The position numbers were made by a program, and so were the translations under genes. From Candidatus Nomurabacteria bacterium (lineage in GTDB: Bacteria; Patescibacteriota; Minisyncoccia; Phycocordibacterales; UBA9973), in contig JBPOHU010000003.1 in the NCBI GenBank assembly GCA_052035195.1, positions 17,453 through 81,452 of the forward strand: DNA of 64,000 nt. Direction: 5' to 3'. Positions 1 to 64,000 of this stretch are shown here, piece after piece (positions within the stretch are counted from its first letter, which is position 1; the number at the start of each line of letters is the position of its first letter). Under the pieces are notes generated by a model that did no database searches, was not told where the DNA came from, and saw only the letters and a list, made by a program, of their open reading frames with translations.

Positions 1-1471
1 ATAGAGATTGAACGTCTTTATTAACTCCAAAGCTCGCCATATCTTTTCCTTCTGATACTGCATCATCCCAGATACGATTTATGTGAGCTTTTTCTGTTTC
101 TGTAACAGGCCTAGCTTCTTTACAGCTAGTACAAAGTTTTCGTACGAGTCGCTGGGCGATAGAGAGAGTAAGAGCAGAGACCAGTATCTTTGGGTTTACA
201 TCTAGATCAATAAGTCTAGGAATAACACCTTGCGCATTATTAGTATGGAGTGTAGAGAAAACCAAGTGACCAGTGAGCGCACTCTCCACCGCTATCTTTG
301 CTGTTTCTGGATCTCGTATTTCTCCAACCATGATGACATCTGGGTCTTGTCGCAAAGATGATCTGAGTCCTTCTAGAAATGTATAACCTTTTTTGTGATC
401 AGTTTGAGTTTGGGTAATACCCGGTAGGTGGTATTCGATAGGGTCTTCGATAGTGATTATTTTTTTCTCCGGAGAATATATTTGTTGAAGGAAAGCATAA
501 AGCGTTGTTGTTTTACCAGAACCTGTTGGACCAGTGAGAAGTATCATCCCGTTTGGTTTTTTGATTTGTTCAGTAAAGAGGGTATATAAAGGAGTACTAA
601 TACCGAGCTCATCTAGTTTTACGTGAATTGATTTTGGATTAAGAATACGAAGCACGATACTCTCTCCATAGGCTCCAGGAATAAGAGATGTACGGAAACT
701 TATTTCTATTTCTTTTTCGCTACCAATGTCGGGTAGAAATGCACTGAAGCGTCCGTCTTGAGGGTTGCTTGAGATAGTGAGCTTTAACCCTGAGAGAAGT
801 TTGATACGAGTGTTGATGTGTTTATAAGTATCAAAATCAAAGTGTGTAATGACGCGCAACACTCCATCCAATCGAAATCGAAGTTCCACTGTTTCCTCCA
901 TAGGTTCTATGTGTACATCAGAAGCACCGATACCTATACCAGCACCAAGAATTATTTCTAGAATCCTAGAGATGTGTTGTTTGGCATCTTTTTCATTTAT
1001 TGCGAGTTCTATTTCAGATATTGCATCTGCTGTAGTTTTTATTTTTTGACTTAGTTCCTTGAGGACGTTGGGAGCAATATCTAGTCCACCACTGCGACTT
1101 GTTGTAGCGAAAGACAGATCTTGGTAACGACTCCACACCTTTTCAATACTTTTGCGACTAGCCATAACGAATGTCACTACAAAGCCTTTGGCTTCAAGCA
1201 ACTCTTTTGCTTTTATTGCTCCGTCTGCAACAGGGGAACGTACTGCTAGAAAAAGTTTTTTACCAACAAGTTTGTATGGACCCACTTCCATATTTTTAGC
1301 TTCGTCTTCTGTTAGAAGCCTGATAGCGTCATTGTCTATAGACTGAGCTGTTAGATCAATATAAGAAATACCATAAGTACTCCCAGCGAGAGAGGCGATA
1401 AGATTCTCTTCTTCTCCATCGCGGAGCTCTTTGAGACGCTTTTGTTGTTCTTCTTCATCGAAACGGACCAT
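1..1471 (-). CDS. pilB: Type IV pilus assembly / type II secretion ATPase PilB/GspE family (C-terminus runs off window)
   Basis: Reverse-strand translation starts MVRFDEEEQQKRL... at complement 1471; GspE-N-like N domain, Walker A LLTGPTGSGKTTT, long ORF to window edge. Not in ORF track because no stop inside window. Confidence 0.8.
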   Translation of the reverse strand, partial: MVRFDEEEQQKRLKELRDGEEENLIASLAGSTYGISYIDLTAQSIDNDAIRLLTEDEAKNMEVGPYKLVGKKLFLAVRSPVADGAIKAKELLEAKGFVVTFVMASRKSIEKVWSRYQDLSFATTSRSGGLDIAPNVLKELSQKIKTTADAISEIELAINEKDAKQHISRILEIILGAGIGIGASDVHIEPMEETVELRFRLDGVLRVITHFDFDTYKHINTRIKLLSGLKLTISSNPQDGRFSAFLPDIGSEKEIEISFRTSLIPGAYGESIVLRILNPKSIHVKLDELGISTPLYTLFTEQIKKPNGMILLTGPTGSGKTTTLYAFLQQIYSPEKKIITIEDPIEYHLPGITQTQTDHKKGYTFLEGLRSSLRQDPDVIMVGEIRDPETAKIAVESALTGHLVFSTLHTNNAQGVIPRLIDLDVNPKILVSALTLSIAQRLVRKLCTSCKEARPVTETEKAHINRIWDDAVSEGKDMASFGVNKDVQSL

Positions 1472-1555
1472 TGTCTTTACAGTATATATTATTTATATGT
1501 TTTTTTGTTGAAAATCGGAGGCTTTTTGACCAGAGAAAAGAGGAGATAATCATAT

Positions 1556-1584
1556 TTGACAAAGTAGATAGAATATGCTATGAT
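1556..1584 (+). promoter_or_regulatory. Sigma70-like promoter TTGACA-17-TATGAT upstream of secreted-protein gene
   Basis: TTGACA at 1556-1561, 17-nt spacer, TATGAT at 1579-1584, ~45 nt upstream of ATG 1633. Confidence 0.4.
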
Positions 1585-1632
1585 ATATTAGAAATCAAAA
1601 AACTTTTTTCTATACATTTAAAACTATGAATC

Positions 1633-2640
1633 ATGAAAAAAATAAGTTTGCTCTTTGTAATCTTCGCGCTTTTAAGCGCACAAATAGTTAAAGCGTCTGA
1701 AATAAGGGACGCAACTCTCAAGGAACAAGGAAAGCAGAATGAAGCTAGCACTGTTGCTTGGCTTACATCCGCAAATCCTGATCCGTCACTGATCACAATG
1801 ACAGTAAGCCAGTTTAATGTAGGCTTTAAAGCCTGCATTACTGAGTTTAATGCGAAGTATAAAAGCTTCGACGTCATTACAGATGATATTCTCAATAACC
1901 TGGTGCAAAAACTTTACACCGCAGACCTGGACCCCAACAAGCTTTATACCGTTTCATATTGGGACGTAAAAAATCAAAAATGGGGTCGCTGGACGCGTAA
2001 AGCCAAGCCTGGCGAAGCAGGTTTGTTTTATCCCGGCTGGGAAGAGCCAGTCCTGAGTGTTTATTGTTGGAATTTTGGTTATCCGGAAAAAGATATAAAA
2101 CCCGCAGCTCCTTCTGTAAAAGAGAGAGAGGTGGAATATGTTAATGTTCCCGGAAAAACTAAGTATATCCATACTTCAGACACTGTCTATGAGAGGCATG
2201 ACAGCTACAAGGAGGTGCAGAATAATTTCTTTTTGAATACGAATAATAATACATTCGCTTCAACAAAAAACACTTCACTGTCCTACGATGTGGATATGGA
2301 TGACCAGCAACCTGAAAATCAGGCTTCCTGTAGTTGTCCTGAACCTCAGAAAAAGGTTGTAAGTTATGCTGCTAATCAACAAACATCTTGTGGTTGTGAT
2401 AAAGATCACATCTGCTATGAGCATTATCAGAAGCTTCCTTCTAAAAAAAGAAAGCCCTTAGGCCAAAGAGCTTGGTTTAAAGTAGGGACCCATCTCGTAG
2501 CATTTACTGCCGGATGGTTTGGTAATGAGTGGTTTGGTAATGGAAGGACTCGCGGTTCTGGCCAAGTTATCAACCAAGGTCCGCTCGACCTTCTTCCTAC
2601 TACAAACCCGATTTACAACCAGGGACCATTGTGGCAATAG
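1633..2640 (+). CDS. Secreted hypothetical protein, Cys-rich C-terminal part
   Basis: N-terminal signal peptide MKKISLLFVIFALLSAQIVKA; no recognisable family. Confidence 0.55.
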   Translation: MKKISLLFVIFALLSAQIVKASEIRDATLKEQGKQNEASTVAWLTSANPDPSLITMTVSQFNVGFKACITEFNAKYKSFDVITDDILNNLVQKLYTADLDPNKLYTVSYWDVKNQKWGRWTRKAKPGEAGLFYPGWEEPVLSVYCWNFGYPEKDIKPAAPSVKEREVEYVNVPGKTKYIHTSDTVYERHDSYKEVQNNFFLNTNNNTFASTKNTSLSYDVDMDDQQPENQASCSCPEPQKKVVSYAANQQTSCGCDKDHICYEHYQKLPSKKRKPLGQRAWFKVGTHLVAFTAGWFGNEWFGNGRTRGSGQVINQGPLDLLPTTNPIYNQGPLWQ

Positions 2641-2788
2641 TTTTAACTATTTATTTTCAAAAGTGCTGGTTTATACCGGCACTTTTTTATTCTTTAGGAC
2701 CTTATCTGTCTCAGATAGGGAGTTAAAGAATGGTATTGACAAAAGAGGCATTATTTGCTATAATACCAGTGTCGAAATTAAGAAAGAG

Positions 2789-4711
2789 ATGAGAAAAAAA
2801 TTTATGAAACAATTTATTTATTCAACACTAACTGCATTTTTTGGTCTAGCTCTATTGGCTAGCCCTGCTTCTGCAGCTGCAGTGTTCAATAGTCCGGGCG
2901 AAATGCCGACTGTTACTGTTTCTACAGGTACATGTCAGCAAGTTGCTATAAACGGATGTTGGCAACCAACAGCCACAGGTAGTGCAGATGGCACTATTGG
3001 TGTGCATATCTTTTATCACAATACAGGTAGTACTGCCGCACAAGGCACAACTATCCGTATAAGTCCTCAAGTACAAGGACCAACAACTTCTGCTTCTTTT
3101 AGTGGAAGTGTTAGTGCTACAAATGCATCAACAGTTTCTGGAAATGCATCAGTTAGTATTTCAAGCTCACAAACAGTGACCTTCATTGATGCTAAATGGT
3201 ACCCAGGAGCAAATAGTGCAGGAAGCGCTGTTAGTGGAAGTGAATTATTCGGAAGTGGTTTTAATGTAGGGACAGTAGGTGCCGGAGATTACGGTAAACT
3301 TGTTGCTCGATTTAAAATCTCAAACGTAATAGTAGTTCAAAACTATCAGTGTAATGACAACATCGATAACGATGGGGACGGTCTTCGTGACTACCCAAGT
3401 GATCCAGGTTGTTCATCTTCTACAGATAATGATGAGTATGACCAAGTTAATACACAATGTGTAATTGATAGCTTCTATGCTTCACCTACATATGTAACTT
3501 CTGGTGGATACACAACACTTTATTGGAGTACAACAGGTTGTGACTATGTAACTATCGACGGGGTGTCTTACCCAGTAGACGGTTCAGGATCATTCGGTCC
3601 TATCTATAGTTCACGAAACTATGTTCTCCAAGGGGTTCGTGGTGGAGTAAGTCGAACACAAACTGTTTTTGTAACAGTTAATCAAACTCCTACATATACA
3701 TACCAATGTAATGATGGATACGATAACGATGGCGATGGTCTTCGTGACTACCCAGCAGATCCAGGTTGTTCTACCTATAACGATGATAGTGAATACAATC
3801 AAGTTATAAATAACACTCAACCACAAGCTATAACTACTGTCGCTACTATATTAGGACAAAGTTCTGCTCGCCTTAATGGTATTGCAGTTCCAAATTCTAC
3901 ATACAGTACAACAGCATGGTTTGAATGGGGAACAAGTGGTTCTCTAGGATCTAGAACAAATACTCAGTCAGTAAATAACAACTCTAGTACATATATTAGT
4001 GAGGGATTAAACAACCTTACTCCTGGAGCTGTTTATTACTACCGAACAGTTGTTCAAAACCAAAACGGTACTGCTTATGGCGATATCGTAAGACTACAAA
4101 CACAAAAAGGTACTATTACTCCAACTCCAACACCTGTAAAAGTAATCACTAAAGTGGTTAATAGAGATGTTGTTGTTGCCAGAAGTAATGCTTCTTTGTT
4201 AGAGCTACGTGTTGAAAATGTTTATGACAGAATGTGTGTTGGTGGAGAAATGGATTACACTGTTTCTTACAAAAACATCAGTAGTCAAACACTTCAAAAT
4301 GCAGTACTTAGAATTACTCATCCAAAAGAGCTTACATTTATAAATAGCTCAAGAGGAGACTATGAAGTAGTAGATCGAACTGTGACTATCGCTCTTGGAA
4401 ATATTCCAGCAGGTGGAACAGGCTCACTACAAGTTCGTGCACGAGTAAATACAAGTGCTGTTGTTGGAAACCTTGCTGTTACTACAGCAACAGTGGTTTA
4501 TACAAACCCTACTAACAAAGCTCAAGAAGATGCTATAGCATATTCACTAGTTACAGTTTCAAACGACTGTCCAAATACAAACAACTTTGGTGCTAGTGCA
4601 TTTGGTATCTCATCATTTTTCCCTTCAACATTACTCGGATGGCTTATTCTCATCTTGGTCATCCTTGCCCTTATTGTTCTAGGAAGACAACTATATAAAA
4701 AGCGAGACTAA
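2789..4711 (+). CDS. Large cell-surface protein with paired Ca-binding-like DxDxDG repeats, DUF11-like repeat domain and C-terminal TM anchor
   Basis: Start MRKKFMKQF at 2789 with signal peptide (ORF-track start 2519 overlaps the upstream gene). Two copies of QCNDxxDNDGDGLRDYPxDPGCS; C-terminal FPSTLLGWLILILVILALIVLGRQLYKKRD. Confidence 0.6.
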   Translation: MRKKFMKQFIYSTLTAFFGLALLASPASAAAVFNSPGEMPTVTVSTGTCQQVAINGCWQPTATGSADGTIGVHIFYHNTGSTAAQGTTIRISPQVQGPTTSASFSGSVSATNASTVSGNASVSISSSQTVTFIDAKWYPGANSAGSAVSGSELFGSGFNVGTVGAGDYGKLVARFKISNVIVVQNYQCNDNIDNDGDGLRDYPSDPGCSSSTDNDEYDQVNTQCVIDSFYASPTYVTSGGYTTLYWSTTGCDYVTIDGVSYPVDGSGSFGPIYSSRNYVLQGVRGGVSRTQTVFVTVNQTPTYTYQCNDGYDNDGDGLRDYPADPGCSTYNDDSEYNQVINNTQPQAITTVATILGQSSARLNGIAVPNSTYSTTAWFEWGTSGSLGSRTNTQSVNNNSSTYISEGLNNLTPGAVYYYRTVVQNQNGTAYGDIVRLQTQKGTITPTPTPVKVITKVVNRDVVVARSNASLLELRVENVYDRMCVGGEMDYTVSYKNISSQTLQNAVLRITHPKELTFINSSRGDYEVVDRTVTIALGNIPAGGTGSLQVRARVNTSAVVGNLAVTTATVVYTNPTNKAQEDAIAYSLVTVSNDCPNTNNFGASAFGISSFFPSTLLGWLILILVILALIVLGRQLYKKRD

Positions 4712-4732
4712 TAAAGGCTTTTTATCCTAAAC

Positions 4733-4762
4733 AAAACCCCGCCCTTGTGGCGGGGTTTTGTG
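4733..4762 (+). terminator. Rho-independent terminator
   Basis: aaaaccccgccc-ttgt-ggcggggtttt hairpin plus T-run. Confidence 0.6.
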
Positions 4763-4776
4763 TTAGAATCCTGTAT

Positions 4777-5229
4777 ATGAAGATGTCTTATAGGGAAGAA
4801 GAGTTGCCAAAAGTTGCTTCTTTAGTGCTTTCAAATACTCAAAAAAATGATAGTGGGGCTACTATTATCGCCCTCTCTGGCCCCCTTGGAGCAGGTAAAA
4901 CCTCTCTTACTCAAGCTGTTGCACAAGAGTTAGGAATAAGTGAAAAGATAGTAAGTCCGACTTTTGTTATTGCTAAATGGTACAAAACTTCAAAAGGTGA
5001 CTTCGAAGAAATGGTTCATATTGATGCTTATAGGATTGATGGAGAAGAAGAGCTTGGTCCAATAGGCTTCAATTCTCTTTTAGAGAAGAAAAATACTCTT
5101 ATTGTGTTAGAGTGGCCAGAACGACTCCCAAAAACTTTATCAGAAAATCATGCCTCACTTTTTATTTTGGAACACGATGGTGATATTAGAAAAATAGAAG
5201 GACCTATTTCCTATGAAGAAAGAAAATAA
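4777..5229 (+). CDS. tsaE: tRNA threonylcarbamoyladenosine biosynthesis ATPase TsaE (YjeE)
   Basis: P-loop ALSGPLGAGKTSLTQ and typical TsaE length. Start MKMSYREE at 4777; ORF-track start 4747 lies inside the terminator hairpin. Confidence 0.7.
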   Translation: MKMSYREEELPKVASLVLSNTQKNDSGATIIALSGPLGAGKTSLTQAVAQELGISEKIVSPTFVIAKWYKTSKGDFEEMVHIDAYRIDGEEELGPIGFNSLLEKKNTLIVLEWPERLPKTLSENHASLFILEHDGDIRKIEGPISYEERK

Positions 5230-7567
5230 AAAAACACTAGTTATTCTTGATGCGCACGCGATTATTCACCGTGCTTATCATGCTCTACCATCTTTCACTA
5301 CAAGTGCGGGGGAGCCAACAGGTGCTCTTTATGGTGTTACAACAATGACACTTAAGATAATAGAGAATTTTAAACCTGACTATATTGTTGCGGCTTTTGA
5401 TTTGCCAAAGCCAACATTTCGCCACCAAGTATATGATGGCTATAAAGCAGGGCGAGTAAAAGCAGAGGATGCTCTTGTAGTTCAACTTCAAAGCGCGCGT
5501 ACTTTATTTGAAGCATTTGGTATACCAGTGTTAGACGCTGAAGGTTTTGAGGCCGACGATGTTATAGGGACTTTGGTAGAAAAATATAAAAAAGAGAAAA
5601 ACCTAAATATCATAATTGCATCAGGGGATATGGATACTATGCAACTTATTGATGGAGACAAGGTAAGAGTGTTTACCTTAAAGAAAGGACTAAACGATAC
5701 TGTTCTATATAACGAAGATATGGTTAAAGAACGGTTTGGTTTTGGCCCGTTACAGCTTGTTGACTATAAAGGGCTCAGAGGTGATGCATCTGATAACATC
5801 ATCGGTGTTCCTGGTATAGGAGAAAAAACAGCTACAACTATATTGAGTGTTTTTAATTCGATTGAGAATTTATACAAAACACTAGAAAAGGATAGAAATG
5901 CTGTTATAAAAGCTGGGGTTTCAGAAAGAATGGTAGGTATTTTAGAGGAACACAAAGAAGATGCTTTCTTTTCAAAAACCTTAGCAACTATTCGTCGGGA
6001 TGCTCCTATAGAGTATTCTCTCCCTGAAAAGTCTTATAAAGAAGAGGTTGATACCAAGAAACTTTTGGAATTATTTGAAAAGTATGAGTTTAGAAGTCTT
6101 GGTCATAGAATAAAAAGTATTTTTTCTATACAAGAAGAACAAAAAGAAATCGAAGATATAGATGAAGAGTTGCTTAGAAAGACAGCTATAGCTCTCTGGG
6201 TTTTGTATTCTGAAAATACCAATGCTGACTATGAGACAGTTTTACAAAAGACAAAAACAAATTCTCTATTAGAGGCTTGGAAAACTATTCAAGAAGAATT
6301 AAATAAAAGAAATTTAACAAAAGTTTTTTCTGAAATTGAAGAGCCTTTGATTCCTTTGGTTAAAGAGATGGAGGACAGAGGCATCTTGATCGATAAGGGT
6401 CATTTTGAAAAAATGAAGACCTCAATAGAAAAAAGATTGAGAGAAATAGAAAAAGAAGTAGAAGCTATGGTTGGTGTTTCTATAAACCTCAATTCTCCAA
6501 AACAACTTTCAGGACTCCTGTTTGATACTCTGGGTCTTAAAACAAAAGGTAAAAGAAAAGAAAGCGGTGCTTTTACTACAAATGCTGAAGCTCTCGAAGC
6601 TCTTCGTGAAGCGCACCCTGTTATACCTCTTATTCTTGAACAACGTGAAATACAAAAGATACTGACTACTTATGTTGAGAGTCTTTTGAAGCACGTGGCA
6701 GAGGACGGCAGAATTCATGCTAAATTTTTACAACACGGCACGACTACAGGAAGGTTTTCTTCAAATGATCCTAATATGCAAACTTTGCCTGCCGGAGGAG
6801 ATTGGGGTAAAGAAGTTCGACATGGGTTTTTGGCAGACAAGGGTCACATCTTCATAGGTTGTGACTACTCTCAAATAGAACTTCGTGTTTTAGCTATGCT
6901 CTCTGGGGATAGTAGGTTGCTTGAATCTTTTGAAAGAGGGGATGATATCCACGCTTCCGTGGCGTCTTTGGTTTTTGGTGTTCCACAAAACGAAGTCACT
7001 CCTGACATGCGACGTAATGCAAAGGTTATAAATTTCGGAATAATATATGGCATGGGTGTTCAGGCTTTACAAAAGAACCTTGGAACAACAAAAGAAAAAA
7101 CAGAACAATTTTACAAAGAATATTTTGAAGCATTTCCTACAATAAAATCTTATCTTGATGGGACTAGAGACTTTGCTAAAGAGCACGGATATACAGAAAC
7201 AGCTTTTGGTAGAAGGAGGTATTTCCCAACAATTTCTTCCCCAGCACCTTTTCTGCGAGCTTTTGCAGAGCGAATGGCAACTAATGCTCCTCTCCAGGGG
7301 ACAGCTGCTGATATTATTAAATTAGCGATTATTGATATTGATAAAGCTCTTAAAAAAGCAGGACTTAGAGATGATGCTCATCTTGTTTTACAAGTTCACG
7401 ATGAACTTGTTTATGAAACTAAGAAAGAGAAGCAAGAAGAAGTTAGGGCAATAATAGTTTCTTCAATGATTAAGGTTATGGATAATTCTCCAATCCAGCT
7501 CAAGATTTCTCCTGTTCCATTGGCTGTTTCTGTAAGTACTGGGGTTTATCTGGACGAACTTAAGTAG
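5213..7567 (+). CDS. polA: DNA polymerase I (5'-3' exonuclease plus polymerase domains, no 3'-5' exonuclease domain)
   Basis: FEN-like N-terminus LVILDAHAIIHRAYHA; pol motifs DYSQIELRVLA, RRNAKVINFGIIYG, QVHDELVYE; 784 aa. Confidence 0.9.
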   Translation: MKKENKKTLVILDAHAIIHRAYHALPSFTTSAGEPTGALYGVTTMTLKIIENFKPDYIVAAFDLPKPTFRHQVYDGYKAGRVKAEDALVVQLQSARTLFEAFGIPVLDAEGFEADDVIGTLVEKYKKEKNLNIIIASGDMDTMQLIDGDKVRVFTLKKGLNDTVLYNEDMVKERFGFGPLQLVDYKGLRGDASDNIIGVPGIGEKTATTILSVFNSIENLYKTLEKDRNAVIKAGVSERMVGILEEHKEDAFFSKTLATIRRDAPIEYSLPEKSYKEEVDTKKLLELFEKYEFRSLGHRIKSIFSIQEEQKEIEDIDEELLRKTAIALWVLYSENTNADYETVLQKTKTNSLLEAWKTIQEELNKRNLTKVFSEIEEPLIPLVKEMEDRGILIDKGHFEKMKTSIEKRLREIEKEVEAMVGVSINLNSPKQLSGLLFDTLGLKTKGKRKESGAFTTNAEALEALREAHPVIPLILEQREIQKILTTYVESLLKHVAEDGRIHAKFLQHGTTTGRFSSNDPNMQTLPAGGDWGKEVRHGFLADKGHIFIGCDYSQIELRVLAMLSGDSRLLESFERGDDIHASVASLVFGVPQNEVTPDMRRNAKVINFGIIYGMGVQALQKNLGTTKEKTEQFYKEYFEAFPTIKSYLDGTRDFAKEHGYTETAFGRRRYFPTISSPAPFLRAFAERMATNAPLQGTAADIIKLAIIDIDKALKKAGLRDDAHLVLQVHDELVYETKKEKQEEVRAIIVSSMIKVMDNSPIQLKISPVPLAVSVSTGVYLDELK

Positions 7568-8049
7568 TGGTACAATACTTGTATATGGACGAACAATTAG
7601 CAAATAAATCAGTGCACAGAACTTTGGCCAAATCTTACTTGGTGTATTTCATACTTTGCTCACTAGGCTTGTTTTTAGGGGTATTTTTTCCAATGCAGTT
7701 TTTTATTCCCAATAGTCAAACTTTCGCCGTTATTGGTTTTATACTTGGTCCAATTCTGATAATTTGGGCTCAAACAACATCTCACCGTTTTGAGCTTACC
7801 AAACAACAAACAGGTACTTTGATTTTTAATAGGGGTCCATATAGATTTCTACGTAATCCAACTCAGTTTGGTCTTGTCATGCTTGTAGCCGGATATGCAT
7901 TTGCAAGTCATACAGCCATTTTGTTTGTTATAACAGCTCTTGCTTATGTTATTTCAAATGTATTCTTTAGAAAACACGAACAAATATTAGAATCTAGATA
8001 TGGTGAGCCTTATAAATCATACAAGTCTTCTGTTCCAAAGATAATGTAA
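7567..8049 (+). CDS. Isoprenylcysteine carboxyl methyltransferase (ICMT/PEMT) family membrane methyltransferase
   Basis: Multi-TM; C-terminal NRGPYRFLRNPTQFG...YGEPYKSYKSSVPK resembles the ICMT family signature. Confidence 0.55.
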   Translation: MVQYLYMDEQLANKSVHRTLAKSYLVYFILCSLGLFLGVFFPMQFFIPNSQTFAVIGFILGPILIIWAQTTSHRFELTKQQTGTLIFNRGPYRFLRNPTQFGLVMLVAGYAFASHTAILFVITALAYVISNVFFRKHEQILESRYGEPYKSYKSSVPKIM

Positions 8050-8053
8050 AAAT

Positions 8054-8677
8054 ATGCTCCAGGTAATTATTAGCTCTGATATTGAAAACAGAAAAAAGAA
8101 AAGAATTGATGTTTTGTCGCAGTATCCTGAGGAAGTGATAAGGCTAAGCGATGTAGAGGTATCTTTTTCAGATTTAGAAAATTATATTTTTCCTTCTCTT
8201 TTTTCAGAACAGAAACCTGTCGTTCATGCCAGGTATCTTCTGGAAGAATATTCAAATGAAATAACAAAGGAATTACTCAGTAAGCTTATTAATAGCCCAA
8301 CTTTTTTCTTGCTCGAAGAAAAAGCTTTAGGTGCTCAAGCTATTAAGATGATAGAAAAGGAAGGTGGTCTTGTTCATAATGAAAAAAGTAAATCTCAAAT
8401 AATAAATAAAAGTAATATTTTTCTAGTAACAAATGCTATTACTGCAATCAACAAGAAAGACCGGTGGATGGCTTATCAAAACGCAAAACAAGAACATGCA
8501 CCAGAGGCGCTCATAGGTATTTTGTATTGGAAGCTTAGGGATCTAATAGAAAAAAGCCCCGCAAAAGCAGGACCTTTTCGAACTTTTTATACTAACCTTA
8601 TGAACGCACAAAAGAAATCTTGGCAAACAGGTTTCTCTCTTGATTTAGCAATAGAGAAAACTATTCTAGAGCAATAG
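8054..8677 (+). CDS. Hypothetical protein
   Basis: 207-aa ORF, no confident family; weak resemblance to DNA pol III delta-like proteins only. Confidence 0.4.
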   Translation: MLQVIISSDIENRKKKRIDVLSQYPEEVIRLSDVEVSFSDLENYIFPSLFSEQKPVVHARYLLEEYSNEITKELLSKLINSPTFFLLEEKALGAQAIKMIEKEGGLVHNEKSKSQIINKSNIFLVTNAITAINKKDRWMAYQNAKQEHAPEALIGILYWKLRDLIEKSPAKAGPFRTFYTNLMNAQKKSWQTGFSLDLAIEKTILEQ

Positions 8678-9173
8678 GATTGTGTTTCTTTACAAAGATA
8701 GAGAGCAATAGTCCAGATAGTAAAACAGTAAAAGACATCATAGGAATTGTTATGTATCCAAAGACCGCAACGTACCTTTTGAGACAGCTTACTCCTGTAC
8801 CACAAATATCAAGACCGCTAGGGAATATATCTATGTAGTTGTGCAATAGCGCCACGATTAGTCCTAATACAGAAAATACAATAACTTGATTTTGGAGGGT
8901 TCTGTTTGTTTTTAGTTTGCCAGTAAGAGATAAAATCGCTATTCCAAAAATAGCTATTCTTTGGTACCAGCACAATAAGCATGGTTCAAAACCAAGAACG
9001 TATTCATAGATAATACTACCTACCGCAGAAGATACAAAAATAACTGCCAAAATAGTACTACTGTGTTTATAAACCTTTTGCAAAATAGGAGACTTTGTAA
9101 TCCAGAGTATTACAAAAACAACAATTGCAATCTGCAAGGCTACGATACCAACTCCGATTAATATACTAAACAT
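8661..9173 (-). CDS. dsbB: Disulfide bond formation protein DsbB (BdbC-like)
   Basis: Multi-TM; motif PCLLCWYQRI matching BdbC PCELCWYQRI, plus second Cys pair CGTGVSC in the later loop. Confidence 0.7.
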   Translation of the reverse strand: MFSILIGVGIVALQIAIVVFVILWITKSPILQKVYKHSSTILAVIFVSSAVGSIIYEYVLGFEPCLLCWYQRIAIFGIAILSLTGKLKTNRTLQNQVIVFSVLGLIVALLHNYIDIFPSGLDICGTGVSCLKRYVAVFGYITIPMMSFTVLLSGLLLSIFVKKHNPIALE

Positions 9174-9177
9174 ATAA

Positions 9178-9552
9178 TTAATTTATAGGACAGTTAGTTT
9201 TTTCAGAAAGAGCTTCGAGACTTTGCTCTCCACTTAGTTTTGATCCATCGGCGAATATCCAGGTAGGGTATCCAGGGATATCTTTGTCAGCACAAATAGG
9301 AAGCTGACCCTTTCCATCAGGAGTAGAACATTCTACATAAGGAAGAAGTTTTGCCGATCTACCGAAGAGAGCTTTTGTTGCTTGGCAATGAGGACACCAA
9401 AAAGCTCCGTAGAAAACAGCTCCACTGTCTTTAAGACATGTGGCAAAAGTATCATATTTACCTGGTTTCTTTGCTTGAACACTAAGGAAGTAAATGAATC
9501 CTCCGATCAATAATATAGCTATAACCCATGGAATTATTTTTTTCATTTTCAT
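9178..9552 (-). CDS. Membrane-anchored DsbA-like thiol:disulfide oxidoreductase (thioredoxin fold, CPHC)
   Basis: N-terminal TM IPWVIAILLIGGFIYFL then thioredoxin fold with WCPHC. Start placed at MKMKK (ORF track extends to 9588). Adjacent to dsbB. Confidence 0.6.
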   Translation of the reverse strand: MKMKKIIPWVIAILLIGGFIYFLSVQAKKPGKYDTFATCLKDSGAVFYGAFWCPHCQATKALFGRSAKLLPYVECSTPDGKGQLPICADKDIPGYPTWIFADGSKLSGEQSLEALSEKTNCPIN

Positions 9553-9649
9553 ATATATAAAGGTAACTTGAGATGAGGTTTTATGCAAGGGAAGAATCTC
9601 TTAGGCACAAAATATAAAAACACCAACTTCTTGGTGTTTTTATATTTTG

Positions 9650-9722
9650 TGCCCTCAGTAGGATTTGAACCTACGACCGTCTCCTTAAGAGGGAGCTGCT
9701 CTACCAGCTGAGCTATGAGGGC
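9650..9722 (-). tRNA. tRNA-Lys (anticodon CTT)
   Basis: Manual cloverleaf: acceptor GCCCTCA/TGAGGGC, D arm GCTC..GAGC, anticodon loop CTCTTAA, T arm GTAGG-TTCAAAT-CCTAC; 73 nt. Confidence 0.8.
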
Positions 9723-9825
9723 AATTATTATTAGTACCTATTTGATGTTGTTGCGCGGGAGCCGCTACAACTTAGCTATGAGGGCATATTGCAAAAAGGC
9801 AAAAAAACTATACCATGACCACCAT

Positions 9826-10293
9826 ATGCAAGCAATACTAGTCTTACACGATATAAGAAGTGCCCAAAATGTGGGGTCTCTTTTTAGGACTTCTGATGCC
9901 CTAGGAATATCAAAAATATATCTAAGTAAAATAACACCTTGCCCAATAGACCGATTCGGAAGAGGGCGTAACGATATAGCCAAAACAGCACTCGGTGCCG
10001 AAAAAAGTATTTCTTGGGAACAGTATGAAGATATATTTAATGTATTAGAAAAATACAAAGCAGAAGGGTATCTTATAGTAGCAATAGAACAATCAAAAAA
10101 TTCTGTAGATTATAAAAAGGTTTTGGCTAAAGAAAAAACTTTATTTATTCTGGGTAATGAAGTAGAAGGTTTATCCAGTGAAATATTGGAAAAGGTGGAT
10201 TTTGTCGCTGAAATACCTATGGCAGGAGATAAGGAGTCTCTTAATGTGTCCGTTGCTGGCGGAGTAGCGTTGTTTAGGATTCTAAACAAATAG
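9826..10293 (+). CDS. SpoU/TrmH family RNA 2'-O-methyltransferase
   Basis: MQAILVLHDIRSAQNVGSLFRTSDALG ... LFILGNEVEGLS ... PMAGDKESLNVSVAGGVALF typical SpoU motifs; start taken at first in-frame ATG after the tRNA. Confidence 0.7.
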   Translation: MQAILVLHDIRSAQNVGSLFRTSDALGISKIYLSKITPCPIDRFGRGRNDIAKTALGAEKSISWEQYEDIFNVLEKYKAEGYLIVAIEQSKNSVDYKKVLAKEKTLFILGNEVEGLSSEILEKVDFVAEIPMAGDKESLNVSVAGGVALFRILNK

Positions 10294-10294
10294 C

Positions 10295-10462
10295 TTATCT
10301 ATTTTTTAGTTCGTCTATTGTATAAGGTCTACCTCCTTCTATGGGGGCTGGTTGCTCTAATAGTTGTCTATTTCTATTTTCAAATCTAGTTGGTCCGCCA
10401 GTAATAAGCCAAAGTATCCAAAGACCTATAAAAGCATATATAAACCATTTTAGTTCATCCAT
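10295..10462 (-). CDS. Small membrane protein (55 aa), hypothetical
   Basis: ORF MDELKWFIYAFIGLWILWLITGGPTRFENRNRQLLEQPAPIEGGRPYTIDELKNR with one TM; below the ORF-track size cut-off. Confidence 0.3.
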   Translation of the reverse strand: MDELKWFIYAFIGLWILWLITGGPTRFENRNRQLLEQPAPIEGGRPYTIDELKNR

Positions 10463-10483
10463 ATATTTATTATTGTAACATTT

Positions 10484-11407
10484 TTATTTTTGATGGATAT
10501 CACAAAAGTGGGCACTTCTTGCGCCAACCATGACCTTTCTTATTATTCCTTCGCAACCCTTTCTTTTGCAGGGTTTTCCTGTGAGCCGATATGCGTTGTG
10601 ATCATTTTGAAAGCGACCTCTTTTGCCATCAATGTCTCTATAGTCACTCATAGAGTCTCCGCCAAAGTCTATTCCTTTTTGTAGAACCTTTTTCATAGCT
10701 TTATACATCAAGCCAAATTCTTTTTTATTTATATTTTTTACTGAGCGTAATGGATGTACCCCGGATTCCCAGAGTAATTCATCTGCGTAGATGTTGCCGA
10801 TACCAGATACAATTTTAGGATCAAGCAAGACTTGTTTTATAGGACTGTTTGGTTTTTTTGAGATTCTTTTTATAAAGTTTTCTAGACTGAAATTTGCCTC
10901 TAGTGGTTCAGGTCCGTGGTGTTTCAAATGAACAGAGTCATAAAGACTATCAGTTTTTATCAAGGTTACTTTTGCAAATTTACGAACATCTGAAAGAACT
11001 AGATGTTTACTATTTTCAAATGAGAAAACGACATGAATAAATCTATTGTATGGGTCTTTGAGAGCTTCATTTTTTTCTTCTCGGTGGGGTGTCCATTTGT
11101 TTTGCTTTTTATCAAAATCATACTTACCGTACATCATGTGGCCGGTCATTTTCATGTGGACTAGTATGGTGTAACTATTATTTAAATGTATGAGTATGTT
11201 TTTTGCTCTTCTTTCTGCTTTTACTACCTTTGCATTTTTAACAGTTTTTCTGAAAAATTTATAAAAGACCTCATCTTTTAATGTGCCTATAAATTGTTTA
11301 ATAGGATTTGGTATAGCAAGATCTGTCCAAACATCAGTTATGGTTTGGCCTTTTGCTTTGCGGTTGATACCGTCTACTGTTGTTTGTACTTCTGGGAGCT
11401 CGGGCAT
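10484..11407 (-). CDS. mutM: Formamidopyrimidine/endonuclease VIII family DNA glycosylase (Fpg/Nei)
   Basis: N-terminal MPELPEV catalytic Pro; C-terminal zinc finger CKRKGC...CDIHQK. Confidence 0.8.
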   Translation of the reverse strand: MPELPEVQTTVDGINRKAKGQTITDVWTDLAIPNPIKQFIGTLKDEVFYKFFRKTVKNAKVVKAERRAKNILIHLNNSYTILVHMKMTGHMMYGKYDFDKKQNKWTPHREEKNEALKDPYNRFIHVVFSFENSKHLVLSDVRKFAKVTLIKTDSLYDSVHLKHHGPEPLEANFSLENFIKRISKKPNSPIKQVLLDPKIVSGIGNIYADELLWESGVHPLRSVKNINKKEFGLMYKAMKKVLQKGIDFGGDSMSDYRDIDGKRGRFQNDHNAYRLTGKPCKRKGCEGIIRKVMVGARSAHFCDIHQK

Positions 11408-11956
11408 TTATTTTTGAATTATTTTTAGAGCCTCAGTTATTTGTTTTTCTATTGGTAGACTAGAATCTACAGCTCCAACGACATTTCTTATCTGTGCATC
11501 TTTGTACCCAAGAGATAGAAGTGCTTCTACAAGGTCTGTACTTGCTGATTGTTCAGAGGTCACAAAGTTCTCAACTTTGTCCTTTAGGTCTATTACTACT
11601 TTTTCTGAGGTCTTCTTACCTATGCCTGGTACTAGGGCTATAGCCTTGGCGTCACCCATTTTTATAATTCTAACTAAGTCAGGGAGTGTATAGAGTGTGA
11701 GCATTTGGAGCGCAGTCTTTGGTCCAACCCCACTTACACTTATAAGGATTTTGAATAAATCTTTTTCTTCACTACTTTGAAAACCATAAAGTTCGTGGGC
11801 GTCATCTTTTATTACTAAATGAGTGTACAGAGAGACATTTTGGCCAATAGAAACTATAAAAGGGGGAGTGAAAACGCAGTAGCCCAAGCCTCCGACGTCT
11901 ACCGTAAGCTCTTTTTCTTTTTGCTCTATCACTTTTCCAGAGATGCGAGATATCAT
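11408..11956 (-). CDS. ruvA: Holliday junction DNA helicase RuvA
   Basis: MISRISGKV...GYCVF..., HhH motifs ISVSGVGPKTALQML and LVPGIGKKTSEKV. Confidence 0.85.
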   Translation of the reverse strand: MISRISGKVIEQKEKELTVDVGGLGYCVFTPPFIVSIGQNVSLYTHLVIKDDAHELYGFQSSEEKDLFKILISVSGVGPKTALQMLTLYTLPDLVRIIKMGDAKAIALVPGIGKKTSEKVVIDLKDKVENFVTSEQSASTDLVEALLSLGYKDAQIRNVVGAVDSSLPIEKQITEALKIIQK

Positions 11957-12038
11957 ATCCTTTATAATACTTGTTCAGGGTACTAACTACAAGCTTCTAT
12001 TGCGGAAATAAGGCTTTCCTGGTATAGTCTCTCCACAT

Positions 12039-12302
12039 ATGCCAATCACCAGAAATGCAAAAAAAGCCCTCCGATCTTCACTTAAAAAGAAGGCGGTAAA
12101 TGATCGTGTTAAAAAGACCCTTAAGGAAGGTCTAAAAGCTACTCAAAAGCTCTCTTTAGCCAAGAAATGGAAGGAAGCTAAGGCTTCTCTATCAGAAGGT
12201 TACAGTGCTATTGATAAGGCTGTTAAGAAAGGTGTTATCAAGAAAAACACAGCTGCTCGAAAGAAATCTCTTCTTTCTCGAATTGCTAAGGAAACAAAAT
12301 AA
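12039..12302 (+). CDS. rpsT: 30S ribosomal protein S20
   Basis: 87-aa Lys/Ala-rich protein, MPITRNAKKALRSS...AARKKSLLSRIAK. Confidence 0.7.
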   Translation: MPITRNAKKALRSSLKKKAVNDRVKKTLKEGLKATQKLSLAKKWKEAKASLSEGYSAIDKAVKKGVIKKNTAARKKSLLSRIAKETK

Positions 12303-12304
12303 AA

Positions 12305-12335
12305 AAAGGGTTGCTCGATAGGGCAACCTTTTTTG
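12305..12335 (+). terminator. Rho-independent terminator
   Basis: gggttgctcgatagggcaacc hairpin plus T-run. Confidence 0.6.
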
Positions 12336-12419
12336 TTTTCTGTGGAACTCGCTAATCACTCAGGCAGTCCTCGATGCACAAAAGAAGTTACCCTCTCTCA
12401 CTTTTGGTATACTACAAGC

Positions 12420-12686
12420 ATGTTATATGAATTTTATGGAGAAGAATGTCCTCACTGCAAGAAAATGCTTAAGCTTACAGATAAGCTCATGAAAGAATTT
12501 CCTGATGTAAAAATAGTTCGCAAGGAGGTCTGGCACAACAAAGAAAATATGGAAATGGTTAAACAATTCGACAAAGATGATGGTTGTGGAGGTTTACCTT
12601 TTTATTATGATGACCAAACAAAGAAGTGGCTTTGTGGGGAAGTGAAGTATGAGGAATTGAAAGGGTGGGCTGGGATATCTGTGTAG
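12420..12686 (+). CDS. Small thioredoxin-fold protein (CPHC active site)
   Basis: MLYEFYGEECPHCKKM... glutaredoxin/thioredoxin-like, 88 aa; start at ATG 12420 in frame with ORF-track 12333. Confidence 0.6.
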   Translation: MLYEFYGEECPHCKKMLKLTDKLMKEFPDVKIVRKEVWHNKENMEMVKQFDKDDGCGGLPFYYDDQTKKWLCGEVKYEELKGWAGISV

Positions 12687-12752
12687 ATGAGGGGAAATAA
12701 AAAAATTTGACTTTGTTTTTATGTAGGGTTAGCATAAAACCAAATTACTTTT

Positions 12753-12845
12753 ATGACTATAAAAACTAAAACACTTCAGATACTTTTTGGTTTTATTTTA
12801 ATTTTGATATTTTTATTTTGCTTTGCTAAGGGCTGGATATCTTAG
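12753..12845 (+). CDS. Candidate 30-aa hydrophobic peptide
   Basis: MTIKTKTLQILFGFILILIFLFCFAKGWIS, immediately followed by a terminator; speculative. Confidence 0.2.
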   Translation: MTIKTKTLQILFGFILILIFLFCFAKGWIS

Positions 12846-12854
12846 ATAGCTAAA

Positions 12855-12877
12855 GCACCCGGAGGGTGTTTTTTTTA
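12855..12877 (+). terminator. Rho-independent terminator
   Basis: caccc-gga-gggtg hairpin plus T8. Confidence 0.5.
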
Positions 12878-12943
12878 TTGTCCGTGTAGCATCGGAAAAG
12901 TGGAACCACCTACCCGTATGGATATTTGAAGCTTCTCAATACA

Positions 12944-12972
12944 TTGACATTTGTTATATAATATGCTATTAT
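12944..12972 (+). promoter_or_regulatory. Sigma70-like promoter TTGACA-17-TATTAT
   Basis: TTGACA 12944-12949, 17-nt spacer, TATTAT 12967-12972. Confidence 0.45.
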
Positions 12973-12993
12973 ATAAATATAGTTCCTTAAAGT

Positions 12994-13048
12994 AGTTTTA
13001 GTGTTTTACGGAAGCCCTCATGTTGGGGTTTGCGTTAAACACTAAAAC
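12994..13048 (+). promoter_or_regulatory. Long 5' leader stem-loop upstream of gene 13060
   Basis: 13-bp stem AGTTTTAGTGTTT / AAACACTAAAACT enclosing a 29-nt loop; sits between the promoter and the start codon. Confidence 0.35.
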
Positions 13049-13059
13049 TAAATAGATAT

Positions 13060-13599
13060 ATGAAAAAGATACTTATTGTTGATGATACTCAAGCAAATCT
13101 TGATGCAGCCAAAGCCTTCTTTTCAACCGTTCCTGGTTATGAGTTTGTGTATACTACAAACAGAAAAGATGCGGAAGCTTGTCTTCTCGAGGTTGATGGG
13201 TTAATTACAGATAGAAGTTTGCCATGGACAGACACCGAGCAATTCAATTGCGAAATACCAAGCGGAGCCTCTAAAAGTTTATTCCCTAATTACCTTCAAA
13301 GTAATGGCCACTACCTGCTTTTGAAGTCTTGCTTGTTAAACAAACCGTCTATCATGGCTACAGATCATGGAAAGTTCGGTCTAATGAAATTAGCAAACCA
13401 AAGTAAGTGGCAAGAAGATTCCTCGCTAGAGGATATAATCTTCCTGATGGAAAACAGAACAACGCTTGATACCTATTTCACATTCGGTAAACATCCCGCA
13501 GTAAAAGAAATTCAAGTTTTAGGATGGTATGAAAATTTATCGAAGACTACTCATCAAGCTTGGAAGTTGGCATGGGAAGAAATTCAAAAACAATTTTAA
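13060..13599 (+). CDS. Hypothetical protein with receiver-like N-terminus
   Basis: N-terminus MKKILIVDDTQANLDAAKAFF...VDGLITD resembles a CheY-like receiver; the remainder is unrecognised. Confidence 0.45.
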   Translation: MKKILIVDDTQANLDAAKAFFSTVPGYEFVYTTNRKDAEACLLEVDGLITDRSLPWTDTEQFNCEIPSGASKSLFPNYLQSNGHYLLLKSCLLNKPSIMATDHGKFGLMKLANQSKWQEDSSLEDIIFLMENRTTLDTYFTFGKHPAVKEIQVLGWYENLSKTTHQAWKLAWEEIQKQF

Positions 13600-13619
13600 G
13601 TTCAAAGAAATCTGGCACT

Positions 13620-13653
13620 GACCGTAACGATAAAACGTCACGGTCTTTTTTTT
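13620..13653 (+). terminator. Rho-independent terminator
   Basis: gaccgtaacg-ataaaa-cgtcacggtc hairpin plus T9. Confidence 0.5.
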
Positions 13654-13665
13654 GTTTAGAAAAAT

Positions 13666-13813
13666 GGTCCTCTCGGTAGGACCGCTACGCTTATCTCCCT
13701 CGACTAAAACTGTTGCAACAGTTTTGTCTGGGCACCGACTCAACTGTTTTGTCTGCTGACAAAACATGTTTCCGTCGTTCGATTCCTACACGCACGACAA
13801 GAAGTTGTCGTGC
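13666..13813 (+). repeat. tRNA-linked structured repeat element, copy A (convergent with tRNA-Arg-GCG)
   Basis: Homologous to copies B, C and D. Blocks CTCCCTCGAC, GTCTGGGCACC, CTGCTG, AAAACAT and CCG.GTTCGATTCCTACACGCA, then terminal hairpin gcacgacaagaagttgtcgtgc. 5' end ggtcctctcggtagga is a direct copy of + strand 13859-13873 (the tRNA 3' end); gttcgattcctac is an inverted copy of the tRNA T arm. Confidence 0.6.
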
Positions 13814-13859
13814 TCTCAAGGATAATGTAAAAAGCCCCGCATGGGGGCTCATTACATTG

Positions 13860-13931
13860 TCCTCTCGGTAGGAATCGAACCTACATCATAACTTCCGCAA
13901 AGTTACGTCCTATCCATTGAACGACGAGAGG
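13860..13931 (-). tRNA. tRNA-Arg (anticodon GCG, unusual)
   Basis: Manual fold: acceptor CCTCTCG/CGAGAGG, D stem GTTC/GGAC, anticodon stem TAACT/AGTTA, loop TTGCGGA, T arm GTAGG-TTCGATT-CCTAC; A20 present; 72 nt. Confidence 0.6.
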
Positions 13932-13940
13932 GTATTTAGA

Positions 13941-14396
13941 TTAAAACCCGATCTTATCAAAAAGAGCGACACTTCTTGATTCTCGGAGCTCTTCTTCTTT
14001 TGCGTATGGGGCTATAGCCTCACGAACCTGGCTGGCGCTAACTCCTTCTAATGGGAGAGAGAGTGTTGGTATAAAAGAAGTCTTAACGAGCAGTAACAGC
14101 TTAACTTCTTTCCCAGTTTCGTCAAGCCAGAAGCTAGTGATGTTTTTGTAGTCTATAAGTTCTTCGTTTATAGATACTCCAAGCTCAGATATTGTTACGG
14201 ATAGTTCTTTAGGGTGCTTAAGTGCATAGATGATAGTGACTGCTCCTGCTATTAAAAGAAAAATACCAAAGAAAATATTTCCATAAAAGAAAGAAACAAC
14301 AGAGGATAATACTGACACAAGACCAACTGTCCAAATCCAGTCAGGGCTCTTGTCCTTTTTTTCAAATTCAAGTGTTTTCCAAGATAATGGCTTCAT
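13941..14396 (-). CDS. Hypothetical membrane protein
   Basis: 151 aa, two TM segments near the N-terminus, no family recognised. Confidence 0.45.
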   Translation of the reverse strand: MKPLSWKTLEFEKKDKSPDWIWTVGLVSVLSSVVSFFYGNIFFGIFLLIAGAVTIIYALKHPKELSVTISELGVSINEELIDYKNITSFWLDETGKEVKLLLLVKTSFIPTLSLPLEGVSASQVREAIAPYAKEEELRESRSVALFDKIGF

Positions 14397-14455
14397 GTTT
14401 TAAATTGTATCATGAAAAAACCACCACAGGTTTGTGGTGGTTTTTTATTTTTTAT

Positions 14456-14767
14456 TTATTCTGGTTTTTTATCAAGCTTATCTAGTCCTAGTGCCTTAAC
14501 TCCAAAATATATAACAGCTGCTACTATAACAAAATCTACAACAGTAGAAATGAAAGCTCCATATTTAAGAGTTGCACCGCCCATTTCAACTGCCTTGTCA
14601 GCAAGATCAACTTTTCCTAATGCTAGGCCAACTAGGGGATTTATGACATTTTCTACCAAAGAAGAAACTATCTTTGATACTGCTCCTCCTAGGATAAATC
14701 CGACAGCAAGTCCGACTACTCCTTGAGCTCTTATAAAGTCCATAAACCCTTGTAACTTTTGATTCAT
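14456..14767 (-). CDS. mscL: Large-conductance mechanosensitive channel MscL
   Basis: MNQKLQGFMDFIRAQGVVGLAVGFILGGAVSKIVSSLVENVINPLVG, classic MscL N-terminus and TM1; 103 aa. Confidence 0.85.
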   Translation of the reverse strand: MNQKLQGFMDFIRAQGVVGLAVGFILGGAVSKIVSSLVENVINPLVGLALGKVDLADKAVEMGGATLKYGAFISTVVDFVIVAAVIYFGVKALGLDKLDKKPE

Positions 14768-14831
14768 AAAATTGATTAAATTAGTATTATGGTTTTAGTA
14801 TAGCAAATTAGTTATTTTGGTAAGGTTAATA

Positions 14832-14975
14832 GGGGATTCTCCCTCGACTTTTTCCTCGTCAGTCACTCGGAAAAGTCTGGGCACCAGCTCGCTTGTTTTT
14901 CCTGCTGGAAAAACATAGCTCCGCTGTTCGAATCCCCACACACGCAAAGCAGTTTGCGTGTTCCACCTCCGCAAA
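14832..14975 (+). repeat. tRNA-linked structured repeat element, copy B (convergent with tRNA-Ser)
   Basis: GGGGATTC...GAATCCCC closing stem. Hairpin 1 is GACTTTTTCC-loop TCGTCAGTCACTC-GGAAAAGTC. Hairpin 2 is GTTTTTCC-TGCT-GGAAAAAC. Terminal hairpin acgcaaagcagtttgcgt. GTTCGAATCCCC matches the tRNA-Ser T arm. Confidence 0.6.
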
Positions 14976-15010
14976 TAAAAATTACCCAATTTATGGGTAA
15001 TTTTTATTTG

Positions 15011-15095
15011 CGGAGGTGGGGGGATTCGAACTCCCGGTACCTTGCGGTACTCCTGTTTTCAAGACAGGTGCACTAAACCACTATGCGACACCTCC
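15011..15095 (-). tRNA. tRNA-Ser (anticodon TGA)
   Basis: Acceptor GGAGGTG/CACCTCC, anticodon stem-loop CCTGT-CTTGAAA-ACAGG, long variable arm GTACCGCAAGGTAC, T arm GGGAG-TTCGAAT-CCCCC; 85 nt. Confidence 0.8.
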
Positions 15096-15172
15096 AATAT
15101 TTATTTTTCAGATAACAGGACGAATGTACCATAAGAACGAGCTTTTTTCAATCTTTGTGATAATCTAAAAGT

Positions 15173-15559
15173 ATGAAATACCTAGGTGTCGATTATGGGA
15201 CAAAAAAATCAGGAATAGCCGTTTCGGATGAAGAGGCTTCTTTTGCTTTCCCTAAAGAAATAGTTTCAACTGATTCTTTGGTTAGCTATGTAGCAGATTT
15301 TTCCAAAAAAGAGCCTCTGCAGGGAATAGTCTGGGGGCTTTCTTTGGCAAGTAACGGTGCTGAAAATGATATAACAGCACAAGTTCAACAGCTAGCAAAA
15401 AAAATAGAAACACAAACCAGTATCTCTGCATTTTTTATCAGAGAAGACTTTTCTTCTGTTGAGGCCCATCGCTATCAGACGAAGAAGGGTGATAGGGACG
15501 ATAGTGCTGCTGCCATCATCCTTCAAAGATTTCTTGATAAACATAAAAAACACATTTAA
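15173..15559 (+). CDS. ruvX: Holliday junction resolvase-like nuclease YqgF/RuvX
   Basis: MKYLGVDYGTKKSGIAVSD... RNase H-like YqgF signature; 128 aa. Confidence 0.75.
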   Translation: MKYLGVDYGTKKSGIAVSDEEASFAFPKEIVSTDSLVSYVADFSKKEPLQGIVWGLSLASNGAENDITAQVQQLAKKIETQTSISAFFIREDFSSVEAHRYQTKKGDRDDSAAAIILQRFLDKHKKHI

Positions 15560-15569
15560 ACTAAAATAT

Positions 15570-15944
15570 ATGGAAGAACAAACAATTAAAAAAGAAGAAG
15601 TCGTACAAAAGCCAGACTATCTAACTATAGAAGAGTTTTCAAAACTGGAAGCTCGTATAGGACTAGTTATTTCTGCCCAAGAAATAGAAGGATCAGAAAA
15701 ACTAATTAAATTCACTCTTGATTTTGGTGAAGAATCTCCAAGACAAATCCTCTCTGGTATTAAGGCTTGGTATGACCCCACATCGCTTGTTGGTAAGAAA
15801 ATGCTTTTCGTTGTTAATCTTGCTCCAAGAAAAATGATGGGCTTGGAATCACAAGGCATGCTTATGGCGGTAGACGGTCTTGATGGGGAACCTGTTTTTC
15901 TTATTCCAGAAAAAGATGTTAAGCCAGGATCAAAGGTTAGATAA
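15570..15944 (+). CDS. tRNA-binding domain protein (CsaA/Trbp111/EMAP-like)
   Basis: LEARIGLVISAQEIEGSEKLIKFTLDFGEE...LFVVNLAPRKMMGLESQGML, typical OB-fold tRNA-binding domain; start at ATG 15570. Confidence 0.65.
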   Translation: MEEQTIKKEEVVQKPDYLTIEEFSKLEARIGLVISAQEIEGSEKLIKFTLDFGEESPRQILSGIKAWYDPTSLVGKKMLFVVNLAPRKMMGLESQGMLMAVDGLDGEPVFLIPEKDVKPGSKVR

Positions 15945-15991
15945 TTTTTTTGATATAGTTTTATCTCTTACAATTTCGTATAATAGATAGA

Positions 15992-17065
15992 GTGAATATT
16001 CTAAGTAGATTATTTCCAACACCAAACTCTATTGCTATTCCAACAGTCGGATTAGATTTTTCTGATTCAACTATGAGATTTATGTCCTTGGAGATTCATC
16101 CGAAAGGTCTTTTGCCAAAAAATTTTGCTCAAGCTTCTATTCCGGAAGGTTGCATGAAAGGAGGTAAAATAATAGACACTGAAAAATTTATTAAATTTCT
16201 TAAGCAGATTAAAAAAGATTATAAACTCAAGTACGCTCGTATATCTATTCCGGAGTCACAAGTTTATTCTTTTACTTTGTCTTTAGACTATAGCGCAAGA
16301 GAAGATATAAGAGGTGCCATAGAAGTTCTTATCGAAGACAATATACCTCTTAAAGCCATTGAAACAGTTTTTGATTATCATGTTTTGAGCGTATCTGAAA
16401 AGTCTATAGTTGTTCAGGTGGTGGCCCTCTCTGAAGCTGTTGCAACAAATTATTTTAATGCTTTTGCTGATGCTGGCATTATCCCTGTTAGTTTTGAGCT
16501 TGAAGGACAAGCTATTACTAGAGCAGTTATTGATCCAGAAGATACGGGCTCTTGTATGATTGTTGATTTTGGGGCCAACAGAACTGGTATAACCATCGTT
16601 ACAAATAAGACAGCCATGGTTACCGCTACACTAGACTTCGGAGGTAATACTTTGTCACAAATGTTGGCAAAAGAAATGAACCTTTCTTTTGCTGATGCTG
16701 AAAAGATTAAGAGAGAGCATGGCTTGGCAACACTCGGAGAGCATAAAGATGTTTTTCTAGTTTTAGCAAATGGTATTTCAGTTTTAAAAGACGAAATAAA
16801 TAGGCGTTATGTTTATTGGCACGAAAAGAAAGATCAGCTCGGAGGTTTTCCAGCTATCGATACTATCTATCTTTGTGGCGGGCATAGTAACCTAATAGGT
16901 CTCGATGAGTATTTAAGTGCTAGTTTGAAACTAAAGGTTGTTCAAGTAAATCCTTGGAGAAACTGTTTTTCTTTAGATAAGCATATTCCCCAGATAAATA
17001 AAGAAGTATCTATGAGTTATGTTACCGCTGTAGGGCTTGCTTTAGCTGATTATATATATGATTAA
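15992..17065 (+). CDS. pilM: Type IV pilus assembly protein PilM (actin-like ATPase)
   Basis: 357-aa actin-fold protein (VGLDFSDSTMRF..., IVDFGANRTGITIV) directly upstream of pilN and pilO; alternative (GTG) start. Confidence 0.65.
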   Translation: MNILSRLFPTPNSIAIPTVGLDFSDSTMRFMSLEIHPKGLLPKNFAQASIPEGCMKGGKIIDTEKFIKFLKQIKKDYKLKYARISIPESQVYSFTLSLDYSAREDIRGAIEVLIEDNIPLKAIETVFDYHVLSVSEKSIVVQVVALSEAVATNYFNAFADAGIIPVSFELEGQAITRAVIDPEDTGSCMIVDFGANRTGITIVTNKTAMVTATLDFGGNTLSQMLAKEMNLSFADAEKIKREHGLATLGEHKDVFLVLANGISVLKDEINRRYVYWHEKKDQLGGFPAIDTIYLCGGHSNLIGLDEYLSASLKLKVVQVNPWRNCFSLDKHIPQINKEVSMSYVTAVGLALADYIYD

Positions 17066-17585
17066 TCTCTTACCTTACAAAGAAAAAAAGAGTATCGAAA
17101 GAATAAGAATGATCAGAATCATTCAAGCTGTAGTTGTCGGTATGGCTGTTTTGATAGTTGTTTCTGCTATTTTGTTAATACCAACTCTTATAACAATAAG
17201 GTCACGCTTTTCAATTGCTTCAAATCAAATAAGCGCATTAGAGAGTGGGGGTAGTCTAGCTTCAGACGTAGATCTATCTGTTTTAGAGAGTAGAGCTAAA
17301 TCCGTTAGAGATATTTTGGCGATACCAGAGAAACCACAAGTGACTGACTATATAGATATAGTCCGCTCTATTGTTCCTAGTTCTGTGACCATAGAGCGCT
17401 TTTCAAGCGAAAATGAAAATCTTCTTGAGGTTTTTGGTACGGCTGAAAGTAGAGAAATTTTGCAGGATTTTATAAATAAACTTGAAGCCCAAGAAAGTAT
17501 TGCTTTGGTTGATAGTCCTGTTTCTAATTTTATTAAAAACAAAAATGGTAGTTTTAAGCTAACTATTTCATTTAAAACACAATGA
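17058..17585 (+). CDS. pilN: Type IV pilus assembly protein PilN
   Basis: N-terminus MINLLPYKEKK, a hallmark of PilN, followed by one TM and a periplasmic domain. Confidence 0.7.
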   Translation: MINLLPYKEKKSIERIRMIRIIQAVVVGMAVLIVVSAILLIPTLITIRSRFSIASNQISALESGGSLASDVDLSVLESRAKSVRDILAIPEKPQVTDYIDIVRSIVPSSVTIERFSSENENLLEVFGTAESREILQDFINKLEAQESIALVDSPVSNFIKNKNGSFKLTISFKTQ

Positions 17586-18169
17586 GTAATATTTTAAAAA
17601 ACAACATTATAAAGTTAATAATATATATAGCTTTGGTTATAGCTTTATTTGTCGGGGTTTCTGTTGTTTTTAGTAGTATGAAAATAAAGATGTCAAAGGT
17701 TTATGATATCAAAGAAAAACTAGCTTCTTATCAAAAAAACAAAAAAGCTTTTGAAGACGAAGTAAAAGAAATACGAGACTTAGAAGAGAGAGTAAAAATC
17801 TTAGAGTCATTTAAGGTCTCTAGTGAGAACATTCCATCTCTTCTATCTACCCTTGAGAAGCTGGCAAATAAACACTCTATATCTTTTGAGATAACAAGCG
17901 TGCAAACCCCAATAGAAAATGAGAAAACAAAGCTTTTGATTGAGACAACTTCAAAAGGTTCTTTTGTCCAAATCCAAAACTTTTTTGAAGAATTACAACA
18001 TCAAAATTTTCAAGTTAGACTTGCAAAAGTTTTTCTCTTTTCAGAAAAAGGAGTATCTTCTAGTCCAGAAGTAACAGGTACACTTTCTGTGAAGGGATCT
18101 AAAACGCCAACAGTTTCAAAAGAGTTAAAATGGCAAGGTGTTGCTACAATAGAAATACAGAGTTTTTAA
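17582..18169 (+). CDS. pilO: PilO-like pilus assembly protein
   Basis: N-terminal TM then coiled coil; position after pilMN; overlapping start (operon). Confidence 0.5.
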   Translation: MSNILKNNIIKLIIYIALVIALFVGVSVVFSSMKIKMSKVYDIKEKLASYQKNKKAFEDEVKEIRDLEERVKILESFKVSSENIPSLLSTLEKLANKHSISFEITSVQTPIENEKTKLLIETTSKGSFVQIQNFFEELQHQNFQVRLAKVFLFSEKGVSSSPEVTGTLSVKGSKTPTVSKELKWQGVATIEIQSF

Positions 18170-18172
18170 AAT

Positions 18173-18481
18173 ATGAATTTTAATTTAACAAAAAACAAAC
18201 CATCGGTAAAACACAAAAAAGACGGAAGAATAAATCCTCATCGTCTTTGGATTTTGTTTATAACTATTTTTTTAATTGCTCTAACTGTTGAGATAATTGT
18301 TTTTACTTATTTTTTTATTAACTCTTCTAAAGAGTTGGACTCTCCGGTAGAGGCTAACCTTGATGCAAATACAAGTCAGATCAAGAAAATAGAGCAGGTA
18401 GTTCAAAAGACAGAAGAAGCTGTTAAAATTAGAAAGGGGGAGTCACCATCTTCACAAAATGCGAGCTCTATAGTACAGTAG
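18173..18481 (+). CDS. Small single-TM protein (possible PilP-like component)
   Basis: 102 aa, one TM, last gene of the pilMNO block. Confidence 0.4.
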   Translation: MNFNLTKNKPSVKHKKDGRINPHRLWILFITIFLIALTVEIIVFTYFFINSSKELDSPVEANLDANTSQIKKIEQVVQKTEEAVKIRKGESPSSQNASSIVQ

Positions 18482-18502
18482 AGGAACCTCGGGGAATCGA
18501 TT

Positions 18503-18574
18503 GCTCCTGTAGTTAAATGGATATAACTGCGGACTTCTAAGCCGTTATTGTAGGTTCGATTCCTACCGGGAGCA
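18503..18574 (+). tRNA. tRNA-Arg (anticodon TCT)
   Basis: Acceptor GCTCCTG/CGGGAGC (one G-U), D arm GTTA-AATGGATA-TAAC, anticodon loop CTTCTAA, T arm GTAGG-TTCGATT-CCTAC. Confidence 0.7.
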
Positions 18575-18673
18575 CAAGCGAGAGAAATAGAAAGTTTATT
18601 TTCGTATTTTCGAGCGTAGCGCTCCCGGAAAGCTCAGCTTACGAGGGAGCACAAGCGAGAGAAATAGAAAGTT
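18568..18673 (+). repeat. 29-nt perfect direct repeat (18568-18596 and 18645-18673) beginning inside the tRNA-Arg(TCT) 3' end
   Basis: gggagcacaagcgagagaaatagaaagtt occurs twice, 77 nt apart; between them gctcccgg (inverse of the tRNA acceptor 3' strand) forms a mini stem with the second gggagc. Confidence 0.7.
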
Positions 18674-18706
18674 CACTTTAGTAACTCGTGACCACATTAT
18701 AGACTT

Positions 18707-18778
18707 GCGCTCTTAGCTCAGTGGTAGAGCAGCGCTTTTACACAGCGAAGGTCGGGGGTTCAAATCCCTCAGGGCGCA
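18707..18778 (+). tRNA. tRNA-Val (anticodon TAC)
   Basis: Acceptor GCGCTCT/AGGGCGC, D arm GCTC-AGTGGTA-GAGC, anticodon loop TTTACAC, T arm GGGGG-TTCAAAT-CCCTC. Confidence 0.85.
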
Positions 18779-18826
18779 CATAATACAAAAGACACCAAAT
18801 TTGGTGTCTTTTGTATTATGTGCAAA
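18779..18826 (+). terminator. Long hairpin terminator after tRNA-Val
   Basis: cacataatacaaaagacaccaaa-ttt-ggtgtcttttgtattatgtg. Confidence 0.6.
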
Positions 18827-18848
18827 AAGTTGTGATAGTATCATAATT

Positions 18849-19580
18849 ATGACACCTATAATCTTATTAGAAACTCAAAACTACCTTGTTATCAACAAGC
18901 CAGCTTCTCTCATTGTTCATACTGATGGTAAAACGAATGAGTCAACTCTTGTTGATTGGATTTTAAAAACAAGGCCAGAAATTTCTGGTGTAGGAGAACC
19001 GGCCGTGATAGATGGAAAGGTTTTTGATAGACCAGGTATTGTTCACCGACTAGACAAGGAAACATCGGGGATTATGATAATTGCAAAAAACCAAGAATCT
19101 TTTTTATTTTTTAAGCAGGCTTTTAAAGATAGAGTTATAGAAAAAAAATATCACGCATTTGTTTGGGGGCACTTCAAAGAACTTTCCGGAATAATAAATG
19201 AACCTATTGCTAGAAGCAGTGGAGACTTTCGAAGGTGGCAGTCTGGACGAGGAAAAAGAGGGGAAGAAAGAGACGCTATAACAAACTGGTCGCTGGTCCA
19301 CACTTTTGAAGATGAAAATGAAGACCTGTTTTCTTTTGTTGAGCTTTCACCAAAGACTGGTAGGACTCATCAACTCCGTGTACATATGAAATTTATACAA
19401 AGACCTATAGTTTCAGACTCTTTATATGCTCCAAGCAAAAGAGAGGCTTTAGGTTTTTCTAGGGTGGCGCTTCATGCCAGAAGTATTCGTTTTATAGACC
19501 AGGATGGTAAAAATATAGAGATAGAAGCCCCGTATCCATTTGATTTTGACAGGGCTCTTGCGGTGTACGTTAAAATATGA
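18849..19580 (+). CDS. RluA-family 23S rRNA/tRNA pseudouridine synthase
   Basis: [16 protein letters not shown] catalytic motif, ...THQLRVHM...; start MTPIILL at 18849. Confidence 0.8.
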
Positions 19581-19596
19581 TAAAGTTTCGGCCTAT

Positions 19597-20016
19597 ATGG
19601 ATACAACTATGACATTTACCACAGTCGACGTAGAGTCACGAAAAAAGCTTGATTTTAACTCAGGCGATACTGTTCGTGTGTGGTCAAAAATTGAAGATAA
19701 GGGTAAATACCGTTTACAAGCCTTCGAGGGTATTGTTCTTGCTCGAAAACACGGAACAAGTCCAACAGCAACCTTTACCGTTAGAAAGGTTAGTAATGGA
19801 GTTGGCGTAGAGAGAGTTTTTCCACTCTATTCTCCAATGGTAGATAAGATTGAAGTTACAAAGAAAACAAAGACACGAAGAAGTAAGCTTTACTACATTC
19901 GAGATAAGGCGGTTAAAGAGATTCGTCGAAAAATGAAACAAATCCTTCTCGGAAAAGCTTCAGTAGAAGAAGGAGAAATAGTAGAAGATACTTCAAAAGA
20001 AGAATCTGCATCATAA
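19597..20016 (+). CDS. rplS: 50S ribosomal protein L19
   Basis: [31 protein letters not shown]...[16 protein letters not shown]. Confidence 0.8.
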
Positions 20017-20021
20017 AGAGA

Positions 20022-20052
20022 AGAACCGCGCATAGCGCGGTTCTTGCTTAGA
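20022..20052 (+). terminator. Rho-independent terminator
   Basis: agaagaaccgcgc-ata-gcgcggttctt hairpin. Confidence 0.6.
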
Positions 20053-20092
20053 TAGATTAATTTGTTATAGTGAAAATGCTGGAAGAAGATTT

Positions 20093-20176
20093 GCGCGGGT
20101 GGCGAAATTGGTAGACGCACTACCTTGAGGTGGTAGCCCCAGCAATGGGTTGGAGGTTCAAGTCCTCTCTCGCGCA
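20093..20176 (+). tRNA. tRNA-Leu (anticodon GAG)
   Basis: Acceptor GCGCGGG/CTCGCGC, D arm GGCGAAATTGGTAGACGC, anticodon stem-loop CTACC-TTGAGGT-GGTAG, long variable arm, T arm GGAGG-TTCAAGT-CCTCT; 84 nt. Confidence 0.8.
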
Positions 20177-20225
20177 CATAAATGAAAAAGTCCCAATTAT
20201 TTGGGATTTTTTCATTTATGTGAGA

Positions 20226-20371
20226 AACAAACAAGACTGCTCTTGTTTGAGTGAGGACTTGAACAGCGGAGCTATGATTTATCACCAGATAAATCAAGCG
20301 AGCTGGTGCCTAGGCTTTCTTGAGTGGCTGACGAGAGAAAAGGCGAAGGAAAGATTCCTCTCTCGCGCACA
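20226..20371 (-). repeat. tRNA-linked structured repeat element, copy D (sense is the - strand; lies 3' of tRNA-Leu)
   Basis: Reverse complement aligns with copy B: ...CTCGTCAGCCACTC loop, CCTAGGCACCAGCTCGCTTG, hairpin ATTTATC-TGGT-GATAAAT, CATAGCTCCGCTGTTCAAGTCCTC. + strand start GAGGACTTGAAC is an inverted copy of the tRNA-Leu T arm; + strand end TCCTCTCTCGCGCAC directly copies the tRNA-Leu 3' end (20162-20176). Confidence 0.6.
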
Positions 20372-20407
20372 AAAATGATTTAGAGACAAAAACCCCGAAA
20401 GGGGTTT

Positions 20408-21409
20408 TTGTCATGTTATAATTTTTATATGCATCTTTTTATTGGTCTCATTGCTTGTCTAGTAGGAGTCTTTATTTCTTCGTATTTACTTATAAAGAAA
20501 TACAAAAACCAAAAACTAGCTTGTCCAAGAGATAATCCTTGTGACAGTGTTACTCATAGCTCTTTTTCTAAAACCTTTGGAATACCAAATGAGATTTTAG
20601 GTTTATTTTATTTTTTAGCAGTTGGTTTTTTGATAATAAATATTTTACTAACAGGGGGATCACCCTGGGTTATTTACTCTTTATTTTTTATTGTTATTTT
20701 TGGCGGATTATTTTCTGCTTACCTTGTAGGATTACAGGCTTTTGTTATCAAGGCCTGGTGTATTTGGTGTTTAGGAGTGGCTTTTTCAAATCTTGTTCTT
20801 ATTGTCAGCCTTTTTGGTATTCCAGCGGAAAATATTTTTCCAATACTTTCTTCACAGAAAGTATTATGGATTATTGTTCATAATATAGGATTTATTCTTG
20901 GTGTTGGGGCTGCTACTATCACAGATATTTTCTTCTTTAAATTTTTGAAAGACAATGTTATCACTCAAGAAGAAAAAGACACTATGGATACACTGAGCGC
21001 TGTTATTTGGGCAGGACTTGCCATCTTGATTGTTAGTGGAATAGCTCTGTATCTACCAGAACAAGCAAGACTAGCCGTGTCTTCAAAGTTTCTAATAAAA
21101 GTAGTTGTCGTTGGAGTGATTGTATTAAATGGCTTTTTGTTAAATATGATAGTTGCTCCAAATATGAGAAGGCTTTCTTTTGAAGGAGGTCTCCCAGAAA
21201 AGAGGTTTCGTCGCCTAGCTTTTGCTCTTGGTGGAATATCTTTTTCTTCTTGGTATATAGCTTTTTTCTTAGGAGTATTACGCAGAATTCCTGTCGATTT
21301 TAATTTTGCCTTATGGGCATATCTAACAATGCTTGTTTTTGTGGTAATAGGATCACAGATTACCGAAAGATTTGTAACAAAAAATCACTTACCACGAAAA
21401 TCTGAGTAA
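20408..21409 (+). CDS. Vitamin K epoxide reductase (VKOR) family domain fused to a C-terminal multi-TM domain
   Basis: KLACPRDNPCDSVTHSSFSKTFGIPNEILGLFYF and TM CxxC (AWCIWCLGV) typical of bacterial VKOR; 333 aa. Start may be the downstream MHLF. Confidence 0.65.
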   Translation: MSCYNFYMHLFIGLIACLVGVFISSYLLIKKYKNQKLACPRDNPCDSVTHSSFSKTFGIPNEILGLFYFLAVGFLIINILLTGGSPWVIYSLFFIVIFGGLFSAYLVGLQAFVIKAWCIWCLGVAFSNLVLIVSLFGIPAENIFPILSSQKVLWIIVHNIGFILGVGAATITDIFFFKFLKDNVITQEEKDTMDTLSAVIWAGLAILIVSGIALYLPEQARLAVSSKFLIKVVVVGVIVLNGFLLNMIVAPNMRRLSFEGGLPEKRFRRLAFALGGISFSSWYIAFFLGVLRRIPVDFNFALWAYLTMLVFVVIGSQITERFVTKNHLPRKSE

Positions 21410-21484
21410 GGTCTAGATTATCCTTTGATTTTCTGGTATAACAAGATGCACACCCCACTTCGCCAAAGGCTTCGCGGGGCACGT

Positions 21485-21557
21485 GGGGATTATGGTGTAA
21501 CGGTTAACACTGAGGTTTGTGGAACCTTCGATTCGGGTTCGATTCCCGATAGTCCCC
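21485..21557 (+). tRNA. tRNA-His (anticodon GTG) with encoded G-1
   Basis: G-1 plus acceptor GGGATTA/TAGTCCC with discriminator C, D arm GTGT-AACGGTTA-ACAC, anticodon loop TTGTGGA, T arm TCGGG-TTCGATT-CCCGA. Confidence 0.8.
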
Positions 21558-21564
21558 CAAGACC

Positions 21565-21597
21565 AAAAATCTGCAACTACAATGTTGCAGATTTTTG
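21565..21597 (+). terminator. Rho-independent terminator after tRNA-His
   Basis: aaaaatctgcaac-tacaat-gttgcagattttt. Confidence 0.6.
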
Positions 21598-21599
21598 CG

Positions 21600-21840
21600 T
21601 CTATGGAGGACATTAAAGAAGCAAACTGCTTTGCTTCTGTTCGGAATCGAAAGGCGCAGCTATGCCGATAGGCAAGCGAGCCGGGGTCGCGAGTACGTAT
21701 GAGCTTGAGTTTGTCGAAGGCGAATTAGTAACTCGTGACCGATTCCCGATAGCCCCTGCTCTGACGAGAGAAAAGTCGACCGCGTGCCGCCATAGCTTTA
21801 GCGGTGGAGCAGGGAGATAAGCGTAGCGGTCCCGATATTC
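21600..21840 (-). repeat. tRNA-linked structured repeat element, copy C (sense is the - strand; convergent with tRNA-His), with internal insertion
   Basis: - strand reads GGACCGCTACGCTTATCTCCCT (22 nt identical to the copy A 5' end), then GTCGACTTTTCTCTCGTCAG, GGCTCGCTTG, CATAGCTGCGCCTTTCGATTCC and hairpin agaagcaaagcagtttgcttct (all as in copy B). + strand 21740-21757 cgattcccgatagcccc copies the tRNA-His 3' end. Also contains the TTAGTAACTCGTGACC motif. Confidence 0.55.
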
Positions 21841-21877
21841 CTTGGTTCAAATCAATTTTTCTGCTAATCTAAAAAAC

Positions 21878-22813
21878 ATGAAAGATTATCAAATTCTTCT
21901 TTTCTATAAATACGTTCATATATCAAACCCAGAAGAGGTCAGAGACTGGTTACGAGCTATTTGCCAAAAGCTTGGTTTGAAGGGGAGACTGATTGTTGCG
22001 AGCGAAGGCCTTAATATTACCCTTGAGGGGAAAACTGAGGATACTGAATTTTTCATCACTGAGATGGAAAAGGATTCGCGATTTTTGAATATTCACATGA
22101 AAAGGAGCGAGGGTACAGGAAATGCTTTTCCAAAGCTCTCTGTAAAAGTACGCCCTGAGATAGTGTCACTACACTTAGGTGTGTGTGATGTTGACCCGAA
22201 TGTTACAACTGGTATTCATTTAGCTCCTGACGAACTTCATCAATGGATTGCAGACAAGAAAGAGTTTTATATCGTCGACATGCGAAACGCGTACGAACAT
22301 GCAGTAGGGCAGTTTGCTGGATCTATTTGTCCTCCAATGGAAAACTTCCGTGACCTTCCAAAGCTAATGAAAATGATTGATCATCTAAAAGACAAGACTG
22401 TTTTAACAGTATGTACTGGTGGAGTACGTTGTGAAAAGGCATCAGGCTATCTCATCACTCAAGGATTTAAAGATGTGTATCAACTCGATGGAGGGATAGT
22501 GTCATATATGGAGAAATACCCGAACGAAGACTTTGAAGGTAAGCTTTATGTATTTGATGGACGCGTAGCTATGGGGTTTTATACGGACGACCCAAAACAT
22601 AAAATAATAGGTAAGTGCACTTCTTGTAACCTATCTTCAGAAAATATCGTTGATTGTCGAGAACGTGGTTGTAACGGACAGTTCATACTTTGTGAAGAGT
22701 GTGAAAATAAACAAACAGAAAAAAGAGGGCATACTCACTGCGTGAAGAATTGTAAAAAAGTACACAAGTCACCAATAGGGAAACTTTGGTCTAAAATAAA
22801 GGGTATTTTCTAG
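21878..22813 (+). CDS. trhO: Rhodanese-domain protein of the YceA/TrhO family (tRNA U34 hydroxylase-like)
   Basis: UPF0176 N-domain, rhodanese active-site region CTGGVRCEKASGYL, C-terminal Cys cluster; start MKDYQILLFYKY at 21878. Confidence 0.65.
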   Translation: MKDYQILLFYKYVHISNPEEVRDWLRAICQKLGLKGRLIVASEGLNITLEGKTEDTEFFITEMEKDSRFLNIHMKRSEGTGNAFPKLSVKVRPEIVSLHLGVCDVDPNVTTGIHLAPDELHQWIADKKEFYIVDMRNAYEHAVGQFAGSICPPMENFRDLPKLMKMIDHLKDKTVLTVCTGGVRCEKASGYLITQGFKDVYQLDGGIVSYMEKYPNEDFEGKLYVFDGRVAMGFYTDDPKHKIIGKCTSCNLSSENIVDCRERGCNGQFILCEECENKQTEKRGHTHCVKNCKKVHKSPIGKLWSKIKGIF

Positions 22814-22882
22814 TACTTGCTTTTAGGTTATATTTGTGTTATAATATAAATAAATATTCTTCACCAATTAAATACATTAAAA

Positions 22883-23605
22883 ATGCGTACATTGAAAGAT
22901 TCCCTTGTAAGAGTAAAAAAAATACTCAAACAAAAAACGTATAACCCATTGTCTTTAGTTGCATTGGGCAATCTCATTGTTTACAAACTTTTATCTACTT
23001 ACACGATTAGCGTTAGAGATAAAAAGGTTTTATACCGCTTTATAAATGCGCTTCATGAATACACAAGAGATTCTGGTACAGATTCAAATAAGTATTCAAA
23101 AGATTTTGAAGATAACACATGCGACTACAAGATTGCCAGAGAGCTGGTTCTTAGGTTCGACGGTCATCCATTTGATGTTTTATCTGTATGGATAAATCAT
23201 TATTACTATGACAGTCAGTTATGGCATGGAGCTATAGACAAGATGATTAAAATAGACCCGGTAAAAGGATTGGTTCTTGCTATAGAGCACGCACAGCCAA
23301 CTCCGTTTGAATCAGAAGAAGACTTACAAAAGGTGTATTGGGATCAACTGGTTTCGTACGAGCCTTCTTTTAAGGATCTGGAAGGGCTTTGTGTAAAAAC
23401 AGATTTACCGCTTTGGATATTAAAAGAGGCCTCTAGCCTTGTTATGACCAGGAATCTTCTGGACGGTTTACCTGAAAAGGATTATTATTTACATTTTTTT
23501 AATAATGTAGTTTTTAAGGCAAAAAACTCAGACGACTACATTACCCTTATTGAAAAAAACCACAATAAGTCTGTTGAATTATCCAGAAAGATTTTTAAAA
23601 AGTAG
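22883..23605 (+). CDS. Hypothetical protein (ORFan)
   Basis: 240 aa, no signal peptide, own terminator (aaccctaa...ttagggttttt) downstream. Confidence 0.45.
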   Translation: MRTLKDSLVRVKKILKQKTYNPLSLVALGNLIVYKLLSTYTISVRDKKVLYRFINALHEYTRDSGTDSNKYSKDFEDNTCDYKIARELVLRFDGHPFDVLSVWINHYYYDSQLWHGAIDKMIKIDPVKGLVLAIEHAQPTPFESEEDLQKVYWDQLVSYEPSFKDLEGLCVKTDLPLWILKEASSLVMTRNLLDGLPEKDYYLHFFNNVVFKAKNSDDYITLIEKNHNKSVELSRKIFKK

Positions 23606-23697
23606 TAGCGATATACTACTAAAACCCTAATGCAAGTTAGGGTTTTTATTTTTACCAAAATTGTAAAAAAGTCATATTTTCGCTATAGTTTGTTTAC

Positions 23698-24408
23698 ATG
23701 GAACAAAATTCTAAAAACCAATATATAGCAAAGGGAGCACTACATCCTCTGACTCTAGTTACAGAGGAGATTGTAAACATCTTTGAAAAACAAGGTTTTT
23801 CGGTGGCGACAGGGCCTGAACTTGAGGATGAGTATCACAACTTTGATGCGCTCAATGTGCCAAAGGATCACCCGGCTCGTGATATGCAGGACACATTTTT
23901 CATCAAAGACCGTCCTGGCTATGTACTACGTACTCACACTTCACCGGTACAGATACGCTATATGGAGAACCATACAGCGCCATTTGCCATCATTGTACCT
24001 GGAAAAGTTTTCAGAAATGAATCAACAGACGCGACACACGAAATGCAATTTCACCAAGTTGAAGGCTTGGTAGTAGGAGAGGGTATTACTGTAGAGCATT
24101 TAAAGGGGACACTCCTTGGATTTTTCAAAGAACTTTTTGGAGAAAGTACAGAGATAAGACTAAGACCGAGTTTCTTCCCATTCGTTGAGCCGGGATTTGA
24201 AGTAGATGTGAAGGTTGGAGAAAAATGGCTTGAAGTTTGCGGTGCGGGTATGGTGCATCCTAACGTTTTTAAAAGTGTTGGTTATGATGATTCAAAAGTC
24301 ACTGGTTTTGCATTTGGTATGGGTCTTGATCGACTTGCTAATGTAAAGTTTGGTTTCCCTGATGTTCGTCTAGCATATCAAGGAGATCTTCGTTTTAATC
24401 AATTTTAA
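23698..24408 (+). CDS. pheS: Phenylalanine--tRNA ligase alpha subunit (short form)
   Basis: Class II core motifs [39 protein letters not shown]. Confidence 0.9.
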
Positions 24409-24412
24409 TTTT

Positions 24413-26191
24413 ATGAAAATTTCTTATAACTGGTTACAAAATCATATAGAAGAAAAGCTCCCAAGTCCTGAAAGTCTCAGAGAGACTATTATTTTTCATG
24501 CGTTTGAAGTTGAAGACGTTGAAGAGAAGGGAGCAGATACTATTTTTGATATTAAGGTCTTGCCTGATAGGGCTCATGATTGTTTAAGTCATACTGGTGT
24601 CGCTAAAGAAGTCTCTGGTTTGCTCGGTTTAACTCTTAAAAACCCTTCTTTGCCAGAACTTCCTTTTACTCCCATAAATACAAAAGTTGAAATACAAAAT
24701 GAATTAGTTCGTAGGTATATGGCAATAGAGATGACAGGGGTAAAAGTTGGTCCTTCTCCAGAGTGGCTTAAAAATGCACTCGAATCTGTGGGTGCGAGAT
24801 CTATCAACAATATAGTTGATGCGACAAACTTAGTACTCTTAGATGATGGACAGCCTGTGCACGCATTTGATAAAGATAAAATAGACGGAGGAATAGTTGT
24901 ACGAATGGCTCATGAAGAAGAAAAGATAGTTACTCTTTCTGATGAAGAAAAAGTTTTGAAAAATACAGATCTTATTATTGCTGATTATTTAGGAGCACTT
25001 GCTATAGCTGGGGTAAAGGGTGGTAAAAGTGCTGAAATAACAGAAGACACAACAAATATTATTATTGAGATTGGAAATTTCGATCCAGTAGCAATTCGTA
25101 AGACATCTCGAAGACTCGCTCTTATTACTGACGCATCAAAGAGATTTGAAAATGAAATTAGCGCAGAAGTTGCCTCTGGTGCAGCTCGTCATGTTGTAAG
25201 TATCATAAAGCAAATTGCAGGGGGTGAAGTTGTAGGAGTATATGATCACTATCCTAAACCAGAACAAGAAAGAACACTTAGTTTTACCGTCGCTGATATC
25301 AAAAGGGTTCTCGGTGATACTATCAAAGAAGCACAAATAGATCTTTGGATTTCTAGATACAATATCTCCTCTACAAAAGATGGTGACAAATATACGATCA
25401 CTATACCAAGTGACAGACTAGATATTGTGGGTGCTCATGATATTGCTGAAGAGATAGGTAAGATGGTTGGTTATGAAAATATTCCGGCATTACCTATTCC
25501 TTTTACTCTTACTCCACAAAAAGATTCAGAATATAGAGTTGTGACTTCTGTGAAATATTGGCTTGCTCAAAATGGTTTTAGAGAGGTGATGAATTATAGC
25601 TTTACCAAAAAGGGTGATGTTTATATTTCTTATGGTGCTAAAGACAAAAGCGCTCTTCGAACCAACCTTTCAGATGCTCTAAAAGAAAGCTACGAAAAAA
25701 ACCGCATTAATGCCAGTTTGTTAGGTCTAAGTAGTATTAGAATATTTGAGATAGGTACTGTTTTTATAGGAGAAACAGAAATGGTGCATGTGGCTACTTG
25801 TGACAAGGGGAATTTTGAAGAGTTACCAATAAAAGACTTTATAGAAAAATACAAAATTGAAATTTCTAGTACTCCTAACAATTACTCACTACCTAATAAC
25901 TCTTTCAAAATGTGGTCCCCATATCCATACATTACTCGCGATATTGCAGTATGGTGCGATAGTATTGAGTCGCAAACTAGCCTTGAGGCTATTGTTAGTA
26001 GTTTTGCAAAAGAGCATTGTGTACGAGAGCCAGAGCTTTTTGACCGCTTTGAAAAGGATGGAAAAACATCTATAGCCTATAGGTTTGTATTTCAATCATA
26101 CGAGAAGACTTTGACTGAGGAGGAAGTAGAGAAGTGGTTTGTAGAACTTGTAAACAAAATAAAAGCCGAAAAAGTTTTTGAAATAAGATAG
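24413..26191 (+). CDS. pheT: Phenylalanine--tRNA ligase beta subunit (short form)
   Basis: MKISYNWLQNHIE start typical of PheT, B3/4 and B5 domains; immediately follows pheS. Confidence 0.85.
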   Translation: MKISYNWLQNHIEEKLPSPESLRETIIFHAFEVEDVEEKGADTIFDIKVLPDRAHDCLSHTGVAKEVSGLLGLTLKNPSLPELPFTPINTKVEIQNELVRRYMAIEMTGVKVGPSPEWLKNALESVGARSINNIVDATNLVLLDDGQPVHAFDKDKIDGGIVVRMAHEEEKIVTLSDEEKVLKNTDLIIADYLGALAIAGVKGGKSAEITEDTTNIIIEIGNFDPVAIRKTSRRLALITDASKRFENEISAEVASGAARHVVSIIKQIAGGEVVGVYDHYPKPEQERTLSFTVADIKRVLGDTIKEAQIDLWISRYNISSTKDGDKYTITIPSDRLDIVGAHDIAEEIGKMVGYENIPALPIPFTLTPQKDSEYRVVTSVKYWLAQNGFREVMNYSFTKKGDVYISYGAKDKSALRTNLSDALKESYEKNRINASLLGLSSIRIFEIGTVFIGETEMVHVATCDKGNFEELPIKDFIEKYKIEISSTPNNYSLPNNSFKMWSPYPYITRDIAVWCDSIESQTSLEAIVSSFAKEHCVREPELFDRFEKDGKTSIAYRFVFQSYEKTLTEEEVEKWFVELVNKIKAEKVFEIR

Positions 26192-26227
26192 TTTGCTAGT
26201 ATCAATAAAAACGCTATAATCTCTGTC

Positions 26228-26746
26228 ATGAAATATGTATCAATTTTTATAGTTATTGTTTTTATTGGAGTAGTGATTGGGTCTTGGCTTAAAAAGACCC
26301 CACAAGTTGAAAATGTAAACCAAAGCGCCCCAGAAGAACAAGTAGTGGAAAATAAAGATTTGCCAGAGCAGGCAACTACACCTGCAGATACAGGAAAAAA
26401 GATTAATAAGGTAACAACAATACAAGGTATGAAAATAGAAACAACAAAACAAGGAACGGGTGTAGAAATAAAAAACGGTCAAACAGCAGTAGTTCACTAC
26501 ACAGGTAAACTAACAGACGGAACTACTTTTGATAGTAGTAAAACTCGAGGAACACCATTTGAATTTCCTCTTGGTGCCGGTATGGTTATCAAGGGTTGGG
26601 ATATGGGTGTACTAGGAATGAAAGTAGGAGAGATAAGAATGCTTACTATTCCATCTGACCTTGGATATGGAGAGCGTGGTGCTGGAGGAGTTATTCCACC
26701 AAATGCAACTCTAGTATTTGAAGTAGAGCTTCTAGGAATTAAATAA
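26228..26746 (+). CDS. FKBP-type peptidyl-prolyl cis-trans isomerase, membrane-anchored
   Basis: C-terminal FKBP domain [17 protein letters not shown]...[13 protein letters not shown]...[10 protein letters not shown]; N-terminal TM. Confidence 0.85.
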
Positions 26747-26802
26747 AAAACATAAAATCCCCTTTGTGACAAAAGGGGATTTTATGTTATAAATAAGTAA
26801 CT

Positions 26803-28359
26803 ATGAAAGAAAAAGTAAAAAATTTGTTCCAAAGAGCGTTGTTATGGTGGAAGGGTCGAACAAGAAGAATGAAAATAATAATGACCATAGTTTTGGCCAT
26901 CATTGTTCTTATTGTTTTAACTGGCGGTAAAGATGATACTAGTGTAGTAGAAACTGTTAAAAAGCAAACTATCACTAGAACTGTAATAGCTAGTGGTAAA
27001 GTTGTTAGTTCCACAGATCTTTCTCTTGGTTTTGAGGTTAGTGATGTTGTTAGGTCTATCAATGTCTCTGTGGGAGATAAAGTAAAGAAAGGTGCTGTTA
27101 TAGCTACTTTAAATAGTGGCGAAGAGCGTGCTGCGGTAACAAGTGCCAAGGGCGCACTTCTTTCAGCTGAGGCAAGGTACAAGAAAGTGCTTGAAGGTTC
27201 TTCAAATGAAGAAATAGCCTTAGCTCAAGTAAATCTTAATAATGCAAAAAAGGATTTAGAAAATACAAAGAAGACACAAGACACTCTTGTTACAAGTGCC
27301 AAAAGAAAACTTCTTTCAGATTCTCTTATAGCAGAATCATTGGGTTCTAACTTTACTGCAAACGCTCCTAGAATATCAGGAACATATACTGGAGCTGAAG
27401 GATTTTATACTATCAATATTTCCTCTGGTGGAGGTGAATATATAAATTTCTCTGGTATTGAAACAGGTACAGCAAAATACAGTACAACAACACCTCAGCC
27501 ACTAGGCACAAAAGGCTTGTTAGTTGTTTTCCCGTCTGGTACTAGCTCAAGCCAAGGAGGTACATGGACTGTTAGTATTCCAAATACTAGTGGATCAGGC
27601 TACGTAACAAACCTAGGTGCCTATAACCAAGCAGTAGATACTAGAGATGCTAGTGTTTCTGCTGCAGAGTCTTTGGTAGCCCAAAGAGAAGCAGAGCTTA
27701 ATCTAAAGCGAGCAACAGCACGCCAACCAGATGTAGATAGTGCATTAGCAGATGTTATTACTGGTCAAGCAGGAGTTGAATCTGCTAACGCTCGTCTTGA
27801 GAAAAAGATCCTTCGAGCTCCAGCTGATGGCACAATAACAAAAGTAGATATAAAAGTAGGAGAGATAAGTACTCCCCAAAAAGAAGTTGTGGTTTTGCAA
27901 GATATTAGCAATCTGTATCTAGAAGCAAATATTGGTGAGGGTAATATCAGTACTATCGCTCTTGGGCAAAATGTAACTGTTTCTTATGATGCTCTACCAG
28001 GGCAAACATTTTCTGCAAGCGTTTCTTCTATAGATCCATCAGCCACAGAAAATGGAACAGTAATAAATTACAAAATTAAAGCTTTGATTTCTGATGTTAC
28101 AGGGATTCGCCCTGGTATGACAGCAAATATGGCTATTGTAACAGCTGAAATACCTGATGTTTTGGTTCTACCAGGCAGAGTTGTACAAGAAGATGAACAA
28201 GGAGAATTTGTCTCTGTTGTTACCTTTGAAAAAGGTCCTAAAAGAAAAACAGCTCGTAGCGCAGTTACTCTCGGAGTCAAAGGAGATGGAGATATAGTTG
28301 AAATAAAAACAGGAGTAACAGAAGGACAAAAAGTTCTTTGGACTCCAAAAACAAAATAA
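26803..28359 (+). CDS. HlyD/MacA-like periplasmic adaptor (membrane fusion protein) with large insertion
   Basis: N-terminal TM, coiled coil, beta-barrel motif RAPADGTITKVDIKVGE; upstream of ABC permease and ATPase. Confidence 0.65.
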   Translation: MKEKVKNLFQRALLWWKGRTRRMKIIMTIVLAIIVLIVLTGGKDDTSVVETVKKQTITRTVIASGKVVSSTDLSLGFEVSDVVRSINVSVGDKVKKGAVIATLNSGEERAAVTSAKGALLSAEARYKKVLEGSSNEEIALAQVNLNNAKKDLENTKKTQDTLVTSAKRKLLSDSLIAESLGSNFTANAPRISGTYTGAEGFYTINISSGGGEYINFSGIETGTAKYSTTTPQPLGTKGLLVVFPSGTSSSQGGTWTVSIPNTSGSGYVTNLGAYNQAVDTRDASVSAAESLVAQREAELNLKRATARQPDVDSALADVITGQAGVESANARLEKKILRAPADGTITKVDIKVGEISTPQKEVVVLQDISNLYLEANIGEGNISTIALGQNVTVSYDALPGQTFSASVSSIDPSATENGTVINYKIKALISDVTGIRPGMTANMAIVTAEIPDVLVLPGRVVQEDEQGEFVSVVTFEKGPKRKTARSAVTLGVKGDGDIVEIKTGVTEGQKVLWTPKTK

Positions 28360-28365
28360 TAATTC

Positions 28366-29643
28366 ATGCCCAAAAAATACGGATTTTTTGAAAAATTAAG
28401 AATAGATATAGCTGTAGGGGTTTTTCTTGCAAAGAGAGAACTCAAGCGAGCAAACAAATGGACAACAACCCTTATTGTTTTTGTCATGCTTCTTACTTTC
28501 TTAAATCTTGTAGTTGTTAGTGGTATCTTGGTTGGGCTTATTCAAGGCTCACTTGATCAAAACAAAAAGTTTAGCTCAGGCGATGTTATAGTGTCTTCAT
28601 TTTTAAATCGAAACAAAGTAGAAAATAGTCAGGAGACTATAAAAATAGTAGAAACTATTTCAGGGCTTCGTGCTTATAGTGCCCGCTATACAAGCGGGGG
28701 AAGTTTGCAGGCAAACTACAGAGATGTTTTGTTAAAAAATGAACAGCCAAATAGTGTCGGTGCTCAAATCATAGGAGTAGATCCTATAAAAGAAGATGTA
28801 GTAACAAACATTTCTTCTCTTTTAGTTGAAGGTTCATATTTAGAGCCTACTGATACAGATAGTATTATTGCCGGAAGTTTTCTTTTTAGGAAATATAATG
28901 AAAATGAATTTCCAGGATTAACAACTCTCAAGGATGTACCTGTCGGTTCAAGAGTTCTTCTTAAAATTGGAGAAAATAGCAAGGAGTACACAATCAAAGG
29001 AATATTAAAATCAAAAGTAGGGGAAGTAGATGGAGCTGTCTTTATGTTAGATAGTGAGTTCCGCAAACTAACAGGTAGAACTGATTATAATGTTAATCAA
29101 ATAGCAATATCCTTGGTACCAGGAACCGATCCGCTAATTGCTAAGTCAGCACTGCTTGAAGCTGGTGTCGGAGAAAATGGCCGAGTACAAACTTCTGACG
29201 AAGCCATACCTCAATTTCTTGACCAGATCAAAACAACCTTTGGTCTTTTAGGAAATGCTATTTCGGCTATTGGTCTTGTAGTTGCAGCAATCACAATATT
29301 TATTGTGATCTTCGTTAATGCTATTACACGCCGAAGATATATTGGTATTTTGAAAGGTATCGGTATCGAACCAAGGGCAATTATTATCTCTTATATTATC
29401 CAGTCTCTACTTTATGCTGTTATAGGTGCATTTGTAGGAATAATAATAGTTTTTGCTTTTCTTAAACCATTGTTTGATGTTCATCCTATAGACTTCCCGT
29501 TTTCTGACGGTATATTAGTAGCTACTGTTTCCGGAACAGCTACTCGAACTATAATACTTCTAATAGCAACAATAGTTGCCGGATATATTCCAGCTAGAAT
29601 AGTTATAAGACAAAATACTCTTAGTGCTATCTTAGGAAGATAA
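28366..29643 (+). CDS. ABC transporter permease, MacB/FtsX family
   Basis: N-terminal TM, large periplasmic domain, C-terminal FtsX-type four-TM bundle. Confidence 0.8.
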   Translation: MPKKYGFFEKLRIDIAVGVFLAKRELKRANKWTTTLIVFVMLLTFLNLVVVSGILVGLIQGSLDQNKKFSSGDVIVSSFLNRNKVENSQETIKIVETISGLRAYSARYTSGGSLQANYRDVLLKNEQPNSVGAQIIGVDPIKEDVVTNISSLLVEGSYLEPTDTDSIIAGSFLFRKYNENEFPGLTTLKDVPVGSRVLLKIGENSKEYTIKGILKSKVGEVDGAVFMLDSEFRKLTGRTDYNVNQIAISLVPGTDPLIAKSALLEAGVGENGRVQTSDEAIPQFLDQIKTTFGLLGNAISAIGLVVAAITIFIVIFVNAITRRRYIGILKGIGIEPRAIIISYIIQSLLYAVIGAFVGIIIVFAFLKPLFDVHPIDFPFSDGILVATVSGTATRTIILLIATIVAGYIPARIVIRQNTLSAILGR

Positions 29644-29647
29644 AAAT

Positions 29648-30325
29648 ATGATTGAAATAAAAAACCTAACAAAAGAATTTTCAAGTGGAGACTCAAAACT
29701 TATTGCTGTAAATAATGTGTCTCTTAATATTCCAGAAGGACAGTTTGTTTCTATTACAGGTAGATCGGGTAGTGGTAAAAGTACTCTTTTGTATCAACTA
29801 GGACTACTAGACCATCCAACAAGTGGTGAAGTTTATATAGACGGAGTGAACGCTACAGCTCTCTCAGAAAATGATCAGACTCGCATGCGACTTCATGCTC
29901 TCGGATATATTTTCCAAGACTATGCTATTTTACCAAGTCTTACAGCACTTGAAAATGTCATGGTCCCTCTTTTGATGCAAGGTCTTAGTGAGAAAGTTGC
30001 TAAAGAAAAATCAGAAAAAGCCTTGGTGCGTGTTGGGCTTGGAGATCGAATGAATAATCTGCCTAGTCAACTCTCTGGTGGACAACAACAACGTGTTTCT
30101 ATTGCTAGAGCAATAGGGCATGACCCTAAGATAGTTTTTGCTGATGAACCAACAGCTAACCTGGACTCAGAAACATCACGAACTGTTTTGGATGCCTTTT
30201 TGGAACTTAACAAAGAAGGTCAAACTATAGTTATGGTAACGCATGAACCAGAATACGCACATCTAACTCATAGAATTATAGAACTCCGAGACGGTATTGT
30301 TGTTAGTGATGAGATGAATAAATAA
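29648..30325 (+). CDS. ABC transporter ATP-binding protein (MacB/LolD-type)
   Basis: Walker A GRSGSGKSTLL, signature LSGGQQQRVSIARA, Walker B IVFADEPT. Confidence 0.9.
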   Translation: MIEIKNLTKEFSSGDSKLIAVNNVSLNIPEGQFVSITGRSGSGKSTLLYQLGLLDHPTSGEVYIDGVNATALSENDQTRMRLHALGYIFQDYAILPSLTALENVMVPLLMQGLSEKVAKEKSEKALVRVGLGDRMNNLPSQLSGGQQQRVSIARAIGHDPKIVFADEPTANLDSETSRTVLDAFLELNKEGQTIVMVTHEPEYAHLTHRIIELRDGIVVSDEMNK

Positions 30326-30335
30326 AAAACCTCTG

Positions 30336-30668
30336 CTAAAATAATGCAGAGGGAAGTACTATGTTATTCGGACTAAGAGTTCTCTGGAGTACACTTTTTA
30401 AGTAATGCTCGACGCTGTCATCGTAAGAGGTCACACTCGGTGTTTTTAGTTTATTTTTTTGACTTTTAATATAATCAATAAAACTAATTTCTCTGGAATG
30501 ATACTTAATTTTTTTTGAGATGTCGGTGGTTATGTTGTTGTAAACAATATACCAGACCAGTGTTTCTGTGATAATCTCTCGTTTTTCACATACAATTAAA
30601 AAGTTAGCCTTGCCGGTTTTTAATTCAGCGGTTATTTCAAAATACTTTTTCTTCATGGTATTTTTCAT
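30336..30668 (-). CDS. Hypothetical protein
   Basis: 110 aa, no recognisable family. Confidence 0.35.
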   Translation of the reverse strand: MKNTMKKKYFEITAELKTGKANFLIVCEKREIITETLVWYIVYNNITTDISKKIKYHSREISFIDYIKSQKNKLKTPSVTSYDDSVEHYLKSVLQRTLSPNNIVLPSALF

Positions 30669-30750
30669 GATATTTTTTTCTTTACTTTACACTAAAACGT
30701 ATCTATGTCAAAAAATATTGATGAAAACACTTTGGGGTATAATATAAGTC

Positions 30751-31527
30751 ATGCAAACATTCATAGAAAAAAACCAAAAATTAGTACTTATTATTAGTAT
30801 TTTATTAGGATTATTCTTGCTCGCTAGCACTATCAAAGTTATGCGAGAGAGTAGATTTGTTGGTTCAGGACTGAACGCTACAAATACTATTTCTGTGACA
30901 GGACAAGGAAAGATAGAGAAGTCTCCAGATACTGCCAAGATTGCTTTTTCAGTTCGAGTAGAAAAGAAAGTTTTGAAAGAAGCTCAAGATGAAGTAAGTA
31001 CAAAGATTGATGCTGTTAAAAAAGATCTTTTGGCTACAGGTATCGAAGATAAATACATAAAGACAGATAGTTATACTTCATATCCTCAGTACGATTATTC
31101 TCGTTGTTATGCAAGTATTTGTCCTCCTACAAATTCAACACTTCGAGGTTATGAAGTTTCTCACTCTATAACAGTTTCTGTTAAAGATCTTGAAAAAGTA
31201 GACGCTGTTATGGGTGTTCTAGGGAAAGCAGGAGTTACAGATATAAGCGGTCCAAACTTTGGTTTTGAAGATGATAAACTCGTTGCTCGTGAAGCTCGTG
31301 ACGCTGCTATAGTAGACGCAAAGGCAGAGGCTGATAAGCTAGCTAAAAGTCTAGGTGTAAAAATAGTGCGCATAGTTTCTTTCTCTGAAAGTGGTTCTGG
31401 ATATCCTATGCCTATGTACGCTAGAGATATGGTAGTAGGTGCTAAGGCAGAGTCTACAGACCCTGTTATTCCAGTAGGAGTACAAAAAGTAGAATCAAAT
31501 GTAACTATTGTTTACGAAATACGCTAA
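30751..31527 (+). CDS. SIMPL/DUF541 family periplasmic protein (BP26/OMP28-like)
   Basis: N-terminal TM or signal, then ISVTGQGKIEKSPDTAKIAFSV...RGYEVSHSITVSV typical SIMPL domain. Confidence 0.7.
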   Translation: MQTFIEKNQKLVLIISILLGLFLLASTIKVMRESRFVGSGLNATNTISVTGQGKIEKSPDTAKIAFSVRVEKKVLKEAQDEVSTKIDAVKKDLLATGIEDKYIKTDSYTSYPQYDYSRCYASICPPTNSTLRGYEVSHSITVSVKDLEKVDAVMGVLGKAGVTDISGPNFGFEDDKLVAREARDAAIVDAKAEADKLAKSLGVKIVRIVSFSESGSGYPMPMYARDMVVGAKAESTDPVIPVGVQKVESNVTIVYEIR

Positions 31528-31624
31528 AAACTAAATAGTTTTTACTGGTTGACTAAAAACGTCCTATAAGGTATTATAGAAAAGTAATGCCTTCCGGGGC
31601 GTTTTTTAGTAACCGCAAAAATAT

Positions 31625-31804
31625 ATGAAAATCACACAATTTTTAAAAGAAACAAAAGGGGAGTTAAAACAAGTATCTTGGCCATCACGCCGAAGACTGA
31701 TTATTTACACTGTGGTCGTTATTATTTTTTCATTAGCACTCGGATATCTTCTTGGAGCATTTGATACGCTATTCCAAGCAGGGCTTCGAAGTCTCATCTA
31801 CTAA
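31625..31804 (+). CDS. secE: Preprotein translocase subunit SecE (59 aa; absent from ORF track)
   Basis: MKITQFLKETKGELKQVSWPSRRRLIIYTVVVIIFSLALGYLLGAFDTLFQAGLRSLIY; conserved position upstream of nusG-rplK; promoter TTGACT-17-TATTAT at ~31557-31585. Confidence 0.7.
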   Translation: MKITQFLKETKGELKQVSWPSRRRLIIYTVVVIIFSLALGYLLGAFDTLFQAGLRSLIY

Positions 31805-31873
31805 CCCGCCAAAATTTTGGTTAAGGCTTTAGTTTAAATAATAATTATAAGAAAAATTTAGGAGGGTAAATAT

Positions 31874-32422
31874 ATGTCAAAACAAGAACAAACAGGAGTA
31901 CGACACTGGTACGCTATTCATACTTATTCAGGATATGAAAATGCTGTGCTTCGTAATCTTAAGCAACGTATAGAAAGTCTAGGTGTTGGAGACAAAATCT
32001 TTAACGTAGTTGTCCCTACTGAAAAGAAAATAAAAATCAAAGGAGGAAAACGTGTAGAAGTAGAAGAGAAGGTTTATCCCGGTTATGTTTTGGTAGATAT
32101 GATTGTGACAGATGATTCATGGTTTGTGGTTCGAAATACTCCTCGAGTAACAGGGTTCGTAGGTGCAGGTGTTACTCCTGTTCCTCTTACACAAAAAGAG
32201 ATTGACTATCTACTCGGACAAATGAGTGAAGAGCATACAGCTAAGCACAACATTGACCTTGAGGTTGGCGAAACTATTATCATCAACGATGGTCCATTCA
32301 AGGAGCTTGAAGGAGCAGTAAGCGAAGTTGATAGAGAGCGAGGTAAGGTCAAGGTGATGGTATCTCTCTTCGGACGAGAAACTCCAGTCGAACTTGACTT
32401 TTTGCAGGTTAAAAAGCTCTAA
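31874..32422 (+). CDS. nusG: Transcription termination/antitermination protein NusG
   Basis: NGN domain WYAIHTYSGYENAV..., KOW motif GETIIINDGPFKELEGAV. Confidence 0.9.
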   Translation: MSKQEQTGVRHWYAIHTYSGYENAVLRNLKQRIESLGVGDKIFNVVVPTEKKIKIKGGKRVEVEEKVYPGYVLVDMIVTDDSWFVVRNTPRVTGFVGAGVTPVPLTQKEIDYLLGQMSEEHTAKHNIDLEVGETIIINDGPFKELEGAVSEVDRERGKVKVMVSLFGRETPVELDFLQVKKL

Positions 32423-32498
32423 TTTACAAATTCACAATTTCTGGTAGAATGCTCTCGTTACGCTATTGCTTCTACTTAGCACTAACACATAGAAAAAT

Positions 32499-32924
32499 AT
32501 GGCAAAAAATATAACTAAAAAAATTAAGGTTCAAGCTATGGGGGGAGCCGCAACTCCAGCTCCACCGCTTGGTCCTGCTCTTGGACAAGCAGGCGTAAAC
32601 ATTTCTGATTTCGTTCAGAAATTTAACGCCGCAACTCAAGATCAAAAAGGCGAGAAGCTTGGTGTTAAAATCACTGTTTACGAAGATCGCTCTTATGACT
32701 TCGTAGTGACTACTCCGCCAGTTGCAGACCTACTCTTTAAAGCAGCAGGAATAGCAAAAGGTTCTGGAAAGCCTCGAACTTCAAAAGCAGGTAAGATAAC
32801 AAAAGCACAACTTCAGCAAATAGCAGAGCGCAAAATGCCTGACTTAAATGCAAATGATATCGAAGCGGCAATGAAAATCGTTGCAGGTTCAGCACGAAGT
32901 GCCGGTATCGAAATCGTTGGTTAA
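32499..32924 (+). CDS. rplK: 50S ribosomal protein L11
   Basis: MAKNITKKIKVQAMGGAATPAPPLGPALGQAGVNI... Confidence 0.9.
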   Translation: MAKNITKKIKVQAMGGAATPAPPLGPALGQAGVNISDFVQKFNAATQDQKGEKLGVKITVYEDRSYDFVVTTPPVADLLFKAAGIAKGSGKPRTSKAGKITKAQLQQIAERKMPDLNANDIEAAMKIVAGSARSAGIEIVG

Positions 32925-33052
32925 TCTCAATATATAAAAACCCCACTTCGCATAAAGCTACGCGGGGCAAGAAAAAATCCCTCACCTCTACGGTGGGGGA
33001 TTTTTGTTTTGTCTATCAAAAATAAAAAACCCGCATTTGCGGGCTTTGTTTT

Positions 33053-33910
33053 TTATACTGCAACAGGAGCTTTAATCCCCGGATGGGATTGATAGTTTTG
33101 AAGTGTAAAGTCTTCATACTTGAAACTAAAGATATCTTTCACTTCTGGATTGATATGCATCTGAGGTAGAGGAAAAGGTTCCCGTTTTAACTGTGTCATA
33201 ACTTGTTCGAAGTGGTTATTGTAGATATGTACGTCACCGAAAGTATGTACAAAATCTCCAATTTTCAGATTGCATACCTGTGCAATCATCATCGTTAACA
33301 ATGCATAAGAAGCAATGTTAAATGGAACACCCAGGAATACATCAGCACTTCGTTGATAGAGCTGGCAACTGAGTTTTCCATTTGCCACATAAAATTGGAA
33401 CATACAATGACATGGAGCTAACGCCATTTTTGGCAGGTCGGCTACATTCCAGGCGTTTACTATCAACCGCCGACTGTCTGGATTTTTCTTGATTTGATTT
33501 ATCAAATCATTAATTTGGTCAATAGATTTTTTCTCCCAGTGTTCTGGCACTATTTCAGTTTCAAAACCACCACCTACAGGAGTTGCTGGAACAAAAACAA
33601 TATTTTCCCAGCTACGCCATTGTTTGCCGTACACCGGCCCCAGATCGCCGTTTTCATTTGCCCACTCATCCCATATATTTACACCGTTTTCTTTCAGAAA
33701 AGCGATATTGGTATCGCCTTTCAAAAACCAGAGCAGTTCATAGATGATACTTTTGAGGTGGACCTTTTTAGTGGTTACTAGTGGAAAGCCCTTAGAAAGG
33801 TCAAAGCGCATTTGATAACCAAACACGCTTTGTGTTCCGGTTCCAGTCCTGTCACTTTTATCAGTGCCTGTTTCAAGGATGTGTCTGAGCAAGTTTAAAT
33901 AATTTCGCAT
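33053..33910 (-). CDS. thyA: Thymidylate synthase ThyA
   Basis: [15 protein letters not shown]...RTGTGT, active-site region [13 protein letters not shown]. Confidence 0.9.
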
Positions 33911-34019
33911 ATTATTCGTTTTTTTAATGAAGAATCTGTTTCTGATATTAGGTTAACCTAAAGGAAGGGAAAGTCAAAGAGAAAGATGATTTATTCCTTA
34001 AAAATGCTAGAATCGTCAT

Positions 34020-35729
34020 ATGTTAAAAGCACTAGAACAGGGGATTAAAAAAGTAGTAGAGGAGCTCGGCCTGCCTGAGGTGACTTTTTCTCTTGAGCAC
34101 CCAAAGGAGCTCTCTCATGGAGACTATATGACCAATGTAGCCCTGATTGTAGGTAAACAAGAAAATAAAAACCCTATAGAGCTCGCAGGAACTATTGCTA
34201 AAAATCTAAAAAACCAAAATATCGAAGGAGTAGAAAGTATTGAAGTAGCAGGCCCAGGATTTATAAACTTCACACTCAAGCGACAAGTGTTTGTTAAAGG
34301 GTTAGTTGGTGCACAAGATAGTGAGTGGGGTAACACTGATGTATACGCGAACAAAAAGATTTTGATAGAACACTCAAGTCCAAACCTTTTCAAACCATTT
34401 CACATTGGACACTTGATGAACAACACAATCGGTGAAGCTCTCTATCGACTAGCGAAATCTTCTGGTGCACATGCAACTCCTATTTCTTTCCCATCTGACA
34501 TTTCTCTTGGTGTAGCAAAAGCGATTTATATTCTTCTTGAAAAATACGGAGAAGACTTTGTGCCGACTGATGTCTCAGTGCTCGGGGATGCTTATGTCGA
34601 AGGTGTAAGAAAATACCAAGAAGCAGAAGAAGAACAACCATGTGGAAGTATTGTGTATCGAGTGAAAGAAATCGCTGATAATTTATATGCACAAAAAGAT
34701 TCTCCAGAATTTACACTTTTTAATGCATGTAAAAAGTTAAATATTGCATATTTTGAATCAATTTTAAAAAACCTAGGATCTCACTTTGATTCATATATAT
34801 ATGAAAGTGAGGTCGGAGATGATGGAAAAAGAATTGTATTAGAAAATACTCCAAAGATATTCACTGAAAGTGAAGGAGCGGTTGTGTATATTCCAGAAGA
34901 GGGTAGCAAGCTCCATACCGCTGTCTTTATCAACAGCCAAGGAAATCCTACATATGAAGCAAAGGATATCGGTCTTCTTGATTTGAAATTCTCTCGTTAT
35001 CAACCAGATATTTCTATTACTGTCACTGACAATCAACAAACCTCACACTTCCAAGTAGTAGTAGATGCGGCTGGAAAAATAAATCCCGCATGGCAAAACA
35101 ATAGTGTGCACCGAAGTCACGGTCGCATGAGTTTCAAAGGCTCTAAGATGTCTTCTCGTCTAGGCAACGTGCCTCTCGTTGAAGATATCCTCTCTACTGT
35201 TTCAGAAGAGGTAAAAGAGAAAAATCCTGATGTGTCTGAAGAGGTAGCAAAACAGGTCTCTATCGCTGCTATTAAGTTTGCTATCCTTCGTACACAAGCT
35301 GGCAAGGATATAAATTTTGATCCCGATACTTCACTTTCATTCGAAGGGGATAGTGGTCCTTATCTGCAATATACCGCAGTACGAGCCGGAGCTCTTCTTG
35401 AGAAAGGGAAAGCTTTGGGTATCACTCCAAACACTGATACTCCTGTAGCAGGCCTGCCTGCGCAGGCAGGTGCAGAGACACTTGAGAGATTGATTGCTCG
35501 CTTCGTAGAGGTGGCAGGAGAAGCACAAAAGTCATGGGCACCACACTATGTAGTCTCATACCTTCTCGAGCTCGCACAAGCCTTCAACTCCTGGTATGGT
35601 CAAGGCAAGATTGTAGATGCGGAAGATGTGTCAGGTACAGCCTACCGCCTTTCTGTGGTTGCAGCAGCCCGCCAGACCCTCATAAACGGCCTCTGGGTCC
35701 TGGGTATTGAAACTCCTGAGAAGATGTAA
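34020..35729 (+). CDS. argS: Arginine--tRNA ligase
   Basis: HIGH motif SSPNLFKPFHIGHLMNNTIGEAL, ArgRS anticodon-binding C-terminal domain; 569 aa. Confidence 0.9.
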   Translation: MLKALEQGIKKVVEELGLPEVTFSLEHPKELSHGDYMTNVALIVGKQENKNPIELAGTIAKNLKNQNIEGVESIEVAGPGFINFTLKRQVFVKGLVGAQDSEWGNTDVYANKKILIEHSSPNLFKPFHIGHLMNNTIGEALYRLAKSSGAHATPISFPSDISLGVAKAIYILLEKYGEDFVPTDVSVLGDAYVEGVRKYQEAEEEQPCGSIVYRVKEIADNLYAQKDSPEFTLFNACKKLNIAYFESILKNLGSHFDSYIYESEVGDDGKRIVLENTPKIFTESEGAVVYIPEEGSKLHTAVFINSQGNPTYEAKDIGLLDLKFSRYQPDISITVTDNQQTSHFQVVVDAAGKINPAWQNNSVHRSHGRMSFKGSKMSSRLGNVPLVEDILSTVSEEVKEKNPDVSEEVAKQVSIAAIKFAILRTQAGKDINFDPDTSLSFEGDSGPYLQYTAVRAGALLEKGKALGITPNTDTPVAGLPAQAGAETLERLIARFVEVAGEAQKSWAPHYVVSYLLELAQAFNSWYGQGKIVDAEDVSGTAYRLSVVAAARQTLINGLWVLGIETPEKM

Positions 35730-35799
35730 TTGACTTTTTTGTACTTAGTGGTAATATCCACGCAAAGCAATTTTGCAAAAAAAACTAAAATAATTTACT

Positions 35800-36288
35800 T
35801 TGAAAAAAGAAATAGATATTTATTCAGGGGCAACGGCTACTATAAAAAAAATATTTAGCTGTGATAGAAAAGTTAACGAATGGGAGGACAAAAGAGATTT
35901 AAGACTCAAGGAATTGAGAGATATAGTAAAAACTAATATCCAGAGTCTAATTACCGATCCGGTTCATAAAAACTTCTTTAGCGTAGAAACGTTAGGAGCG
36001 CGTTCCTTAAAAGATTTTGATAAAAGCTTTCTCCAAGAAATAGTTAACCACCTAGCATTTAGGAATGGAAAGCTTGAATATGATGGTAGTTATACTACTT
36101 TTAATTTTGATAAAGAAGTACTGGAGAAATCAGGTTTTCATTTTACAGAAAGAAAAGCTAGAGAACTTGCAGCAAGTATTTCCACGGTTCTTAAGGGTGT
36201 TATGGTTGTTGAATTTTCAAATATATTTGATTCTAAGCCTGTTGATTTGGTTCAAATTATTTTTAAAGTTGACCTGATTATCGAATGA
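35800..36288 (+). CDS. Hypothetical protein (ORFan cassette gene 1)
   Basis: 162 aa, cytoplasmic, followed by the GGCCGCATTTGCGGC-T8 terminator module. Confidence 0.45.
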   Translation: MKKEIDIYSGATATIKKIFSCDRKVNEWEDKRDLRLKELRDIVKTNIQSLITDPVHKNFFSVETLGARSLKDFDKSFLQEIVNHLAFRNGKLEYDGSYTTFNFDKEVLEKSGFHFTERKARELAASISTVLKGVMVVEFSNIFDSKPVDLVQIIFKVDLIIE

Positions 36289-36293
36289 TTTAA

Positions 36294-36317
36294 GGCCGCA
36301 TTTGCGGCTTTTTTTTA
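36294..36317 (+). terminator. Cassette boundary module copy 1 (terminator part)
   Basis: ggccgcatttgcggc plus T9; same hairpin as copies at 36715, 37328 and 37897. Confidence 0.6.
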
Positions 36318-36388
36318 TTTGAGATTCACCATGGTTGGCGTGGTTGACTTCCGATTTTTTTAGTGTAGAGTTCTTTAAAATATTATTT

Positions 36389-36709
36389 ATGAACCAAGTA
36401 ATAATCAATGGTTACTCAAGAGAAGGACTTGAGGTTTTAATAAAGGAGTTAAATATTCTTTTATTAAAAAGAGAAAACCTTTTTAAGTTTTCTGGTGTCC
36501 CCAGTAAACCGCTTTCTATTAAACCAGAAATGGTCATAATCCTTCAGGACCTGCTTTCATTTGTAAATGATAACATCAGATGTGGTAGCTATAACAATCT
36601 TGACGGCTGGAAGGAAGAGTTGAACAGGATAGGTGGCCTTTTCTGGTTTAAGGTAAGAATTTATTTTAAGGATTTTCCAGTCCAGCTCAAACCTATTTTA
36701 GGCGATTAA
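36389..36709 (+). CDS. Hypothetical protein (ORFan cassette gene 2)
   Basis: Start MNQVIINGYSREG at 36389 (ORF track 36335); 106 aa. Confidence 0.4.
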   Translation: MNQVIINGYSREGLEVLIKELNILLLKRENLFKFSGVPSKPLSIKPEMVIILQDLLSFVNDNIRCGSYNNLDGWKEELNRIGGLFWFKVRIYFKDFPVQLKPILGD

Positions 36710-36710
36710 T

Positions 36711-36790
36711 ACAAGGCCGCATTTGCGGCTTTTTTTTATTTAGGATTGACTTCCAAACCCTTTCTTGTATTATCAAGAAAAATATTTAAG
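36711..36790 (+). repeat. Cassette boundary module copy 2: terminator hairpin plus promoter TTGACT-16-TATTAT
   Basis: aaggccgcatttgcggc-T8-tatttaggaTTGACTtccaaaccctttcttgTATTATcaag; ~85 nt nearly identical to copy 3. Confidence 0.65.
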
Positions 36791-37318
36791 ATGGAAAATA
36801 AAAAAAAAGATTGTCCTCTTTGTGGGGCAATAGGGGTCATTTCCCAAGAAGAGTATTCTTCTAGTACCATAACTACTCCAGCTCCGAGTGGGACTATTGG
36901 AAACTCAAGGATTGTTCATACAGGTGGTAAATGGGATTTTTCTCATTCAAAGGAATGTAAAAAACTTGAAGGCGCTTTAGACAAAGAAGGTCTTTTGCGT
37001 TTCCATTTGGACAAGCTTGAGGTGTGGCATGCAGACACAAAATCTTTCGAAGATTATAATGATTTGCTGGGTACAAAGAATTTAAAAATTATACCTTATG
37101 CAAAGAGAGAAGAAGGTCGTTGGCTTTATCAGGTTTGTATTCAAGAAATCTACGGCCACCATAGAAAGGAATTGTTTACAAAGGGCAGAGATTTTGATGG
37201 TGCATTTTTTAACCTCAGGCACCGGCTTCTTTGTGGAGAAATTATTGAATTTGACTCCCAGAATAAATTTCAGGTCTTAGAGACGGAATCAAATCCAGAA
37301 ATTTTTCAAATATTTTAG
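36791..37318 (+). CDS. Hypothetical protein (ORFan cassette gene 3)
   Basis: Start MENKKKDCPLCG at 36791; 175 aa. Confidence 0.45.
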   Translation: MENKKKDCPLCGAIGVISQEEYSSSTITTPAPSGTIGNSRIVHTGGKWDFSHSKECKKLEGALDKEGLLRFHLDKLEVWHADTKSFEDYNDLLGTKNLKIIPYAKREEGRWLYQVCIQEIYGHHRKELFTKGRDFDGAFFNLRHRLLCGEIIEFDSQNKFQVLETESNPEIFQIF

Positions 37319-37322
37319 GAAT

Positions 37323-37404
37323 CCCAAGGCCGCATTTGCGGCTTTTTTTATTTAGGATTGACTTCCAAAACCTTTCTTGTATTATCAAGAAAAACTATTA
37401 GCAA
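37323..37404 (+). repeat. Cassette boundary module copy 3: terminator hairpin plus promoter TTGACT-16-TATTAT
   Basis: Differs from copy 2 by 2-3 nt over ~85 nt; TTGACT 37358-37363, TATTAT 37380-37385. Confidence 0.65.
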
Positions 37405-37893
37405 ATGAAAACAATAAAAGAGGCGTTTCTTGTCCTTGTGAAAAAGTACAAGCCGAGAATCTCGGGGCGATTTATTTTTGGGTTTAATCTGCTCGATATA
37501 GATGCTCGAGTAATTCACACCAAAGAATGTTCTGTTTCAGTTTTTTTCTGCGAACTTTTTCTTCGTTCCGGAGGCTACTCTGAAAATGGAGCATCAATTG
37601 TTATTTTCCGAGGTATTATTCCTAACGGGTCGATTTTGGAGGATCCTATTTTGGATATAGAAGATGTTCTTTGTTATATATACAAAGACAGAAACAATGA
37701 GAGTAGGATCGATTGGTGTTTAAAGTCAGAAGTTCTTACTTTTTCTTTAAAAGACACCCCGATAAACCCCTTAAAAAACATTTCACAAAGAGAGGAGGTT
37801 ATTGTTTCTAAGATCATTTGGAAACTCCAAAAACAGCTTTCAAATACGCCAAAAGGGATAGTTCCTTTTCTAAAGAGATTGTTCAAAGATTAA
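37405..37893 (+). CDS. Hypothetical protein (ORFan cassette gene 4)
   Basis: 162 aa, followed by the variant terminator gtcgcatttgcggc-T7 at 37897-37918. Confidence 0.45.
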   Translation: MKTIKEAFLVLVKKYKPRISGRFIFGFNLLDIDARVIHTKECSVSVFFCELFLRSGGYSENGASIVIFRGIIPNGSILEDPILDIEDVLCYIYKDRNNESRIDWCLKSEVLTFSLKDTPINPLKNISQREEVIVSKIIWKLQKQLSNTPKGIVPFLKRLFKD

Positions 37894-37940
37894 AAAGTCG
37901 CATTTGCGGCTTTTTTTATTTGAGAGTAGTATAAAGACCT

Positions 37941-38525
37941 ATGACACACCCAAAAGAAGAAAAAACATATGTAATGATTAAGCCTGATGGAGTTCAGAAA
38001 GGTTTGATAGGAGAGATTATTAAGCGTTTTGAACAAAGAGATCTTAAGATTGTGGCGCTTGAAATGTTCATGCCTACAGCCGATATGATAGATAGTCACT
38101 ATCCAAAAGATGAGGCTTGGATAACTCGTCTAGGAAGTAAGACTTTGGCTACTTATGAAAAGTACAATATGGATGCTATGGCTGATTATGGAACTACTGA
38201 CCCTTCTGTTATTGGTCCAAATATTAGAAAATGGATTTTGGACTATATGACCTCAGCTCCACTTGTAAAAATGGTTGTACAAGGTGTTCATGCTGTTGAT
38301 ACTGTTAGAAAAATAGCAGGTGTTACTATGCCATATTTAGCAGATATGGGAACAATAAGAGGGGATTTTTCTGTTGATAGTCCTGCTCTTGCCAATAAAG
38401 AAAAAAGACCTGTTATGAACATCGTTCATGCATCTGAAACTCCAGAGGAAGCAATGCACGAAATAAAGTATTGGTTTGGTGATAAGGAATTGATGAACTA
38501 CAAGCGTCATGGAGTAGATTTCTAA
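37941..38525 (+). CDS. ndk: Nucleoside diphosphate kinase (with internal insertion)
   Basis: YVMIKPDGVQKGLIGEIIKRFEQRDLKIVALEM, active-site NIVHASE; 194 aa. Confidence 0.8.
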   Translation: MTHPKEEKTYVMIKPDGVQKGLIGEIIKRFEQRDLKIVALEMFMPTADMIDSHYPKDEAWITRLGSKTLATYEKYNMDAMADYGTTDPSVIGPNIRKWILDYMTSAPLVKMVVQGVHAVDTVRKIAGVTMPYLADMGTIRGDFSVDSPALANKEKRPVMNIVHASETPEEAMHEIKYWFGDKELMNYKRHGVDF

Positions 38526-38590
38526 TCAACTCGACAGCACTTTTTTTCTCTGTCTATATTGTGCAAAGCAGGGAGAAGGCTATAATGAAA

Positions 38591-38748
38591 GTACGGCTAT
38601 TTAAAATTAGTACCTAGAACAATATTCTTTGGGGACATTGCGTGGTGTTATGAAGAACCAGAATTTTATTTATAATCTTTTGATGCTTCTAGTGCCCAGA
38701 TATCCCACTTGGCGTTTACGCTAAGGTACTAATTTTCAAATAGCCGTA
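38591..38748 (+). repeat. MITE-like element: 25-bp terminal inverted repeats flanking a ~108-bp core
   Basis: IR-L gtacggctatttaaaattagtacct (38591-38615) and IR-R aggtactaattttcaaatagccgta (38724-38748); followed by terminator aaaaatccgccctagggcggattttt. Confidence 0.5.
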
Positions 38749-38809
38749 AGAAAAATCCGCCCTAGGGCGGATTTTTCTATTTTTCTTTTATTGTGAGATA
38801 ATCCTCCAT

Positions 38810-39226
38810 ATGAGTAAAAGACTTCTTTTATCAGCATGCGTTCTAATATTTTTTATTTGGGCTATAAATAGCTTGGCCAATATGTTTTATTGGTATAGCG
38901 CTATGTGGTGGTTTGATATTCCAATGCACATTTTAGGAGGAGCTTTCTTGGCTTTACTATTGGGGGCAATATTTTTTAAAAAAATAGTTTCTTTAAATAA
39001 AAAAGAAATCCTAATAACTATTTTATTAGGTGTTGTTATTGTCGGAGCGGGGTGGGAAGTATTTGAATATGTAGTTCAACATATGATCAAAGGTCTTCCT
39101 CTTGCAAACTTTCCTGATTCTATAAAAGATATGTTGATGGATATTATAGGAGGATTTTTGGCATCATTTTTTGTATTAAAGGCTGTTAAGCGGTACAATA
39201 CAAGTCATGCAATCACAAATCTCTAA
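38810..39226 (+). CDS. Hypothetical integral membrane protein
   Basis: 138 aa, ~4 TM; weak VanZ-like resemblance only. Confidence 0.45.
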   Translation: MSKRLLLSACVLIFFIWAINSLANMFYWYSAMWWFDIPMHILGGAFLALLLGAIFFKKIVSLNKKEILITILLGVVIVGAGWEVFEYVVQHMIKGLPLANFPDSIKDMLMDIIGGFLASFFVLKAVKRYNTSHAITNL

Positions 39227-40610
39227 AGATTTTTCTGATAAAAAAATAAAAATTACTTTTGCGGGTGGAACAGGTGCTGTTACTGGAGCAAACTTCCTAG
39301 TCGAAGCATTAGGAAGCGAACAAGAAATAAAATTCCTTGTTGATTGTGGTCTCGAACAGGGAACAAAGTCAGCTGATCAAAATAACTGGGCACCTTTCCC
39401 ATATGACGCTTCTAGTGTGGACTATCTTTTTATTACTCATGCACACATAGATCATATAGGTCGTATTCCAAAACTTATTTATGATGGTTTCAGAGGAACT
39501 ATTTATTCTACAGTTCCTACCAAAGACATTACTGAGCTAATGCTTGAAGACACCGCTCATATTTTAGGCAAAGGCGAAAATGAGCTTCTAAAGAAAATAT
39601 ATACAGATGAAAATATTCGCCAAGCTCTTTCGCAGTGGAAAGTAGTTGATTATCATCAAGACATAGCAATAGGAGAACTTATTTTTAGATATAGAGATGC
39701 GGGACACGTATTGGGTTCTGGAATGCTTGAGCTTATTTATAATAATAAAAAGATTATCTTTACCGGAGACTTAGGTAACTCTCCATCACCACTTTTGCGA
39801 GATACAGAAACATTAAAAAATGTTGATTATATGCTTATGGAAAGTGTCTATGGAGATAGAAATCACATGGCACGCGATAAGAGACGCTTGAGACTAGAGC
39901 AAATCATAGAAGATAACTATAAACGCAAAGGTACTCTTATTGTTCCAACATTTTCTCTAGAGCGTTCTCAAGAACTTTTGTTTGAGATCAACGAACTTGT
40001 TGAAAATAAACGTATTCCTGTCATGCCTATTTTCTTTGATAGCCCCCTAGGAATAAGACTGACAAAAATATATCGTCAGTACGGACAATACTTCAATGAA
40101 TTTGCCAGAACACAACTCAAAGACGGAGATGATATTTTCAACTTCCCAGGCCTCAAGTCTACGCTCCTTACAGATGAATCAAAAGAAATAGTAAAAGAAG
40201 ATAATCCAAAGATAGTTATTGCTGGAAGTGGTATGAGTAATGGAGGAAGAATACTTCACCATGAAGCCAACTTTCTTCCAGATGCGAACAACACACTTCT
40301 TCTCACTGGTTATCAAGGAGCGGGGACACTTGGAAGAATTATCCAAGATGGCGCAAAAAATATTCGCATCAATGGTCAAGATATAGAAGTGAGGGCACAC
40401 ATAGAATTTATTGATGGATATTCTGGTCACAAAGACTCTGATCACCTTATAGAGTTTGTAGAACAAACAGCAGACTCACTCAAGGCTGTGTACGTAGCGA
40501 TGGGGGAACCAAAGAGTTCAATGTTCTTAACACAAAGACTTAGAGATTATTTAGGAGTTATGGCTTATGCACCAGAACAAGGAGATGTAGTAGAATTAGA
40601 TTGTAATTAA
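39207..40610 (+). CDS. MBL-fold (beta-CASP-like) metallo-hydrolase, probable RNA-metabolising nuclease
   Basis: HAHIDH metal motif (YLFITHAHIDHIGRIP), later D/H/E motifs; 467 aa. Confidence 0.65.
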   Translation: MQSQISKDFSDKKIKITFAGGTGAVTGANFLVEALGSEQEIKFLVDCGLEQGTKSADQNNWAPFPYDASSVDYLFITHAHIDHIGRIPKLIYDGFRGTIYSTVPTKDITELMLEDTAHILGKGENELLKKIYTDENIRQALSQWKVVDYHQDIAIGELIFRYRDAGHVLGSGMLELIYNNKKIIFTGDLGNSPSPLLRDTETLKNVDYMLMESVYGDRNHMARDKRRLRLEQIIEDNYKRKGTLIVPTFSLERSQELLFEINELVENKRIPVMPIFFDSPLGIRLTKIYRQYGQYFNEFARTQLKDGDDIFNFPGLKSTLLTDESKEIVKEDNPKIVIAGSGMSNGGRILHHEANFLPDANNTLLLTGYQGAGTLGRIIQDGAKNIRINGQDIEVRAHIEFIDGYSGHKDSDHLIEFVEQTADSLKAVYVAMGEPKSSMFLTQRLRDYLGVMAYAPEQGDVVELDCN

Positions 40611-40612
40611 TT

Positions 40613-41197
40613 ATGGAAAACGAAGACAAACACGGACATTTGAAAATAAAACTTGGAGTCTCTGGTGCTGCTGAAACAGGCCACTGTGGTCTTGATGCTC
40701 TTGATAAAGCTAAAGAGCTCGGTAGAGAAGTTGTAAGACAAGGTGGTATTTTGGTAACAGGAGCTACAACAGGATTTCCTTTGTGGAGTGCTATGGGCGC
40801 AAAAGAAGAGAGAGGTATCTCTATCGGTCTTTCTCCTGCGTCAAATCCAAGAGAACATGTAGAAGGGTACAGACTACCGCTCGACTATATGGATCTCATC
40901 ATATATACAGGTTTTGGTTTTCCTGGAAGAGACCTTCTTTTTACTAGAAGTTGCGAAGCTTTGCTTATAGGTTGTGGACGTATAGGAACAATCCATGAAT
41001 TTACTATCGCTTTCGAAGAAGGGAAACCTATCGGAGTTCTAGAAGGAAGTTGGACTATGGATGAACAGATCCGTGACATGATAGAAAAAGGTAATAGACC
41101 AGCTGATAAAGTAATTTTTGATTCAGATCCAAAGCGATTGATAGAGAGGGTTATTAAAATGGTTGAAGCTGATAGGGCTGATTTGAATAAGAAATAA
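40613..41197 (+). CDS. LOG/SLOG-family Rossmann-fold protein (TIGR00725-like)
   Basis: ILVTGATTGFPLWSAMGA and LLIGCGRIGTIHEF resemble the LOG family GGGxG and PGGxGT motifs. Confidence 0.5.
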   Translation: MENEDKHGHLKIKLGVSGAAETGHCGLDALDKAKELGREVVRQGGILVTGATTGFPLWSAMGAKEERGISIGLSPASNPREHVEGYRLPLDYMDLIIYTGFGFPGRDLLFTRSCEALLIGCGRIGTIHEFTIAFEEGKPIGVLEGSWTMDEQIRDMIEKGNRPADKVIFDSDPKRLIERVIKMVEADRADLNKK

Positions 41198-41204
41198 GCC
41201 CATG

Positions 41205-41411
41205 GTAGTATAGGAGCACAAGCTTTGAAGGATTATCGCCCCTTCGTCCGCCTTGGGTAGACAAGCTTCAGAAAGAAATCCTAAATGGAAATTAGAATCT
41301 GACGGGTAAGCCCGATATAGCAGTAAATGAGTATTAAGTAAGGTGGTACCACGAGCAAAACTCGTCCTTGCACTATGACCAAAAGTCGTAATGCGCGGAC
41401 GAGTTTTATTT
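41205..41411 (+). promoter_or_regulatory. Probable T-box leader (Ile specifier) upstream of ileS
   Basis: T-box-like sequence AGTAAGGTGGTACCACGAG (41337-41355) overlapping terminator gcaaaactcgtcc...ggacgagtttt-T7; upstream stem region contains GAAGGATTATCG (AUU-A candidate specifier). Confidence 0.5.
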
Positions 41412-41418
41412 TTTATAT

Positions 41419-44400
41419 ATGGATAACAATCAACAACAATCAAAATCTCAATCAGCTCTTCGAGAAGAAGAAGTACTTCAATTTTGGAAAGAAAAAGATA
41501 TTTTCAAGAAATCAGTTGAAAAGAATGTCACAGGCAAAGAATTTGTCTTTTTTGAAGGCCCACCGACAGCAAATGCAAAACCAGCACTTCACCACCTTGA
41601 AGCTCGTGCTTTCAAGGACGTGATACCTCGATACAAAACAATGCAGGGCTATCATGTAGCTCGTCGCGCAGGATGGGACACTCACGGTCTTCCAGTAGAG
41701 CTTCAAATAGAAAAAGCTCTTGGCTTAGAATCAAAGAAAGATATTGAGAAGTATGGAGTAGCAGCTTTTAATAAAGCCTGCAAAGAAAGCGTTTTCACTT
41801 ATATTAAAGATTGGGAAATTTTCACCGATCGTATGGGGTATTGGGTGGACAAAAAGAGTGCTTACTATACTTTCAACTCTTCTTATATGGAATCCCTCTG
41901 GCATATAGTCGGAGAAATAAATAAAAGAAATTTACTTTATAAAGATTACAAAGTTGTCCCATGGTGCCCTCGTTGTGGTACAGGACTTTCTTCTCATGAA
42001 CTCGCACAAGGCTATCAAGATGTAAAAGACTTGTCAGTGTATGCAAAGTTTAAAATTGTAGGACTTGAAAAAGCGTATTTTCTTGCTTGGACTACAACAC
42101 CATGGACTCTTCCAGGTAACGTAGCTTTGGCTGTTGGTAATGATATTGAATATGTTGAAGCAAAAGTAGGTGATGAAATTTTTGTTCTTGCAAAAGAAAG
42201 ACTTAGTTTACTTGCAGAAGGTTATGAGATTATTGCACAGCACAAAGGTTCTGAAATGATAGGAATGGAATATGAACCACTTTATCCATATCTCAAGAGA
42301 GAAGCAGAGAAGAAAGGGTTGGATACAACAAAAGCATTCAAGGTTTATACTGCCGACTTTGTTACAACTACTGATGGTACTGGTATTGTACATATAGCAC
42401 CGATGTATGGGGCAGATGACTTTGATCTTGGAACAAAGATGGGACTGACTAAATTCCACACTGTTAACGAAGGAGGACACTTTATTCCAGGCACTGATTT
42501 TCTAGAAGGACGTTTTGTAAAGGATGAGTCTGTAGCTGTAGACATTATCAAAGATCTTGCTGGCCGAGGACAACTTTTCAAAAAAGAAAAATACGAACAC
42601 TCATATCCACATTGTTGGCGATGTAAAACTCCGCTTTTGTATTATGCGCGAGACTCTTGGTATGTTCGCATGAGTGAGCTCCGTGACGATTTGCTCAAAG
42701 CAAACGATGACGTTAACTGGGAACCAGAACATATAAAAAATGGAAGATTTGGAGAATGGCTTCGAGAGGTTAAAGACTGGGCATTTTCTCGTGAGCGATA
42801 TTGGGGGACACCACTGCCTGTATGGGAGAGTGTCGATGGAGATAGAGTAGTTGTTGATTCTATTGATACTCTCAAGAAACTCTCTATTACTTCTCAAAAC
42901 AAATACTTCGTCATGCGCCACGGTCAAACAGACCACAATGTTCGTCAAGAATGGAATGCCACAATAACAAATCCAGATCCTCTTACAGAGAAGGGTATAC
43001 AACAAGTTAAAGATGCATCAAATAATTTCAAAGAAGATATAGATATCATTATTACTTCTCCTTTTTCTCGAACCAAAGAGTCAGCTCAAATCTTCAAAGA
43101 AACAAAAGGACTAAATGTTGAGATAATAGAAGACCCACGTATTGCCGAATGGAATGTCGGTAAAGAGTTTGATGGAAAACCATTTTCAAAATATTTTGAA
43201 GTTAGAAATGTAAATGAAGATCGGTATGGATTCAAGGCTTCTGACGGAGAATCATACTTGGATATATTGAAAAGATCAGGGGAATTTATTTATGATTTAG
43301 AATCAAAATATAAAGGCAAAAGAGTGCTTATCATGACGCACGGAGCCGTAGCTCGAGCGCTCGAACTCCATAGCCACGGTATATCTTTTGATTCTCTATA
43401 CAGAAATACTAGAGATTACAACAACTTTGAAAATGCTGATCTTCGAGAGATTAATTTTGTACCATTACCTCACAATGAAAACTTTGAGTTAGATTTACAC
43501 AAGCCTTATATCGACGAAGTGGAACTGTACAAGGATGGCAAAAAGCTCACTCGAGTAAAAGAAGTGATGGACGTATGGTTCGATAGTGGAGGTATGCCTT
43601 TTGCACAAGAGCATTATATGGGTGAAGGTACACTTTCGTATCCGGCTGATTTCATTTCAGAAGCCATAGATCAAACTCGAGGTTGGTTCTATACACTTCT
43701 TGCTGTTGGTGTACTTATGAATCGAGAGTCTCCATATAAAAATGTGATTTGTCTTGGGCACCTACTCGACAAAGACGGAAAGAAGATGAGTAAGTCTATC
43801 GGTAATATAGTTGAGCCATTTGAACAAATGGATACTTTTGGTGCGGATGCAGTAAGATGGTGGATGTATAGTGTTAATGCTCCAGGGGAGAGCAAGAACT
43901 ATGATCCTAAAAGCGTAGCCGAAATAAATAACAAAGTCTTTAATTTGTTTAACAACGTTTTATCTTTCTATGAACTTTATAGAGACAAAGAACTTGAAGA
44001 TCAAAATAATAAAAGTGAAAATATTTTGGACAAATGGATATTAGCAAGGCTAAATCAAACTCTAGCAGAGGTAACAAATTCTCTTGATGCTTATGATCTT
44101 TTCCGTCCAACTCGAGCTCTTCGAGACCTCATAGACGACCTTTCTACTTGGTATTTGCGACGAAGTCGTGATCGTATCAAAGATGGAGAAAAGCAGGCAA
44201 AGCAGACGCTCTACTATGTGCTCAAAAATACAGCTCAAGCTATGGCTCCTTTTGCACCATTTTTTGCAGAGCATGTATGGCAGAAGCTTAAGCTTGATTC
44301 AGATGCAGAAAGTGTTCACTTAGCCCTTTGGCCCGATTATCAAGAAGCTGACTCTGAGCTTATAAATAATATGCAAATTACCAGAAACTTTTGTACAGCA

Positions 44401-44796
44401 GGAAATGCGTTTCGTAAATCAAAAAATATCCCAATTAGACAGCCTCTTAAGCTTATGAAAATATCATATGATGCTTTATCAAAAGATCTTACTTCTCTTA
44501 TAGAAGAAGAACTTAATATAAAAATGGTTTTAGTTGATACTGAAATTCAGCCAGCAGGAGAGATATATGTTGATGAAGAAATTACTCCAGAACTCAAACT
44601 CGAAGGGGAATACCGCGAGCTAGTTCGCTTGGTCCAAGACATGAGAAAAGAAAAAGGTCTTACTCCACAAGATGAGATCTCTCTAACACTTCCAGAAAAG
44701 TACAATGAAATATTTGCTAAATTTGGCGAAGAATTGAAAAAGGTTGTTGGTGCGAGGGAAGTGTCAGTACAAGGAGAAGAAGTTATGCTTAGTTAG
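41419..44796 (+). CDS. ileS: Isoleucine--tRNA ligase with an embedded histidine-phosphatase (PGAM-like) domain
   Basis: HIGH-region PPTANAKPALHHLEARAFKD, editing domain, KMSKS (KKMSKSIGN). ~200-aa insertion with FVMRHGQTDHN and LIMTHGAVARAL between RYWGTPLPVWE and DVWFDSG. Confidence 0.9.
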   Translation: MDNNQQQSKSQSALREEEVLQFWKEKDIFKKSVEKNVTGKEFVFFEGPPTANAKPALHHLEARAFKDVIPRYKTMQGYHVARRAGWDTHGLPVELQIEKALGLESKKDIEKYGVAAFNKACKESVFTYIKDWEIFTDRMGYWVDKKSAYYTFNSSYMESLWHIVGEINKRNLLYKDYKVVPWCPRCGTGLSSHELAQGYQDVKDLSVYAKFKIVGLEKAYFLAWTTTPWTLPGNVALAVGNDIEYVEAKVGDEIFVLAKERLSLLAEGYEIIAQHKGSEMIGMEYEPLYPYLKREAEKKGLDTTKAFKVYTADFVTTTDGTGIVHIAPMYGADDFDLGTKMGLTKFHTVNEGGHFIPGTDFLEGRFVKDESVAVDIIKDLAGRGQLFKKEKYEHSYPHCWRCKTPLLYYARDSWYVRMSELRDDLLKANDDVNWEPEHIKNGRFGEWLREVKDWAFSRERYWGTPLPVWESVDGDRVVVDSIDTLKKLSITSQNKYFVMRHGQTDHNVRQEWNATITNPDPLTEKGIQQVKDASNNFKEDIDIIITSPFSRTKESAQIFKETKGLNVEIIEDPRIAEWNVGKEFDGKPFSKYFEVRNVNEDRYGFKASDGESYLDILKRSGEFIYDLESKYKGKRVLIMTHGAVARALELHSHGISFDSLYRNTRDYNNFENADLREINFVPLPHNENFELDLHKPYIDEVELYKDGKKLTRVKEVMDVWFDSGGMPFAQEHYMGEGTLSYPADFISEAIDQTRGWFYTLLAVGVLMNRESPYKNVICLGHLLDKDGKKMSKSIGNIVEPFEQMDTFGADAVRWWMYSVNAPGESKNYDPKSVAEINNKVFNLFNNVLSFYELYRDKELEDQNNKSENILDKWILARLNQTLAEVTNSLDAYDLFRPTRALRDLIDDLSTWYLRRSRDRIKDGEKQAKQTLYYVLKNTAQAMAPFAPFFAEHVWQKLKLDSDAESVHLALWPDYQEADSELINNMQITRNFCTAGNAFRKSKNIPIRQPLKLMKISYDALSKDLTSLIEEELNIKMVLVDTEIQPAGEIYVDEEITPELKLEGEYRELVRLVQDMRKEKGLTPQDEISLTLPEKYNEIFAKFGEELKKVVGAREVSVQGEEVMLS

Positions 44797-44800
44797 TTTA

Positions 44801-45406
44801 ATGAGTAAAAAACTAGTTATATTTGATTTTGATGGAGTGATTGTTGAGAGTCTGGATTTGTGGTTTCGTATAACACAAATAAATAATCCGGGACTGACAA
44901 AAGAAGAGTATTATTCTATGTCCCATGGAAATTATATTGAAGCTTTTGAGTCAAAAAAGTTGATATACACAGAAGAAGGATTAGAAGAGTATAGGAGTAA
45001 ATTATTTTTAATTGATTCGCCAAAAGAAATAGTTTCATTTATAGAAAACAATAGCAATAAATTTTTGTACGCTATAGTTTCTTCTGGAAATGAAATAACC
45101 ATAAAAAGGTTTTTAGAAAAAGAAAAGTTAGCAAATTATTTTACAGATATACTTGGTAATCAAACTCATAAAAATAAAAATACGAAGATTTCTAATTTGT
45201 TGGAAAAATATTCTCTAGAAAATAAAAACGCTGTTTTTATTACTGATACTCTTGGAGACATTCTAGAAGCTAATGAGACAGGGATTAAGAGTGTAGGAGT
45301 GCTCTGGGGTTTACATGATAGAGAAACCTTAGAAAAAGGAAATCCTGAGATAATAATAGGCAACCCAGGAGAATTAGAAGAAACAATAAATAGTATACTT
45401 TCTTAA
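44801..45406 (+). CDS. HAD-superfamily hydrolase
   Basis: Motif I LVIFDFDGVIV; start MSKKLVIF at 44801 (ORF-track 44744 overlaps the ileS end). Confidence 0.7.
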   Translation: MSKKLVIFDFDGVIVESLDLWFRITQINNPGLTKEEYYSMSHGNYIEAFESKKLIYTEEGLEEYRSKLFLIDSPKEIVSFIENNSNKFLYAIVSSGNEITIKRFLEKEKLANYFTDILGNQTHKNKNTKISNLLEKYSLENKNAVFITDTLGDILEANETGIKSVGVLWGLHDRETLEKGNPEIIIGNPGELEETINSILS

Positions 45407-45407
45407 T

Positions 45408-45980
45408 ATGCACCCGATTATTCATACTGAAGCTTTTGTTCTCAAAAGCATAGAAAGTGGGGAAGCCAACAAAAGAGTTTGGCTCTTTACCAGAGATTTC
45501 GGTTTGATAGTCGCAACAGTTCAAGGTGTAAGGAAAAGCACAGCGAAACTCAAAAGTCATATTATTGATTATTGTTATATCAATGTTGATTTGGTTAAAG
45601 GTAGAGATGTATGGAGGCTCGTTTCAGCAGAAATTATAAACAATCCTTTTATTGGTTCTTATGACAAACTTCGAGCTAGGTCATATATCAGAGCTCTATC
45701 TTTGGTAGAGAGGTTTTGTGTGGAAGAGGGGGGTGAGATTGATTTGTTTAACCATTTGATTCAAGTATTAAAAACGCTCGAAAGTTCTTCTGATAATCCA
45801 AATTTATTTGACACTATAGTGCTTTGGAAAATTTTGGTTTTACTTGGATATCTCGAACTTAGTCCAGATAGTGAAAAGCTTTTCTATATAGACTTAGAAG
45901 AGATAGGTTCTGTTTCAGATAGTTTGTCCAAGACCTTGATAAAGGACGTTACTGATGCAATAAATCGCACACATCTTTGA
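45408..45980 (+). CDS. recO: DNA repair protein RecO
   Basis: N-terminal OB-fold pattern HTEAFVLKSIESGEANKRVWLFTRDFGLIVATVQGVRK typical of RecO; 190 aa. Confidence 0.6.
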   Translation: MHPIIHTEAFVLKSIESGEANKRVWLFTRDFGLIVATVQGVRKSTAKLKSHIIDYCYINVDLVKGRDVWRLVSAEIINNPFIGSYDKLRARSYIRALSLVERFCVEEGGEIDLFNHLIQVLKTLESSSDNPNLFDTIVLWKILVLLGYLELSPDSEKLFYIDLEEIGSVSDSLSKTLIKDVTDAINRTHL

Positions 45981-45995
45981 TATACTAGTAACAGT

Positions 45996-47891
45996 ATGTC
46001 TTCTGAAGAAATAGACCATATCGCACAACTTCAACAAAAGCTATATGCTCGTGATCCTGAGAGTGCCCCTAAGCGCACTGTTGGTATTTTGCGCCCTCTT
46101 AAGTCAAGAGTTGAATCTTCTTGGGGGCAAGAAGATTTGGTCAAAGAAAAAAAGCGCCACATACCCATGATTTCTGGTTATAGAAGATTTTTTATTTTCT
46201 CTTTTATTTTTTTCTTAATAGCTCTGGCTGTTGCATTTTTCTCTGTTTATCGCGGAGCTGTTACTCTCTCAAGTAAAAATGTTGAGTTAACTATTTTAGG
46301 TAATTCTTTTGTTGCAGGAGGGGAGAGCTTGCCAATACAAGTAGATATGATTAACAAAAACTCTGCAGACCTTGTAGACGCTGAAATAACTATCTCTTAT
46401 CCCAAGGGGTCGATGGATGTAAGTGGTGCAGAAATGGAAAGGGTAAAAAAGGTTTTGGGTACTATATCTTCAGGAAAGACGAAAACAGAAGGATTCTCCG
46501 TTATTCTATATGGTGAGCAAGGTACTAGTCGAACAGTGACTGCTACTCTTGAATATAAGCTTGCTGGGTCAAATACAACGTTCGTCAAAGAGAAATCTTT
46601 TTCCGTTATGATAAATTCTTCTCCCGTATCACTCACTGTGGATGCTCCTACATCAACAGCTTCAAATCAACCATTTAATATGACTATCAGAACCGTCTTT
46701 ACTGGAGACTCAATACTGGAAGACGCTATTGTTAGAGTTGAATATCCAAATGGTTATGTTTTCTCTTCTGCTGTACCAGCCCCAGAGAGCGGAACAAATG
46801 TTTGGGCACTTAAAGATTTGGTTAAAGGAACAGAGAGAACTATTTCTATAAGAGGGAAATTGATAGGAGAAGAGCAAGATGAAAAAGCTTTTCATATTTA
46901 TGTAGGATCAAGATCTAGTGAGACAGATTCACGAATTGCTGTTTCTTATAATTCTGTTTTACATAGCACTACTATAGAACAACCATTTATCTCTGGTGTT
47001 ATAAGTATTGGTAATGTACAAGATGATGTTGTCGCTCTTCCAAGCGGGTCTAATGTCTCAGGTGTTATTAAGTTTGTTAACAATGCCCCTATTAGGATTA
47101 CAAACCCTATTTTTACTTTGTATTTAAATGGGGAGACTATCGGTGTTGATTCAATAGAAGCTCGAGGTGGTAGATATGACCCTTTGGAGAAAACTATCGT
47201 TTGGAATAATGAAACGAGCTTGGACTTATCTGCCATAGAAAGTGGTGCTCAAGGAGAACTTCCTTTTAGTTTCAATACAACACTACCTAAGCCGGGTACT
47301 GCAGGGGATATAAACTTGTCGCTTTCGGTTTCCGGAGTTTTCCCTGATAGAGACTTTTTTGAAGATAGTATCTCTGATATTGATCAAAAGATAATCCGTT
47401 TTTCTTCTCGTTTGCAGTTTGCTTCTCAGTCTCTTTATTCAGTGGGCCCTATAAAAAACACAGGACCATTTCCGTCTAGGGTAGATAAGGAAACGACATA
47501 TACTATTTCTTGGACAATGAAACCAGTCGAAAACCCTCTTTCAAAAGCTGTAGCTACAGCAGTACTGCCTCTCGGCGTGTCTTGGACAGGGGTTATTTCT
47601 CCTCAATCTGAAAATGTTTCTTTTGACCCAGAAACAAGAATAGTTTCTTGGGCAATAGGATCTATTCCAAGAGCTACTACAAATGCTTTTACTCGCTCAG
47701 TTGCTTTCCAGGTAAAGGTTAAACCAACTAAAAGTCAGCTAGATTCCGACCTTGATTTAATAGGAGAGACAACTATTAACGCAACAGATACTATAGCCAA
47801 TACGCCTTTGACAATAAGTCGACCAGCCCTTACTAATCGCCTAAGTACTGACCCTATCTATTCCCCAGGGAAGGAAAAAGTGCTACCATAG
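45996..47891 (+). CDS. Membrane-anchored protein with extracellular beta-sandwich repeats, hypothetical
   Basis: TM at aa ~60-85 (FFIFSFIFFLIALAVAFFSVY), then ~540 aa Thr/Ser/Val-rich beta-type repeats. Confidence 0.5.
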   Translation: MSSEEIDHIAQLQQKLYARDPESAPKRTVGILRPLKSRVESSWGQEDLVKEKKRHIPMISGYRRFFIFSFIFFLIALAVAFFSVYRGAVTLSSKNVELTILGNSFVAGGESLPIQVDMINKNSADLVDAEITISYPKGSMDVSGAEMERVKKVLGTISSGKTKTEGFSVILYGEQGTSRTVTATLEYKLAGSNTTFVKEKSFSVMINSSPVSLTVDAPTSTASNQPFNMTIRTVFTGDSILEDAIVRVEYPNGYVFSSAVPAPESGTNVWALKDLVKGTERTISIRGKLIGEEQDEKAFHIYVGSRSSETDSRIAVSYNSVLHSTTIEQPFISGVISIGNVQDDVVALPSGSNVSGVIKFVNNAPIRITNPIFTLYLNGETIGVDSIEARGGRYDPLEKTIVWNNETSLDLSAIESGAQGELPFSFNTTLPKPGTAGDINLSLSVSGVFPDRDFFEDSISDIDQKIIRFSSRLQFASQSLYSVGPIKNTGPFPSRVDKETTYTISWTMKPVENPLSKAVATAVLPLGVSWTGVISPQSENVSFDPETRIVSWAIGSIPRATTNAFTRSVAFQVKVKPTKSQLDSDLDLIGETTINATDTIANTPLTISRPALTNRLSTDPIYSPGKEKVLP

Positions 47892-47897
47892 CCCATA

Positions 47898-49304
47898 ATG
47901 AAAGTATCTATGGAACAACTCATTAGTTTATGTAAGCGCCGGGGTTTTGTATTCCCGTCTTCTGAGATATATGGTGGTATGGCTGGAGTTTATGACTACG
48001 GTCATTATGGAAGTCTACTTAAAGACAATATTCGTTCTGCTTGGCTTCGTCATATGGTACAGCTCCGAGAAGATGTAGTTGGTCTTGATAGTGCTATTTT
48101 TATGCATCCAACTACTTGGAAGGCGTCGGGTCATGTCGATGGATTTAATGATCCTCAAGTAGATTGTAAAAACTGTAAATCTCGTTTTCGAGCTGACCAT
48201 ATACTTGAAGACCTCGGCATTTCTGCTGACAAGGCTAGTATAGAATTTATAAATCAAGAACTAGATAAATTAAGAGAAGATAAAAAGCTAGTCTGTCCAA
48301 ATTGTAATAAAGCCACTCTTACAGAAGCTCGAGTGTTTTCAATGATGGTTAAGTCTAACCTAGGTTCTCCTGTTGATGTTCTCGATGAAGAAAATGTAGT
48401 TTATCTTAGGCCGGAGACTTGTGGTGGTATTTATCTTGAATACAAAAATACATTAGATAGTCTTCACCCAAAACTTCCTTTTGGTATTGCTCAAGTAGGT
48501 AAAGCTTTTAGAAATGAAATAGCGGCTAGACAGTTTATTTTCCGAACTAGAGAGTTTGAACAAATGGAAATGCAATACTTTCACAAGAAAGAGCAAACCA
48601 AAGACGTTTTTGAAAGATGGCAAGAAGCCAGAATGAAATGGTATCTCGCATATGGTATCCCCGAAGAGAAGCTTCGTTGGTTTAAACATGAAAAGCTAGC
48701 TCATTATGCAAGTGAGGCTTATGACATAGAGTATGATTTTTCTGGACTAGATGGATTCAAAGAAGTAGAAGGGATACATGCTCGAGGAGATTGGGATCTA
48801 TCTCAACACTCTAAGTTCTCAGGAGTAGACCTGTCTTATTTTGATGAAGAAACAAAAGAGAGATTTATCCCTCATATTGTAGAGACATCAGCAGGACTCG
48901 CACGTCACTTTTTGATGTTTCTAGATAATGCTTATACAGAAGAAGAAACTGAAAGTGGAGATACTAGAGTATTTTTGAAACTTCACGGTGCTCTAGCTCC
49001 TATAAAGTGTGCAGTCTTTCCACTTCTTAAAAACAAGCCTGAACTTGTAGCAAAAGCACGAGAAGTATTTCTAACACTACGAACAAAGTTTATGTGTGAA
49101 TTTGATGACAACGGAAACGTAGGCAAGAGATATCGCCGACAAGATGAAATAGGTACACCATTTTGTGTTGTAGTTGATTTTGATACTCTCGGAGAAACTC
49201 CAGATTTGTTTGATACTGTTACTGTTCGAAATCGTGATACGGGTAAGCAAGATAGAATAGCGATATCAGAGCTAGAAAAATACATAGAAGATCGAATAAA
49301 ATAA
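47898..49304 (+). CDS. glyQS: Glycine--tRNA ligase (alpha2 dimeric type)
   Basis: MKVSMEQLISLCKRRGFVFPSSEIYGGMAGVYDYGHYG, class II motifs, anticodon-binding C-terminus. Confidence 0.9.
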   Translation: MKVSMEQLISLCKRRGFVFPSSEIYGGMAGVYDYGHYGSLLKDNIRSAWLRHMVQLREDVVGLDSAIFMHPTTWKASGHVDGFNDPQVDCKNCKSRFRADHILEDLGISADKASIEFINQELDKLREDKKLVCPNCNKATLTEARVFSMMVKSNLGSPVDVLDEENVVYLRPETCGGIYLEYKNTLDSLHPKLPFGIAQVGKAFRNEIAARQFIFRTREFEQMEMQYFHKKEQTKDVFERWQEARMKWYLAYGIPEEKLRWFKHEKLAHYASEAYDIEYDFSGLDGFKEVEGIHARGDWDLSQHSKFSGVDLSYFDEETKERFIPHIVETSAGLARHFLMFLDNAYTEEETESGDTRVFLKLHGALAPIKCAVFPLLKNKPELVAKAREVFLTLRTKFMCEFDDNGNVGKRYRRQDEIGTPFCVVVDFDTLGETPDLFDTVTVRNRDTGKQDRIAISELEKYIEDRIK

Positions 49305-49305
49305 A

Positions 49306-49330
49306 AAGACCCGATATCGGGTCTTTTAGC
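49306..49330 (+). terminator. Rho-independent terminator
   Basis: aaaagacccgatatcgggtctttt. Confidence 0.65.
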
Positions 49331-49561
49331 TTTATTCGCGCCAGTCAAACTTTATATTTTTTGTTTTTATTTTAAAAATATAAACAACTAATTTAAAAAA
49401 CAATAAAAATATAAGTATTGCTCTGGCTGCAGCAATCTCTGCTTCAGAGGCAGGATGAGGTGTGATACTAATCATATAAAAAACAGTTTAGTTCCTCTTA
49501 GGTTTACTCCATTTTGGTATCATTTGTCAACTCTTTCTTTAAAATGCTACTATAGCTTTAT

Positions 49562-50614
49562 ATGTTAGAAAATCGTCCTATTCGTATTAGTACAGATACC
49601 TTATTTAGGGCAGTTCTTGTTGGTCTTGTCGTTTACGCAGTTTTTCTTCTCAGAGACATTGTTCTGCTTATTCTTGCTGCTATTGTCATCGCTTCTTTTG
49701 TAGAGTCTGGGGTAAGAGCTTTTGCTCGTATAAAAGTAAGCAGACTTTTAGCAGTTCCAATCATTTATAGTATTGTCATCGCTATTTTAGTTGCTATATT
49801 TTATGCTTTTGTTCCGATAATATTCCGGGAGCTCTCTGGTGTCATCGGCCTTATCTCTACCTATCTTCCATCTTCTCCATCTATAAATACTGAATCAATA
49901 GAAGGGGCTACAGATATAGTTAATAATATTTCCAAGAATACTTCTATTCCAGACTTGCTTTCAAATATTAAAAGTATAGCTTCTAGTTTTTCTCAAGGAG
50001 CTACTTCTATTATAGGAAGTACTTTTGGAGGAATGATAAATCTGATACTGGTTATAGTGATGTCTTTCTATCTTTCTGTTCAAGAAAAGGGGATACAAAT
50101 GTTTCTTAGAATTGTTACACCTGCAAAACACGAAAGATATGTCATAGATCTTTGGGTTCGAACACAGCGCAAGATTGGCTTATGGTTTCAGGGGCAACTT
50201 TTCTTGGGGGCTGTTATTGCCGCTATTGCTTTTGCAGGGCTCGCTCTCTTGGGGGTTCAATATGCTTTCTTGATAGCTATTATTAGTGGTATTGCTGAGC
50301 TTATTCCTTTTGGTCTGACATTTGCTGCTATCCCAGCCGTTCTCTTTGCTGTTATAAATGGTGGGGTCCTTCTAGGATTTAAAGTTCTTATTTTTTATAT
50401 TATTCTTCAGCAATTAGAAAACTACGTTCTTGGTCCGACCATTGTAAAAAGAGTAGTGGGTATACCGCCTCTTATTGTTATGGTAGCTTTCTTGATAGGT
50501 ATTAGTTTAGCTGGATTTTGGGGTGCACTACTAGCTATACCTATGGCAGTATTGGTGCTTGAATATTTAGGTGATAAAGAAAAAAGTAAATACGTAACTG
50601 TTACTGAGAATTAA
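49562..50614 (+). CDS. AI-2E family transporter (PerM/UPF0118)
   Basis: 350 aa, ~8 TM, conserved C-terminal ILGPTIVKRVVGIPPLIV region typical of AI-2E. Confidence 0.75.
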   Translation: MLENRPIRISTDTLFRAVLVGLVVYAVFLLRDIVLLILAAIVIASFVESGVRAFARIKVSRLLAVPIIYSIVIAILVAIFYAFVPIIFRELSGVIGLISTYLPSSPSINTESIEGATDIVNNISKNTSIPDLLSNIKSIASSFSQGATSIIGSTFGGMINLILVIVMSFYLSVQEKGIQMFLRIVTPAKHERYVIDLWVRTQRKIGLWFQGQLFLGAVIAAIAFAGLALLGVQYAFLIAIISGIAELIPFGLTFAAIPAVLFAVINGGVLLGFKVLIFYIILQQLENYVLGPTIVKRVVGIPPLIVMVAFLIGISLAGFWGALLAIPMAVLVLEYLGDKEKSKYVTVTEN

Positions 50615-50617
50615 ATT

Positions 50618-52084
50618 ATGGAAAATAAAAAATTTTATATAACTACAACTTTACCTTATGTGAATTCTGATCCACATGTTGGTTTTGCCATGGAAATAAT
50701 ACGAGCTGATAGTATCGCTAGGTTTAAAAAACTATTGGGTTATGAAGTATTTTTCAATACTGGCACTGATGAGCATGGACAAAAACTTTTAGCGGATGCT
50801 ACTAAAGCGGGTAAGACACCAAAAGAATATGTAGATTATTATGCAGAACAATTTAGAGGACTAAAAGATCTTTTGGGTATAACAGAAGATGTACATTTTA
50901 TTCGTACTACAGACGAACACCATGAAAAGGCAGCTCAAGAGCTTTGGAAGATTGTAGAGAAAAATGGCTATATATATAAAAAGAATTATCAAGCTAAATA
51001 TTGTGTTGGTTGTGAGCTTGAAAAAACAGATAGTGAGCTCAACGAAGAAGGCCAGTGTCCTATACACCCAGGGAAAGATTTGGAAATAATAAATGAAGAA
51101 AATTACTTTTTTGCCTTTTCTAAGATTGCTCCAATGATTGAAAATCTTTACAAAGAAAAACCTTCTTTGGTTATACCAGAATTTAGGTTTAATGAAATGA
51201 AAGCTTTTTTATCTAGAGGAATAGAAGATTTTTCTATTTCAAGATTAAAGAGCAAAATGTCTTGGGGAGTACCGGTACCAGGAGATGAAGAGCACGTGAT
51301 GTATGTTTGGTTTGATGCTCTTACTAACTATATTTCTACATTGGGATGGCCAGAAGATGAGAAAGGTTTTTTCAGAGATTTTTGGCAAGAAGGAGAGAAG
51401 GTTCAATATTGTGGTAAAGATAATACTCGCCAACAATCAATGATGTGGCAAGGAATGTTGCTTGCAGCCGGATTACCAACAACAGATCATATAATAATAA
51501 ATGGTTTTATAAATTCTGGTGGGCAAAAAATGTCTAAATCTTTAGGAAATGTTTTAAGCCCCTATGATATCATCGCTATTTTCGGAGCTGTAGCAGGAGA
51601 GCGATCTAGCGATGTTTTAAGATATTATTTACTTCGTCATATGAATTCTTTTGAAGATTCTGATATGACACTCGAGAGTTTAAATGAAGCCTATCAATCT
51701 GGACTCTCTAATGGTATTGGAAACTTAACTTCACGCATAATGACATTATCCGAATCTCACTGTGAAGGTTTTGATGAGCTTCCAAATGTTATGCATCCAG
51801 AAAATATAATAAAAGCAGTTGAGTCTTTCGATATTCAAAAAGCTATGAACTACATTTGGGAAAACATTGCAACTATTGATCAAAAAATTCAAATTACCAA
51901 ACCTTTTTCTGTTATTAAAGAAGACAGGGAAGCAGGAATTGCCATTATCAACGGTCTTGTTTCTGATCTATACGGTATTGCTATATCTCTTGCTCCATTT
52001 ATGCCAAAGACAAGTGAAAGTATTATTGAATGCATTCGTAATAATAAAAAACCAGAAGTACCACTTTTTGCACGCTTACAGTAA
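50618..52084 (+). CDS. metG: Methionine--tRNA ligase (short form)
   Basis: TTTLPYVNSDPHVGFAMEII (HIGH-type), zinc knuckle CVGCELEK...CPIH, KMSKS (QKMSKSLGN); 488 aa. Confidence 0.9.
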   Translation: MENKKFYITTTLPYVNSDPHVGFAMEIIRADSIARFKKLLGYEVFFNTGTDEHGQKLLADATKAGKTPKEYVDYYAEQFRGLKDLLGITEDVHFIRTTDEHHEKAAQELWKIVEKNGYIYKKNYQAKYCVGCELEKTDSELNEEGQCPIHPGKDLEIINEENYFFAFSKIAPMIENLYKEKPSLVIPEFRFNEMKAFLSRGIEDFSISRLKSKMSWGVPVPGDEEHVMYVWFDALTNYISTLGWPEDEKGFFRDFWQEGEKVQYCGKDNTRQQSMMWQGMLLAAGLPTTDHIIINGFINSGGQKMSKSLGNVLSPYDIIAIFGAVAGERSSDVLRYYLLRHMNSFEDSDMTLESLNEAYQSGLSNGIGNLTSRIMTLSESHCEGFDELPNVMHPENIIKAVESFDIQKAMNYIWENIATIDQKIQITKPFSVIKEDREAGIAIINGLVSDLYGIAISLAPFMPKTSESIIECIRNNKKPEVPLFARLQ

Positions 52085-52866
52085 TGAAAATAATCGATAC
52101 TCACTCACATTTTAACCTCCATCAATTTGAGCATGATTTGCCGGAGTCTATTTCGCGTATGGTAGAAGCAGAAGTTGGCACCATAACTATCGGTATTGAT
52201 TTGCCAACTAGCGACCATGCTATGCGACTAGCACAAGAGCATTCTAGTATTTGGGCTTGTGTTGGTCAGCATCCGACAGAGTGGGACAAAGATTTTGATG
52301 AAATTGAATTTAGAAAATTACTAAGCGAAAAAAGGGTTGTAGCAGTAGGAGAGTGCGGAATAGATTATTATAGAGAAAAAGATAGGGGTGCAATCAAAGA
52401 GCAAAAAGAATTATTTTTGAGGCAGATTAGTTTAGCCCATGAATTCAACTTGCCTTTAATGCTCCACATAAGACCTGAGCAGGACACAATGAATGCCTAC
52501 GAAGAGGCTCTAGATATTTTAGAAGAATACAAAAATCTTTGGCCAGACTTGAGGGGTACAGCGCACTTTTTTGTTGGGACAAAAGAAGTAGCAAAAAGAT
52601 TTTTAGACTTAGGTTTTTTTATTTCTTTCTCAGGTGTTATTACTTTTGTGAAGGAATATGAAGAGTTAGTAAAATTTGTTCCTATAGAGCGCATTCTTCC
52701 TGAGACTGATGCACCTTTTGCCACACCTGTGCCACATAGAGGAACTCGTAATCAACCAGAATATGTCATAGAAGTGGTTAAAAAGATAGCAGAAATAAAA
52801 GGTTTGGATTTTGAAGGTACCCAGAGTCAGCTTTTGGAAAACGCCAAAAAACTTTTTGTTTTATAG
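52084..52866 (+). CDS. tatD: TatD-family metal-dependent hydrolase (DNase)
   Basis: MKIIDTHSHFN..., GECGIDY, MLHIRPEQD, ETDAPF motifs. Confidence 0.85.
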   Translation: MKIIDTHSHFNLHQFEHDLPESISRMVEAEVGTITIGIDLPTSDHAMRLAQEHSSIWACVGQHPTEWDKDFDEIEFRKLLSEKRVVAVGECGIDYYREKDRGAIKEQKELFLRQISLAHEFNLPLMLHIRPEQDTMNAYEEALDILEEYKNLWPDLRGTAHFFVGTKEVAKRFLDLGFFISFSGVITFVKEYEELVKFVPIERILPETDAPFATPVPHRGTRNQPEYVIEVVKKIAEIKGLDFEGTQSQLLENAKKLFVL

Positions 52867-53011
52867 GCTTATTTTACAAAAATAGCTTTTTGATGTAGTA
52901 TATTGCCCATAGCCCCCGTTTCCTGCTGAGCCTAAAGTGCCAGTGGGACATTGGTCCGAAGCGGGCTTTTAATTAATAAAAATCATTCTAGCTCTAGTCT
53001 AGAATTTATAC

Positions 53012-53515
53012 ATGTCAGAAAAACAAACACGTTTGTACGAATGTGGATTTATCCTTGTTCCTACAGTTCCTGAGGCAGAAGTTCCTCAAGCAGTTGATTC
53101 TCTTAAAGCCCTTATAGCAAAAGAGGGAGGAGAAGTATCTTCTGTTGGTACACCAGAGTATATTGATCTTGCTTACACTATTGAAAAAACTTTTGGTAGT
53201 AAAAAAAGTAAGTATTCTCAAGGATACTTTGGTTTTATCAAATTTGAAGCGAGTCCAGAGTCTCTTGAAGCTCTTAAAAAAGCTCTAGATGCTGAAGTTC
53301 AAATTGTTAGATACTTGCTTATCAAAACAGATCCAACAAATACTATTTCTTTCAAAAAACCAAAAATAGAAGCAAAAAGAGGGGATGCGTCAGTTATTGA
53401 TGATGCAGACCTAGAAAGTGATGAATCAGTAGATGATATTATTGCAGCACACGAAGCTCTGCCAGATCTTCTTCCAGAAATTGAAGCAGATGCAGAAGTT
53501 AAGGATGCGGAATAA
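53012..53515 (+). CDS. rpsF: 30S ribosomal protein S6
   Basis: MSEKQTRLYECGFILVP... with acidic C-terminal tail. Confidence 0.8.
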   Translation: MSEKQTRLYECGFILVPTVPEAEVPQAVDSLKALIAKEGGEVSSVGTPEYIDLAYTIEKTFGSKKSKYSQGYFGFIKFEASPESLEALKKALDAEVQIVRYLLIKTDPTNTISFKKPKIEAKRGDASVIDDADLESDESVDDIIAAHEALPDLLPEIEADAEVKDAE

Positions 53516-53569
53516 TTATTCACTCTTTCGTCTTGCACCTACTAGATAACAGCTATAAACTTAAAATAT

Positions 53570-54031
53570 ATGTATCTAAATAAAGTATTTCTAATAGGTA
53601 ATCTTACTCGTGACCCAGAACTCAAGGCTCTTCCTACAGGAACTAAAGTAGCTAGCATTTCTCTTGCTACGAATCGTACCTGGAAAGATCAAGGTGGTGC
53701 CAAAAAAGAGGCTGTGGAATATCACAATGTTGTAGCTTTTGCTAGACAAGCAGAGGTTATAGCTCAGTACTGTAAAAAGGGAAGTTCTTTGTATATAGAA
53801 GGTCGTATCCAAACTAGAAGTTGGGATGCAACTGACGGAACAAAGAAATATAGAACAGAAATAGTTCTAGAGAATTTCCAATTTGGTCCTAAGGGTGGTG
53901 GATCTGGAACAGGAGCTCCTATGACAGGCCCTCACTCTGATGCCGAGGCTCCACAAGCTAGTGCCAAGCCAGACTTAGATACTATTGAATATCCAGAAGA
54001 AGAGATAAACCTAGAAGATATACCTTTCTAG
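53570..54031 (+). CDS. ssb: Single-stranded DNA-binding protein
   Basis: MYLNKVFLIGNLTRDPELKALPTGTKVASISLATNRTWKD OB-fold, Gly-rich linker, acidic tail ...EDIPF. Confidence 0.85.
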   Translation: MYLNKVFLIGNLTRDPELKALPTGTKVASISLATNRTWKDQGGAKKEAVEYHNVVAFARQAEVIAQYCKKGSSLYIEGRIQTRSWDATDGTKKYRTEIVLENFQFGPKGGGSGTGAPMTGPHSDAEAPQASAKPDLDTIEYPEEEINLEDIPF

Positions 54032-54070
54032 TCTCTAAAAACTAATTAATAATTTGCTAATAACTAACTT

Positions 54071-54271
54071 ATGAAACAAGATTACTTTAATGCAAACAGT
54101 ATTCATCATATCGACTATAAAGACGTTGATAGTTTGAAGAAGTTTCTTAACCCAAACGCTAGAATCAATTCTCGAAAGCGTACAGGTCTTACTGCAAAAA
54201 ATCAGCGCTCTCTTGCTGAAGCAGTAAAGCGTGCTCGCTTTATGGGACTGCTTCCATTCGTAGCTAACTAA
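54071..54271 (+). CDS. rpsR: 30S ribosomal protein S18
   Basis: [50 protein letters not shown]. Confidence 0.8.
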
Positions 54272-54273
54272 AT

Positions 54274-54306
54274 AAAAAAACCTCTCAATTGAGAGGTTTT
54301 TTTATT
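54274..54306. terminator. Bidirectional terminator between rpsR and efp
   Basis: aaaaaaacctctcaattgagaggttttttt. Confidence 0.65.
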
Positions 54307-54890
54307 TAGTTAACCCGCTCTACGTATTCACCAGTTTCACTATTGATTCGGATTTTTTCACCGATGTTTATAAATAGTGGCACATTGATAGTCGCACCTG
54401 TTTCAAGTGTCGCTACTTTGTTTCCACCCGTTACACTTGCTCCTTTGATAGCTGGGGGAGCATCTACTACTTCAAGCTCAAGCTTGATAGGTATTTTAAC
54501 TCCTATAACTTGTTCTTCATCATCATCATTTGTATAAATAATAGTTTCTATTTCGCTATTCGCTTTAACAAAACGCATTTTATCTCCCACGATTTCTTCT
54601 TTGAGAGTAAATCGGTTTGATGGGTCTTTGACATCACAGAACCATATTTCATTTTTGTTCTTATATAGGAACTTTACCGGTCTTGTTGTTATATCTGCTT
54701 CTTCTGCTTTTTCTGAAGAGCCAAATGAGATTTCAGCCACACGACCAGTTAGTAGGTTTTTTAGTTTAGTAGCATTTACCGGCTTTCTTTGTTGTTTTCG
54801 AAACACATGTGAGGCTAGTACTTCATGAGGATGACCATCCCAGACGATTATCTTGTGTTCTTTGATTTCATTGTATTCAAGCATTGACAT
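54306..54890 (-). CDS. efp: Elongation factor P
   Basis: 194 aa with three OB/KOW-like domains, ...KPVNATKLKNLLTGRVAEISF... Confidence 0.8.
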   Translation of the reverse strand: MSMLEYNEIKEHKIIVWDGHPHEVLASHVFRKQQRKPVNATKLKNLLTGRVAEISFGSSEKAEEADITTRPVKFLYKNKNEIWFCDVKDPSNRFTLKEEIVGDKMRFVKANSEIETIIYTNDDDEEQVIGVKIPIKLELEVVDAPPAIKGASVTGGNKVATLETGATINVPLFINIGEKIRINSETGEYVERVN

Positions 54891-55004
54891 AGTTTATTTT
54901 TCGGGGTTATTTAGTCCTAATAGGGAAGATTGTAGCTTAAATATTAAATAAACTCAACAATACAAGCTTTTTCTTTATTTATATAAAAATAGTATAATTT
55001 AAAT

Positions 55005-55892
55005 ATGAATAAAGAGGGTGAGCACGGTTTCACTATTATTGAGATTATAGGAGCTTTTGCTATTATAGGTCTTATTTTAAGTGTTGTAATTTCAGGTATT
55101 CAAAAATCAAAAGATAAAAAGTCAGACTTAAGTGTCAAGGCTGAGTTAGCAGAAATACAAATAGATGTCTCCGAATACGATATTGCTCCAGGTGTTACAG
55201 ATTTTACTGCGGCATTTAACTCTAAGGGTGTTTCTCAAAAATTACTAGACATAGCTTCTTCTTTGGGAGTTTCTCCAGGGGAATATGAGTATGTAGCTAC
55301 TGCTGATGAATTTGTTGTTATTTTCCCTTTAAAAAAGAGTGATACATTTTATTGTGTTGACTCAACTGGTATTTCATCTGAAGTAACGGGCTTATTAAAT
55401 ATAACAGGCCCTCGTAGTTGTAGTAATGCTACTAGATATGTAGCAGTGTCTGGATGGGAAGATGAAGATGCAGGATTACCTGGTGGCGGAGGCGGGGGTG
55501 GTGGAGGAGCAAATACTCCTCCGGTAATTACTTTAGTCCCACCTGAAATTGTCGGTTATGGAGTCAACGCTGATTTTTTTGATTATAATGGGCAAAATGT
55601 TTATGGTGTCCTTCCTGCTAGTTTTCCTGAGATATCATATACAGCAACTGATGCAGAAGATGGTGATTTAACATCTGAAGTCGTTATAGTATTTCCAGAT
55701 ACCTATAGAGTACACTTACTACCTAAAGATGGTCCATTACTTACTTTTTTTAAAAAAATTGTTTACCCAACATCTGTTGATGCAAAAGGAGGGCCTAGTT
55801 GTTTAGCTATAACAACTCGTATGTACCAAGTCACTGATAGCGGAGGACTCACCGCTACTGCTTATAGAGATTTTACAGCTGTTTGTAGTTAA
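55005..55892 (+). CDS. Type IV pilin/pseudopilin-like protein
   Basis: Class III signal peptide MNKEGEHG/FTIIEIIGAFAIIGLILSVVISGI (cleavage after G, Glu at +5), poly-Gly linker GGGGGGGGG, C-terminal globular domain. Confidence 0.7.
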   Translation: MNKEGEHGFTIIEIIGAFAIIGLILSVVISGIQKSKDKKSDLSVKAELAEIQIDVSEYDIAPGVTDFTAAFNSKGVSQKLLDIASSLGVSPGEYEYVATADEFVVIFPLKKSDTFYCVDSTGISSEVTGLLNITGPRSCSNATRYVAVSGWEDEDAGLPGGGGGGGGGANTPPVITLVPPEIVGYGVNADFFDYNGQNVYGVLPASFPEISYTATDAEDGDLTSEVVIVFPDTYRVHLLPKDGPLLTFFKKIVYPTSVDAKGGPSCLAITTRMYQVTDSGGLTATAYRDFTAVCS

Positions 55893-55945
55893 ACTTAAAT
55901 AAAATAAAAATACCCTTCAATTGAAGGGTATTTTTATTACTTAAT
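55893..55945. terminator. Bidirectional terminator between pilin gene and recA
   Basis: aaaaataccctt-caattg-aagggtattttt. Confidence 0.65.
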
Positions 55946-55948
55946 TAT

Positions 55949-57022
55949 TTATTCTCCTGCACTATCAGCTACAACTTCTTTCATTCTTTTTCGAACGTCT
56001 TTTTGTATTTGATCTCGAACTTTTGTATTTTCTCTCATAAAGACTCGAGTAGCATCATATCCTCGTCCAAGTTTTACTTCCTCCTCGCCCAGAGAAGCTT
56101 TAGCGGAGTTGGGTTTGACTTCAGGTTTGTATGTATAAGAAGTACCATTTTTTTCGATTACTCCAAGCTTTTCTCCTAGAGCAATTAGTTCTCCTTCAAG
56201 AGAAATACCTTCTCCATAGATGATATCAAATTCTGTTTGTTTAAAAGGGGAGGCGACTTTGTTCTTTACTACTTTTACTCTTGTTCGACTTCCGACTACC
56301 TCTTCACCCTTTTTTATTTGAGCAATACGACGAATATCAAGACGAATAGAAGTATAGAACTTCAAAGCCTTACCACCTGGAGTAGTCTCAGGATTACCAA
56401 ACATCACTCCTATTTGCATACGTATTTGGTTTATAAATATCACTACAGTTTTAGATTTGTGTACTATAGCAGTTAGTTTTCGGAGTGCCTGACTCATGAG
56501 ACGAGCTTGTTTACCCATGTGTTGTTGCCCCATGTCTCCTTCGATTTCATCTTTTGGGGTAAGAGCAGCTACTGAGTCAACAACTATTACATCTATCTTG
56601 CCACTACGAACAAGGGATTCACATATCTCTAGGCCTTGTTCACCAGTGTCTGGTTGAGATATGAGAAGTTCTTGGATCTTTACTCCAATGTTTCCAGCAT
56701 ACTCTGGGTCCATGGCATGTTCTGCATCAATATATGCACATACTCCACCAAGCTTTTGAGCTTCAGCTACGATGTGTAGAGCTAGGGTAGTCTTACCAGA
56801 GGATTCTGGTCCAAATATTTCCATGATACGACCTCTAGGTACTCCTCCGATACCGAGAGCAATATCAAGCCCGATAGAGCCAGTAGGGATGACACTTAGA
56901 TTAACCTTTGGTGTATCACCTAGCTTCATGATCGCCCCTTCTCCAAATTTTGTTTGAATACTTTTTATTGTGTCATCTATCGATGAACCTGTTTCTTTAG
57001 GTGTTGTTGATTTCTTTGCCAT
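55949..57022 (-). CDS. recA: Recombinase RecA
   Basis: Walker [14 protein letters not shown]1/L2 loops, overall RecA; 357 aa. Confidence 0.95.
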
Positions 57023-57038
57023 ACTCTCTTTTCACTTT

Positions 57039-57419
57039 TTATTGATAATTAATAACCATCGTTGTAGCCAGGTCTGATGTTGGCTGTGCTACTAGATGAA
57101 GAATCTTTTTTTGTTCTTTACCAAATCTATCTTTTTGTTTGATTTCTATAATATTATAACCCGGAGATAGCAGGGCACCATCGTTGAAAACTCCACTTGG
57201 GTCTACAGAAACGATTCGTCCGTTTATTTCGAGGCTTGATGCATGTTTTGCCATACCAGATATTGGTAAAAAAGTATCAGTCAGTGTTGCTCCGTCAGAT
57301 GCTGATTTTATAGAAAAGGCAGTACCAAAAAATAAATCTTTTGTATTATAAAAAACAAGCATAAGTACACTAGAGATTCCTATCCACATTATTAGTTTCG
57401 ATATGTGTGGTTTCTTCAT
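57039..57419 (-). CDS. Hypothetical membrane-anchored protein
   Basis: 126 aa, N-terminal TM, no family recognised. Confidence 0.4.
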   Translation of the reverse strand: MKKPHISKLIMWIGISSVLMLVFYNTKDLFFGTAFSIKSASDGATLTDTFLPISGMAKHASSLEINGRIVSVDPSGVFNDGALLSPGYNIIEIKQKDRFGKEQKKILHLVAQPTSDLATTMVINYQ

Positions 57420-57423
57420 ATAT

Positions 57424-59586
57424 TTATAGTCCCATTTCTTCTGCTACGTGGTCGACAGTTGATTCTTTTGGTCCATGAGAAAGAACTTCTCTTGGTTTTG
57501 CTCCATCTGCTGGACCTATTACTCCACGCTCTTCAAGCATATCCATGAGGCGTGCAGCTCGAGCATAACCAACCTTAAGCTTGCGTTGTAGGTATGAAGT
57601 AGAGCCCTTACCCGCTTCTATTATTATAGCGCGTGCCTCCTCGTATAGAGCATCATCAGTATCAGTGTCACTATCAGCTATACCATCGGCAAATAGAGAC
57701 TTTTCTCCTGTCATGGTGCCTGTAAATTCAATAGTGTCAGGAATCTCATCTTTAAATGCGTCTTTAAGATATTTCACAATAGCCTTAACTTCATCTTCGG
57801 TGATATTTGCACTTTGTAGTCGACGTGGTTGGTTGTCACCAATCATAGCCAGCATATCTCCTCGTCCTAATAGTTTTTCTGCTCCGACAGTATCTAAAAT
57901 AGTACGAGAGTCGATACCAGTAGGAACGCGAAGTGCGATACGAGACGGCACATTAGCCTTGATAAGTCCTGTAATGACATTAACTTCAGGTCGCTGTGTA
58001 GAGAGTATAAGGTGTATACCAACAGCTCGGGACATTTGTGCGAGTCTTACGATAGCTGCTTCGAGTTCCCGAGGGTAGGCTTGCATGATATCAGCAAGCT
58101 CATCAATAATTATGACTATATAAGGCATACGATCAGCGCCACCTTCAGTTGCCGTAGCACCTTTTGCAAATTCTTTTTCGTGTAGTTTGTGGTATGAATC
58201 TATATCACGCACTGATTCTGATTCTAGTATGTCATAGCGACGATTCATTTCTGATGCTGCCCACTTGAGAGAAAGGATAGCTTTCTTTGCTTCTGTGATA
58301 ACAGGAGTTAGTAGGTGAGGGATACCATTGTAAAGTGTGAGCTCAACACGTTTTGGATCAACAAAGATAAATCGAAGTTCATCAGGACCGTGGCGATAGA
58401 GGAGTGAGGAAATGATTGCGTGGATAGTAACTGATTTACCACTACCTGTGGTTCCGGCGATAAGTAGGTGTGGCATTTTTGCAATACTTTCGTATGTAGC
58501 TTTTCCGGAAATATTTCGTCCCAATGCCACGATGAGAGGTTTGTGATTTTCAGTGAATGCAGGATCAGCTACAAGAGAAGATAGTCCAACAGTAGATTTT
58601 GTTTTATTTGGGATCTCTATACCTACGAGACTTTTACCAGGGATAGGGGCTTCAATACGAATAGGGTGGGCAGCGAGAGATAGGGCGAGGTCATTCTGAA
58701 GACCTAAAATTCTTGTAAGTTTTACTCCTTGTGCAGGCTTTAATGCATACCGGGTAACTGTTGGACCGATGGTGATTTCATCCATTTCTACCTCTATTCC
58801 GAACTCAGCAAGAGTGCGTTTGATGATGTTTGCATTTGCCTTCACATCTCCTACATTTGCCTTACCACTATCCTTTTCAAGAAGAGAAATTGGTGGAGGA
58901 GTATAAAGAGTACTAGGCTTTCTTTTTGGTATTGGAATAGCAAATTCTTCTTCGCTCGGTAGAGGGACAGTTGCTCTTGTGTTTTCCGCTCGTACTTCAT
59001 CTTTTTTTACTACAGGTCTTTCAGGCTCTTCTCCCGTGTAGTCTTCTATGATTGGTTCGGTTCGAGGTTTTTTTGTAAAGAGGGATTTTATTTTTTCCCA
59101 GATAGCCACAAAGTGAGGGAATAGGTTTGGTGTTCTGTCGAAGAATATAATAAGAGAACTAGCACAAAATACAGCCAGTATAAGAGCTCCAAAAACAGTG
59201 TCAAAAAGGGTTACAAAAGGGAAGCGAACCAGAGAGCCAACAAAGCCTCCATACTCTGGGCTAGCTACCGTTAGAAGCCCAAGAAGACTCAAGATACCCA
59301 CAGTACTACCCACCCATTCTCTAGGAGAAGCTGTTATTTTTCTTTTTCTGATAACTAAAATACCTGCAGTTAAAAGTCCAACAGGAATCATAATAGCCCC
59401 AGCTCCAAGAATCATATAAGCGCCACGCCATAGTACCAACCCTCCAACTCCTGCTCCTCCTATAGCTCCACCAAATGATACTAGAGATATCAATATTAGT
59501 ATTAAACCAAGTACAACGTGGTTTGTAGTTCCTGTTTTCTCAGACTTATTTTTAGAATCTTTTTTTGAAGACGGTTTGTTTGCCAT
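57424..59586 (-). CDS. ftsK: DNA translocase FtsK/SpoIIIE
   Basis: N-terminal 4-TM domain, motor domain with Walker A LIAGTTGSGKS, C-terminal gamma (wHTH) domain. Confidence 0.9.
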   Translation of the reverse strand: MANKPSSKKDSKNKSEKTGTTNHVVLGLILILISLVSFGGAIGGAGVGGLVLWRGAYMILGAGAIMIPVGLLTAGILVIRKRKITASPREWVGSTVGILSLLGLLTVASPEYGGFVGSLVRFPFVTLFDTVFGALILAVFCASSLIIFFDRTPNLFPHFVAIWEKIKSLFTKKPRTEPIIEDYTGEEPERPVVKKDEVRAENTRATVPLPSEEEFAIPIPKRKPSTLYTPPPISLLEKDSGKANVGDVKANANIIKRTLAEFGIEVEMDEITIGPTVTRYALKPAQGVKLTRILGLQNDLALSLAAHPIRIEAPIPGKSLVGIEIPNKTKSTVGLSSLVADPAFTENHKPLIVALGRNISGKATYESIAKMPHLLIAGTTGSGKSVTIHAIISSLLYRHGPDELRFIFVDPKRVELTLYNGIPHLLTPVITEAKKAILSLKWAASEMNRRYDILESESVRDIDSYHKLHEKEFAKGATATEGGADRMPYIVIIIDELADIMQAYPRELEAAIVRLAQMSRAVGIHLILSTQRPEVNVITGLIKANVPSRIALRVPTGIDSRTILDTVGAEKLLGRGDMLAMIGDNQPRRLQSANITEDEVKAIVKYLKDAFKDEIPDTIEFTGTMTGEKSLFADGIADSDTDTDDALYEEARAIIIEAGKGSTSYLQRKLKVGYARAARLMDMLEERGVIGPADGAKPREVLSHGPKESTVDHVAEEMGL

Positions 59587-59773
59587 AGGTGTTTATACAG
59601 GATGAAGTATATCATGGGCTAGATTAAGAAAACAGCAAAAAAGATTGAAATATAAGGCTTATTCTGAAACAGACTTGTCCTTGCAACAAGGGGGAGTTGT
59701 CCCTTATACTGTCCTTAATAAAAAATTCTTTCTTCTAGGACAAAAGCTTTAAAAGACATAAGAGACAAAATAA

Positions 59774-60436
59774 ATGAACTCATTAGAACTAAATAATATA
59801 AAGATAAATCAAAAAGACATAGAAAAAGGACAAAAAATCCTTGCAGCTGTCTATTTGGTCACGGACCATCTTTCAGAAACAGAGTCTATAAGACAAGCTC
59901 TCAGAACTAAAGTTATAGAGTTTCTGTCTAATGAAAATGTTTCTCCAGAAAAGACTCTTGGTCAAATAGAGATCCTATTAGGAGGAGCTGTTTTTGCTGG
60001 TCTAATAAGTGAAAAAAATAGTTCTATAATTTTGTACGAGATAAATCACTTTTATCGTAACTCTCTAAGCGGTAGTATGACTGTACAACTACAGACTCTT
60101 TTTAATACGACAAATGCTCCTCAAAGCAGGGCGGAAATTAGTGTAAAAGACAGTAAAAAGACTTTTATTGGACACACTATCAGTCATCCTAATAAGACAG
60201 AGTTTATTAATACTGGTTCGAAAAACCTTTTAAATAAAAGTGCTCGCCAAGACACTATTTTGTCTTTTATAAATGAAAGAAAAAGTGCGGTCATAAAAGA
60301 CATTATTTCTCTCTTCCCAGAGGTTAGCGAAAAGACAATTCAAAGAGAACTAAATGCACTCATTGATAGTGGTCGCATCACCAAGCGGGGAACAAAGCGC
60401 TGGAGTATCTACATGGCGGTTAACTCTCTCTTATAA
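59774..60436 (+). CDS. Hypothetical protein with C-terminal winged-helix-like region
   Basis: 220 aa; C-terminus SAVIKDIISLFPEVSEKTIQRELNALIDSGRITKRG resembles a DeoR-type HTH. Confidence 0.4.
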   Translation: MNSLELNNIKINQKDIEKGQKILAAVYLVTDHLSETESIRQALRTKVIEFLSNENVSPEKTLGQIEILLGGAVFAGLISEKNSSIILYEINHFYRNSLSGSMTVQLQTLFNTTNAPQSRAEISVKDSKKTFIGHTISHPNKTEFINTGSKNLLNKSARQDTILSFINERKSAVIKDIISLFPEVSEKTIQRELNALIDSGRITKRGTKRWSIYMAVNSLL

Positions 60437-60974
60437 CCTTGTGGTGTAATGCTTTAATACTTGTTTCGTCACAAGAGATAAGTGGCTCTTCGCGCCTATA
60501 ATTGTTTTGTAGTTAGTCCTATATCGGATATACTATTGATATCGTATTGCCCTGGTCCGTTCTACGGATTTGTGGTAGTATGATAGCTGTCTTTTGCGTT
60601 GTTTAAAACTCGTTTTATTACATCGCAGAGGACAAAATAAATAGGTGGGAAACCACTGAAAAAGGAATGATCATTGAAAACTTAATAACACTATTTGCGA
60701 AAGCAAATATTATTACGAATGTTTTCGTCGACATTCCTTGTTTTGTTTTCTGAGATGTACACCCAATTATAAAGGGTGAACAAAACGGAAGACACAATCG
60801 GCCCTGTCGACATGGCAGATGCATACAATCTATATGTGCATTTGCAATAGATAAACTCGTCATCTCTATAAGTGTGATAAAGACTCTTATATAGAAGACA
60901 AAGGTATATAAAAATCGTAGCGTTCGTCGATGCTACACAAAATAAAAAATATACCCATTATAAAACGATAAAAT

Positions 60975-63900
60975 ATGAAAAATTTTACAAAGGTAATTCT
61001 TGGAACTTTCCTTGGATTAGCTCTTACAGTAGGTTCTACTGATGCAGCTATGACATGGTCACGTTCTCTTAAACTCGGTTCTCGAGGTGCAGATGTTAAG
61101 GATCTTCAAGTGTTCCTAAACATGTGTGCTGACACAAAGGTTTCTAACTCAGGAGCTGGTTCTCCTGGTATGGAAACAACTTACTTCGGTCCAGCAACAA
61201 AGTCTGCTGTATCAAAGTGGCAACAAGCTCGTGGAGTTTCTCCAGCTAGTGGTCTTTTCGGACCTCTATCAAGAGCTAAGGCTGCTGAACTACAATCGTC
61301 TTCAAACGTTTGTGGTGGTGGTGTAGTAGTTAATCCTCCAGTAAACCAAACAGGTCCTGTGATGGCTTCTCTATCTGCAACAACTCCAGCTGCTGGATAC
61401 ATCGTGAACAACCAAGCTTCAGCTGGGCTTCTTGATGTAACTTTCACTGGTTCAGGTATTGTTAACTCAGTTACTCTTAAGCGTTCTGGTATCTCTGATC
61501 AAAACACTCTTACAAATGTTTACCTATACGACGGAAATTCTCGTCTTACAGATGGGGACTCATTCAACAGTACTGGTGAGATCATGATGAACAACCTTAA
61601 CCTTATGGTTTCTGGTTCAAAGACTATTTCTGTAAAAGCTGATGCTTCAGCAACTGCAAACAACAGTTCTACTATCGCAGTAGCACTTACAAGTTTCTCA
61701 GCAGGAGCAACAGTTAACACAGTAAATATTCAAGGTAACACTATGAATCTTGCTGCTGGCGGATCTCTTGCTACAGTTTCACTTACATCTACTAACACAG
61801 TTGCAAGTGCTACAGTAAATGCAGGAACATCAGCGTACACATTCTGGTCAGCTCCTCTTCAAGTGAATACTCGAACTCTTTACCTTAAGAGTGCAGCATT
61901 CCGCATGATTGGTTCTGCTCCATCTGATGCACTTTCAAACATCAAACTTTTTGTTGATGGTGTTGATACAGGTAAGCTTGCTATGGTTTCTTCTATTCAA
62001 GGAACAAACTACGCAATCTTTGACTTCGGTTCTTCTCCGATGGCTCTTACAACAGGTGGACACACTGTTGCTGTTCGAGCAGATATCGTTAAGGGGTCAA
62101 GTCGAACAGTTTCATTCTCACTTCAACAAGCGGCTGATCTTATGATCATGGATCCACAGGTTGGTGTTAATGTTTCTGTTGGAACAACAAACATGCCTAG
62201 TACAGCAGGAACTATTACTATCGGTAGTGGTTCTATGACAGCTAGTGTAGACCCTTCTTTCCAATCAATGATCAATGTTACTGGTGGTGCATCTAATGTT
62301 GCTATCGCTAAGTACAAGGTTCGTGCATATGGTGAAGATGTTAAGGTTAACTCACTCCAAGTTCTTCCAGTTCTTGGAACAATGACTCCTGCTGCTGCTG
62401 GTCTTCAAAATGTAACTGTTTATTTTAACGGTTCACAAGTTGGAACACAGACAGCTTCATGGACATCAGGAAATATCACTTTGAACCTAGGTTCACAAAT
62501 GATTATCCCTGCTGGTGTTGAAAGCTTCATTGAAGTTCGTGCAGACATCCGAACATCAGGTGGTACAAACTACACTGCTGGTACAGTATCTGCTAACCTT
62601 GTTGTTGGTTCATCTAACGCACAAGGACAAAGTTCATACACAACAGTTAGTACACCAGCTGTAACAGGTAATACTCTTACAGTTCAAACTGGTCTTCTAG
62701 GTCTTGCTGCTAACTCAGGTTACGCAAGTCAGAATGCAAATCCAAATACAGCTAATGTTAAAGTTGGATCATTCGTTCTTCAAAACCAAAGTTCTTCTGA
62801 ATCAGTAAGAATTACAAATCTTGCAGTTGGATTAACTTTTGGTGCTGGAACTTCAGCAACAAACTTTGGTGCTCTTAAGACTTCAGAGAATGCATCACCT
62901 GTACAACCACAGGCTACAAATAACTTCTCTGTAGACTTTACAATTGCTCCAAACGCAACAAAGACAGTTGATATATTTGCTGATTCAGGTGCTGATTCAG
63001 GTGCTACAGCAACTCTTCAAACAACTGTTACTGTTTCATCAATTGGTGTTTCAAGTAATGTTTCTGCAACAAGTGCAGCAACAGCTGGTCAAACAATTAC
63101 ATTCCGAACAGGAACAATTGCTACACCTACACTTACAACATCTTCATCAACAACAGCACAATTCGTTGCTGCTGCTAATGGTGGATCTTCAGATGGATCA
63201 AAAGCTGTTTACAACTTTAGTTCATCAAATGCGTCTTCTGTAATTACAAAGCTTACATTTACAGCAACTTCAGGAACAGCAACAGCTGTTAAGATTAACG
63301 GGGTTTCATATCCTGTAGTCGGAACAACAGCTATTGCTTCTGGTCTTAACCTCGTGGTTCCACTAGGAGGATCAGGTCTTAATGTTGAAATATATGTATC
63401 ATATCCAGAAGTTGGTTCATCAGGTGCTGCTTCAAACACATCATCTACTCTAACTCTTACTGGTGTTGAATACTCAAGTGGTGGAGTTGCACAAACAGCT
63501 CTTGCTCCTTCAGTAGCAGCTCCTACAATGGTTCTAGTTGGTTCAGTACCTGCTCTTGCAATTGCTGACTCAACAGATACATTGTTAAACGGTTCTGTAA
63601 AGATCGCAGAAGTTACAGTTTCAGCTAACTCAAAGGGTGACATCAAGCTTGGAAAACTTCCAGTATTGGTTAACTCAACAGGTGTTGCAACTATCGCTTC
63701 AGCTGCTGACAACATTGTTGTTAAAGATACATCAGGTAATACTATTGCTACAACAAATGCTACATTCGCTGTTTCAGCAGGTGGCTCAGCAACAGGTGTT
63801 ATTTGTTTCGATACAGCAACTGCTGCATGTGCTTCAGGTTCAAGTTCAGCTACTGCTTACTTGATTCCTGCTGGAACATCTAAGACATTCCGTATCTACG

Positions 63901-64000
63901 CTACAGCCGCTACAGTTTCAGGTGCTGTTAATACAACATCACTCTCAACTAGACTCGGTGCAGCCGCTAGCTTCTCTTGGTACGACGCTGCAGGTGCAAA
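60975..64000 (+). CDS. Giant secreted cell-surface protein (S-layer-like), N-terminal peptidoglycan-binding-like domain; 3' end beyond window
   Basis: Signal peptide MKNFTKVILGTFLGLALTVGSTDA. PG_binding_1-like LKLGSRGADVKDLQVFLN...YFGPATKSAVSKWQQARG...GLFGP. Then >900 aa Thr/Ser/Ala/Gly/Val-rich repeats. Strongly biased codon use (NNT-rich, highly-expressed style). Not in ORF track (no stop inside window). Confidence 0.65.
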   Translation, partial: MKNFTKVILGTFLGLALTVGSTDAAMTWSRSLKLGSRGADVKDLQVFLNMCADTKVSNSGAGSPGMETTYFGPATKSAVSKWQQARGVSPASGLFGPLSRAKAAELQSSSNVCGGGVVVNPPVNQTGPVMASLSATTPAAGYIVNNQASAGLLDVTFTGSGIVNSVTLKRSGISDQNTLTNVYLYDGNSRLTDGDSFNSTGEIMMNNLNLMVSGSKTISVKADASATANNSSTIAVALTSFSAGATVNTVNIQGNTMNLAAGGSLATVSLTSTNTVASATVNAGTSAYTFWSAPLQVNTRTLYLKSAAFRMIGSAPSDALSNIKLFVDGVDTGKLAMVSSIQGTNYAIFDFGSSPMALTTGGHTVAVRADIVKGSSRTVSFSLQQAADLMIMDPQVGVNVSVGTTNMPSTAGTITIGSGSMTASVDPSFQSMINVTGGASNVAIAKYKVRAYGEDVKVNSLQVLPVLGTMTPAAAGLQNVTVYFNGSQVGTQTASWTSGNITLNLGSQMIIPAGVESFIEVRADIRTSGGTNYTAGTVSANLVVGSSNAQGQSSYTTVSTPAVTGNTLTVQTGLLGLAANSGYASQNANPNTANVKVGSFVLQNQSSSESVRITNLAVGLTFGAGTSATNFGALKTSENASPVQPQATNNFSVDFTIAPNATKTVDIFADSGADSGATATLQTTVTVSSIGVSSNVSATSAATAGQTITFRTGTIATPTLTTSSSTTAQFVAAANGGSSDGSKAVYNFSSSNASSVITKLTFTATSGTATAVKINGVSYPVVGTTAIASGLNLVVPLGGSGLNVEIYVSYPEVGSSGAASNTSSTLTLTGVEYSSGGVAQTALAPSVAAPTMVLVGSVPALAIADSTDTLLNGSVKIAEVTVSANSKGDIKLGKLPVLVNSTGVATIASAADNIVVKDTSGNTIATTNATFAVSAGGSATGVICFDTATAACASGSSSATAYLIPAGTSKTFRIYATAATVSGAVNTTSLSTRLGAAASFSWYDAAGA

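Follow-up and report, generated by a model that had tools for sequence, protein, structure and literature searches.

A tRNA-Leu(GAG)-tail insertion and its apparently undescribed family of non-coding elements in Patescibacteria

Introduction

In tDNA islands, the end of the tRNA gene is regenerated and a displaced copy of it decays (PMC4383910). In Patescibacteria, tRNA genes can also carry group I introns, which sit in the anticodon loop at position 35/36 (PMC13011429). At the level of replication, template switching yields perfect hairpins and replaces palindromes (PMC8794818, PMC7202029).

Here we analyzed a 64,000-nucleotide stretch of Candidatus Nomurabacteria DNA (the window), in which non-coding elements occupy 4-5 of the 7 tRNA genes. 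The element downstream of tRNA-Leu(GAG), copy D, is one member of an apparently undescribed family of non-coding tRNA/tmRNA-tail insertions in Patescibacteria (CPR), and our literature searches, which covered CPR, tRNA, MITEs, tRNA-like RNAs, guided recombinases and integrases, found no description of such an element. CPR genomes are small and poor in classical mobile elements, and much of the tRNA machinery is reduced in this phylum.

Results

Structure of copy D

The target gene of copy D, tRNA-Leu(GAG), lies on the plus strand at 20093-20176. It had been named in the initial annotation of this DNA, and both ARAGORN (20093-20177) and Rfam (RF00005, 20093-20176, 49.9 bits) recognized it. The T-loop occupies 20157-20163, the T-stem 3' strand 20164-20168 and the acceptor 3' strand 20169-20175, and the discriminator A is at 20176. 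A 15-nt direct copy of the tRNA 3' end had also been reported. The copy is real, with exactly two occurrences of the 15-mer TCCTCTCTCGCGCAC (20163-20177 and 20356-20370) and 0 expected in shuffles; its coordinates had been given one base off, as 20162-20176. The perfect repeat is 16 nt long (TCCTCTCTCGCGCACA, ending in …CACA), and its proximal copy DR1 (20163-20178) and distal copy DR2 (20356-20371), both on the plus strand, are exact duplicates, with 0 expected by chance. It continues as [T/A]AAATGA to give 23 nt with one mismatch. DR1 is the functional tRNA-Leu 3' end (T60 to A73, plus CA), and DR2 is the original tRNA 3' end, displaced or duplicated.

DR1 is followed by the terminator palindrome H (taaatgaaaaagtcccaa-ttat-ttgggattttttcattta) at 20179-20218, with its core stem at 20191-20206, which was detected by a terminator scan and folds as ssDNA with z = -10.7. 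A GC-containing hairpin with a T-run identifies it as an intrinsic (rho-independent) terminator, an assignment that applies to part H only. The scan scored the stem at 20206-20191 as terminator-like on the minus strand, and on the plus strand the same stem is followed by TTTTTTC; because an A-tract and a T-tract flank the hairpin, H is bidirectional by sequence. Its arms run outward into the tRNA end and the mirror of that end.

The mirror begins with a' (tgtgaga, 20219-20225, plus strand), the reverse complement of TCTC[gcgc]ACA, that is, of the 3' end of the local acceptor with a 4-nt deletion. Hairpin P4/Q (caaacaaga-ctgc-tcttgtttg, 20228-20249) lies between this acceptor mirror and the T-stem mirror. 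Alignment A3 and RNAalifold showed compensatory changes in all 9 pairs of P4. The base of this hairpin is conserved in sequence family-wide, reading ACGCAA(A)G…C(T)TTGCT on the element strand. The second part of the mirror, b' (gaggacttgaac, 20253-20264, plus strand), covers the T-loop and the T-stem 3' strand and is the exact reverse complement of the tRNA sequence GTTCAAGTCCTC. The terminator, inverted T-arm copy and conserved core that had been described after tRNA-Leu are all present, and the inverted copy additionally includes the acceptor end, set apart from the T-loop copy by the conserved hairpin P4.

The core hairpin P3 (20264-20306) was placed by pattern matches and covariation, and the covariance model R1 matched 20224-20314 with 88 bits. 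P3 contains an invariant internal loop (C-GGA-G or C-GA-G on the tRNA-sense strand, TC or TCC on the opposite strand), a bulged base and a variable tip, and its minus strand carries GCACCAGCTCGCTTG and CATAGCTCCGCTG. Its stem covaries from CAGC/GCTG to CGAC/GTCG and from GCT/AGC to AAC/GTT to GGT/ACC. Alignments and folding assigned the remaining segment (20307-20355) to a junction, hairpin P2 (loop gagtggctgacga, plus strand) and a type-1 right end (…ggcgaaggaaagat). A second palindromic terminator, read from the sequence (gacaaaaacccc-gaaa-ggggtttttgtc, 20385-20412), lies between DR2 and the VKOR promoter, outside the repeat-bounded unit. Five independent assemblies (L022-L026) have the same sequence for the region of copy D, which excludes an assembly artefact.

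Other copies in the window

Copy A (13677-13858, plus strand; covariance model match 13727-13817, 89.9 bits) lies at tRNA-Arg(GCG) (13860-13931, minus strand), with the 15-nt repeat GTCCTCTCGGTAGGA at 13677-13691 and 13859-13873. Copy B (14826-15009, plus strand; match 14876-14965, 102.6 bits) lies at tRNA-Ser(TGA) (15011-15095, minus strand) and has a perfect mirror and a degenerate distal repeat. Copy D had been proposed to be the reverse complement of copy B over more than 100 nt. Alignment of reverse-complemented 20226-20371 with 14832-14975 bore this out with 104/131 identities and a score of 44, compared with -17.8 +/- 5.4 for 500 dinucleotide shuffles (z = 11.4) and -17 in the wrong orientation. 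We additionally found a fourth copy, E, after tRNA-His and a fragment, F, after tRNA-Arg-tct. Copy E (21559-21837, minus strand; match 21613-21692, 74.8 bits), analyzed by comparison with L027 and L029, consists of a type-2 unit up to the repeat CGATTCCCGATAGCCCC (21740-21756) and then an older type-1 fragment ending in TCCCGATA (21830-21837); its two units are stacked insertions.

Empty sites in relatives

Comparison with related genomes showed that the element has been inserted between the tRNA and the sequence that originally followed it, a point that the initial annotation had not made. The gene order L19 - tRNA-Leu - VKOR - tRNA-His - rhodanese is conserved in relatives, and the syntenic relatives L029 and L030 have empty sites at the same tRNA-Leu and tRNA-His, where palindrome H is also missing. 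The flank downstream of DR2 resembles the native trailer of L030, and a precise empty site for copy D would have tRNA-Leu joined straight to …AAAATGATTTAGAG. In L055, a further genome, an element is present at tRNA-Val, where the window has none, the copy at tRNA-Leu belongs to a different subfamily, and tRNA-Ser and tRNA-His carry no copy. A decayed remnant is present at tRNA-Val of L029. Stacked units were found in copy E and at L004, L006, L017, L075 and L081, the last of which has identical mirror modules with different cores.

Distribution of the family

The covariance model gave 104 matches, 75 of which follow a tRNA or tmRNA gene at a distance of no more than 150 nt. All 75 proximal copies are convergent with the gene, and their targets are tmRNA and tRNAs of 17 amino-acid identities. 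The parts always keep one order and orientation: the bidirectional terminator hairpin, the tRNA 3'-end mirror split by P4, and the two-hairpin core (P3, P2). The elements measure about 150-200 bp (units 146-220 bp) and contain no ORF. They occupy 74/125 tRNAs in the fetched loci, a biased sample. All genome matches (21/21) fell in Patescibacteria, and the viral contigs, phages and plasmids searched gave no match. Saccharibacteria, Paceibacteria and other classes share a homologous core of ~100 nt, and in nearest-neighbour comparisons of the non-tRNA cores the closest matches sit at other tRNAs. Matches without a tRNA (L034, L041, L047, L051, L053, L056, L074) were chance hits inside unrelated GC-rich tyrosine-recombinase ORFs (…RLHDLRHSFAVH…).

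Rfam searches at the gathering score and at E <= 10 matched only the tRNAs, with nothing credible in the element. Inspection by eye of hammerhead (CUGACGAG…GAAA), C/D-box k-turn, RNase P, SRP and the tRNA-like domain of tmRNA gave no fit. The group I tRNA introns of Patescibacteria were also rejected, because the element lies downstream of an intact tRNA, has a different fold and does not match the intron model. No recurrent protein was found within 3 kb of 27 copies, and the 50 ORFs scanned in the window, which holds only housekeeping genes, included no recombinase.

The shared core bears on whether the elements are mobile at all. They could be by-products of template switching at palindromic tRNA terminators, with the core explained by convergence or ancient common descent. 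Template switching does make perfect hairpins (PMC8794818), relatives differ by swapped inner stems in an ordinary terminator, and 9% of unoccupied tRNAs, compared with 2% in foreign-tRNA controls, have a terminator palindrome that extends at least 7 nt into the tRNA. However, local duplication cannot yield a core of ~100 nt that is homologous over classes; different core subfamilies occur at the same tRNA in relatives, units are stacked, and part order and orientation do not vary in 75/75 copies. The non-mobile explanation is strongly disfavoured by the shared core, and we regard it as extremely improbable. The mirror was also considered as a general feature of CPR terminators and rejected, since unoccupied tRNAs are only weakly enriched (9% vs 2% in controls) and occupied sites reach 22%.

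Repeats and mirrors follow the local tRNA

Across the family, the direct repeat starts halfway along the T-loop (position 56/57), ends with the discriminator base and measures 15-21 bp. That range also holds for the 19 perfect repeats, whose lengths have a mode of 19, and identity ends where the tRNA ends. The proximal repeat is the working tRNA end and the distal one a spare copy, passively decaying in older insertions; where the two differ, the proximal one fits the tRNA 5' strand 33:1.

Three parts, the direct repeat, the acceptor mirror a' and the T-loop mirror b', fit the tRNA beside them much more closely than shuffled controls do. Among 73 copies, a' is perfect in 28 and b' has at most 2 mismatches in 50, and in many copies b' has 2-4 mismatches even beside a perfect repeat. 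The best match of the mirror among 108 distinct tRNA ends is the local tRNA in 42/73 copies, and none of the 73 carries a mirror of a foreign tRNA, imperfect mirrors being degenerate local versions. Perfect mirrors occur in 7/27 copies with a perfect distal repeat and in 13/24 with a decayed one. The proposal that local tRNA sequence is re-created or selected at the element ends, drawn from one architecture at tRNAs of different identity, is supported by these data and generalizes family-wide.

Stem mismatches amount to 2.4% for occupied tRNAs vs 1.0%, a non-significant excess (p = 0.067); this result and the 33:1 fit of the proximal repeat leave the import of foreign tRNA tails unsupported. 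A retro-element primed by mature tRNA was rejected on the grounds that the repeats have no consistent CCA and include gene trailers.

A transposon-like insertion just after the tRNA could produce such repeats. Staggered cuts ~18 bp apart, in the T-loop and at the tRNA 3' end, would be followed by gap repair that duplicates positions 56-73, and the mirror would later be converted to local sequence by palindrome homogenization, a process akin to Cas1/casposase integration or CRISPR repeat duplication. The tRNA would never be broken, so any tRNA could be hit, and since the distance from T-loop to 3' end is constant in all tRNAs and tmRNA, one fixed stagger would fit every target. Target duplication agrees with several observations: both repeats always have the sequence of the local lineage, perfect repeats fall in a narrow range, related cores occur at different tRNAs, and mirrors are no better beside perfect distal repeats than beside decayed ones, as expected if they improved after insertion. 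Casposases, moreover, duplicate 14-15 bp at tRNA 3' ends (PMC6977970). Casposon duplications, however, share no more than the last ~4 bp with the tRNA and require TIRs and a casposase, neither of which was found here. The absence of any foreign-tRNA mirror in the copies also counts against target duplication, as does P4, which continuous templated copying over the terminator should erase and which nearly every copy has at the same junction. DDE transposases are not known to make 18-bp duplications. On balance, we consider target duplication unlikely.

Base pairing at the DNA and RNA levels

In the family alignment, compensatory changes occur in 20/23 pairs. Wobbles are rare and strand-symmetric (26 vs 28, against 778 Watson-Crick pairs), and strand assignment by wobble pairs accordingly gave no signal. 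The tRNA-sense strand has the lower folding energy in 25/25 copies, a preference that may stem from loop sequences common to all copies and is thus not independent evidence. Related copies have hairpin stems swapped wholesale for other perfect palindromes, with the core remaining ~97% identical, and the inner stems of the plain terminator in relatives are swapped likewise. The bidirectional terminators box the element in and leave no room for a promoter on either side.

The covariation could indicate a functional non-coding RNA tied to tRNA genes, which may act in tRNA maturation, in quality control or as a decoy. Read in the tRNA sense, its layout would be acceptor 5' strand - P4 - T-stem 5' strand - [P3, P2] - T-stem 3' strand - acceptor 3' strand. 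Terminator read-through would yield a tRNA-like molecule that has its neighbour's acceptor and T stems, and RNase P and 3' processing would free it; alternatively, a convergent RNA would be made from the opposite strand and end at the common terminator. Besides the 20/23 covarying pairs and the 25/25 folding preference, such an RNA would account for purine-rich conserved loops, for a core conserved at ~97%, with a compensatory swap, between genomes with 82% identical VKOR proteins, and for the cloverleaf-like MFE structure of copy D (-53 kcal/mol, z = -3.8). The high occupancy in the biased sample points the same way, and copies with no terminator between tRNA and element (L020 second unit, L017, L016) must be co-transcribed, which also counts for an RNA. 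However, typical structured RNAs do not show such rare, strand-symmetric wobbles, and many copies show decay in the distal strand of what would be the acceptor/T helix. The insulating terminators and the lack of promoter space argue against such an RNA, and variable presence in close relatives, stacking and decay are the behaviour of a selfish insertion. No Rfam family matched even at the relaxed threshold. Overall, an RNA function appears decidedly unlikely.

The interleaved arrangement of the parts suggests a further possibility, in which targeting is guided by nucleic acid. The hairpins would form the scaffold of a guide (RNA or ssDNA), and the two slots flanking P4 would pair with the tRNA 3' end. 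Such a guide would steer a trans-encoded recombinase, analogous to IS110 bridge RNAs, IS1111 seekRNAs and IS200/IS605 DNA guides, as solo modules. Conserved scaffold modules (P4 base, P3 loop) do alternate with target-matching slots, cores are common to different targets, and insertion is strictly cognate over at least 18 targets, which a protein alone is unlikely to achieve. Bulged, imperfect hairpins such as P3 resemble those recognized by single-strand DNA recombinases, which counts for guided targeting, and so does the documented occurrence of solo ncRNA modules of an IS110-family element (PMC12288879). However, no recombinase gene lies near any copy examined, the matches are contiguous helices of 8-12 nt and not short loop guides, and many active-looking copies have imperfect slots, as seen for b' beside perfect repeats. 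The duplication of 15-21 bp also differs from the 2-nt core of IS110 and from duplication-free IS200/IS605 insertion. Guided targeting is, in our estimate, very doubtful.

Discussion

The explanation that we favour, tentatively and at somewhat below an even chance, is that the family consists of small non-autonomous mobile DNA elements that insert at the T-loop-to-3'-end segment of the cognate tRNA gene and are mobilized in trans. A recombinase or transposase provided in trans would read the universal T-loop/T-arm and the conserved hairpins of the element at the DNA level. Recombination into the cognate tRNA gene would follow the classical 'regenerated target plus displaced fragment' geometry and leave a fragment of 15-21 bp, and the element would amount to little more than a bare attachment site with a replacement tRNA tail and its own terminator. 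The survivors would be only those insertions that leave a working tRNA, which would result in perfect cognate specificity. The mirror and stems would be kept Watson-Crick by DNA-level palindrome homogenization (replication template switching), by selection on DNA hairpins, or by both. Recombination would also swap cores between sites, and the modules of L081 and the nearest cores at other tRNAs support such exchange. No enzyme came to light in any of the searches, which leaves the recombination step wholly inferred.

Several observations weigh against parts of trans-mobilization. A single recombinase for at least 18 tRNA genes would be unprecedented among tyrosine integrases, which usually have one or few targets. 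A pre-carried tail sits poorly with related cores at many tRNAs and with tails that track lineage-specific tRNA substitutions, and a mirror copy has no role in classical att sites. Neither an excised form of the element nor polymorphism within a population was seen. The stem-mismatch result (p = 0.067) and the lack of imported mismatched tails fit simple target duplication equally well, and the folding preference in 25/25 copies, with the tRNA-like cloverleaf, leaves room for an RNA function. Taken as one alternative, a programmable guide with a putative trans-acting recombinase, or a tRNA-like RNA acting on its neighbour tRNA, is possible, though on the unlikely side.

If the elements are indeed mobilized in trans, CPR carry a very successful tRNA-gene parasite, reduced to about 190 bp, that takes up a large fraction of the tRNA genes of some genomes and leaves its target unbroken in every case. 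The annotation of tRNA loci would change, with every insertion adding a terminator and a pseudo-tRNA fragment, and the elements would serve as precise markers of strain-level variation. Trans-mobilization would also point to an enzyme acting at the T-loop-to-3'-end segment of essentially any tRNA/tmRNA gene; no known enzyme or mechanism accounts for the targeting of so many different tRNAs. Practical interest would attach to a recombinase whose landing site is universal yet safe, or to a guided one. The elements also provide a natural data set on palindromes created and kept perfect without RNA-level selection. If a tRNA-like RNA is made instead, it would add a new layer to tRNA biology in CPR, and either a guide or a tRNA-like RNA would constitute a tRNA-by-tRNA addressable system without a described counterpart, implying a new recombinase or RNA-protein machine.

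Among known systems, MITEs, REPINs/RAYT and PATEs of IS200/IS605 (PMC3337134, PMC3184786) are likewise small, non-coding, multi-copy and hairpin-rich, with the enzyme encoded elsewhere, and the hairpins have conserved bulges like those read by single-strand DNA transposases. In contrast to the present family, their terminal repeats or REP hairpins are common to all family members, their target duplications are short or absent, and none of them is tRNA-specific. MITEs are defined by TIRs common to the copies and to a parent IS; here the only terminal inverted repeat is target sequence, which differs per tRNA, and no parent IS was found. The repeats of 15-21 bp also exceed the MITE target duplication of about 2-10 bp. 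HUH single-strand transposition (IS200/IS605-type, PATE or REPIN) uses subterminal imperfect hairpins with conserved unpaired bases, read as ssDNA; the invariant internal loop and bulge of P3, the Watson-Crick-only stems and the symmetric wobbles are compatible with DNA hairpins. HUH-type elements insert 3' of a 4-5-nt target with no duplication, unlike the long repeat seen here.

The IS110/IS1111 systems (PMC12288879) resemble the present element in having a structured non-coding scaffold with target-matching segments and in occurring as modules without a recombinase gene (solo ISPpu9 modules). They differ in that no DEDD/serine recombinase gene was found here, long helices take the place of guide loops, and the repeat is 15-21 bp instead of a 2-nt core. 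The tRNA-like RNAs (tmRNA domain, viral tRNA-like structures, mascRNA) and tRNA 3' external transcribed spacers share the acceptor/T-stem stack with a side arm and possibly co-transcription. Unlike these, the present element matches no Rfam family, its T-loop nucleotides are paired or interrupted by about 100 nt, its distal helix strand decays, and its stems lack the strand-specific wobbles of functional RNAs.

Casposons and CRISPR integration (PMC6977970, PMC5137440) share long duplications (14-15 bp and a whole CRISPR repeat, respectively) and, for casposons, site-specific insertion at the tRNA 3' end; in the same way, arrays would grow if insertion recurred at the proximal copy. In casposons, however, the duplication includes just the final ~4 bp of the tRNA and continues downstream, unlike the present one, which lies inside the tRNA at positions 56-73, and casposons are large, with TIRs, Cas1 and PolB, none of which was found at the present element.

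Finally, tDNA islands and prophages with tyrosine integrases (Islander, PMC4383910) span kilobases and use one or few targets per integrase lineage, whereas the present elements have 150-200 bp, carry neither integrase nor cargo, and place related cores at 17 tRNA identities plus tmRNA. A target mirror split by a hairpin and a structured core are also not known features of att sites. What the two share is the use of the 3' parts of tRNA/tmRNA genes as targets in a fixed orientation, a regenerated end and displaced fragment that form direct repeats of 15-21 bp starting in the T-loop region, tandem accretion at one site, and presence or absence that varies between relatives.

Copy D at tRNA-Leu(GAG)

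The tRNA-Leu(GAG) gene, one of seven tRNA genes in the window, lies at 20093-20176 (Rfam, 49.9 bits). The terminal 15 nt of this gene, TCCTCTCTCGCGCAC, have two exact occurrences in the window, at 20163-20177 and 20356-20370, with 0 expected by chance; the initial annotation had reported this repeat, and its twofold presence stood while its coordinates were corrected by one base. By sequence reading, the direct repeat extends to 16 nt and is followed by [T/A]AAATGA. Between the repeats lie, in order, a terminator palindrome (core stem 20191-20206 in the terminator scan), a mirror of the acceptor end (tgtgaga), a hairpin (20228-20249), the mirror gaggacttgaac, which exactly mirrors GTTCAAGTCCTC of tRNA-Leu(GAG), and two more hairpins. 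The sequence confirmed the architecture claimed for this site, namely tRNA end, terminator, inverted copy, core and direct copy, and copy D is identical in five independent assemblies. The proposed homology with copy B at tRNA-Ser was also borne out: the reverse complement of 20226-20371 matched 14832-14975 at 104/131 positions, with z = 11.4 against 500 dinucleotide shuffles, and the wrong orientation scored like a shuffle. The analysis supports the earlier suggestion of a mechanism by which the element ends come to carry the local tRNA sequence, either re-created or selected.

Anatomy and distribution of the element family

Every well-preserved copy has the same order on the tRNA strand: the tRNA, ending in the repeat X (positions ~56-73); the terminator palindrome H; a', a mirror of the acceptor 3' end and trailer; the hairpin P4; b', a mirror of the T-stem 3' strand and T-loop; the core, composed of P3 (with an invariant internal loop and bulge) and then P2; X again; and the original downstream DNA. 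Locus L071, a textbook example, has GATTCTCCCTACTCGCAC as its 18-nt repeat, GTGCGAGTAG as a' and a terminator palindrome that is perfect over 44 nt. Core subtypes 1 and 2 are found together within single genomes, and reduced variants also exist. The tRNA-derived parts of 73 copies match the local tRNA far better than shuffled controls: a' was perfect in 28/73 (mean mismatches 1.3 vs 2.5 in the control), b' had ≤2 mismatches in 50/73 (2.1 vs 4.5), and the distal repeat, compared as a 15-mer, was perfect in 19/73 and had ≤2 mismatches in 37/73 (3.1 vs 6.4). Perfect repeats measure 15-21 bp (mode 19), and their identity ends at the tRNA end. The invariant core string CATAGCTCCGCTG (element strand; e.g. 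20261-20276 of the window, minus strand) is directly fused to the T-loop copy and resembles tRNA positions 6-18 (U8-A9, D-stem, D-loop; compare CATAGCTCAGCTGG of tRNA-Lys, 9702-9717); judging from this likeness, the scaffold itself may be descended from a tRNA.

Four copies in the window are complete, namely A (tRNA-Arg-GCG), B (tRNA-Ser), D (tRNA-Leu) and E (tRNA-His), and a fragment, F, lies behind tRNA-Arg-TCT; all are on the strand opposite the respective tRNA. The exact core pattern occurred at 21 loci among 185,579 species genomes, all of Patescibacteria (Paceibacteria, Saccharibacteria, Taylor-, Kaiser- and Nomurabacteria, Minisyncoccia). There was no match in viral contigs, and 54 loci were found in metagenomes, 7 of them chance matches inside recombinase ORFs of unrelated GC-rich bacteria. 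Loci L034, L041, L047, L053, L056, L051 and L074 were rejected as elements because the pattern there coincides with the conserved RLHDLRHSFAVH box of tyrosine-recombinase genes; the pattern, 22 bases long, should be reused with caution, since it also matches such genes in unrelated GC-rich bacteria.

The covariance model R1, built from 24 copies, shows compensatory changes in 20 of its 23 base pairs. It detected 104 copies in the fetched DNA, of which 75 lie ≤150 nt downstream of a tRNA or tmRNA 3' end, convergent with the gene in 75/75; another 7 sit behind a first unit as the second or third of a stack, and the remainder are mostly at contig ends or in decayed contexts. The partner genes are tRNAs of 17 amino-acid identities, tmRNA and a single tRNA whose anticodon is UUA. 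The element matched no Rfam family even at E ≤ 10, there was no match in phages or plasmids, and no description of the family was found in the literature. The model missed a reduced variant at L055 (7700-7925, minus strand, downstream of tRNA-Leu-GAG), which lacks P4 and has a minimal P3 (GGC-GGA-GAAGC…GCTTC-GA-GCC). Both the invariant GGA/GA internal loop and a distal repeat of 14 nt are retained in this variant, so R1 does not capture the full breadth of the family.

The UUA tRNA (L048 1487-1560; 72.7 bits as an Rfam tRNA, labelled 'Stop' by ARAGORN) reads the UAA stop codon and may be a suppressor tRNA or mark codon reassignment in the CPR lineage concerned; one element follows it, and a further element-like unit on the same strand immediately precedes it. 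Elements whose mirror and repeat segments are clear adjoin, at L004 (2483-2700) and L050 (4496-4600), structured RNA 3' ends (…CCGAGACCGACGTGGGGCACA and …CCCACAATCACCGCCA, respectively) that neither ARAGORN nor Rfam called as tRNA. These may be atypical or intron-containing tRNA genes missed by standard tools.

Target specificity

The non-tRNA part of a copy is closest to copies at other tRNAs (Thr-Gly, Ala-Asp, Arg-Pro and, in the window, Leu-Ser), also for two copies in one MAG; the sole exception is an orthologous tmRNA pair. The shared core argues strongly against a non-mobile by-product of replication, which we consider extremely improbable. Two stacked units at L081 share a near-identical trailer-mirror-P4 segment (~68 nt) and have different cores, so exchange or insertion of a core proceeds separately from the mirror module.

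The local tRNA was the best mirror match among 108 tRNA ends in 42/73 copies, and the other mirrors were degenerate local versions; no mirror of a foreign tRNA was seen in the 73 copies. A fixed, Cas1-like duplication of ~18 bp of target would protect the tRNA whichever target was hit. Foreign mirrors and loss of P4, both of which it predicts, were not seen, and we regard it as unlikely. Guide-based targeting through two slots flanking P4 seems less likely still, and is in our judgement highly doubtful. Mirrors were perfect in 7/27 copies with perfect distal repeats vs 13/24 with decayed repeats, that is, no better where the distal repeat is perfect, so mirrors are kept up or improve with time, during which the distal repeat decays. 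The share of terminator palindromes that extend ≥7 nt into the tRNA was 22% at occupied sites, 9% at unoccupied ones and 2% in controls.

Gain, loss and decay of copies

The order L19 - tRNA-Leu - VKOR - tRNA-His - rhodanese is kept in relatives located via the VKOR protein. In L029 (68% protein identity), the VKOR start codon lies 30 nt after tRNA-Leu and rhodanese 9 nt after tRNA-His, with neither element nor terminator at either tRNA; the tRNA-Leu site of L030 is empty too. The flank beyond the distal repeat of copy D resembles the native trailer of L030, which identifies the distal copy as the original end of the tRNA. The syntenic relative L055 has a full element at tRNA-Val, where the window has none; its tRNA-Leu is occupied by a different, reduced subfamily, and its tRNA-Ser and tRNA-His have no element. 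L029 carries a decayed remnant at tRNA-Val. The element is an insertion, gained and lost between relatives. Units are stacked at several sites; window copy E is a type-2 unit proximal to an older type-1 fragment. At stem positions that are not the same in both repeats, it is the proximal base that pairs with the tRNA 5' strand in 33/34 cases, and the distal copy is therefore a decaying pseudo-fragment.

The repeats of tDNA islands have the geometry of a 'regenerated target plus displaced fragment' (PMC4383910). Those of the element show this geometry as well, which by analogy suggests a bare attachment-site element. On integration, it would supply a substitute tRNA tail with its own terminator; cognate specificity would be imposed by selection, and the palindromes would be held perfect through template switching. 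The reading with the best support is that the element is non-autonomous mobile DNA, specialised on the segment from T-loop to 3' end of tRNA and tmRNA genes and mobilised in trans, an account we hold to be almost as probable as not; its probability is lowered by the spread over at least 18 tRNAs, for which it does not account. Two tests set this mobile-element reading against target duplication and gave results that fit both: stem mismatches amounted to 2.4% in occupied vs 1.0% in unoccupied tRNAs (p = 0.067), and the 33:1 test showed no imported mismatched tRNA tails.

The tRNA-Arg(TCT)/tRNA-Val spacer (18576-18706; 35 nt in L030) has a 29-nt direct repeat, GGGAGCACAAGCGAGAGAAATAGAAAGTT (18569-18597 and 18645-18673), covering the final 8 nt of tRNA-Arg(TCT) and 21 nt of trailer, an inverted GCGCTCCCGG and the 16-nt fragment TTAGTAACTCGTGACC, identical to the type-2 element end and present at 21724-21739 as well. 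From its sequence, the spacer seems to contain an element that was disrupted or lost part of its length, and its duplication is atypical. The empty-site relatives encode CCA in tRNA-Leu(GAG) (…GGCACCA; L029 2960-2968, L030 2925-2932), and both repeat copies of the window gene (20169-20179) read …GCGCACA, with one C fewer; encoded CCA may tend to be lost from occupied tRNA genes.

Constraint at the RNA or DNA level

The hairpins covary strongly yet are almost purely Watson-Crick, with 778 Watson-Crick pairs, 26 wobbles on one strand and 28 on the other, and 50 transversion mismatches; wobbles of ordinary structured RNAs are many and confined to one strand. Window copy E and the copy found in an 82% relative have ~97% identical cores with a clean GCT/AGC to GGT/ACC swap, and the terminator, P3 tip and P4 stem are swapped for unrelated perfect palindromes. 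The element is enclosed by bidirectional terminators, leaving no promoter space on either side. A DNA-level constraint is favoured because of the almost purely Watson-Crick covariation, the wholesale palindrome swaps and the enclosing terminators. In single-stranded DNA, the stretch from the T-arm through the mirror folds into a single long palindrome from which P4 branches off (z = -10.7).

Evidence opposing a DNA-level constraint was also obtained. The tRNA-sense strand folds better in 25/25 copies tested (mean advantage 6.3 kcal/mol), that of copy D into a cloverleaf-like structure (-53 kcal/mol, z = -3.8, vs -44.6, z = -2.9, for the opposite strand), and a few copies have no terminator in front. 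A functional tRNA-like or convergent RNA is quite unlikely in our estimation.

Replication template switching makes and maintains perfect stems in single events (PMC8794818, PMC7202029). The plain tRNA-Val terminator (18780-18822) keeps the outer arms ATAATACAAA… of its L029 counterpart, and the inner perfect palindrome differs (GACACCA vs GCCCTGAA), the behaviour also seen in copy E. In the window, the terminator palindrome reaches 4 nt into the tRNA (GCAC…GTGC), and tRNA-Lys (9600-9660) has a 5-nt palindrome extension. Such patterns suggest that palindrome renewal by template switching acts genome-wide in these organisms.

Search for an enzyme and comparison with known systems

The element unit contains no ORF, and no protein family recurs ≤3 kb from the element across 27 copies. 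Housekeeping genes account for the 50 window ORFs scanned (Pol I, RecA, RecO, RuvA, RuvX, FtsK, SSB, aminoacyl-tRNA synthetases, type IV pilus genes and others); none of these encodes an integrase, a transposase, Cas1, an HUH enzyme or a reverse transcriptase. In the isoleucyl/class-I tRNA synthetase of the window (41419-44796, 1125 aa), two parts of the catalytic domain are separated by a histidine-phosphatase domain (PF00300, residues 497-664), an unusual insertion.

The element departs from the defining features of every family considered. Unlike tDNA islands, it has no integrase and uses many targets; unlike MITEs, it has a long duplication and no family-wide terminal repeats. It differs from casposons (PMC6977970) in that the duplication lies inside the tRNA and Cas1, PolB and TIRs are absent, from IS200/IS605-type elements in having a duplication, and from IS110 bridge RNAs in having no recombinase and long helices instead of guide loops. 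That it is something categorically new, through guided targeting or a tRNA-like RNA, appears rather doubtful. By analogy, its mode of action would be most like that of a miniature tDNA-integrating element.

Follow-up and report, generated by a model that had tools for sequence, protein, structure and literature searches.

In the window analysed here, a 64,000-nucleotide stretch of a Candidatus Nomurabacteria contig, a tRNA-His gene is faced from the opposite strand by a non-coding element designated copy C. The two are convergent, tRNA-His on the plus strand and copy C on the minus strand, and a palindromic, bidirectional terminator-like hairpin lies between them; the same arrangement is found at three further copies, A, B and D. 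The features of the locus are as follows.

21486–21558, plus strand: tRNA-His(gtg), the partner gene of copy C (ARAGORN; 60.1 bits with the Rfam tRNA model).
21565–21596, no strand assigned: palindromic bidirectional terminator-like hairpin common to tRNA-His and copy C, aaaaatctgcaac / gttgcagattttt (sequence inspection).
21597–21614, minus strand: type-2 segment resembling an acceptor 3′ strand, plus a copy of the trailer, AATGTCCTCCATAGACGC (compare tRNA ..TAGTCCCCCAAGACC; sequence, and the equivalent in the family alignment).
21617–21638, minus strand: terminal hairpin AGAAGCAA-AGCAGT-TTGCTTCT (hairpin covariation in 77 copies).
21641–21651, minus strand: start of the 3′ arm, TTCGATT + CCGA (sequence; the rule holds in 59/59 tested copies).
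21652–21740, minus strand: type-2 core (match to covariance model R1; 16-copy type-2 alignment; motif census).
21740–21756, minus strand: type-2 5′ arm GGGGCTATCGGGAATCG, antisense to tRNA-His nt ~56–72 (comparison with other type-2 5′ arms).
21761–21837, minus strand: truncated type-1 element, 5′ part only (identity with the start of copy A; alignment with L001 and L008).

Read from its sequence, copy C (21597–21837, minus strand) is two elements in series, a complete type-2 element proximal to the tRNA (21597–21756) and the 5′ part of a type-1 element distal to it. Both belong to a large family of non-coding elements, and the composite has decayed. No open reading frames are found inside the elements.

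The arms of copy C copy the 3′ part of tRNA-His, from T-loop nt 57 to the end. TTCGATT is identical to the tRNA-His T-loop, and CCGA is the 3′ strand of the T-stem with one nt deleted. The terminal hairpin, which is kept in all element types, separates the T-stem-like part of the 3′ arm from its acceptor-like part. The core consists of a closing helix (GGTCACGAG..stem-loop..CTCGCGACC), a CCC junction and a P3 domain (GGCTCGCTTG-CCTATCGG-CATAGCTGCGCC) that is a homologue of P3 in type 1 but retains only a loop of hairpin 2. Type 2 is defined by a 5′ arm ending at the complement of C56, followed by the GGUCAC...GCGACC helix, CCC, RNCUC...YCCGNC and UUUCRA. Positions 21638–21752 align over their full length with 15 other copies, and in the resulting 16-copy alignment the GGUC/GACC helix is invariant and 13/18 pairs show compensatory changes. 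The type-2 motifs of copy C define ~24 copies at other tRNAs elsewhere.

Type 1 is defined by KCCCKCGAC-hairpin 1-GUCUGGGCACC, by CNNCUC...UCCGNNGUUC and by a score with model R1, built on the A/B/D core, that is comparable to those of the seed members. Copy C has none of GGCACC, UCCG or GUUC, and its type-1 sequence is confined to the distal 21761–21837. This part comprises an arm remnant TATCGGGA (21830–21837), the mini-hairpin CCGCTACGCTT + ATC, TCCCT, a private 31-nt insert (21780–21810), and TCGAC with the 5′ half of hairpin 1 up to and including the loop CTCGTCAG (21761–21779). The intact type-1 His elements of L001 and L008 align with it as orthologs. Against R1 copy C scores only 25.1 bits (E=2e-5, 21637–21731), compared with 100–119 bits for A, B and D, and is thus a divergent relative of these copies.

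A preliminary description of this DNA had proposed a composite element convergent with tRNA-His, and this is borne out. The sequence GGACCGCTACGCTTATCTCCCT, said to begin both A and C, occurs exactly twice in the window, at 13679–13700 (plus) and 21811–21832 (minus), with a chance expectation of 0. The start block, hairpin-1 loop, GGCTCGCTTG, CATAGCT.CG..TTCGATTCC and terminal hairpin are common to C, B and D, as had been described for B. The claimed resemblance of CGATTCCCGATAGCCCCT (21740–21757) to the tRNA-His 3′ end (21540–21557) amounts to two mismatches when ungapped and to 17/18 identities with one gap; this copy is in direct orientation, 200 bp downstream, where 0.01 matches are expected. 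The motif TTAGTAACTCGTGACC is present, as reported, at 21725–21740 and upstream of tRNA-Val at 18678–18693 (0.03 expected). The ~90-nt middle of C had been taken for an insertion: the tRNA-His 3′-end copy within it is real, but this middle part is not an insertion with target-site duplication in a B-like copy. Rather, the "internal tRNA-His 3′ end" is the type-2 5′ arm, and the first core motif, GGTCACGAGTTACTAA, is the reverse complement of the TTAGTAACTCGTGACC motif. Two general rules go beyond that description, namely that copies of the neighbouring tRNA's 3′ end are present in every copy, and that members of the family are spread widely among CPR bacteria.

The other copies in the window are the following.

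13665–13830, plus strand: copy A, intact type-1 element (R1, 104.8 bits).
14832–14973, plus strand: copy B, intact type-1 element (R1, 118.6 bits).
20197–20378, minus strand: copy D, intact type-1 element (R1, 100.2 bits).
18568–18693, no strand assigned: decayed remnants in the spacer between tRNA-Arg(tct) and tRNA-Val (repeat and motif comparison).

Each of these three copies, like C, carries antisense and sense copies of the 3′ end of its own neighbouring tRNA. Copy A is convergent with tRNA-Arg(gcg) (13859–13931, minus), and its 5′ arm TGGTCCTCTCGGTAGGA is antisense to the 3′ end of that gene. Copy B is convergent with tRNA-Ser(tga) (15010–15095, minus); its 5′ arm is reduced to GGGGATTC, the remainder having decayed mostly via transitions, and despite this decayed arm its core matches the consensus perfectly, which suggests selection in place or repeated conversion. 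Copy D is convergent with tRNA-Leu(gag) (20093–20177, plus) and has the direct repeat TCCTCTCTCGCGCACA.AAATGA at 20356–20378. In the tRNA-Arg(tct)/tRNA-Val spacer, 39 nt of tRNA-Arg 3′ end and trailer are directly repeated at a spacing of 77, and there is a type-2 5′ fragment (TTAGTAACTCGTGACC, 18678–18693).

A strict pattern with 22 specified bases was used to search for further members. It matched 75 genome loci and 112 metagenome stretches, 187 in public data, nearly all of them in CPR genomes of the Paceibacteria/Parcubacteria type. A convergent neighbouring tRNA is present in 59/81 and 82/112 matches, and the matches without one are mostly at contig ends, at intron-containing tRNAs or in arrays. 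The tRNA partners span more than 30 isoacceptors. A strict type-1 copy accompanies 61/117 sampled tRNA genes, at loci chosen for carrying one, and more genes have other types. In these Paceibacteria-type CPR bacteria the elements, non-coding and uniform in size at 150–250 bp, are confined to tRNA gene 3′ ends and are convergent with the gene.

Both types share an architecture of 5′ arm, three-way-junction core and 3′ arm. The 5′ arm is antisense to the neighbouring tRNA from T-loop nt 56/57 outward, often reaching the trailer. The 3′ arm, in sense orientation, consists of TTCRA, the T-stem 3′ strand, the conserved hairpin at the T-stem/acceptor junction and the acceptor-like strand. The two arms pair and close the conserved core. 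Copies A, B and D have the type-1 core and C has the type-2 core; further core types exist elsewhere. The inverted arm copies even the locus-specific trailer. The direct repeat of the tRNA 3′ segment starts in the T-loop, is exact over 5–49 nt and spans the whole trailer in L007, L044 and L074. Repeats of tRNA 3′ ends lie downstream of 34/117 tRNAs and upstream of only 2.

The core is 96.5% paired, and both sides change in 22/28 of its pairs, a value reached by 0/500 shuffles and 5–8-fold above that of slid controls. These compensatory changes contradict a restriction of the similarity to low-complexity segments, which would have undone the preliminary description. Chance likeness among intergenic sequences is likewise already refuted, with negligible probability left to it, given exact 22-mers and 16-mers with an expectation of ~0, model scores of 100–119 bits and 187 independent pattern matches.

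The family is apparently undescribed, with no description in Rfam 15 or in the literature searched. Only the 7 tRNAs of the window pass the Rfam 15 gathering threshold, and at E values up to 10 nothing credible overlaps A, B, C or D between 13500 and 22000. No tRNA or pseudo-tRNA is called on either element strand by ARAGORN or RF00005, the tRNA-like content being limited to the T-loop/T-stem 3′ strand and the acceptor-like strand. Several identities were tried and rejected. A hammerhead ribozyme was judged by a CUGANGA...GAAA catalytic core in a three-way junction, or by a model match; on the tRNA strand, CTGACGAG is limited to the hairpin-1 loops of some copies and is not conserved, the majority of copies having CGGCGAG, stem II is missing, the junction strands are 0–1, 3 and 3 nt long, and Rfam gives no match to this or another small ribozyme. 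Group I introns are found in Patescibacteria tRNAs at position 35/36 (PMC13011429). The core described here is ~100 nt long, lies outside the tRNA and on the opposite strand, and has no Rfam match to a group I intron. A bulge-helix-bulge intron is rejected on the 5′-strand bulge, which is missing in most copies. A primer-binding site would fit the arm of copy A, complementary to ..GGACCA, but the other arms copy the genomic trailer and not CCA. A 3-bp TTC target duplication in a palindromic T-loop fails for TTCGATT loops, whose left junction is the complement, ATC. The nearest literature, on the tRNA 35/36 group I introns and on TIGR-Tas, is unrelated to the family.

Element stems contain 2636 Watson-Crick pairs, 28 G·U pairs (1.0%) and 47 A·C pairs, whereas tRNA stems at the same loci contain 98 G·U pairs (6.1%) and 17 A·C pairs (Fisher p=1e-11). 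G·U pairs in the element stems are as rare as mismatches, on either strand. The G·U versus A·C counts, 28 vs 47 in the core and 51 vs 58 in the outer arm helix (P1b), where non-pairs are many, were rejected as a means of assigning a strand. Folding does not discriminate either; both strands fold equally well, as RNA or as DNA. No positional enrichment of −10/−35 sequences was detected on the element strand, where the profile is flat, while tRNA genes do show it. The scarcity of G·U, the equal folding of the strands and the missing promoter signal probably support action at the DNA level over the RNA level.

The main rival explanation is nevertheless an RNA, and it is possible, if doubtful. It would be a tRNA-like "shadow" RNA, made on one transcript with the tRNA, released through cleavage by RNase P and RNase Z and perhaps CCA-tailed. 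Different functional core RNAs would be carried on the minihelix chassis, which would serve their processing and stability. On the tRNA strand each unit is organised like a tRNA: the acceptor 5′ strand is followed by a single hairpin where a tRNA has its D and anticodon arms, then by the T-stem 5′ strand, a giant T-loop that holds the core, the T-stem 3′ strand and the acceptor 3′ strand, and the unit's discriminator and trailer are identical to those of the real tRNA. The visible tRNA promoters, beside an element strand devoid of promoter signal, agree with such co-transcription. In 14/59 copies GTTC is ≤60 nt from the tRNA end, which leaves no room for a separate terminator, and the element is therefore probably transcribed there as tRNA trailer. 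GC-richer relatives have no U-tract terminators in the tRNA–element spacer, and terminator-like hairpins on the tRNA strand follow copies A and D. In the AT-rich window, in contrast, strong bidirectional terminators split tRNA from element. For the core, would-be G·U pairs are slightly more numerous when the tRNA strand is read (47 vs 28), although on both strands they are no commoner than mismatches, in contrast to the tRNAs of these genomes. The deep syntenic conservation, the invariant junction nucleotides, the several unrelated cores carried on one chassis, and the intact core of copy B beside its decayed arm all fit a functional RNA. Against it, the acceptor-like helix is not preserved in older copies (B; the P1b counts and non-pairs given above), identical tandem units and truncated copies resemble repeat dynamics, and orthologous tRNAs of close relatives have no element, which indicates that the elements are dispensable.

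An independent small RNA on the element strand is improbable. Its 5′ arm (≤~20 nt) would act as an antisense or guide, pairing with the tRNA or pre-tRNA and recruiting the core for tRNA processing, modification or control. The 5′ arm often complements the tRNA exactly, starting at nt 57 and continuing past the discriminator; the element strand has the complete T-loop sequence GTTCRANYC, and the 3′ arm is followed by a bidirectional terminator. The guide would however be sequestered by the element's own 3′ arm, its complementarity is to the genomic trailer instead of CCA, and old copies lose arms and retain cores. The lack of a promoter signal and of G·U pairs also speaks against it, and copy A begins only 12 nt past the terminator of the upstream gene.

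Comparison of relatives shows gain, loss and replacement. In L119, which is 84–92% identical to the window, tRNA-Leu(gag) is present and the whole copy D unit is absent; the single tRNA-end/trailer copy there matches both repeats flanking copy D. This empty site could be a loss instead of the ancestral state. Three more pairs of filled and empty loci were found. Tandem arrays have identical units in L011 and L044 and mixed core types in L040, L047 and copy C. At the His locus of L119 the unit nearer the tRNA is a complete type-1 element and the one farther out is a type-2 5′ fragment, the mirror image of copy C. Syntenic copies differ at ~18/22 stem positions in three hairpins, and hairpin-1 stems are alike within a genome. 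The core is kept across deep divergence at syntenic tRNA-Ser(tga) and tRNA-Gly(ccc) loci, where the neighbouring proteins are 30–60% identical. Clustering of cores by tRNA identity was considered as proof of vertical descent; the cores do not cluster so.

A classic mark of tRNA-targeting tyrosine integrases is direct repetition of the tRNA 3′ end beginning in the T-loop. The elements could accordingly be scars, left where larger elements with a tRNA 3′-end attP (prophages, plasmids or islands) integrated and were later deleted; attL/attR-like repeats and ~150 bp of junk would be the residue. The repeat geometry fits this signature, and duplicated and truncated tRNA 3′ halves lie nearby in L006 and L047. 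This origin is still improbable: the sequence between the repeats is not junk but a conserved, covarying three-way junction at ~190 loci, the unit size is uniform, no integrase or phage genes are nearby, and the extra inverted copy with its hairpin at a fixed position is left unaccounted for.

The best explanation, with a rough probability of 0.45, is that the units are a non-autonomous element, mobile or duplicative and specific for tRNA 3′ ends, that works as folded DNA. The relevant form would probably be folded single-stranded DNA, in which the arm helix may rebuild a duplex copy of the T-arm/acceptor end of the tRNA gene. If such a folded site exchanged strands with the tRNA gene close to the T-loop (between GTTC and GA), exactly the order that is seen would result: tRNA-X, loop, X′, core, X. 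A new unit would arrive beside the tRNA and leave it intact, and older units would be pushed outward by newer arrivals and truncated there; in copy C the type-2 unit would be more recent than the type-1 unit. The enzyme would have to act in trans and is hypothetical, because no recombinase, transposase, Rep or reverse transcriptase gene is near the ~190 loci, where clustering of neighbours returned housekeeping families only, and because the family has no match in viral contigs.

Several observations count against this mobile element. Its imported parts (core and terminal hairpin) are interleaved with tRNA-specific parts, with an inverted arm that copies the trailer, and no simple cut-and-paste or target-site-duplication mechanism yields such an order. 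The reading does not account for the re-specification of the arms for the >30 isoacceptors. The deep conservation of the core, the contrast of core and arm in copy B, and the 14/59 copies without terminator room are counted on the same side.

Known systems resemble the family in part. As in integrative elements at tRNA 3′ ends, with crossover in the T-loop, the tRNA survives undamaged, its 3′ segment is directly repeated on either side of the unit, and units stack. Unlike them, the unit is 150–250 bp and gene-free, with no integrase or recombinase gene inside or beside it at the ~190 loci; it has an extra inverted tRNA segment with a conserved hairpin and a covarying core, and this one family uses the whole range of isoacceptors. 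Integron attC sites, and the CTX-phage attP(+) on which XerCD acts, are similar in architecture, to which the comparison is limited: structure is conserved over stem sequence, Watson-Crick pairs dominate the stems, and the stem of the folded strand mimics a duplex target, which here would be the tRNA gene end. Integration of an attC-like single strand predicts tandem arrays and the arrangement seen here (site, loop, inverted site, rest, site); the Watson-Crick-only stems, the folding of both strands and the order X, loop, X′, core, X are suggestive of this type by analogy. The target differs, being a tRNA gene end and not attI or dif, and the rest is ~100 nt of structured non-coding sequence.

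MITEs, REP/BIME, Rickettsia palindromic and Correia elements are likewise short, gene-free and multi-copy, with stable hairpins, subfamilies, variable presence among relatives and persistence in reduced genomes. These have fixed terminal repeats of their own, scattered targets and short fixed target duplications, whereas in this family the terminal repeats are copies of target-tRNA sequence, adjacency to a tRNA is obligatory and the invariant junction is like that of a ribozyme or aptamer. As for MITEs in particular, the arms are local tRNA copies, the repeat length varies and an autonomous partner was not found in the material searched. For IS200/IS605-derived PATE, REP and IS91-like rolling-circle elements, which are recognised by subterminal hairpins, a fixed short target or cleavage motif and an HUH transposase in the genome, the observations point both ways: the family has hairpins and an invariant GTTC at the core/arm junction, GTTC presumably being the IS91 target and a lead only, and the flank expected of such elements, the remaining antisense tRNA beyond the insertion point, was not observed. 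The tRNA-like domain of tmRNA, viral 3′ TLS, mascRNA and YrlA combine a mimic of the acceptor/T-stem minihelix, including the T-loop sequence, with a foreign domain, and may be matched here in processing by tRNA enzymes. The family differs from them in copying the neighbouring tRNA and its trailer, in a core that opens the T-loop, and in being G·U-free, dispensable, repeated and without a match to any of their Rfam models.

CPR/Patescibacteria genomes are tiny and streamlined, yet many of the sampled tRNA genes have a structured non-coding partner. Tentatively, the family may be a new kind of genetic element, either gene-less, mobile, folded DNA that mimics the end of the adjacent tRNA gene, or a set of mirror-minihelix RNAs, with a new core motif in both cases. 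If mobile, it would be gene-less DNA that persists with ends borrowed from an essential gene, tRNA genes would be a universal, self-regenerating landing pad, and rearrangements around tRNA genes would be explained. If the units are RNAs, CPR bacteria would hold a new class of structured RNAs within "mirror" copies of the acceptor/T minihelix, matured on a tRNA-like chassis by the tRNA-processing machinery. The three-way-junction core would in either case be a recognition module for a recombinase or nuclease, a ribozyme or an aptamer. The elements confound annotation through pseudo-tRNA ends, false terminators and assembly breaks; as a practical matter they are a sharp marker for Paceibacteria, with a covariance model ready for curation.

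The copies of the element in the window, together with the components of copy C, are the following. Type 1 is the core of copies A, B and D, and type 2 is the alternative core seen in copy C.

13665-13830, + strand, copy A, partner tRNA-Arg(gcg)
14832-14973, + strand, copy B, partner tRNA-Ser(tga)
20197-20378, - strand, copy D, partner tRNA-Leu(gag)
21486-21558, + strand, tRNA-His(gtg)
21597-21837, - strand, copy C, convergent with tRNA-His(gtg)
21597-21756, within copy C, complete type-2 unit
21740-21756, 5′ arm of the type-2 unit, GGGGCTATCGGGAATCG
21761-21837, type-1 unit, 5′ part only, distal to the type-2 unit of C

Reading the copies side by side reveals a rule that is absent from the preliminary description. 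In A-D, the invariant GTTC is followed by the remaining T-loop and the T-stem 3′ strand of the tRNA beside that element (Ser, GAATCCCC; Leu, AAGTCCTC; Arg, GATTCCTAC; His, TTCGATTCCGA), then by a conserved hairpin and an acceptor-3′-strand-like segment. The 5′ ends of the elements (GGGGATTC, GTGCGCGAGAGAGGA, TGGTCCTCTCGGTAGGA) repeat this tRNA segment as its reverse complement, so on the tRNA strand the 5′ arm reads as a second, directly repeated tRNA 3′ end. In all four pairs, tRNA and element share a palindromic hairpin that resembles a bidirectional terminator. Copies A and B (folding z-scores -5.2 and -6.6) fold with an arm-arm closing helix, a three-way junction from which two arms with hairpins branch, and a terminal hairpin.

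Copy C had been described as a composite element convergent with tRNA-His, which is correct, but the mid-element insertion also proposed is not present: the complete type-2 unit, with the type-1 5′ part distal to it, shows that C is two units in series, of which the outer is truncated. All blocks listed in the preliminary description are found on the - strand of 21597-21837. The starts of C and A share the 22-mer GGACCGCTACGCTTATCTCCCT, present only at 13679-13700 (+) and 21811-21832 (-); the tRNA-His 3′ end (21540-21557) is repeated in direct orientation at 21740-21757 as CGATTCCCGATAGCCCCT, with two mismatches; and the motif TTAGTAACTCGTGACC is at both 21725-21740 and 18678-18693. None of these is expected by chance. 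What had been read as an internal tRNA-His 3′ end is the 5′ arm of the type-2 unit, and TTAGTAACTCGTGACC is the reverse complement of the first core block of that unit. The truncated type-1 part consists of an arm remnant (TATCGGGA), an optional mini-hairpin also found in A, TCTCCCT, a private 31-nt insert, TCGAC and half of hairpin 1, and at the orthologous position the relative locus L001 has an intact type-1 element. Against the covariance model of the type-1 core (R1), copies A, B and D reach 100-119 bits, copy C 25 bits. Rfam gave no family match to the copy C region at any threshold.

A search with the pattern GGCACCNNCTCNNNTGN{12,26}CATNNNTCCGNNGTTC found 75 loci in a collection of species-representative genomes and 112 metagenome stretches, with no matches in viral contigs. 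The record titles of the 75 loci are all CPR (Paceibacterota, Parcubacteria, Taylor-, Nomura-, Yonath-, Vogel- or Lloydbacteria); about 30 third-party assemblies among the genome matches are titled "Saccharibacteria", a label given here as deposited. The linkage to tRNA genes is obligate. A convergent tRNA lies 37-93 nt past GTTC in 59 of the 81 genome-set matches (3 window copies included) and is found in 82 of the 112 metagenome matches; the remainder are mostly contig ends, arrays or large-intron tRNAs missed by ARAGORN, and two are chance matches. More than 30 isoacceptors are partnered. In the alignment of 75 type-1 cores, 96.5% is paired and both-side changes are seen at 22 of 28 core pairs (499 cells), which 0 of 500 shuffles reached; the covariation score is 0.57, versus 0.07-0.10 in slid controls. 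Invariant nucleotides of the aligned cores (GGCACC, CUC, UCCG and GUUC) are located in junctions and internal loops, and the terminal hairpin covaries as well (77 copies). R1 finds 93 copies across the genome loci, tandem arrays counted. Element-adjacent tRNA genes with large inserts, probably introns, that ARAGORN missed are at L002, L032/L098, L053/L076 and L107.

Other core types are built on the same chassis as type 1: the 5′ arm is an antisense copy of the tRNA as far as nt 56/57, and the 3′ side has ...TTCRA with the T-stem 3′ strand, the terminal hairpin (loop often AAGCAGTT) and the acceptor strand. Type 2, the commonest alternative, starts with GGTCACGAGTTRCTAA and closes with ...CTCGCGACC, then CCC, and its P3 domain is homologous to that of type 1. 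From 24 extracted type-2 copies, 16 were aligned; the GGUC/GACC helix is invariant and 13 of 18 pairs are compensatory. A 3′ junction variant, GTTC-TC-RTCC, replaces the neighbour tRNA's GTTC-GA-RTCC at L020, L033, L044, L046, L069 and L156; the first arm-helix pairs are broken and a short TTCTC repeat arises at both core borders.

Elements are gained, lost and replaced between relatives. The metagenome contig L119 is 92% identical to the window over 19717-20196 and 84% over 20356-21560. Its tRNA-Leu(gag) is directly followed by its own trailer and the downstream terminator, the entire D (~190 bp) is absent, and its single tRNA-end and trailer copy aligns with both D-flanking repeats. Three further filled/empty pairs have 70-75% identity:

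L001 Leu versus L119
L156 Lys(ctt) versus the window, the window being the empty allele
window copy B versus L094

At the His locus of L119 a complete type 1 adjoins the tRNA and a type-2 5′ fragment (TTAGTAACTCGTGAC joined to TGATTC) is distal, the mirror image of window C; in both, it is the tRNA-proximal unit that is complete. Arrays consist of identical units (L011, with a period of 176, and L044) or mix core types (L040, L047). Between the window's Leu(gag) copy and its syntenic counterpart in L001, about 18 of 22 stem positions in three hairpins differ, including all six of hairpin 1, although the flanks are 70-75% identical; hairpin-1 stems are alike inside one genome (window B, C and D; L001 and L034). 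The direct repeats are 5-49 nt long, the longest spanning the whole trailer (L007, L044, L074); short ones look decayed, and the differences in copy B are mostly transitions. Deep retention speaks the other way: syntenic loci of tRNA-Ser(tga) and tRNA-Gly(ccc) keep elements of the family although their neighbour proteins are only 30-60% identical.

In the tRNA-Arg(tct)/tRNA-Val spacer (18568-18706), 39 nt of the tRNA-Arg 3′ end and trailer are directly repeated at a spacing of 77, and a type-2 5′ fragment stands alone; both look like decayed remnants of earlier units. Between the window (18500-18665) and its syntenic relative L001 (4211-4372), the tRNA-Arg(tct) segment is inverted relative to its flanking genes: the two segments align strand for strand at 87% identity, whereas the flanks align to the opposite strand. 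At L047 2660-2730 (-) the 3′ half of a tRNA-Gly(gcc)-like gene, truncated in the anticodon loop, sits between two elements; thus tRNA gene fragments also accumulate in such arrays.

Unusually long perfect palindromes, probably bidirectional terminators, stand at the ends of tRNA genes and of at least one further locus (window 9604-9653, 14963-15019, 18776-18823 and 54265-54312). Their arms of 23-26 nt are 100% complementary, with loops of 0-5 nt, and the three tRNA-adjacent ones take in the last 5-11 nt of the tRNA; this perfection hints at a palindrome-homogenising process. In GC-richer relatives the motif TGAGCGAAGCGAA recurs in tRNA trailers, where it takes the place of U-tract terminators (L007, L016, L019, L034, L046, L062, L066, L073); it contains GCGAAGC, which forms a very stable DNA mini-hairpin. 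Elsewhere, at 36281-37931, a terminator-like hairpin (GGCCGCATTTGCGGC) with a T-run, then a promoter-like block, recurs three to four times at distances of 420-610 bp, which suggests a tandem family of small genes.

The pairs of the core and terminal hairpin are 2636 Watson-Crick, 28 G·U and 47 A·C, versus 98 G·U (6.1%) and 17 A·C in the acceptor and T stems of the tRNAs of the same loci (Fisher p=1e-11). Thus G·U fares no better than a mismatch, whichever strand is read; such scarcity is unusual for RNA, whereas DNA hairpins or a constraint on both strands would be expected to show it. The outer arm helix has no strand signal (51 vs 58), and folding with RNA or DNA parameters is equally good for both strands. 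Upstream of 149 copies, -10/-35-like hexamers have no positional enrichment on the element strand; the same scan ahead of 250 tRNA genes gives a 2-3-fold peak. Copy A starts 12 nt past the upstream gene's terminator, and in 14 of 59 copies GTTC is at most 60 nt from the end of the tRNA, too short a gap for a terminator. Transcription of the units, if any, would most plausibly be an extension of the tRNA transcript. Under the main rival explanation, the tRNA strand would give a tRNA-shaped RNA that RNase P and RNase Z mature, its chassis scaffolding different functional cores, in the order acceptor 5′ strand, hairpin, T-stem 5′ strand, core, T-stem 3′ strand, acceptor 3′ strand, with the same discriminator and trailer. 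Such an RNA accounts for the missing promoter, the chassis common to core types and the conservation, but leaves unexplained why G·U is absent, why the acceptor helix decays and why the elements are dispensable.

The results establish the family with its architecture, obligate tRNA linkage, covariation and lack of G·U, together with its gain, loss and replacement between relatives; beyond this we infer that the units are site-specific, non-autonomous DNA of a mobile or duplicative kind. On the tRNA strand the order is tRNA segment X, loop, inverted X with hairpin, GAAC, core, X, an order that would result if a folded single strand integrated with its stem mimicking the target duplex. CTX phage integrates at dif as a folded single strand whose stem mimics the target duplex, and the elements may be likened to it in architecture. 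Their fixed inner boundary, T-loop nt 56/57, likewise fits the crossover position of T-loop-targeting integrases, and the invariant junction GTTC may recall the IS91 target. The mobile-DNA reading has weak points. Its enzyme is hypothetical: ORF clusters within 3 kb of ~190 loci, named by reading representative sequences, are only housekeeping (LepA, IF-2, Hsp20, RuvX, Ddl, ClpB, FtsH, RecG, CCA-adding enzyme and intron-type homing endonucleases) and include no integrase, transposase, Rep protein or reverse transcriptase. Imported conserved parts are interleaved with locus-specific copies, the trailer in the inverted arm included. The core has stayed strongly conserved across deep divergence; in B it outlasts the arm.

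For the element family neither an Rfam model nor, by full-text literature search, a published description was found; the one paper retrieved that treats insertions in Patescibacteria tRNAs describes group I introns at position 35/36 (PMC13011429). That the family is mechanistically new seems to us rather unlikely, and the known kinds nearest to it are small gene-less repeats and tRNA-end-specific insertion.

Follow-up and report, generated by a model that had tools for sequence, protein, structure and literature searches.

Single-gene cassettes with repeated terminator and promoter modules form a variable array between argS and ndk in a Candidatus Nomurabacteria genome

Four small genes of unrelated sequence lie between argS and ndk

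The window analysed here, a 64-kb stretch of DNA taken as a whole, carries four small genes on the forward strand at 35800–37893, in the gap between argS and ndk (Table 1), as the earlier note on this DNA had described. The array was found at 99.6–100% nucleotide identity in four independent assemblies and is therefore not an assembly artefact. The four proteins bear no resemblance to one another, as had been claimed: blastp among them gave no match at E<1e-3, and profile–profile comparison with hhalign gave a probability of at most 29%, on which a common origin for g1–g4 was rejected. Nor do they belong to a recognisable family, since searches of Pfam, PADLOC, PHROGs and NCBIfam returned nothing significant for any of them, and the same was true of PDB sequence searches with g1, g2, g4 and the g3-family profile. 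No clear housekeeping homologues were found for g1–g4, and an Rfam scan of 35600–38100 gave sub-threshold matches only, driven by the terminators.

Table 1. Features of the argS–ndk locus and the related rplK/thyA terminator, in window positions.
Feature	Position	Strand	Description
rplK/thyA terminator	33026–33047	.	Bidirectional; same core, CCCGCATTTGCGGG
argS	34020–35729		Left flank of the array; stop codon 35727–35729
g1 promoter-like site	35730–35757	+	TTGACT-16-TAATAT with TG; first base directly after the argS stop
g1	35800–36288	+	162 aa, TTG start; lineage-restricted ORFan
T1	36292–36319	+	Terminator copy 3′ of g1, AAGGCCGCATTTGCGGC-T8-ATT; −12.2 kcal/mol
g2 upstream region	36328–36371	+	Small hairpin CCATGGTTGGCGTGG, then promoter-like TTGACT-16-TAGAGT
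g2	36389–36709	+	106-aa ORFan
T2	36713–36740	+	Terminator copy 3′ of g2
g3 standard module	36746–36790	+	−35 TTGACT 36746–36751; TTTCTTG/CAAGAAA repeat 36761–36780; −10 TATTAT 36768–36773
g3	36791–37318	+	175 aa; N-terminal zinc ribbon and C-terminal dsRBD-like domain
T3	37326–37353	+	Terminator copy 3′ of g3
g4 standard module	37358–37404	+	Second copy; −35 37358–37363; inverted repeat 37373–37392; −10 TATTAT 37380–37385
g4	37405–37893	+	162-aa lineage-restricted ORFan
T4, resident terminator	37894–37940	+	AAAGTCGCATTTGCGGC-T7; overlaps the putative ndk promoter
ndk	37941–38525		Right flank of the array; ATG at 37941

The description of all four genes as ORFans stands for g1, g2 and g4 and falls for g3, which has about 23 homologues. 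Homologues of g1 are confined to P0028 (98% identity) and P0025 (83%), with a distant member in L039_c3 at 29%; the TTG start codon is found in 3/3 members of the family and dN/dS is 0.28. An AF2 model of g1, built on a three-sequence alignment, reached a pLDDT of 38 and is unusable. Besides g2 itself, the g2 family contains only P0027 (42%), the leading cassette behind argS in the relative L039, while g4 (dN/dS = 0.18) has homologues only in cluster P0024 (81%), the first cassette in L003. Across the cassette genes dN/dS ranges from 0.18 to 0.61, as against 0.07–0.08 in argS and ndk, and on this basis we take the cassette genes to be real. Together with the homologue searches, these substitution ratios mark g1, g2 and g4 as ORFans restricted to the lineage and subject to purifying selection.

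Residues C8, C11, H52 and C56 are invariant in the zinc ribbon of the g3 family, which has about 23 members, and the C-terminal domain follows the alpha-beta-beta-beta-alpha order of a dsRBD-like fold. A homologue of g3 with 94% identity is present in the collection searched; comparison of the g3 fold with BFVD gave no significant match. A Pfam match of g3 to the Lar restriction-alleviation protein (E=0.19) was dismissed as generic zinc-ribbon noise, with two of 22 family members matching.

Terminators recur after all four genes and a promoter module at two of them

The hairpin terminator AAGGCCGCATTTGCGGC-T7/8 follows g1, g2 and g3, and g4 ends with a one-base variant, AAAGTCGCATTTGCGGC-T7. 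The predicted RNA hairpins, at −11.4 to −13 kcal/mol, stand ahead of U-runs; between argS and g1 there is no terminator. The core of this element, CGCATTTGCG, occurs five times in the 64 kb against an expectation of 0.01, the fifth copy lying at 33032 inside the bidirectional rplK/thyA terminator, where the same hairpin had already been noticed. The putative ndk promoter that overlaps T4 consists of TTGCGG (37904–37909) and TAGTAT (37927–37932), separated by a 17-nt spacer. This combined T4/ndk-promoter unit is also present in cassette-free relatives and is taken as the right-hand recombination boundary of the array. In the cassette-free relatives the resident terminator ends argS, and the −35 (TTGCGG) of the putative ndk promoter may likewise come from it.

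The earlier note had placed each gene in its own near-identical terminator–promoter cassette, which is correct for all four terminators and, as regards promoters, for g3 and g4 but not for g1 and g2. The boundaries upstream of g3 and g4 are indeed nearly identical (88% over 99 nt) and match exactly over a 44-nt module in which a single position is free; this module includes TTGACT-16-TATTAT and is present in two copies where none would be expected. This standard module has the form TTGACT-N10-TTTCTTG-TAnTAT-CAAGAAAAA, in which an inverted repeat with arms of 7–11 bp encloses the −10 box as its 6-bp spacer; the g3 leader that follows is A-rich and lacks a Shine-Dalgarno sequence. The g2 promoter shares with the standard module only the −35 TTGACTTCC, and the g1 leader is kept in strain L038. 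Other promoters are thus used by g1 and g2 of the window, and also by the X+ and Nudix cassettes elsewhere, so that the module is not universal.

The standard module occurs twice in the 64-kb window, and matches among 14 genome loci are confined to the argS–ndk hotspot. A metagenome collection gave 11 exact matches, two of which have the −35 and an intergenic context, both in argS–ndk hotspots, and 2.9 million viral contigs gave 0 matches. Every true copy found therefore sits in this hotspot, in a search that covered parts of each genome. Across copies, hardly any change is seen in the −35 or in either repeat arm, and the 10 nt between them are free; this 10-nt spacer moves with neither the upstream nor the downstream ORF. 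The identity between modules is 0.86 when the genome group is the same and the genes differ; between different genomes it is 0.73 within a gene family and 0.74 across families. By this measure, the boundary modules track the genome and not the cargo.

The relative L003 has the repeat as a perfect 11-6-11 palindrome (AGTTTTTCTTG TAGTAT CAAGAAAAACT); the repeats of the window are perfect only as 7-6-7, their extended arms matching at 7–8 of 11 positions. The arm variants CAGGAAA and CGAGAAA face an unchanged TTTCTTG, without compensatory changes, which is neutral as to protein binding. The invariant inverted repeat that encloses the −10 most probably serves a dimeric regulator as its operator; alternatively, the motif could be constrained as promoter and leader alone. 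A role for the promoter palindrome as an RNA or DNA hairpin is unlikely, because transcription is predicted to begin about 7 nt after TAnTAT, inside or beyond the right arm, and the variants are uncompensated.

Array content varies between species and between near-identical strains

The array was compared across about 30 related contigs of the Paceibacterota lineage, including ArgS-anchored loci from 14 genomes. Its flanks, argS and ndk/RNase J-like, are conserved. Directly after argS comes ndk, with zero cassettes, in L002, L007 and L008, and the other relatives carry one to four cassettes each, in differing orders and drawn from about 11 families, six of which (g1, g2, g3, g4, X and p91) recur across arrays. 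Inserts different from those of the window occupy the ArgS-anchored loci of L001, L003, L006 and L014, and additional arrays are found in L018, L022, L026, L028 and L039. The hotspot is occupied even in genomes whose ArgS is only 66–89% identical to that of the window, and its flanks are always core genes. Cassette GC (0.32–0.37, versus 0.375 for the window) is near-native and consistent with a gene pool within the lineage.

The closest relatives allow finer comparisons. Eleven contigs encode a 100% identical Ndk protein, and the ten of these that were listed have four arrays ahead of ndk: g1-g2-g3-g4, X alone, p125-Nudix and p208-p178′-p91. L046 and the window share 2,919 nt downstream at 100.000% identity, beginning at 37892, where the last terminator has its 5′ edge, and yet the cassettes of L046 are different. 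L037, at 94–97% nucleotide identity to the window, carries g1-T-g3-T-p91 without g2 or g4; its breakpoint lies within T1/T2, the g2 indel being bounded by the terminator repeat. The array of L038 reads g1′-TM72-p91-ndk and departs from the window right after TTGACTTCC, at 36352. Finally, p91 sits behind different upstream genes in L037 and L046, and its cassette is 100% identical in the two, the identity starting at the stem of the upstream terminator. These breakpoints all fall in the repeated terminator or promoter modules.

On the strength of these comparisons, we can conclude that the argS–ndk gap is a genuine cassette hotspot, with gain, loss, replacement and reordering both between species and between near-identical strains. 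The proposal of a recombination-driven variable island with duplicated boundaries is borne out by arrays that differ next to identical Ndk and by breakpoints in the repeated modules; the relatives have zero or different cassettes, and the same four genes in conserved order were not seen. A stable cluster, neither mobile nor variable, in which one ancestral cassette was duplicated in tandem and its coding parts then diverged, would explain the duplicated boundaries inside the window. We give this reading scarcely any credence: the families lack sequence or profile similarity to one another, each has orthologues elsewhere in other orders and combinations, and presence or absence varies between strains with 100% identical flanks.

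Some observations concern other loci. In L040 a single gene lies between duplicated local terminators in the grpE–dnaK region, and L030 contains triplicated remnants of a gene 3′ end plus terminator in the rpsG–fusA gap. The rplK/thyA terminator of the window adjoins a second variable stretch, with thyA/thyX/DHFR/dut/dcd in relatives.

Recombination across repeated modules as a probable route of exchange

We consider it probable that the argS–ndk site is a chromosomal hotspot which stockpiles self-expressed, moron-like single-gene cassettes exchanged by recombination across the repeated modules. A unit comprises a hairpin terminator with its T-run, a promoter module, a short leader without a Shine-Dalgarno sequence and one small ORF, and the array closes with the resident terminator. 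The modules of 30–100 nt, together with the conserved flanking genes, would provide homology arms for RecA-type recombination, either with the DNA of related strains or among copies inside the array. Recombination within the array would lead to deletion and to gene conversion, the latter being the presumed cause of the concerted evolution of the modules. One dimeric regulator at the shared operator might then serve as a single switch for all cassettes, whatever their cargo. The window contains ORFs that we take, reading their N-termini by eye, to encode RecA and type IV pilus assembly proteins. Natural competence has been demonstrated in Saccharibacteria, another group of Patescibacteria (PMC10633639). 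Homologous recombination is what we infer from the breakpoints inside repeats; site-specific events would look alike.

Such events might come from a cassette system analogous to the integron, with a recombinase that would cut out and insert cassettes of one gene each, acting on the hairpin terminator as on an attC site or on the 11-6-11 repeat as in dif/Xer recombination. In sedentary chromosomal integrons the attC repeats are species-associated (PMC13638679, PMC8352920), and the present array is like them in its unrelated, mostly ORFan single-gene cassettes of one orientation, in boundary repeats that are homogeneous within a species and specific to the genome, and in contents that vary between strains. 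Several breakpoints, moreover, fall exactly where the terminator stem begins on its 5′ side. However, an attC site is an imperfect palindrome of 57–141 bp with RYYYAAC ... GTTRRRY cores, whereas the boundary hairpins here are ordinary intrinsic terminators of 14–30 nt; all five boundaries lack the cores, and neither strand of 35700–38000 contains a core pair. At its flanks the array has argS and ndk in place of IntI and attI, and neither the window ORF map nor Pfam searches of ten unassigned window ORFs yielded a recombinase. Integron cassettes are promoterless (PMC5027507), whereas each cassette here has its own predicted −35/−10 and terminator instead of a shared Pc. The earlier comparison with an integron lacking attC and IntI thus survives as an analogy only.

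A dif site measures 28 bp and consists of a 6-bp spacer between inverted arms of 11 bp each, which is the geometry of the perfect repeat in L003; pdif modules and other Xer-dependent elements are known from Acinetobacter plasmids and as IMEX elements. In common with these, the array has small gene modules without a recombinase of their own and short inverted-repeat sites with a 6-bp spacer, a likeness that lies in repeat geometry. Unlike them, it is chromosomal, its repeat coincides with a promoter −10, and none of its observed breakpoints is in the repeat spacer, their places being behind the −35 (36352) and at the edges of terminators. The breakpoints also lie at several positions (36352, 37892 and within T1/T2) and not at one fixed position, and the 10-nt spacer beside the repeat accompanies neither neighbouring ORF. 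Taking both sides together, we regard a site-specific cassette system as unlikely.

The terminator-flanked gene in L040 and the remnants in L030 do hint at a general insertion at terminators. It is conceivable, though improbable, that they and the array reflect an unrecognised CPR cassette-capture system without IntI or attC, in which an enzyme, or replication or template switching, would insert ORFs at terminators and duplicate the resident terminator in doing so. Captured ORFs would then come to lie behind the common palindromic promoter–operator and be switched together, and the L030 rpsG–fusA and L040 grpE–dnaK genes would be products of the same mechanism. Should a dedicated mechanism lie behind the terminator duplication elsewhere, it would constitute a new gene-capture route.

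Morons are independent transcription units of phage genomes made up of a promoter, an ORF and a factor-independent terminator (PMC3594210), and at the level of sequence the cassettes fit this definition, each being a single ORF with its own predicted promoter and factor-independent terminator, inserted between genes that are adjacent in relatives. The array might accordingly be a phage- or plasmid-derived remnant, either a moron cluster or a decayed integrated element; small ORFans are common cargo in phages, and the Nudix cassette of relatives matches a phage PHROG and PDC-S07. Against this, the array contains no phage structural, replication or integration genes, PHROGs gave nothing significant for g1–g4, the module is absent from the viral contigs searched and g3 lacks a significant structural match in BFVD. 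The cassettes are also near-native in GC, and the same site is used across the whole range of ArgS divergence, with chromosomal housekeeping flanks at all loci and without phage context. A further difference from morons is the tandem arrangement, in which one conserved promoter/operator module is common to unrelated cargo. We consider a phage or plasmid origin highly unlikely.

The locus also resembles the minimal mobile elements of Neisseria (Saunders & Snyder 2002; definition in PMC3787668). In both, the genes found between specific conserved flanks differ among the closest relatives and dedicated mobility genes are lacking; homologous recombination in bacteria with natural competence is the presumed route of exchange. 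The argS–ndk locus differs in lining up single-gene units in tandem, up to four or more of them, with repeated, locus-specific promoter/terminator modules at the bounds of each, in having breakpoints in internal repeats and not in the flanking genes alone, and in its host, a CPR bacterium. With core-genome defence hotspots and flexible genomic islets it shares a fixed insertion point at core genes and a high turnover of small accessory genes, but it has no known defence genes, one gene per unit and repeated regulatory modules. The argS–ndk array is therefore a new variant among cassette-hotspot systems already known.

Significance and possible roles of the cargo

Patescibacteria have tiny, streamlined genomes, and the origin of their strain-level diversity is poorly understood. 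The locus represents a compact means of stockpiling single genes and exchanging them at one fixed position flanked by essential genes, with ready-made expression signals and without a visible mobility enzyme at the locus. As a natural landing pad with a defined promoter, terminator and insertion site, it could aid CPR genetics, and the conserved operator-like palindrome of 20–28 bp should allow its cognate regulator to be found. The rapid turnover of about 11 lineage-specific protein families makes them candidates for host- or phage-interaction functions.

The cargo, as predicted from its sequence, consists of small cytoplasmic proteins that are lineage-restricted and under purifying selection. 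With low confidence, we suggest that these may be strain-specific accessory factors concerned with nucleic acids, nucleotide pools or phage/host conflict, because g3 combines a zinc ribbon with a dsRBD-like fold, cassettes in relatives are Nudix or faintly DUF4406-like, and the neighbourhood is one of dNTP metabolism. The X family of relatives gave faint DUF4406 matches only (E>=0.038) and had no relatives in the PDB. The defence, anti-defence or toxin-immunity role that the earlier note had raised was not supported: PADLOC returned no significant match to defence genes for g1–g4, nor did Pfam or NCBIfam to toxin or antitoxin families. Toxin–antitoxin pairing is likewise not seen, each gene being predicted monocistronic between its own promoter and terminator. 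Among eight cassette proteins from relatives that were scanned, the Nudix protein alone matches a candidate defence family (PADLOC PDC-S07), and the PHROG that it matches is phage MutT/NUDIX.

A four-gene array between argS and ndk

ORF calls and a terminator search confirmed the four small genes (g1–g4) that the earlier note had placed between argS and ndk, each with a common terminator, and neither blastp nor hhalign found any relationship among them. For none of the four did Pfam, PADLOC, PHROGs or NCBIfam give a significant match, nor did PDB sequence searches with g1, g2, g4 and a g3-family profile yield any significant hit. Assembly GCA_964367675.1 and three Logan assemblies, each from a different run, contain the same array at 99.6–100% nucleotide identity; it is not a chimera. 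Relatives by ArgS are MAGs of the Paceibacterota/Nomurabacteria type, from the candidate phyla radiation (CPR), and the window, with its tRNA genes and ORFs which we take from their N-termini to be polA, ruvA, pheST, ileS, metG, recA, ftsK and pilM/N/O-like, looks like an ordinary CPR chromosome. Its cumulative GC skew climbs steadily from 0 to ~53 kb and is then flat and reversing; this turn (~53000–57000), just past which lie the minus-strand ORFs read as recA and ftsK, may mark a replication origin or terminus.

Features of the array and positions of a recurrent promoter-proximal hairpin (L numbers are our labels for contigs of relatives)
Feature	Locus	Position	Strand	Remarks
argS	window	34020–35729		left flank of array
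g1	window	35800–36288	+	162 aa, TTG start
g2	window	36389–36709	+	106 aa
g3	window	36791–37318	+	175 aa
g4	window	37405–37893	+	162 aa
ndk	window	37941–38525		right flank of array; Ndk 194 aa
CCAYG-N5-CGTGG hairpin	window	36328–36343		
CCAYG-N5-CGTGG hairpin	L038	~570–586		
CCAYG-N5-CGTGG hairpin	L022		reverse	directly past argS stop

Terminators and promoters of the cassettes

The anatomy of the cassettes (each a gene with its own terminator and promoter) is modular. Behind the cassette genes stands AAGGCCGCATTTGCGGC followed by 7–8 T, with the variant AAAGTCGCATTTGCGGC after g4, and the hairpins have predicted RNA folding energies of −11.4 to −13 kcal/mol. Five copies of the terminator core CGCATTTGCG were observed in 64 kb (0.01 expected), the fifth being the bidirectional rplK/thyA terminator at 33026–33047 (core ~33030); argS and g1 have no terminator between them. 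The array's last terminator is also found in cassette-free genomes, and the cassettes therefore have the argS stop codon on one side and the ancestral argS terminator/ndk promoter on the other. Each cassette carries a copy of that ancestral terminator, the last of which may double as part of an ndk promoter (TTGCGG-17-TAGTAT, 8 nt 5' of the ATG). Terminator loops are largely genome-specific (ATTT in the window, (G/A)CGT in L003, AACACAAT in L022, TAAT in L039), a few being cassette-specific variants.

The earlier description of the cassettes as near-identical holds for the terminators of all four genes, whereas near-identical promoters are confined to g3 and g4. These two share the upstream module TTTAGGATTGACTTCCAAA(N)CCTTTCTTGTATTATCAAGAAAAA, of which the window holds two copies against 0 expected; the g2 promoter overlaps with it only in TTGACTTCC, and that of g1 begins one base past the argS stop codon. 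In a gap-free alignment of 17 cassette promoters from 11 loci, TTGACT and TTTCTTGTA-TATCAAGAAAAA are near-invariant and the 10 nt in between are free. What is conserved forms an inverted repeat, TTTCTTG/CAAGAAA (a perfect 11-6-11 in L003), whose 6-bp spacer is the −10 hexamer. Mean module identity is 0.86 between different gene families in the same genome group, 0.73 within a family across genomes and 0.74 where both differ; by this measure the module tracks genome rather than cargo. It was not found outside the hotspot (the argS–ndk gap in which cassettes vary) in the first 14 genome loci, nor in 2.9 million viral contigs, and only two of 11 exact metagenome matches have the −35 and an intergenic context, both being argS–ndk hotspots. 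The locus-private palindrome over the −10, conserved far beyond the need of a promoter spacer or initial transcribed region, is best explained as an operator, through which a dimeric regulator would co-control all cassettes.

Only 3 of the 48 window genes have a Shine–Dalgarno-like motif, so that cassette genes without one are normal for this genome; a −10-like box (TGnTAnAAT-like) 5–12 nt 5' of the ATG at many of the 48 starts suggests that window mRNAs are mostly leaderless or very-short-leader. Cassette promoters have a consensus −35 and a ~12-nt leader, and therefore constitute a different class from housekeeping promoters. The g1 family, unlike other cassettes, has a leader of 35–45 nt in all three members, each starting with TTG (window 35800, L038 44, L039 7323), the window and L039 proteins being only 29% identical. 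The tabulated hairpin stands directly 5' of the −35 TTGACTT in a subset of cassettes, mostly those in first or second place in an array.

Turnover between strains and species

Cassettes are present or absent, replaced and re-ordered, with breakpoints within the repeated modules and concerted evolution of the modules; approximately 11 cassette families and at least six arrays were counted in one species-level population. L037, with 94–97% nucleotide identity to the window, has the order g1, one terminator, g3, terminator plus module, and p91 (p numbers approximate the length in residues of cassette proteins of relatives). Here g2 is absent, the edges of the indel being exactly the terminator direct repeat, and g4 is replaced by the different gene p91. 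The order in L038 is g1 (83% amino acid identity), a 72-aa membrane protein, p91 and ndk, and homology to the window ends directly behind the g2 promoter's shared segment at 36352 and restarts at the last terminator (37892). A 100% identical Ndk is encoded by 11 contigs and, among the ten listed, is preceded by at least four arrays: g1-g2-g3-g4, X (a further cassette gene of relatives) only, p125-Nudix and p208-p178'-p91. From 37892 on, L046 matches the window at every one of 2,919 nt (100.000% identity), with entirely different cassettes upstream, and its p91 cassette is 100% identical to that of L037 from the upstream terminator stem on, behind different preceding genes.

Contents of the argS–ndk hotspot in relatives
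Locus	ArgS identity to window	Cassettes
L003	89%	g4 homologue (81%), new gene X
L001	81%	p140, then contig end
L002	80%	none
L022	79%	X, g3 homologue, Nudix
L014	79%	p98, extended X
L039	78%	g2 homologue (42%), X, distant g1 homologue
L006, L026, L028	67–70%	g3 homologue alone
L018	66%	p178
L008	62%	none
L007	57%	none

In L002, L007 and L008 the gap measures 55–95 nt and contains the same hairpin, T-run and ndk −10 box; L002 falls among cassette-bearing genomes when ranked by ArgS identity. Many relatives' contigs start or stop in or beside argS, which is an expected assembly effect of strain heterogeneity.

Cargo proteins

Exhaustive phmmer searches against 1.84 billion representatives returned one homologous cluster each for g1 (83% identical) and g4 (81%), and for g2 only itself and one protein at 42%. 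The 23 homologues of g3 are all unnamed and without Pfam domains; most of those that can be placed are at argS–ndk, with one each in an rpsG–fusA gap (L030), beside grpE (L040) and among small uncharacterised genes near a PemK toxin (L041). Residues C8, C11, H52, C56, C148 and G149 are invariant in the family, and a confident AF2 model (pLDDT 91.3) combines a beta zinc-ribbon part at the N-terminus with an alpha-beta-beta-beta-alpha domain at the C-terminus, a predicted fold from which we read only that g3 may bind nucleic acid or protein. With dN/dS values of 0.28 (g1), 0.18 (g4), 0.61 (g3, few substitutions) and 0.14 (X), and 0.07–0.08 for argS/ndk, the cassette ORFs are genuine genes, and purifying selection on them is relaxed; their GC content is near-native.

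Defence or toxin-immunity cargo, as envisaged earlier, was not borne out, the array having no recognisable defence or toxin-antitoxin genes. Relatives carry a Nudix hydrolase cassette (Pfam 2e-14; PADLOC candidate PDC-S07), X gives a faint DUF4406 signal, and the relatives' neighbourhood includes thyA or thyX, DHFR, dut, dcd and a tmk fragment, so that a nucleotide or nucleic-acid theme of the cargo is possible. By eye, the first visible cassette of L046 (60–690, ~208 aa) looks like a fusion, its N-terminus resembling the p140/p125 family (NPF(D/Q)L motif; L043 3088–3465, L001 11734–12156) and its C-terminus p98 of L014 (850–1146; GLVxGQKI(S/T)L), which suggests domain shuffling among cassettes.

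Mechanism and relation to known systems

Array boundaries lack attC cores, no integrase adjoins the array, no recombinase was found among the window ORFs tested and breakpoints fall at non-fixed positions, all of which makes it unlikely that a site-specific system, integron-like or Xer-like, moves the cassettes, even though such a system would suit the genome-specific homogeneous repeats (as with chromosomal integrons; PMC13638679), the 11-6-11 geometry and the single genes framed by terminator duplications at other loci. We infer instead that DNA uptake, then homologous recombination across the 30–100 nt modules and flanking core genes, would exchange cassettes, while recombination within the array would yield deletions and gene conversion. 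Window ORFs read by eye, presumably recA and pilus genes, would be in keeping with recombination and uptake. Competence has been demonstrated in Saccharibacteria (PMC10633639).

Each cassette unit has the same architecture as a phage moron (PMC3594210); the array is not phage-borne. Nor is it an integron, because three of the four defining features were tested for and are absent. A tandem, strain-shuffled array whose units combine a locus-private palindromic promoter with a duplicated resident terminator appears to be new, as does such an array in a CPR lineage. Genomic islands and the transfer of thyA are described in a recent survey of horizontal transfer among Patescibacteria (PMC12455944); cassettes, integrons and hotspots did not turn up when its text was searched.

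Neighbouring and other variable loci

Ndk identity is only 31–43% in relatives with ArgS and RNase J-like neighbours at 66–89%; it is 80% for L022 and 100% among members of the species. On these figures ndk appears to have been allele-replaced. The Pfam NDK match of the window protein is in two stretches, suggesting an insertion, and a membrane protein (38810–39226) varies like Ndk (31–68% identity). In relatives (L026, L028, L029, L039) the rplK–argS stretch (window 32925–34019) forms a second flexible zone, holding thyA or thyX+DUF1599, DHFR, dut, long dcd, a tmk fragment and small uncharacterised genes in varying orientations, with patchy thyA identity (40–78%).

In L039 a 133-aa uncharacterised gene (1116–1517) splits nusG and rplK, normally a contiguous pair. 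The grpE–dnaK region of L040 (Logan SRR35185575_458778, 2800–3900) has a 113-aa uncharacterised gene with the same terminator, AACCGTTCCGAG(C/T)TTACTCGAGGAACGG-T7, on both sides, a duplicated resident terminator signature like that of the window in a different sequence. The rpsG–fusA gap of L030 (GCA_018062865.1 JAGORK010000002.1, 4190–6760) contains the g3 homologue and three other small uncharacterised genes, an array in which a promoter module particular to it, TTGACAAA...GAGTAGTTTTAGGGTAAA, recurs. The 3' end of rpsG (CCATTTTGCTTGGTA) persists there as three remnants in tandem, each with a terminator hairpin behind it that differs from the other two, and these look like traces of repeated insertions.
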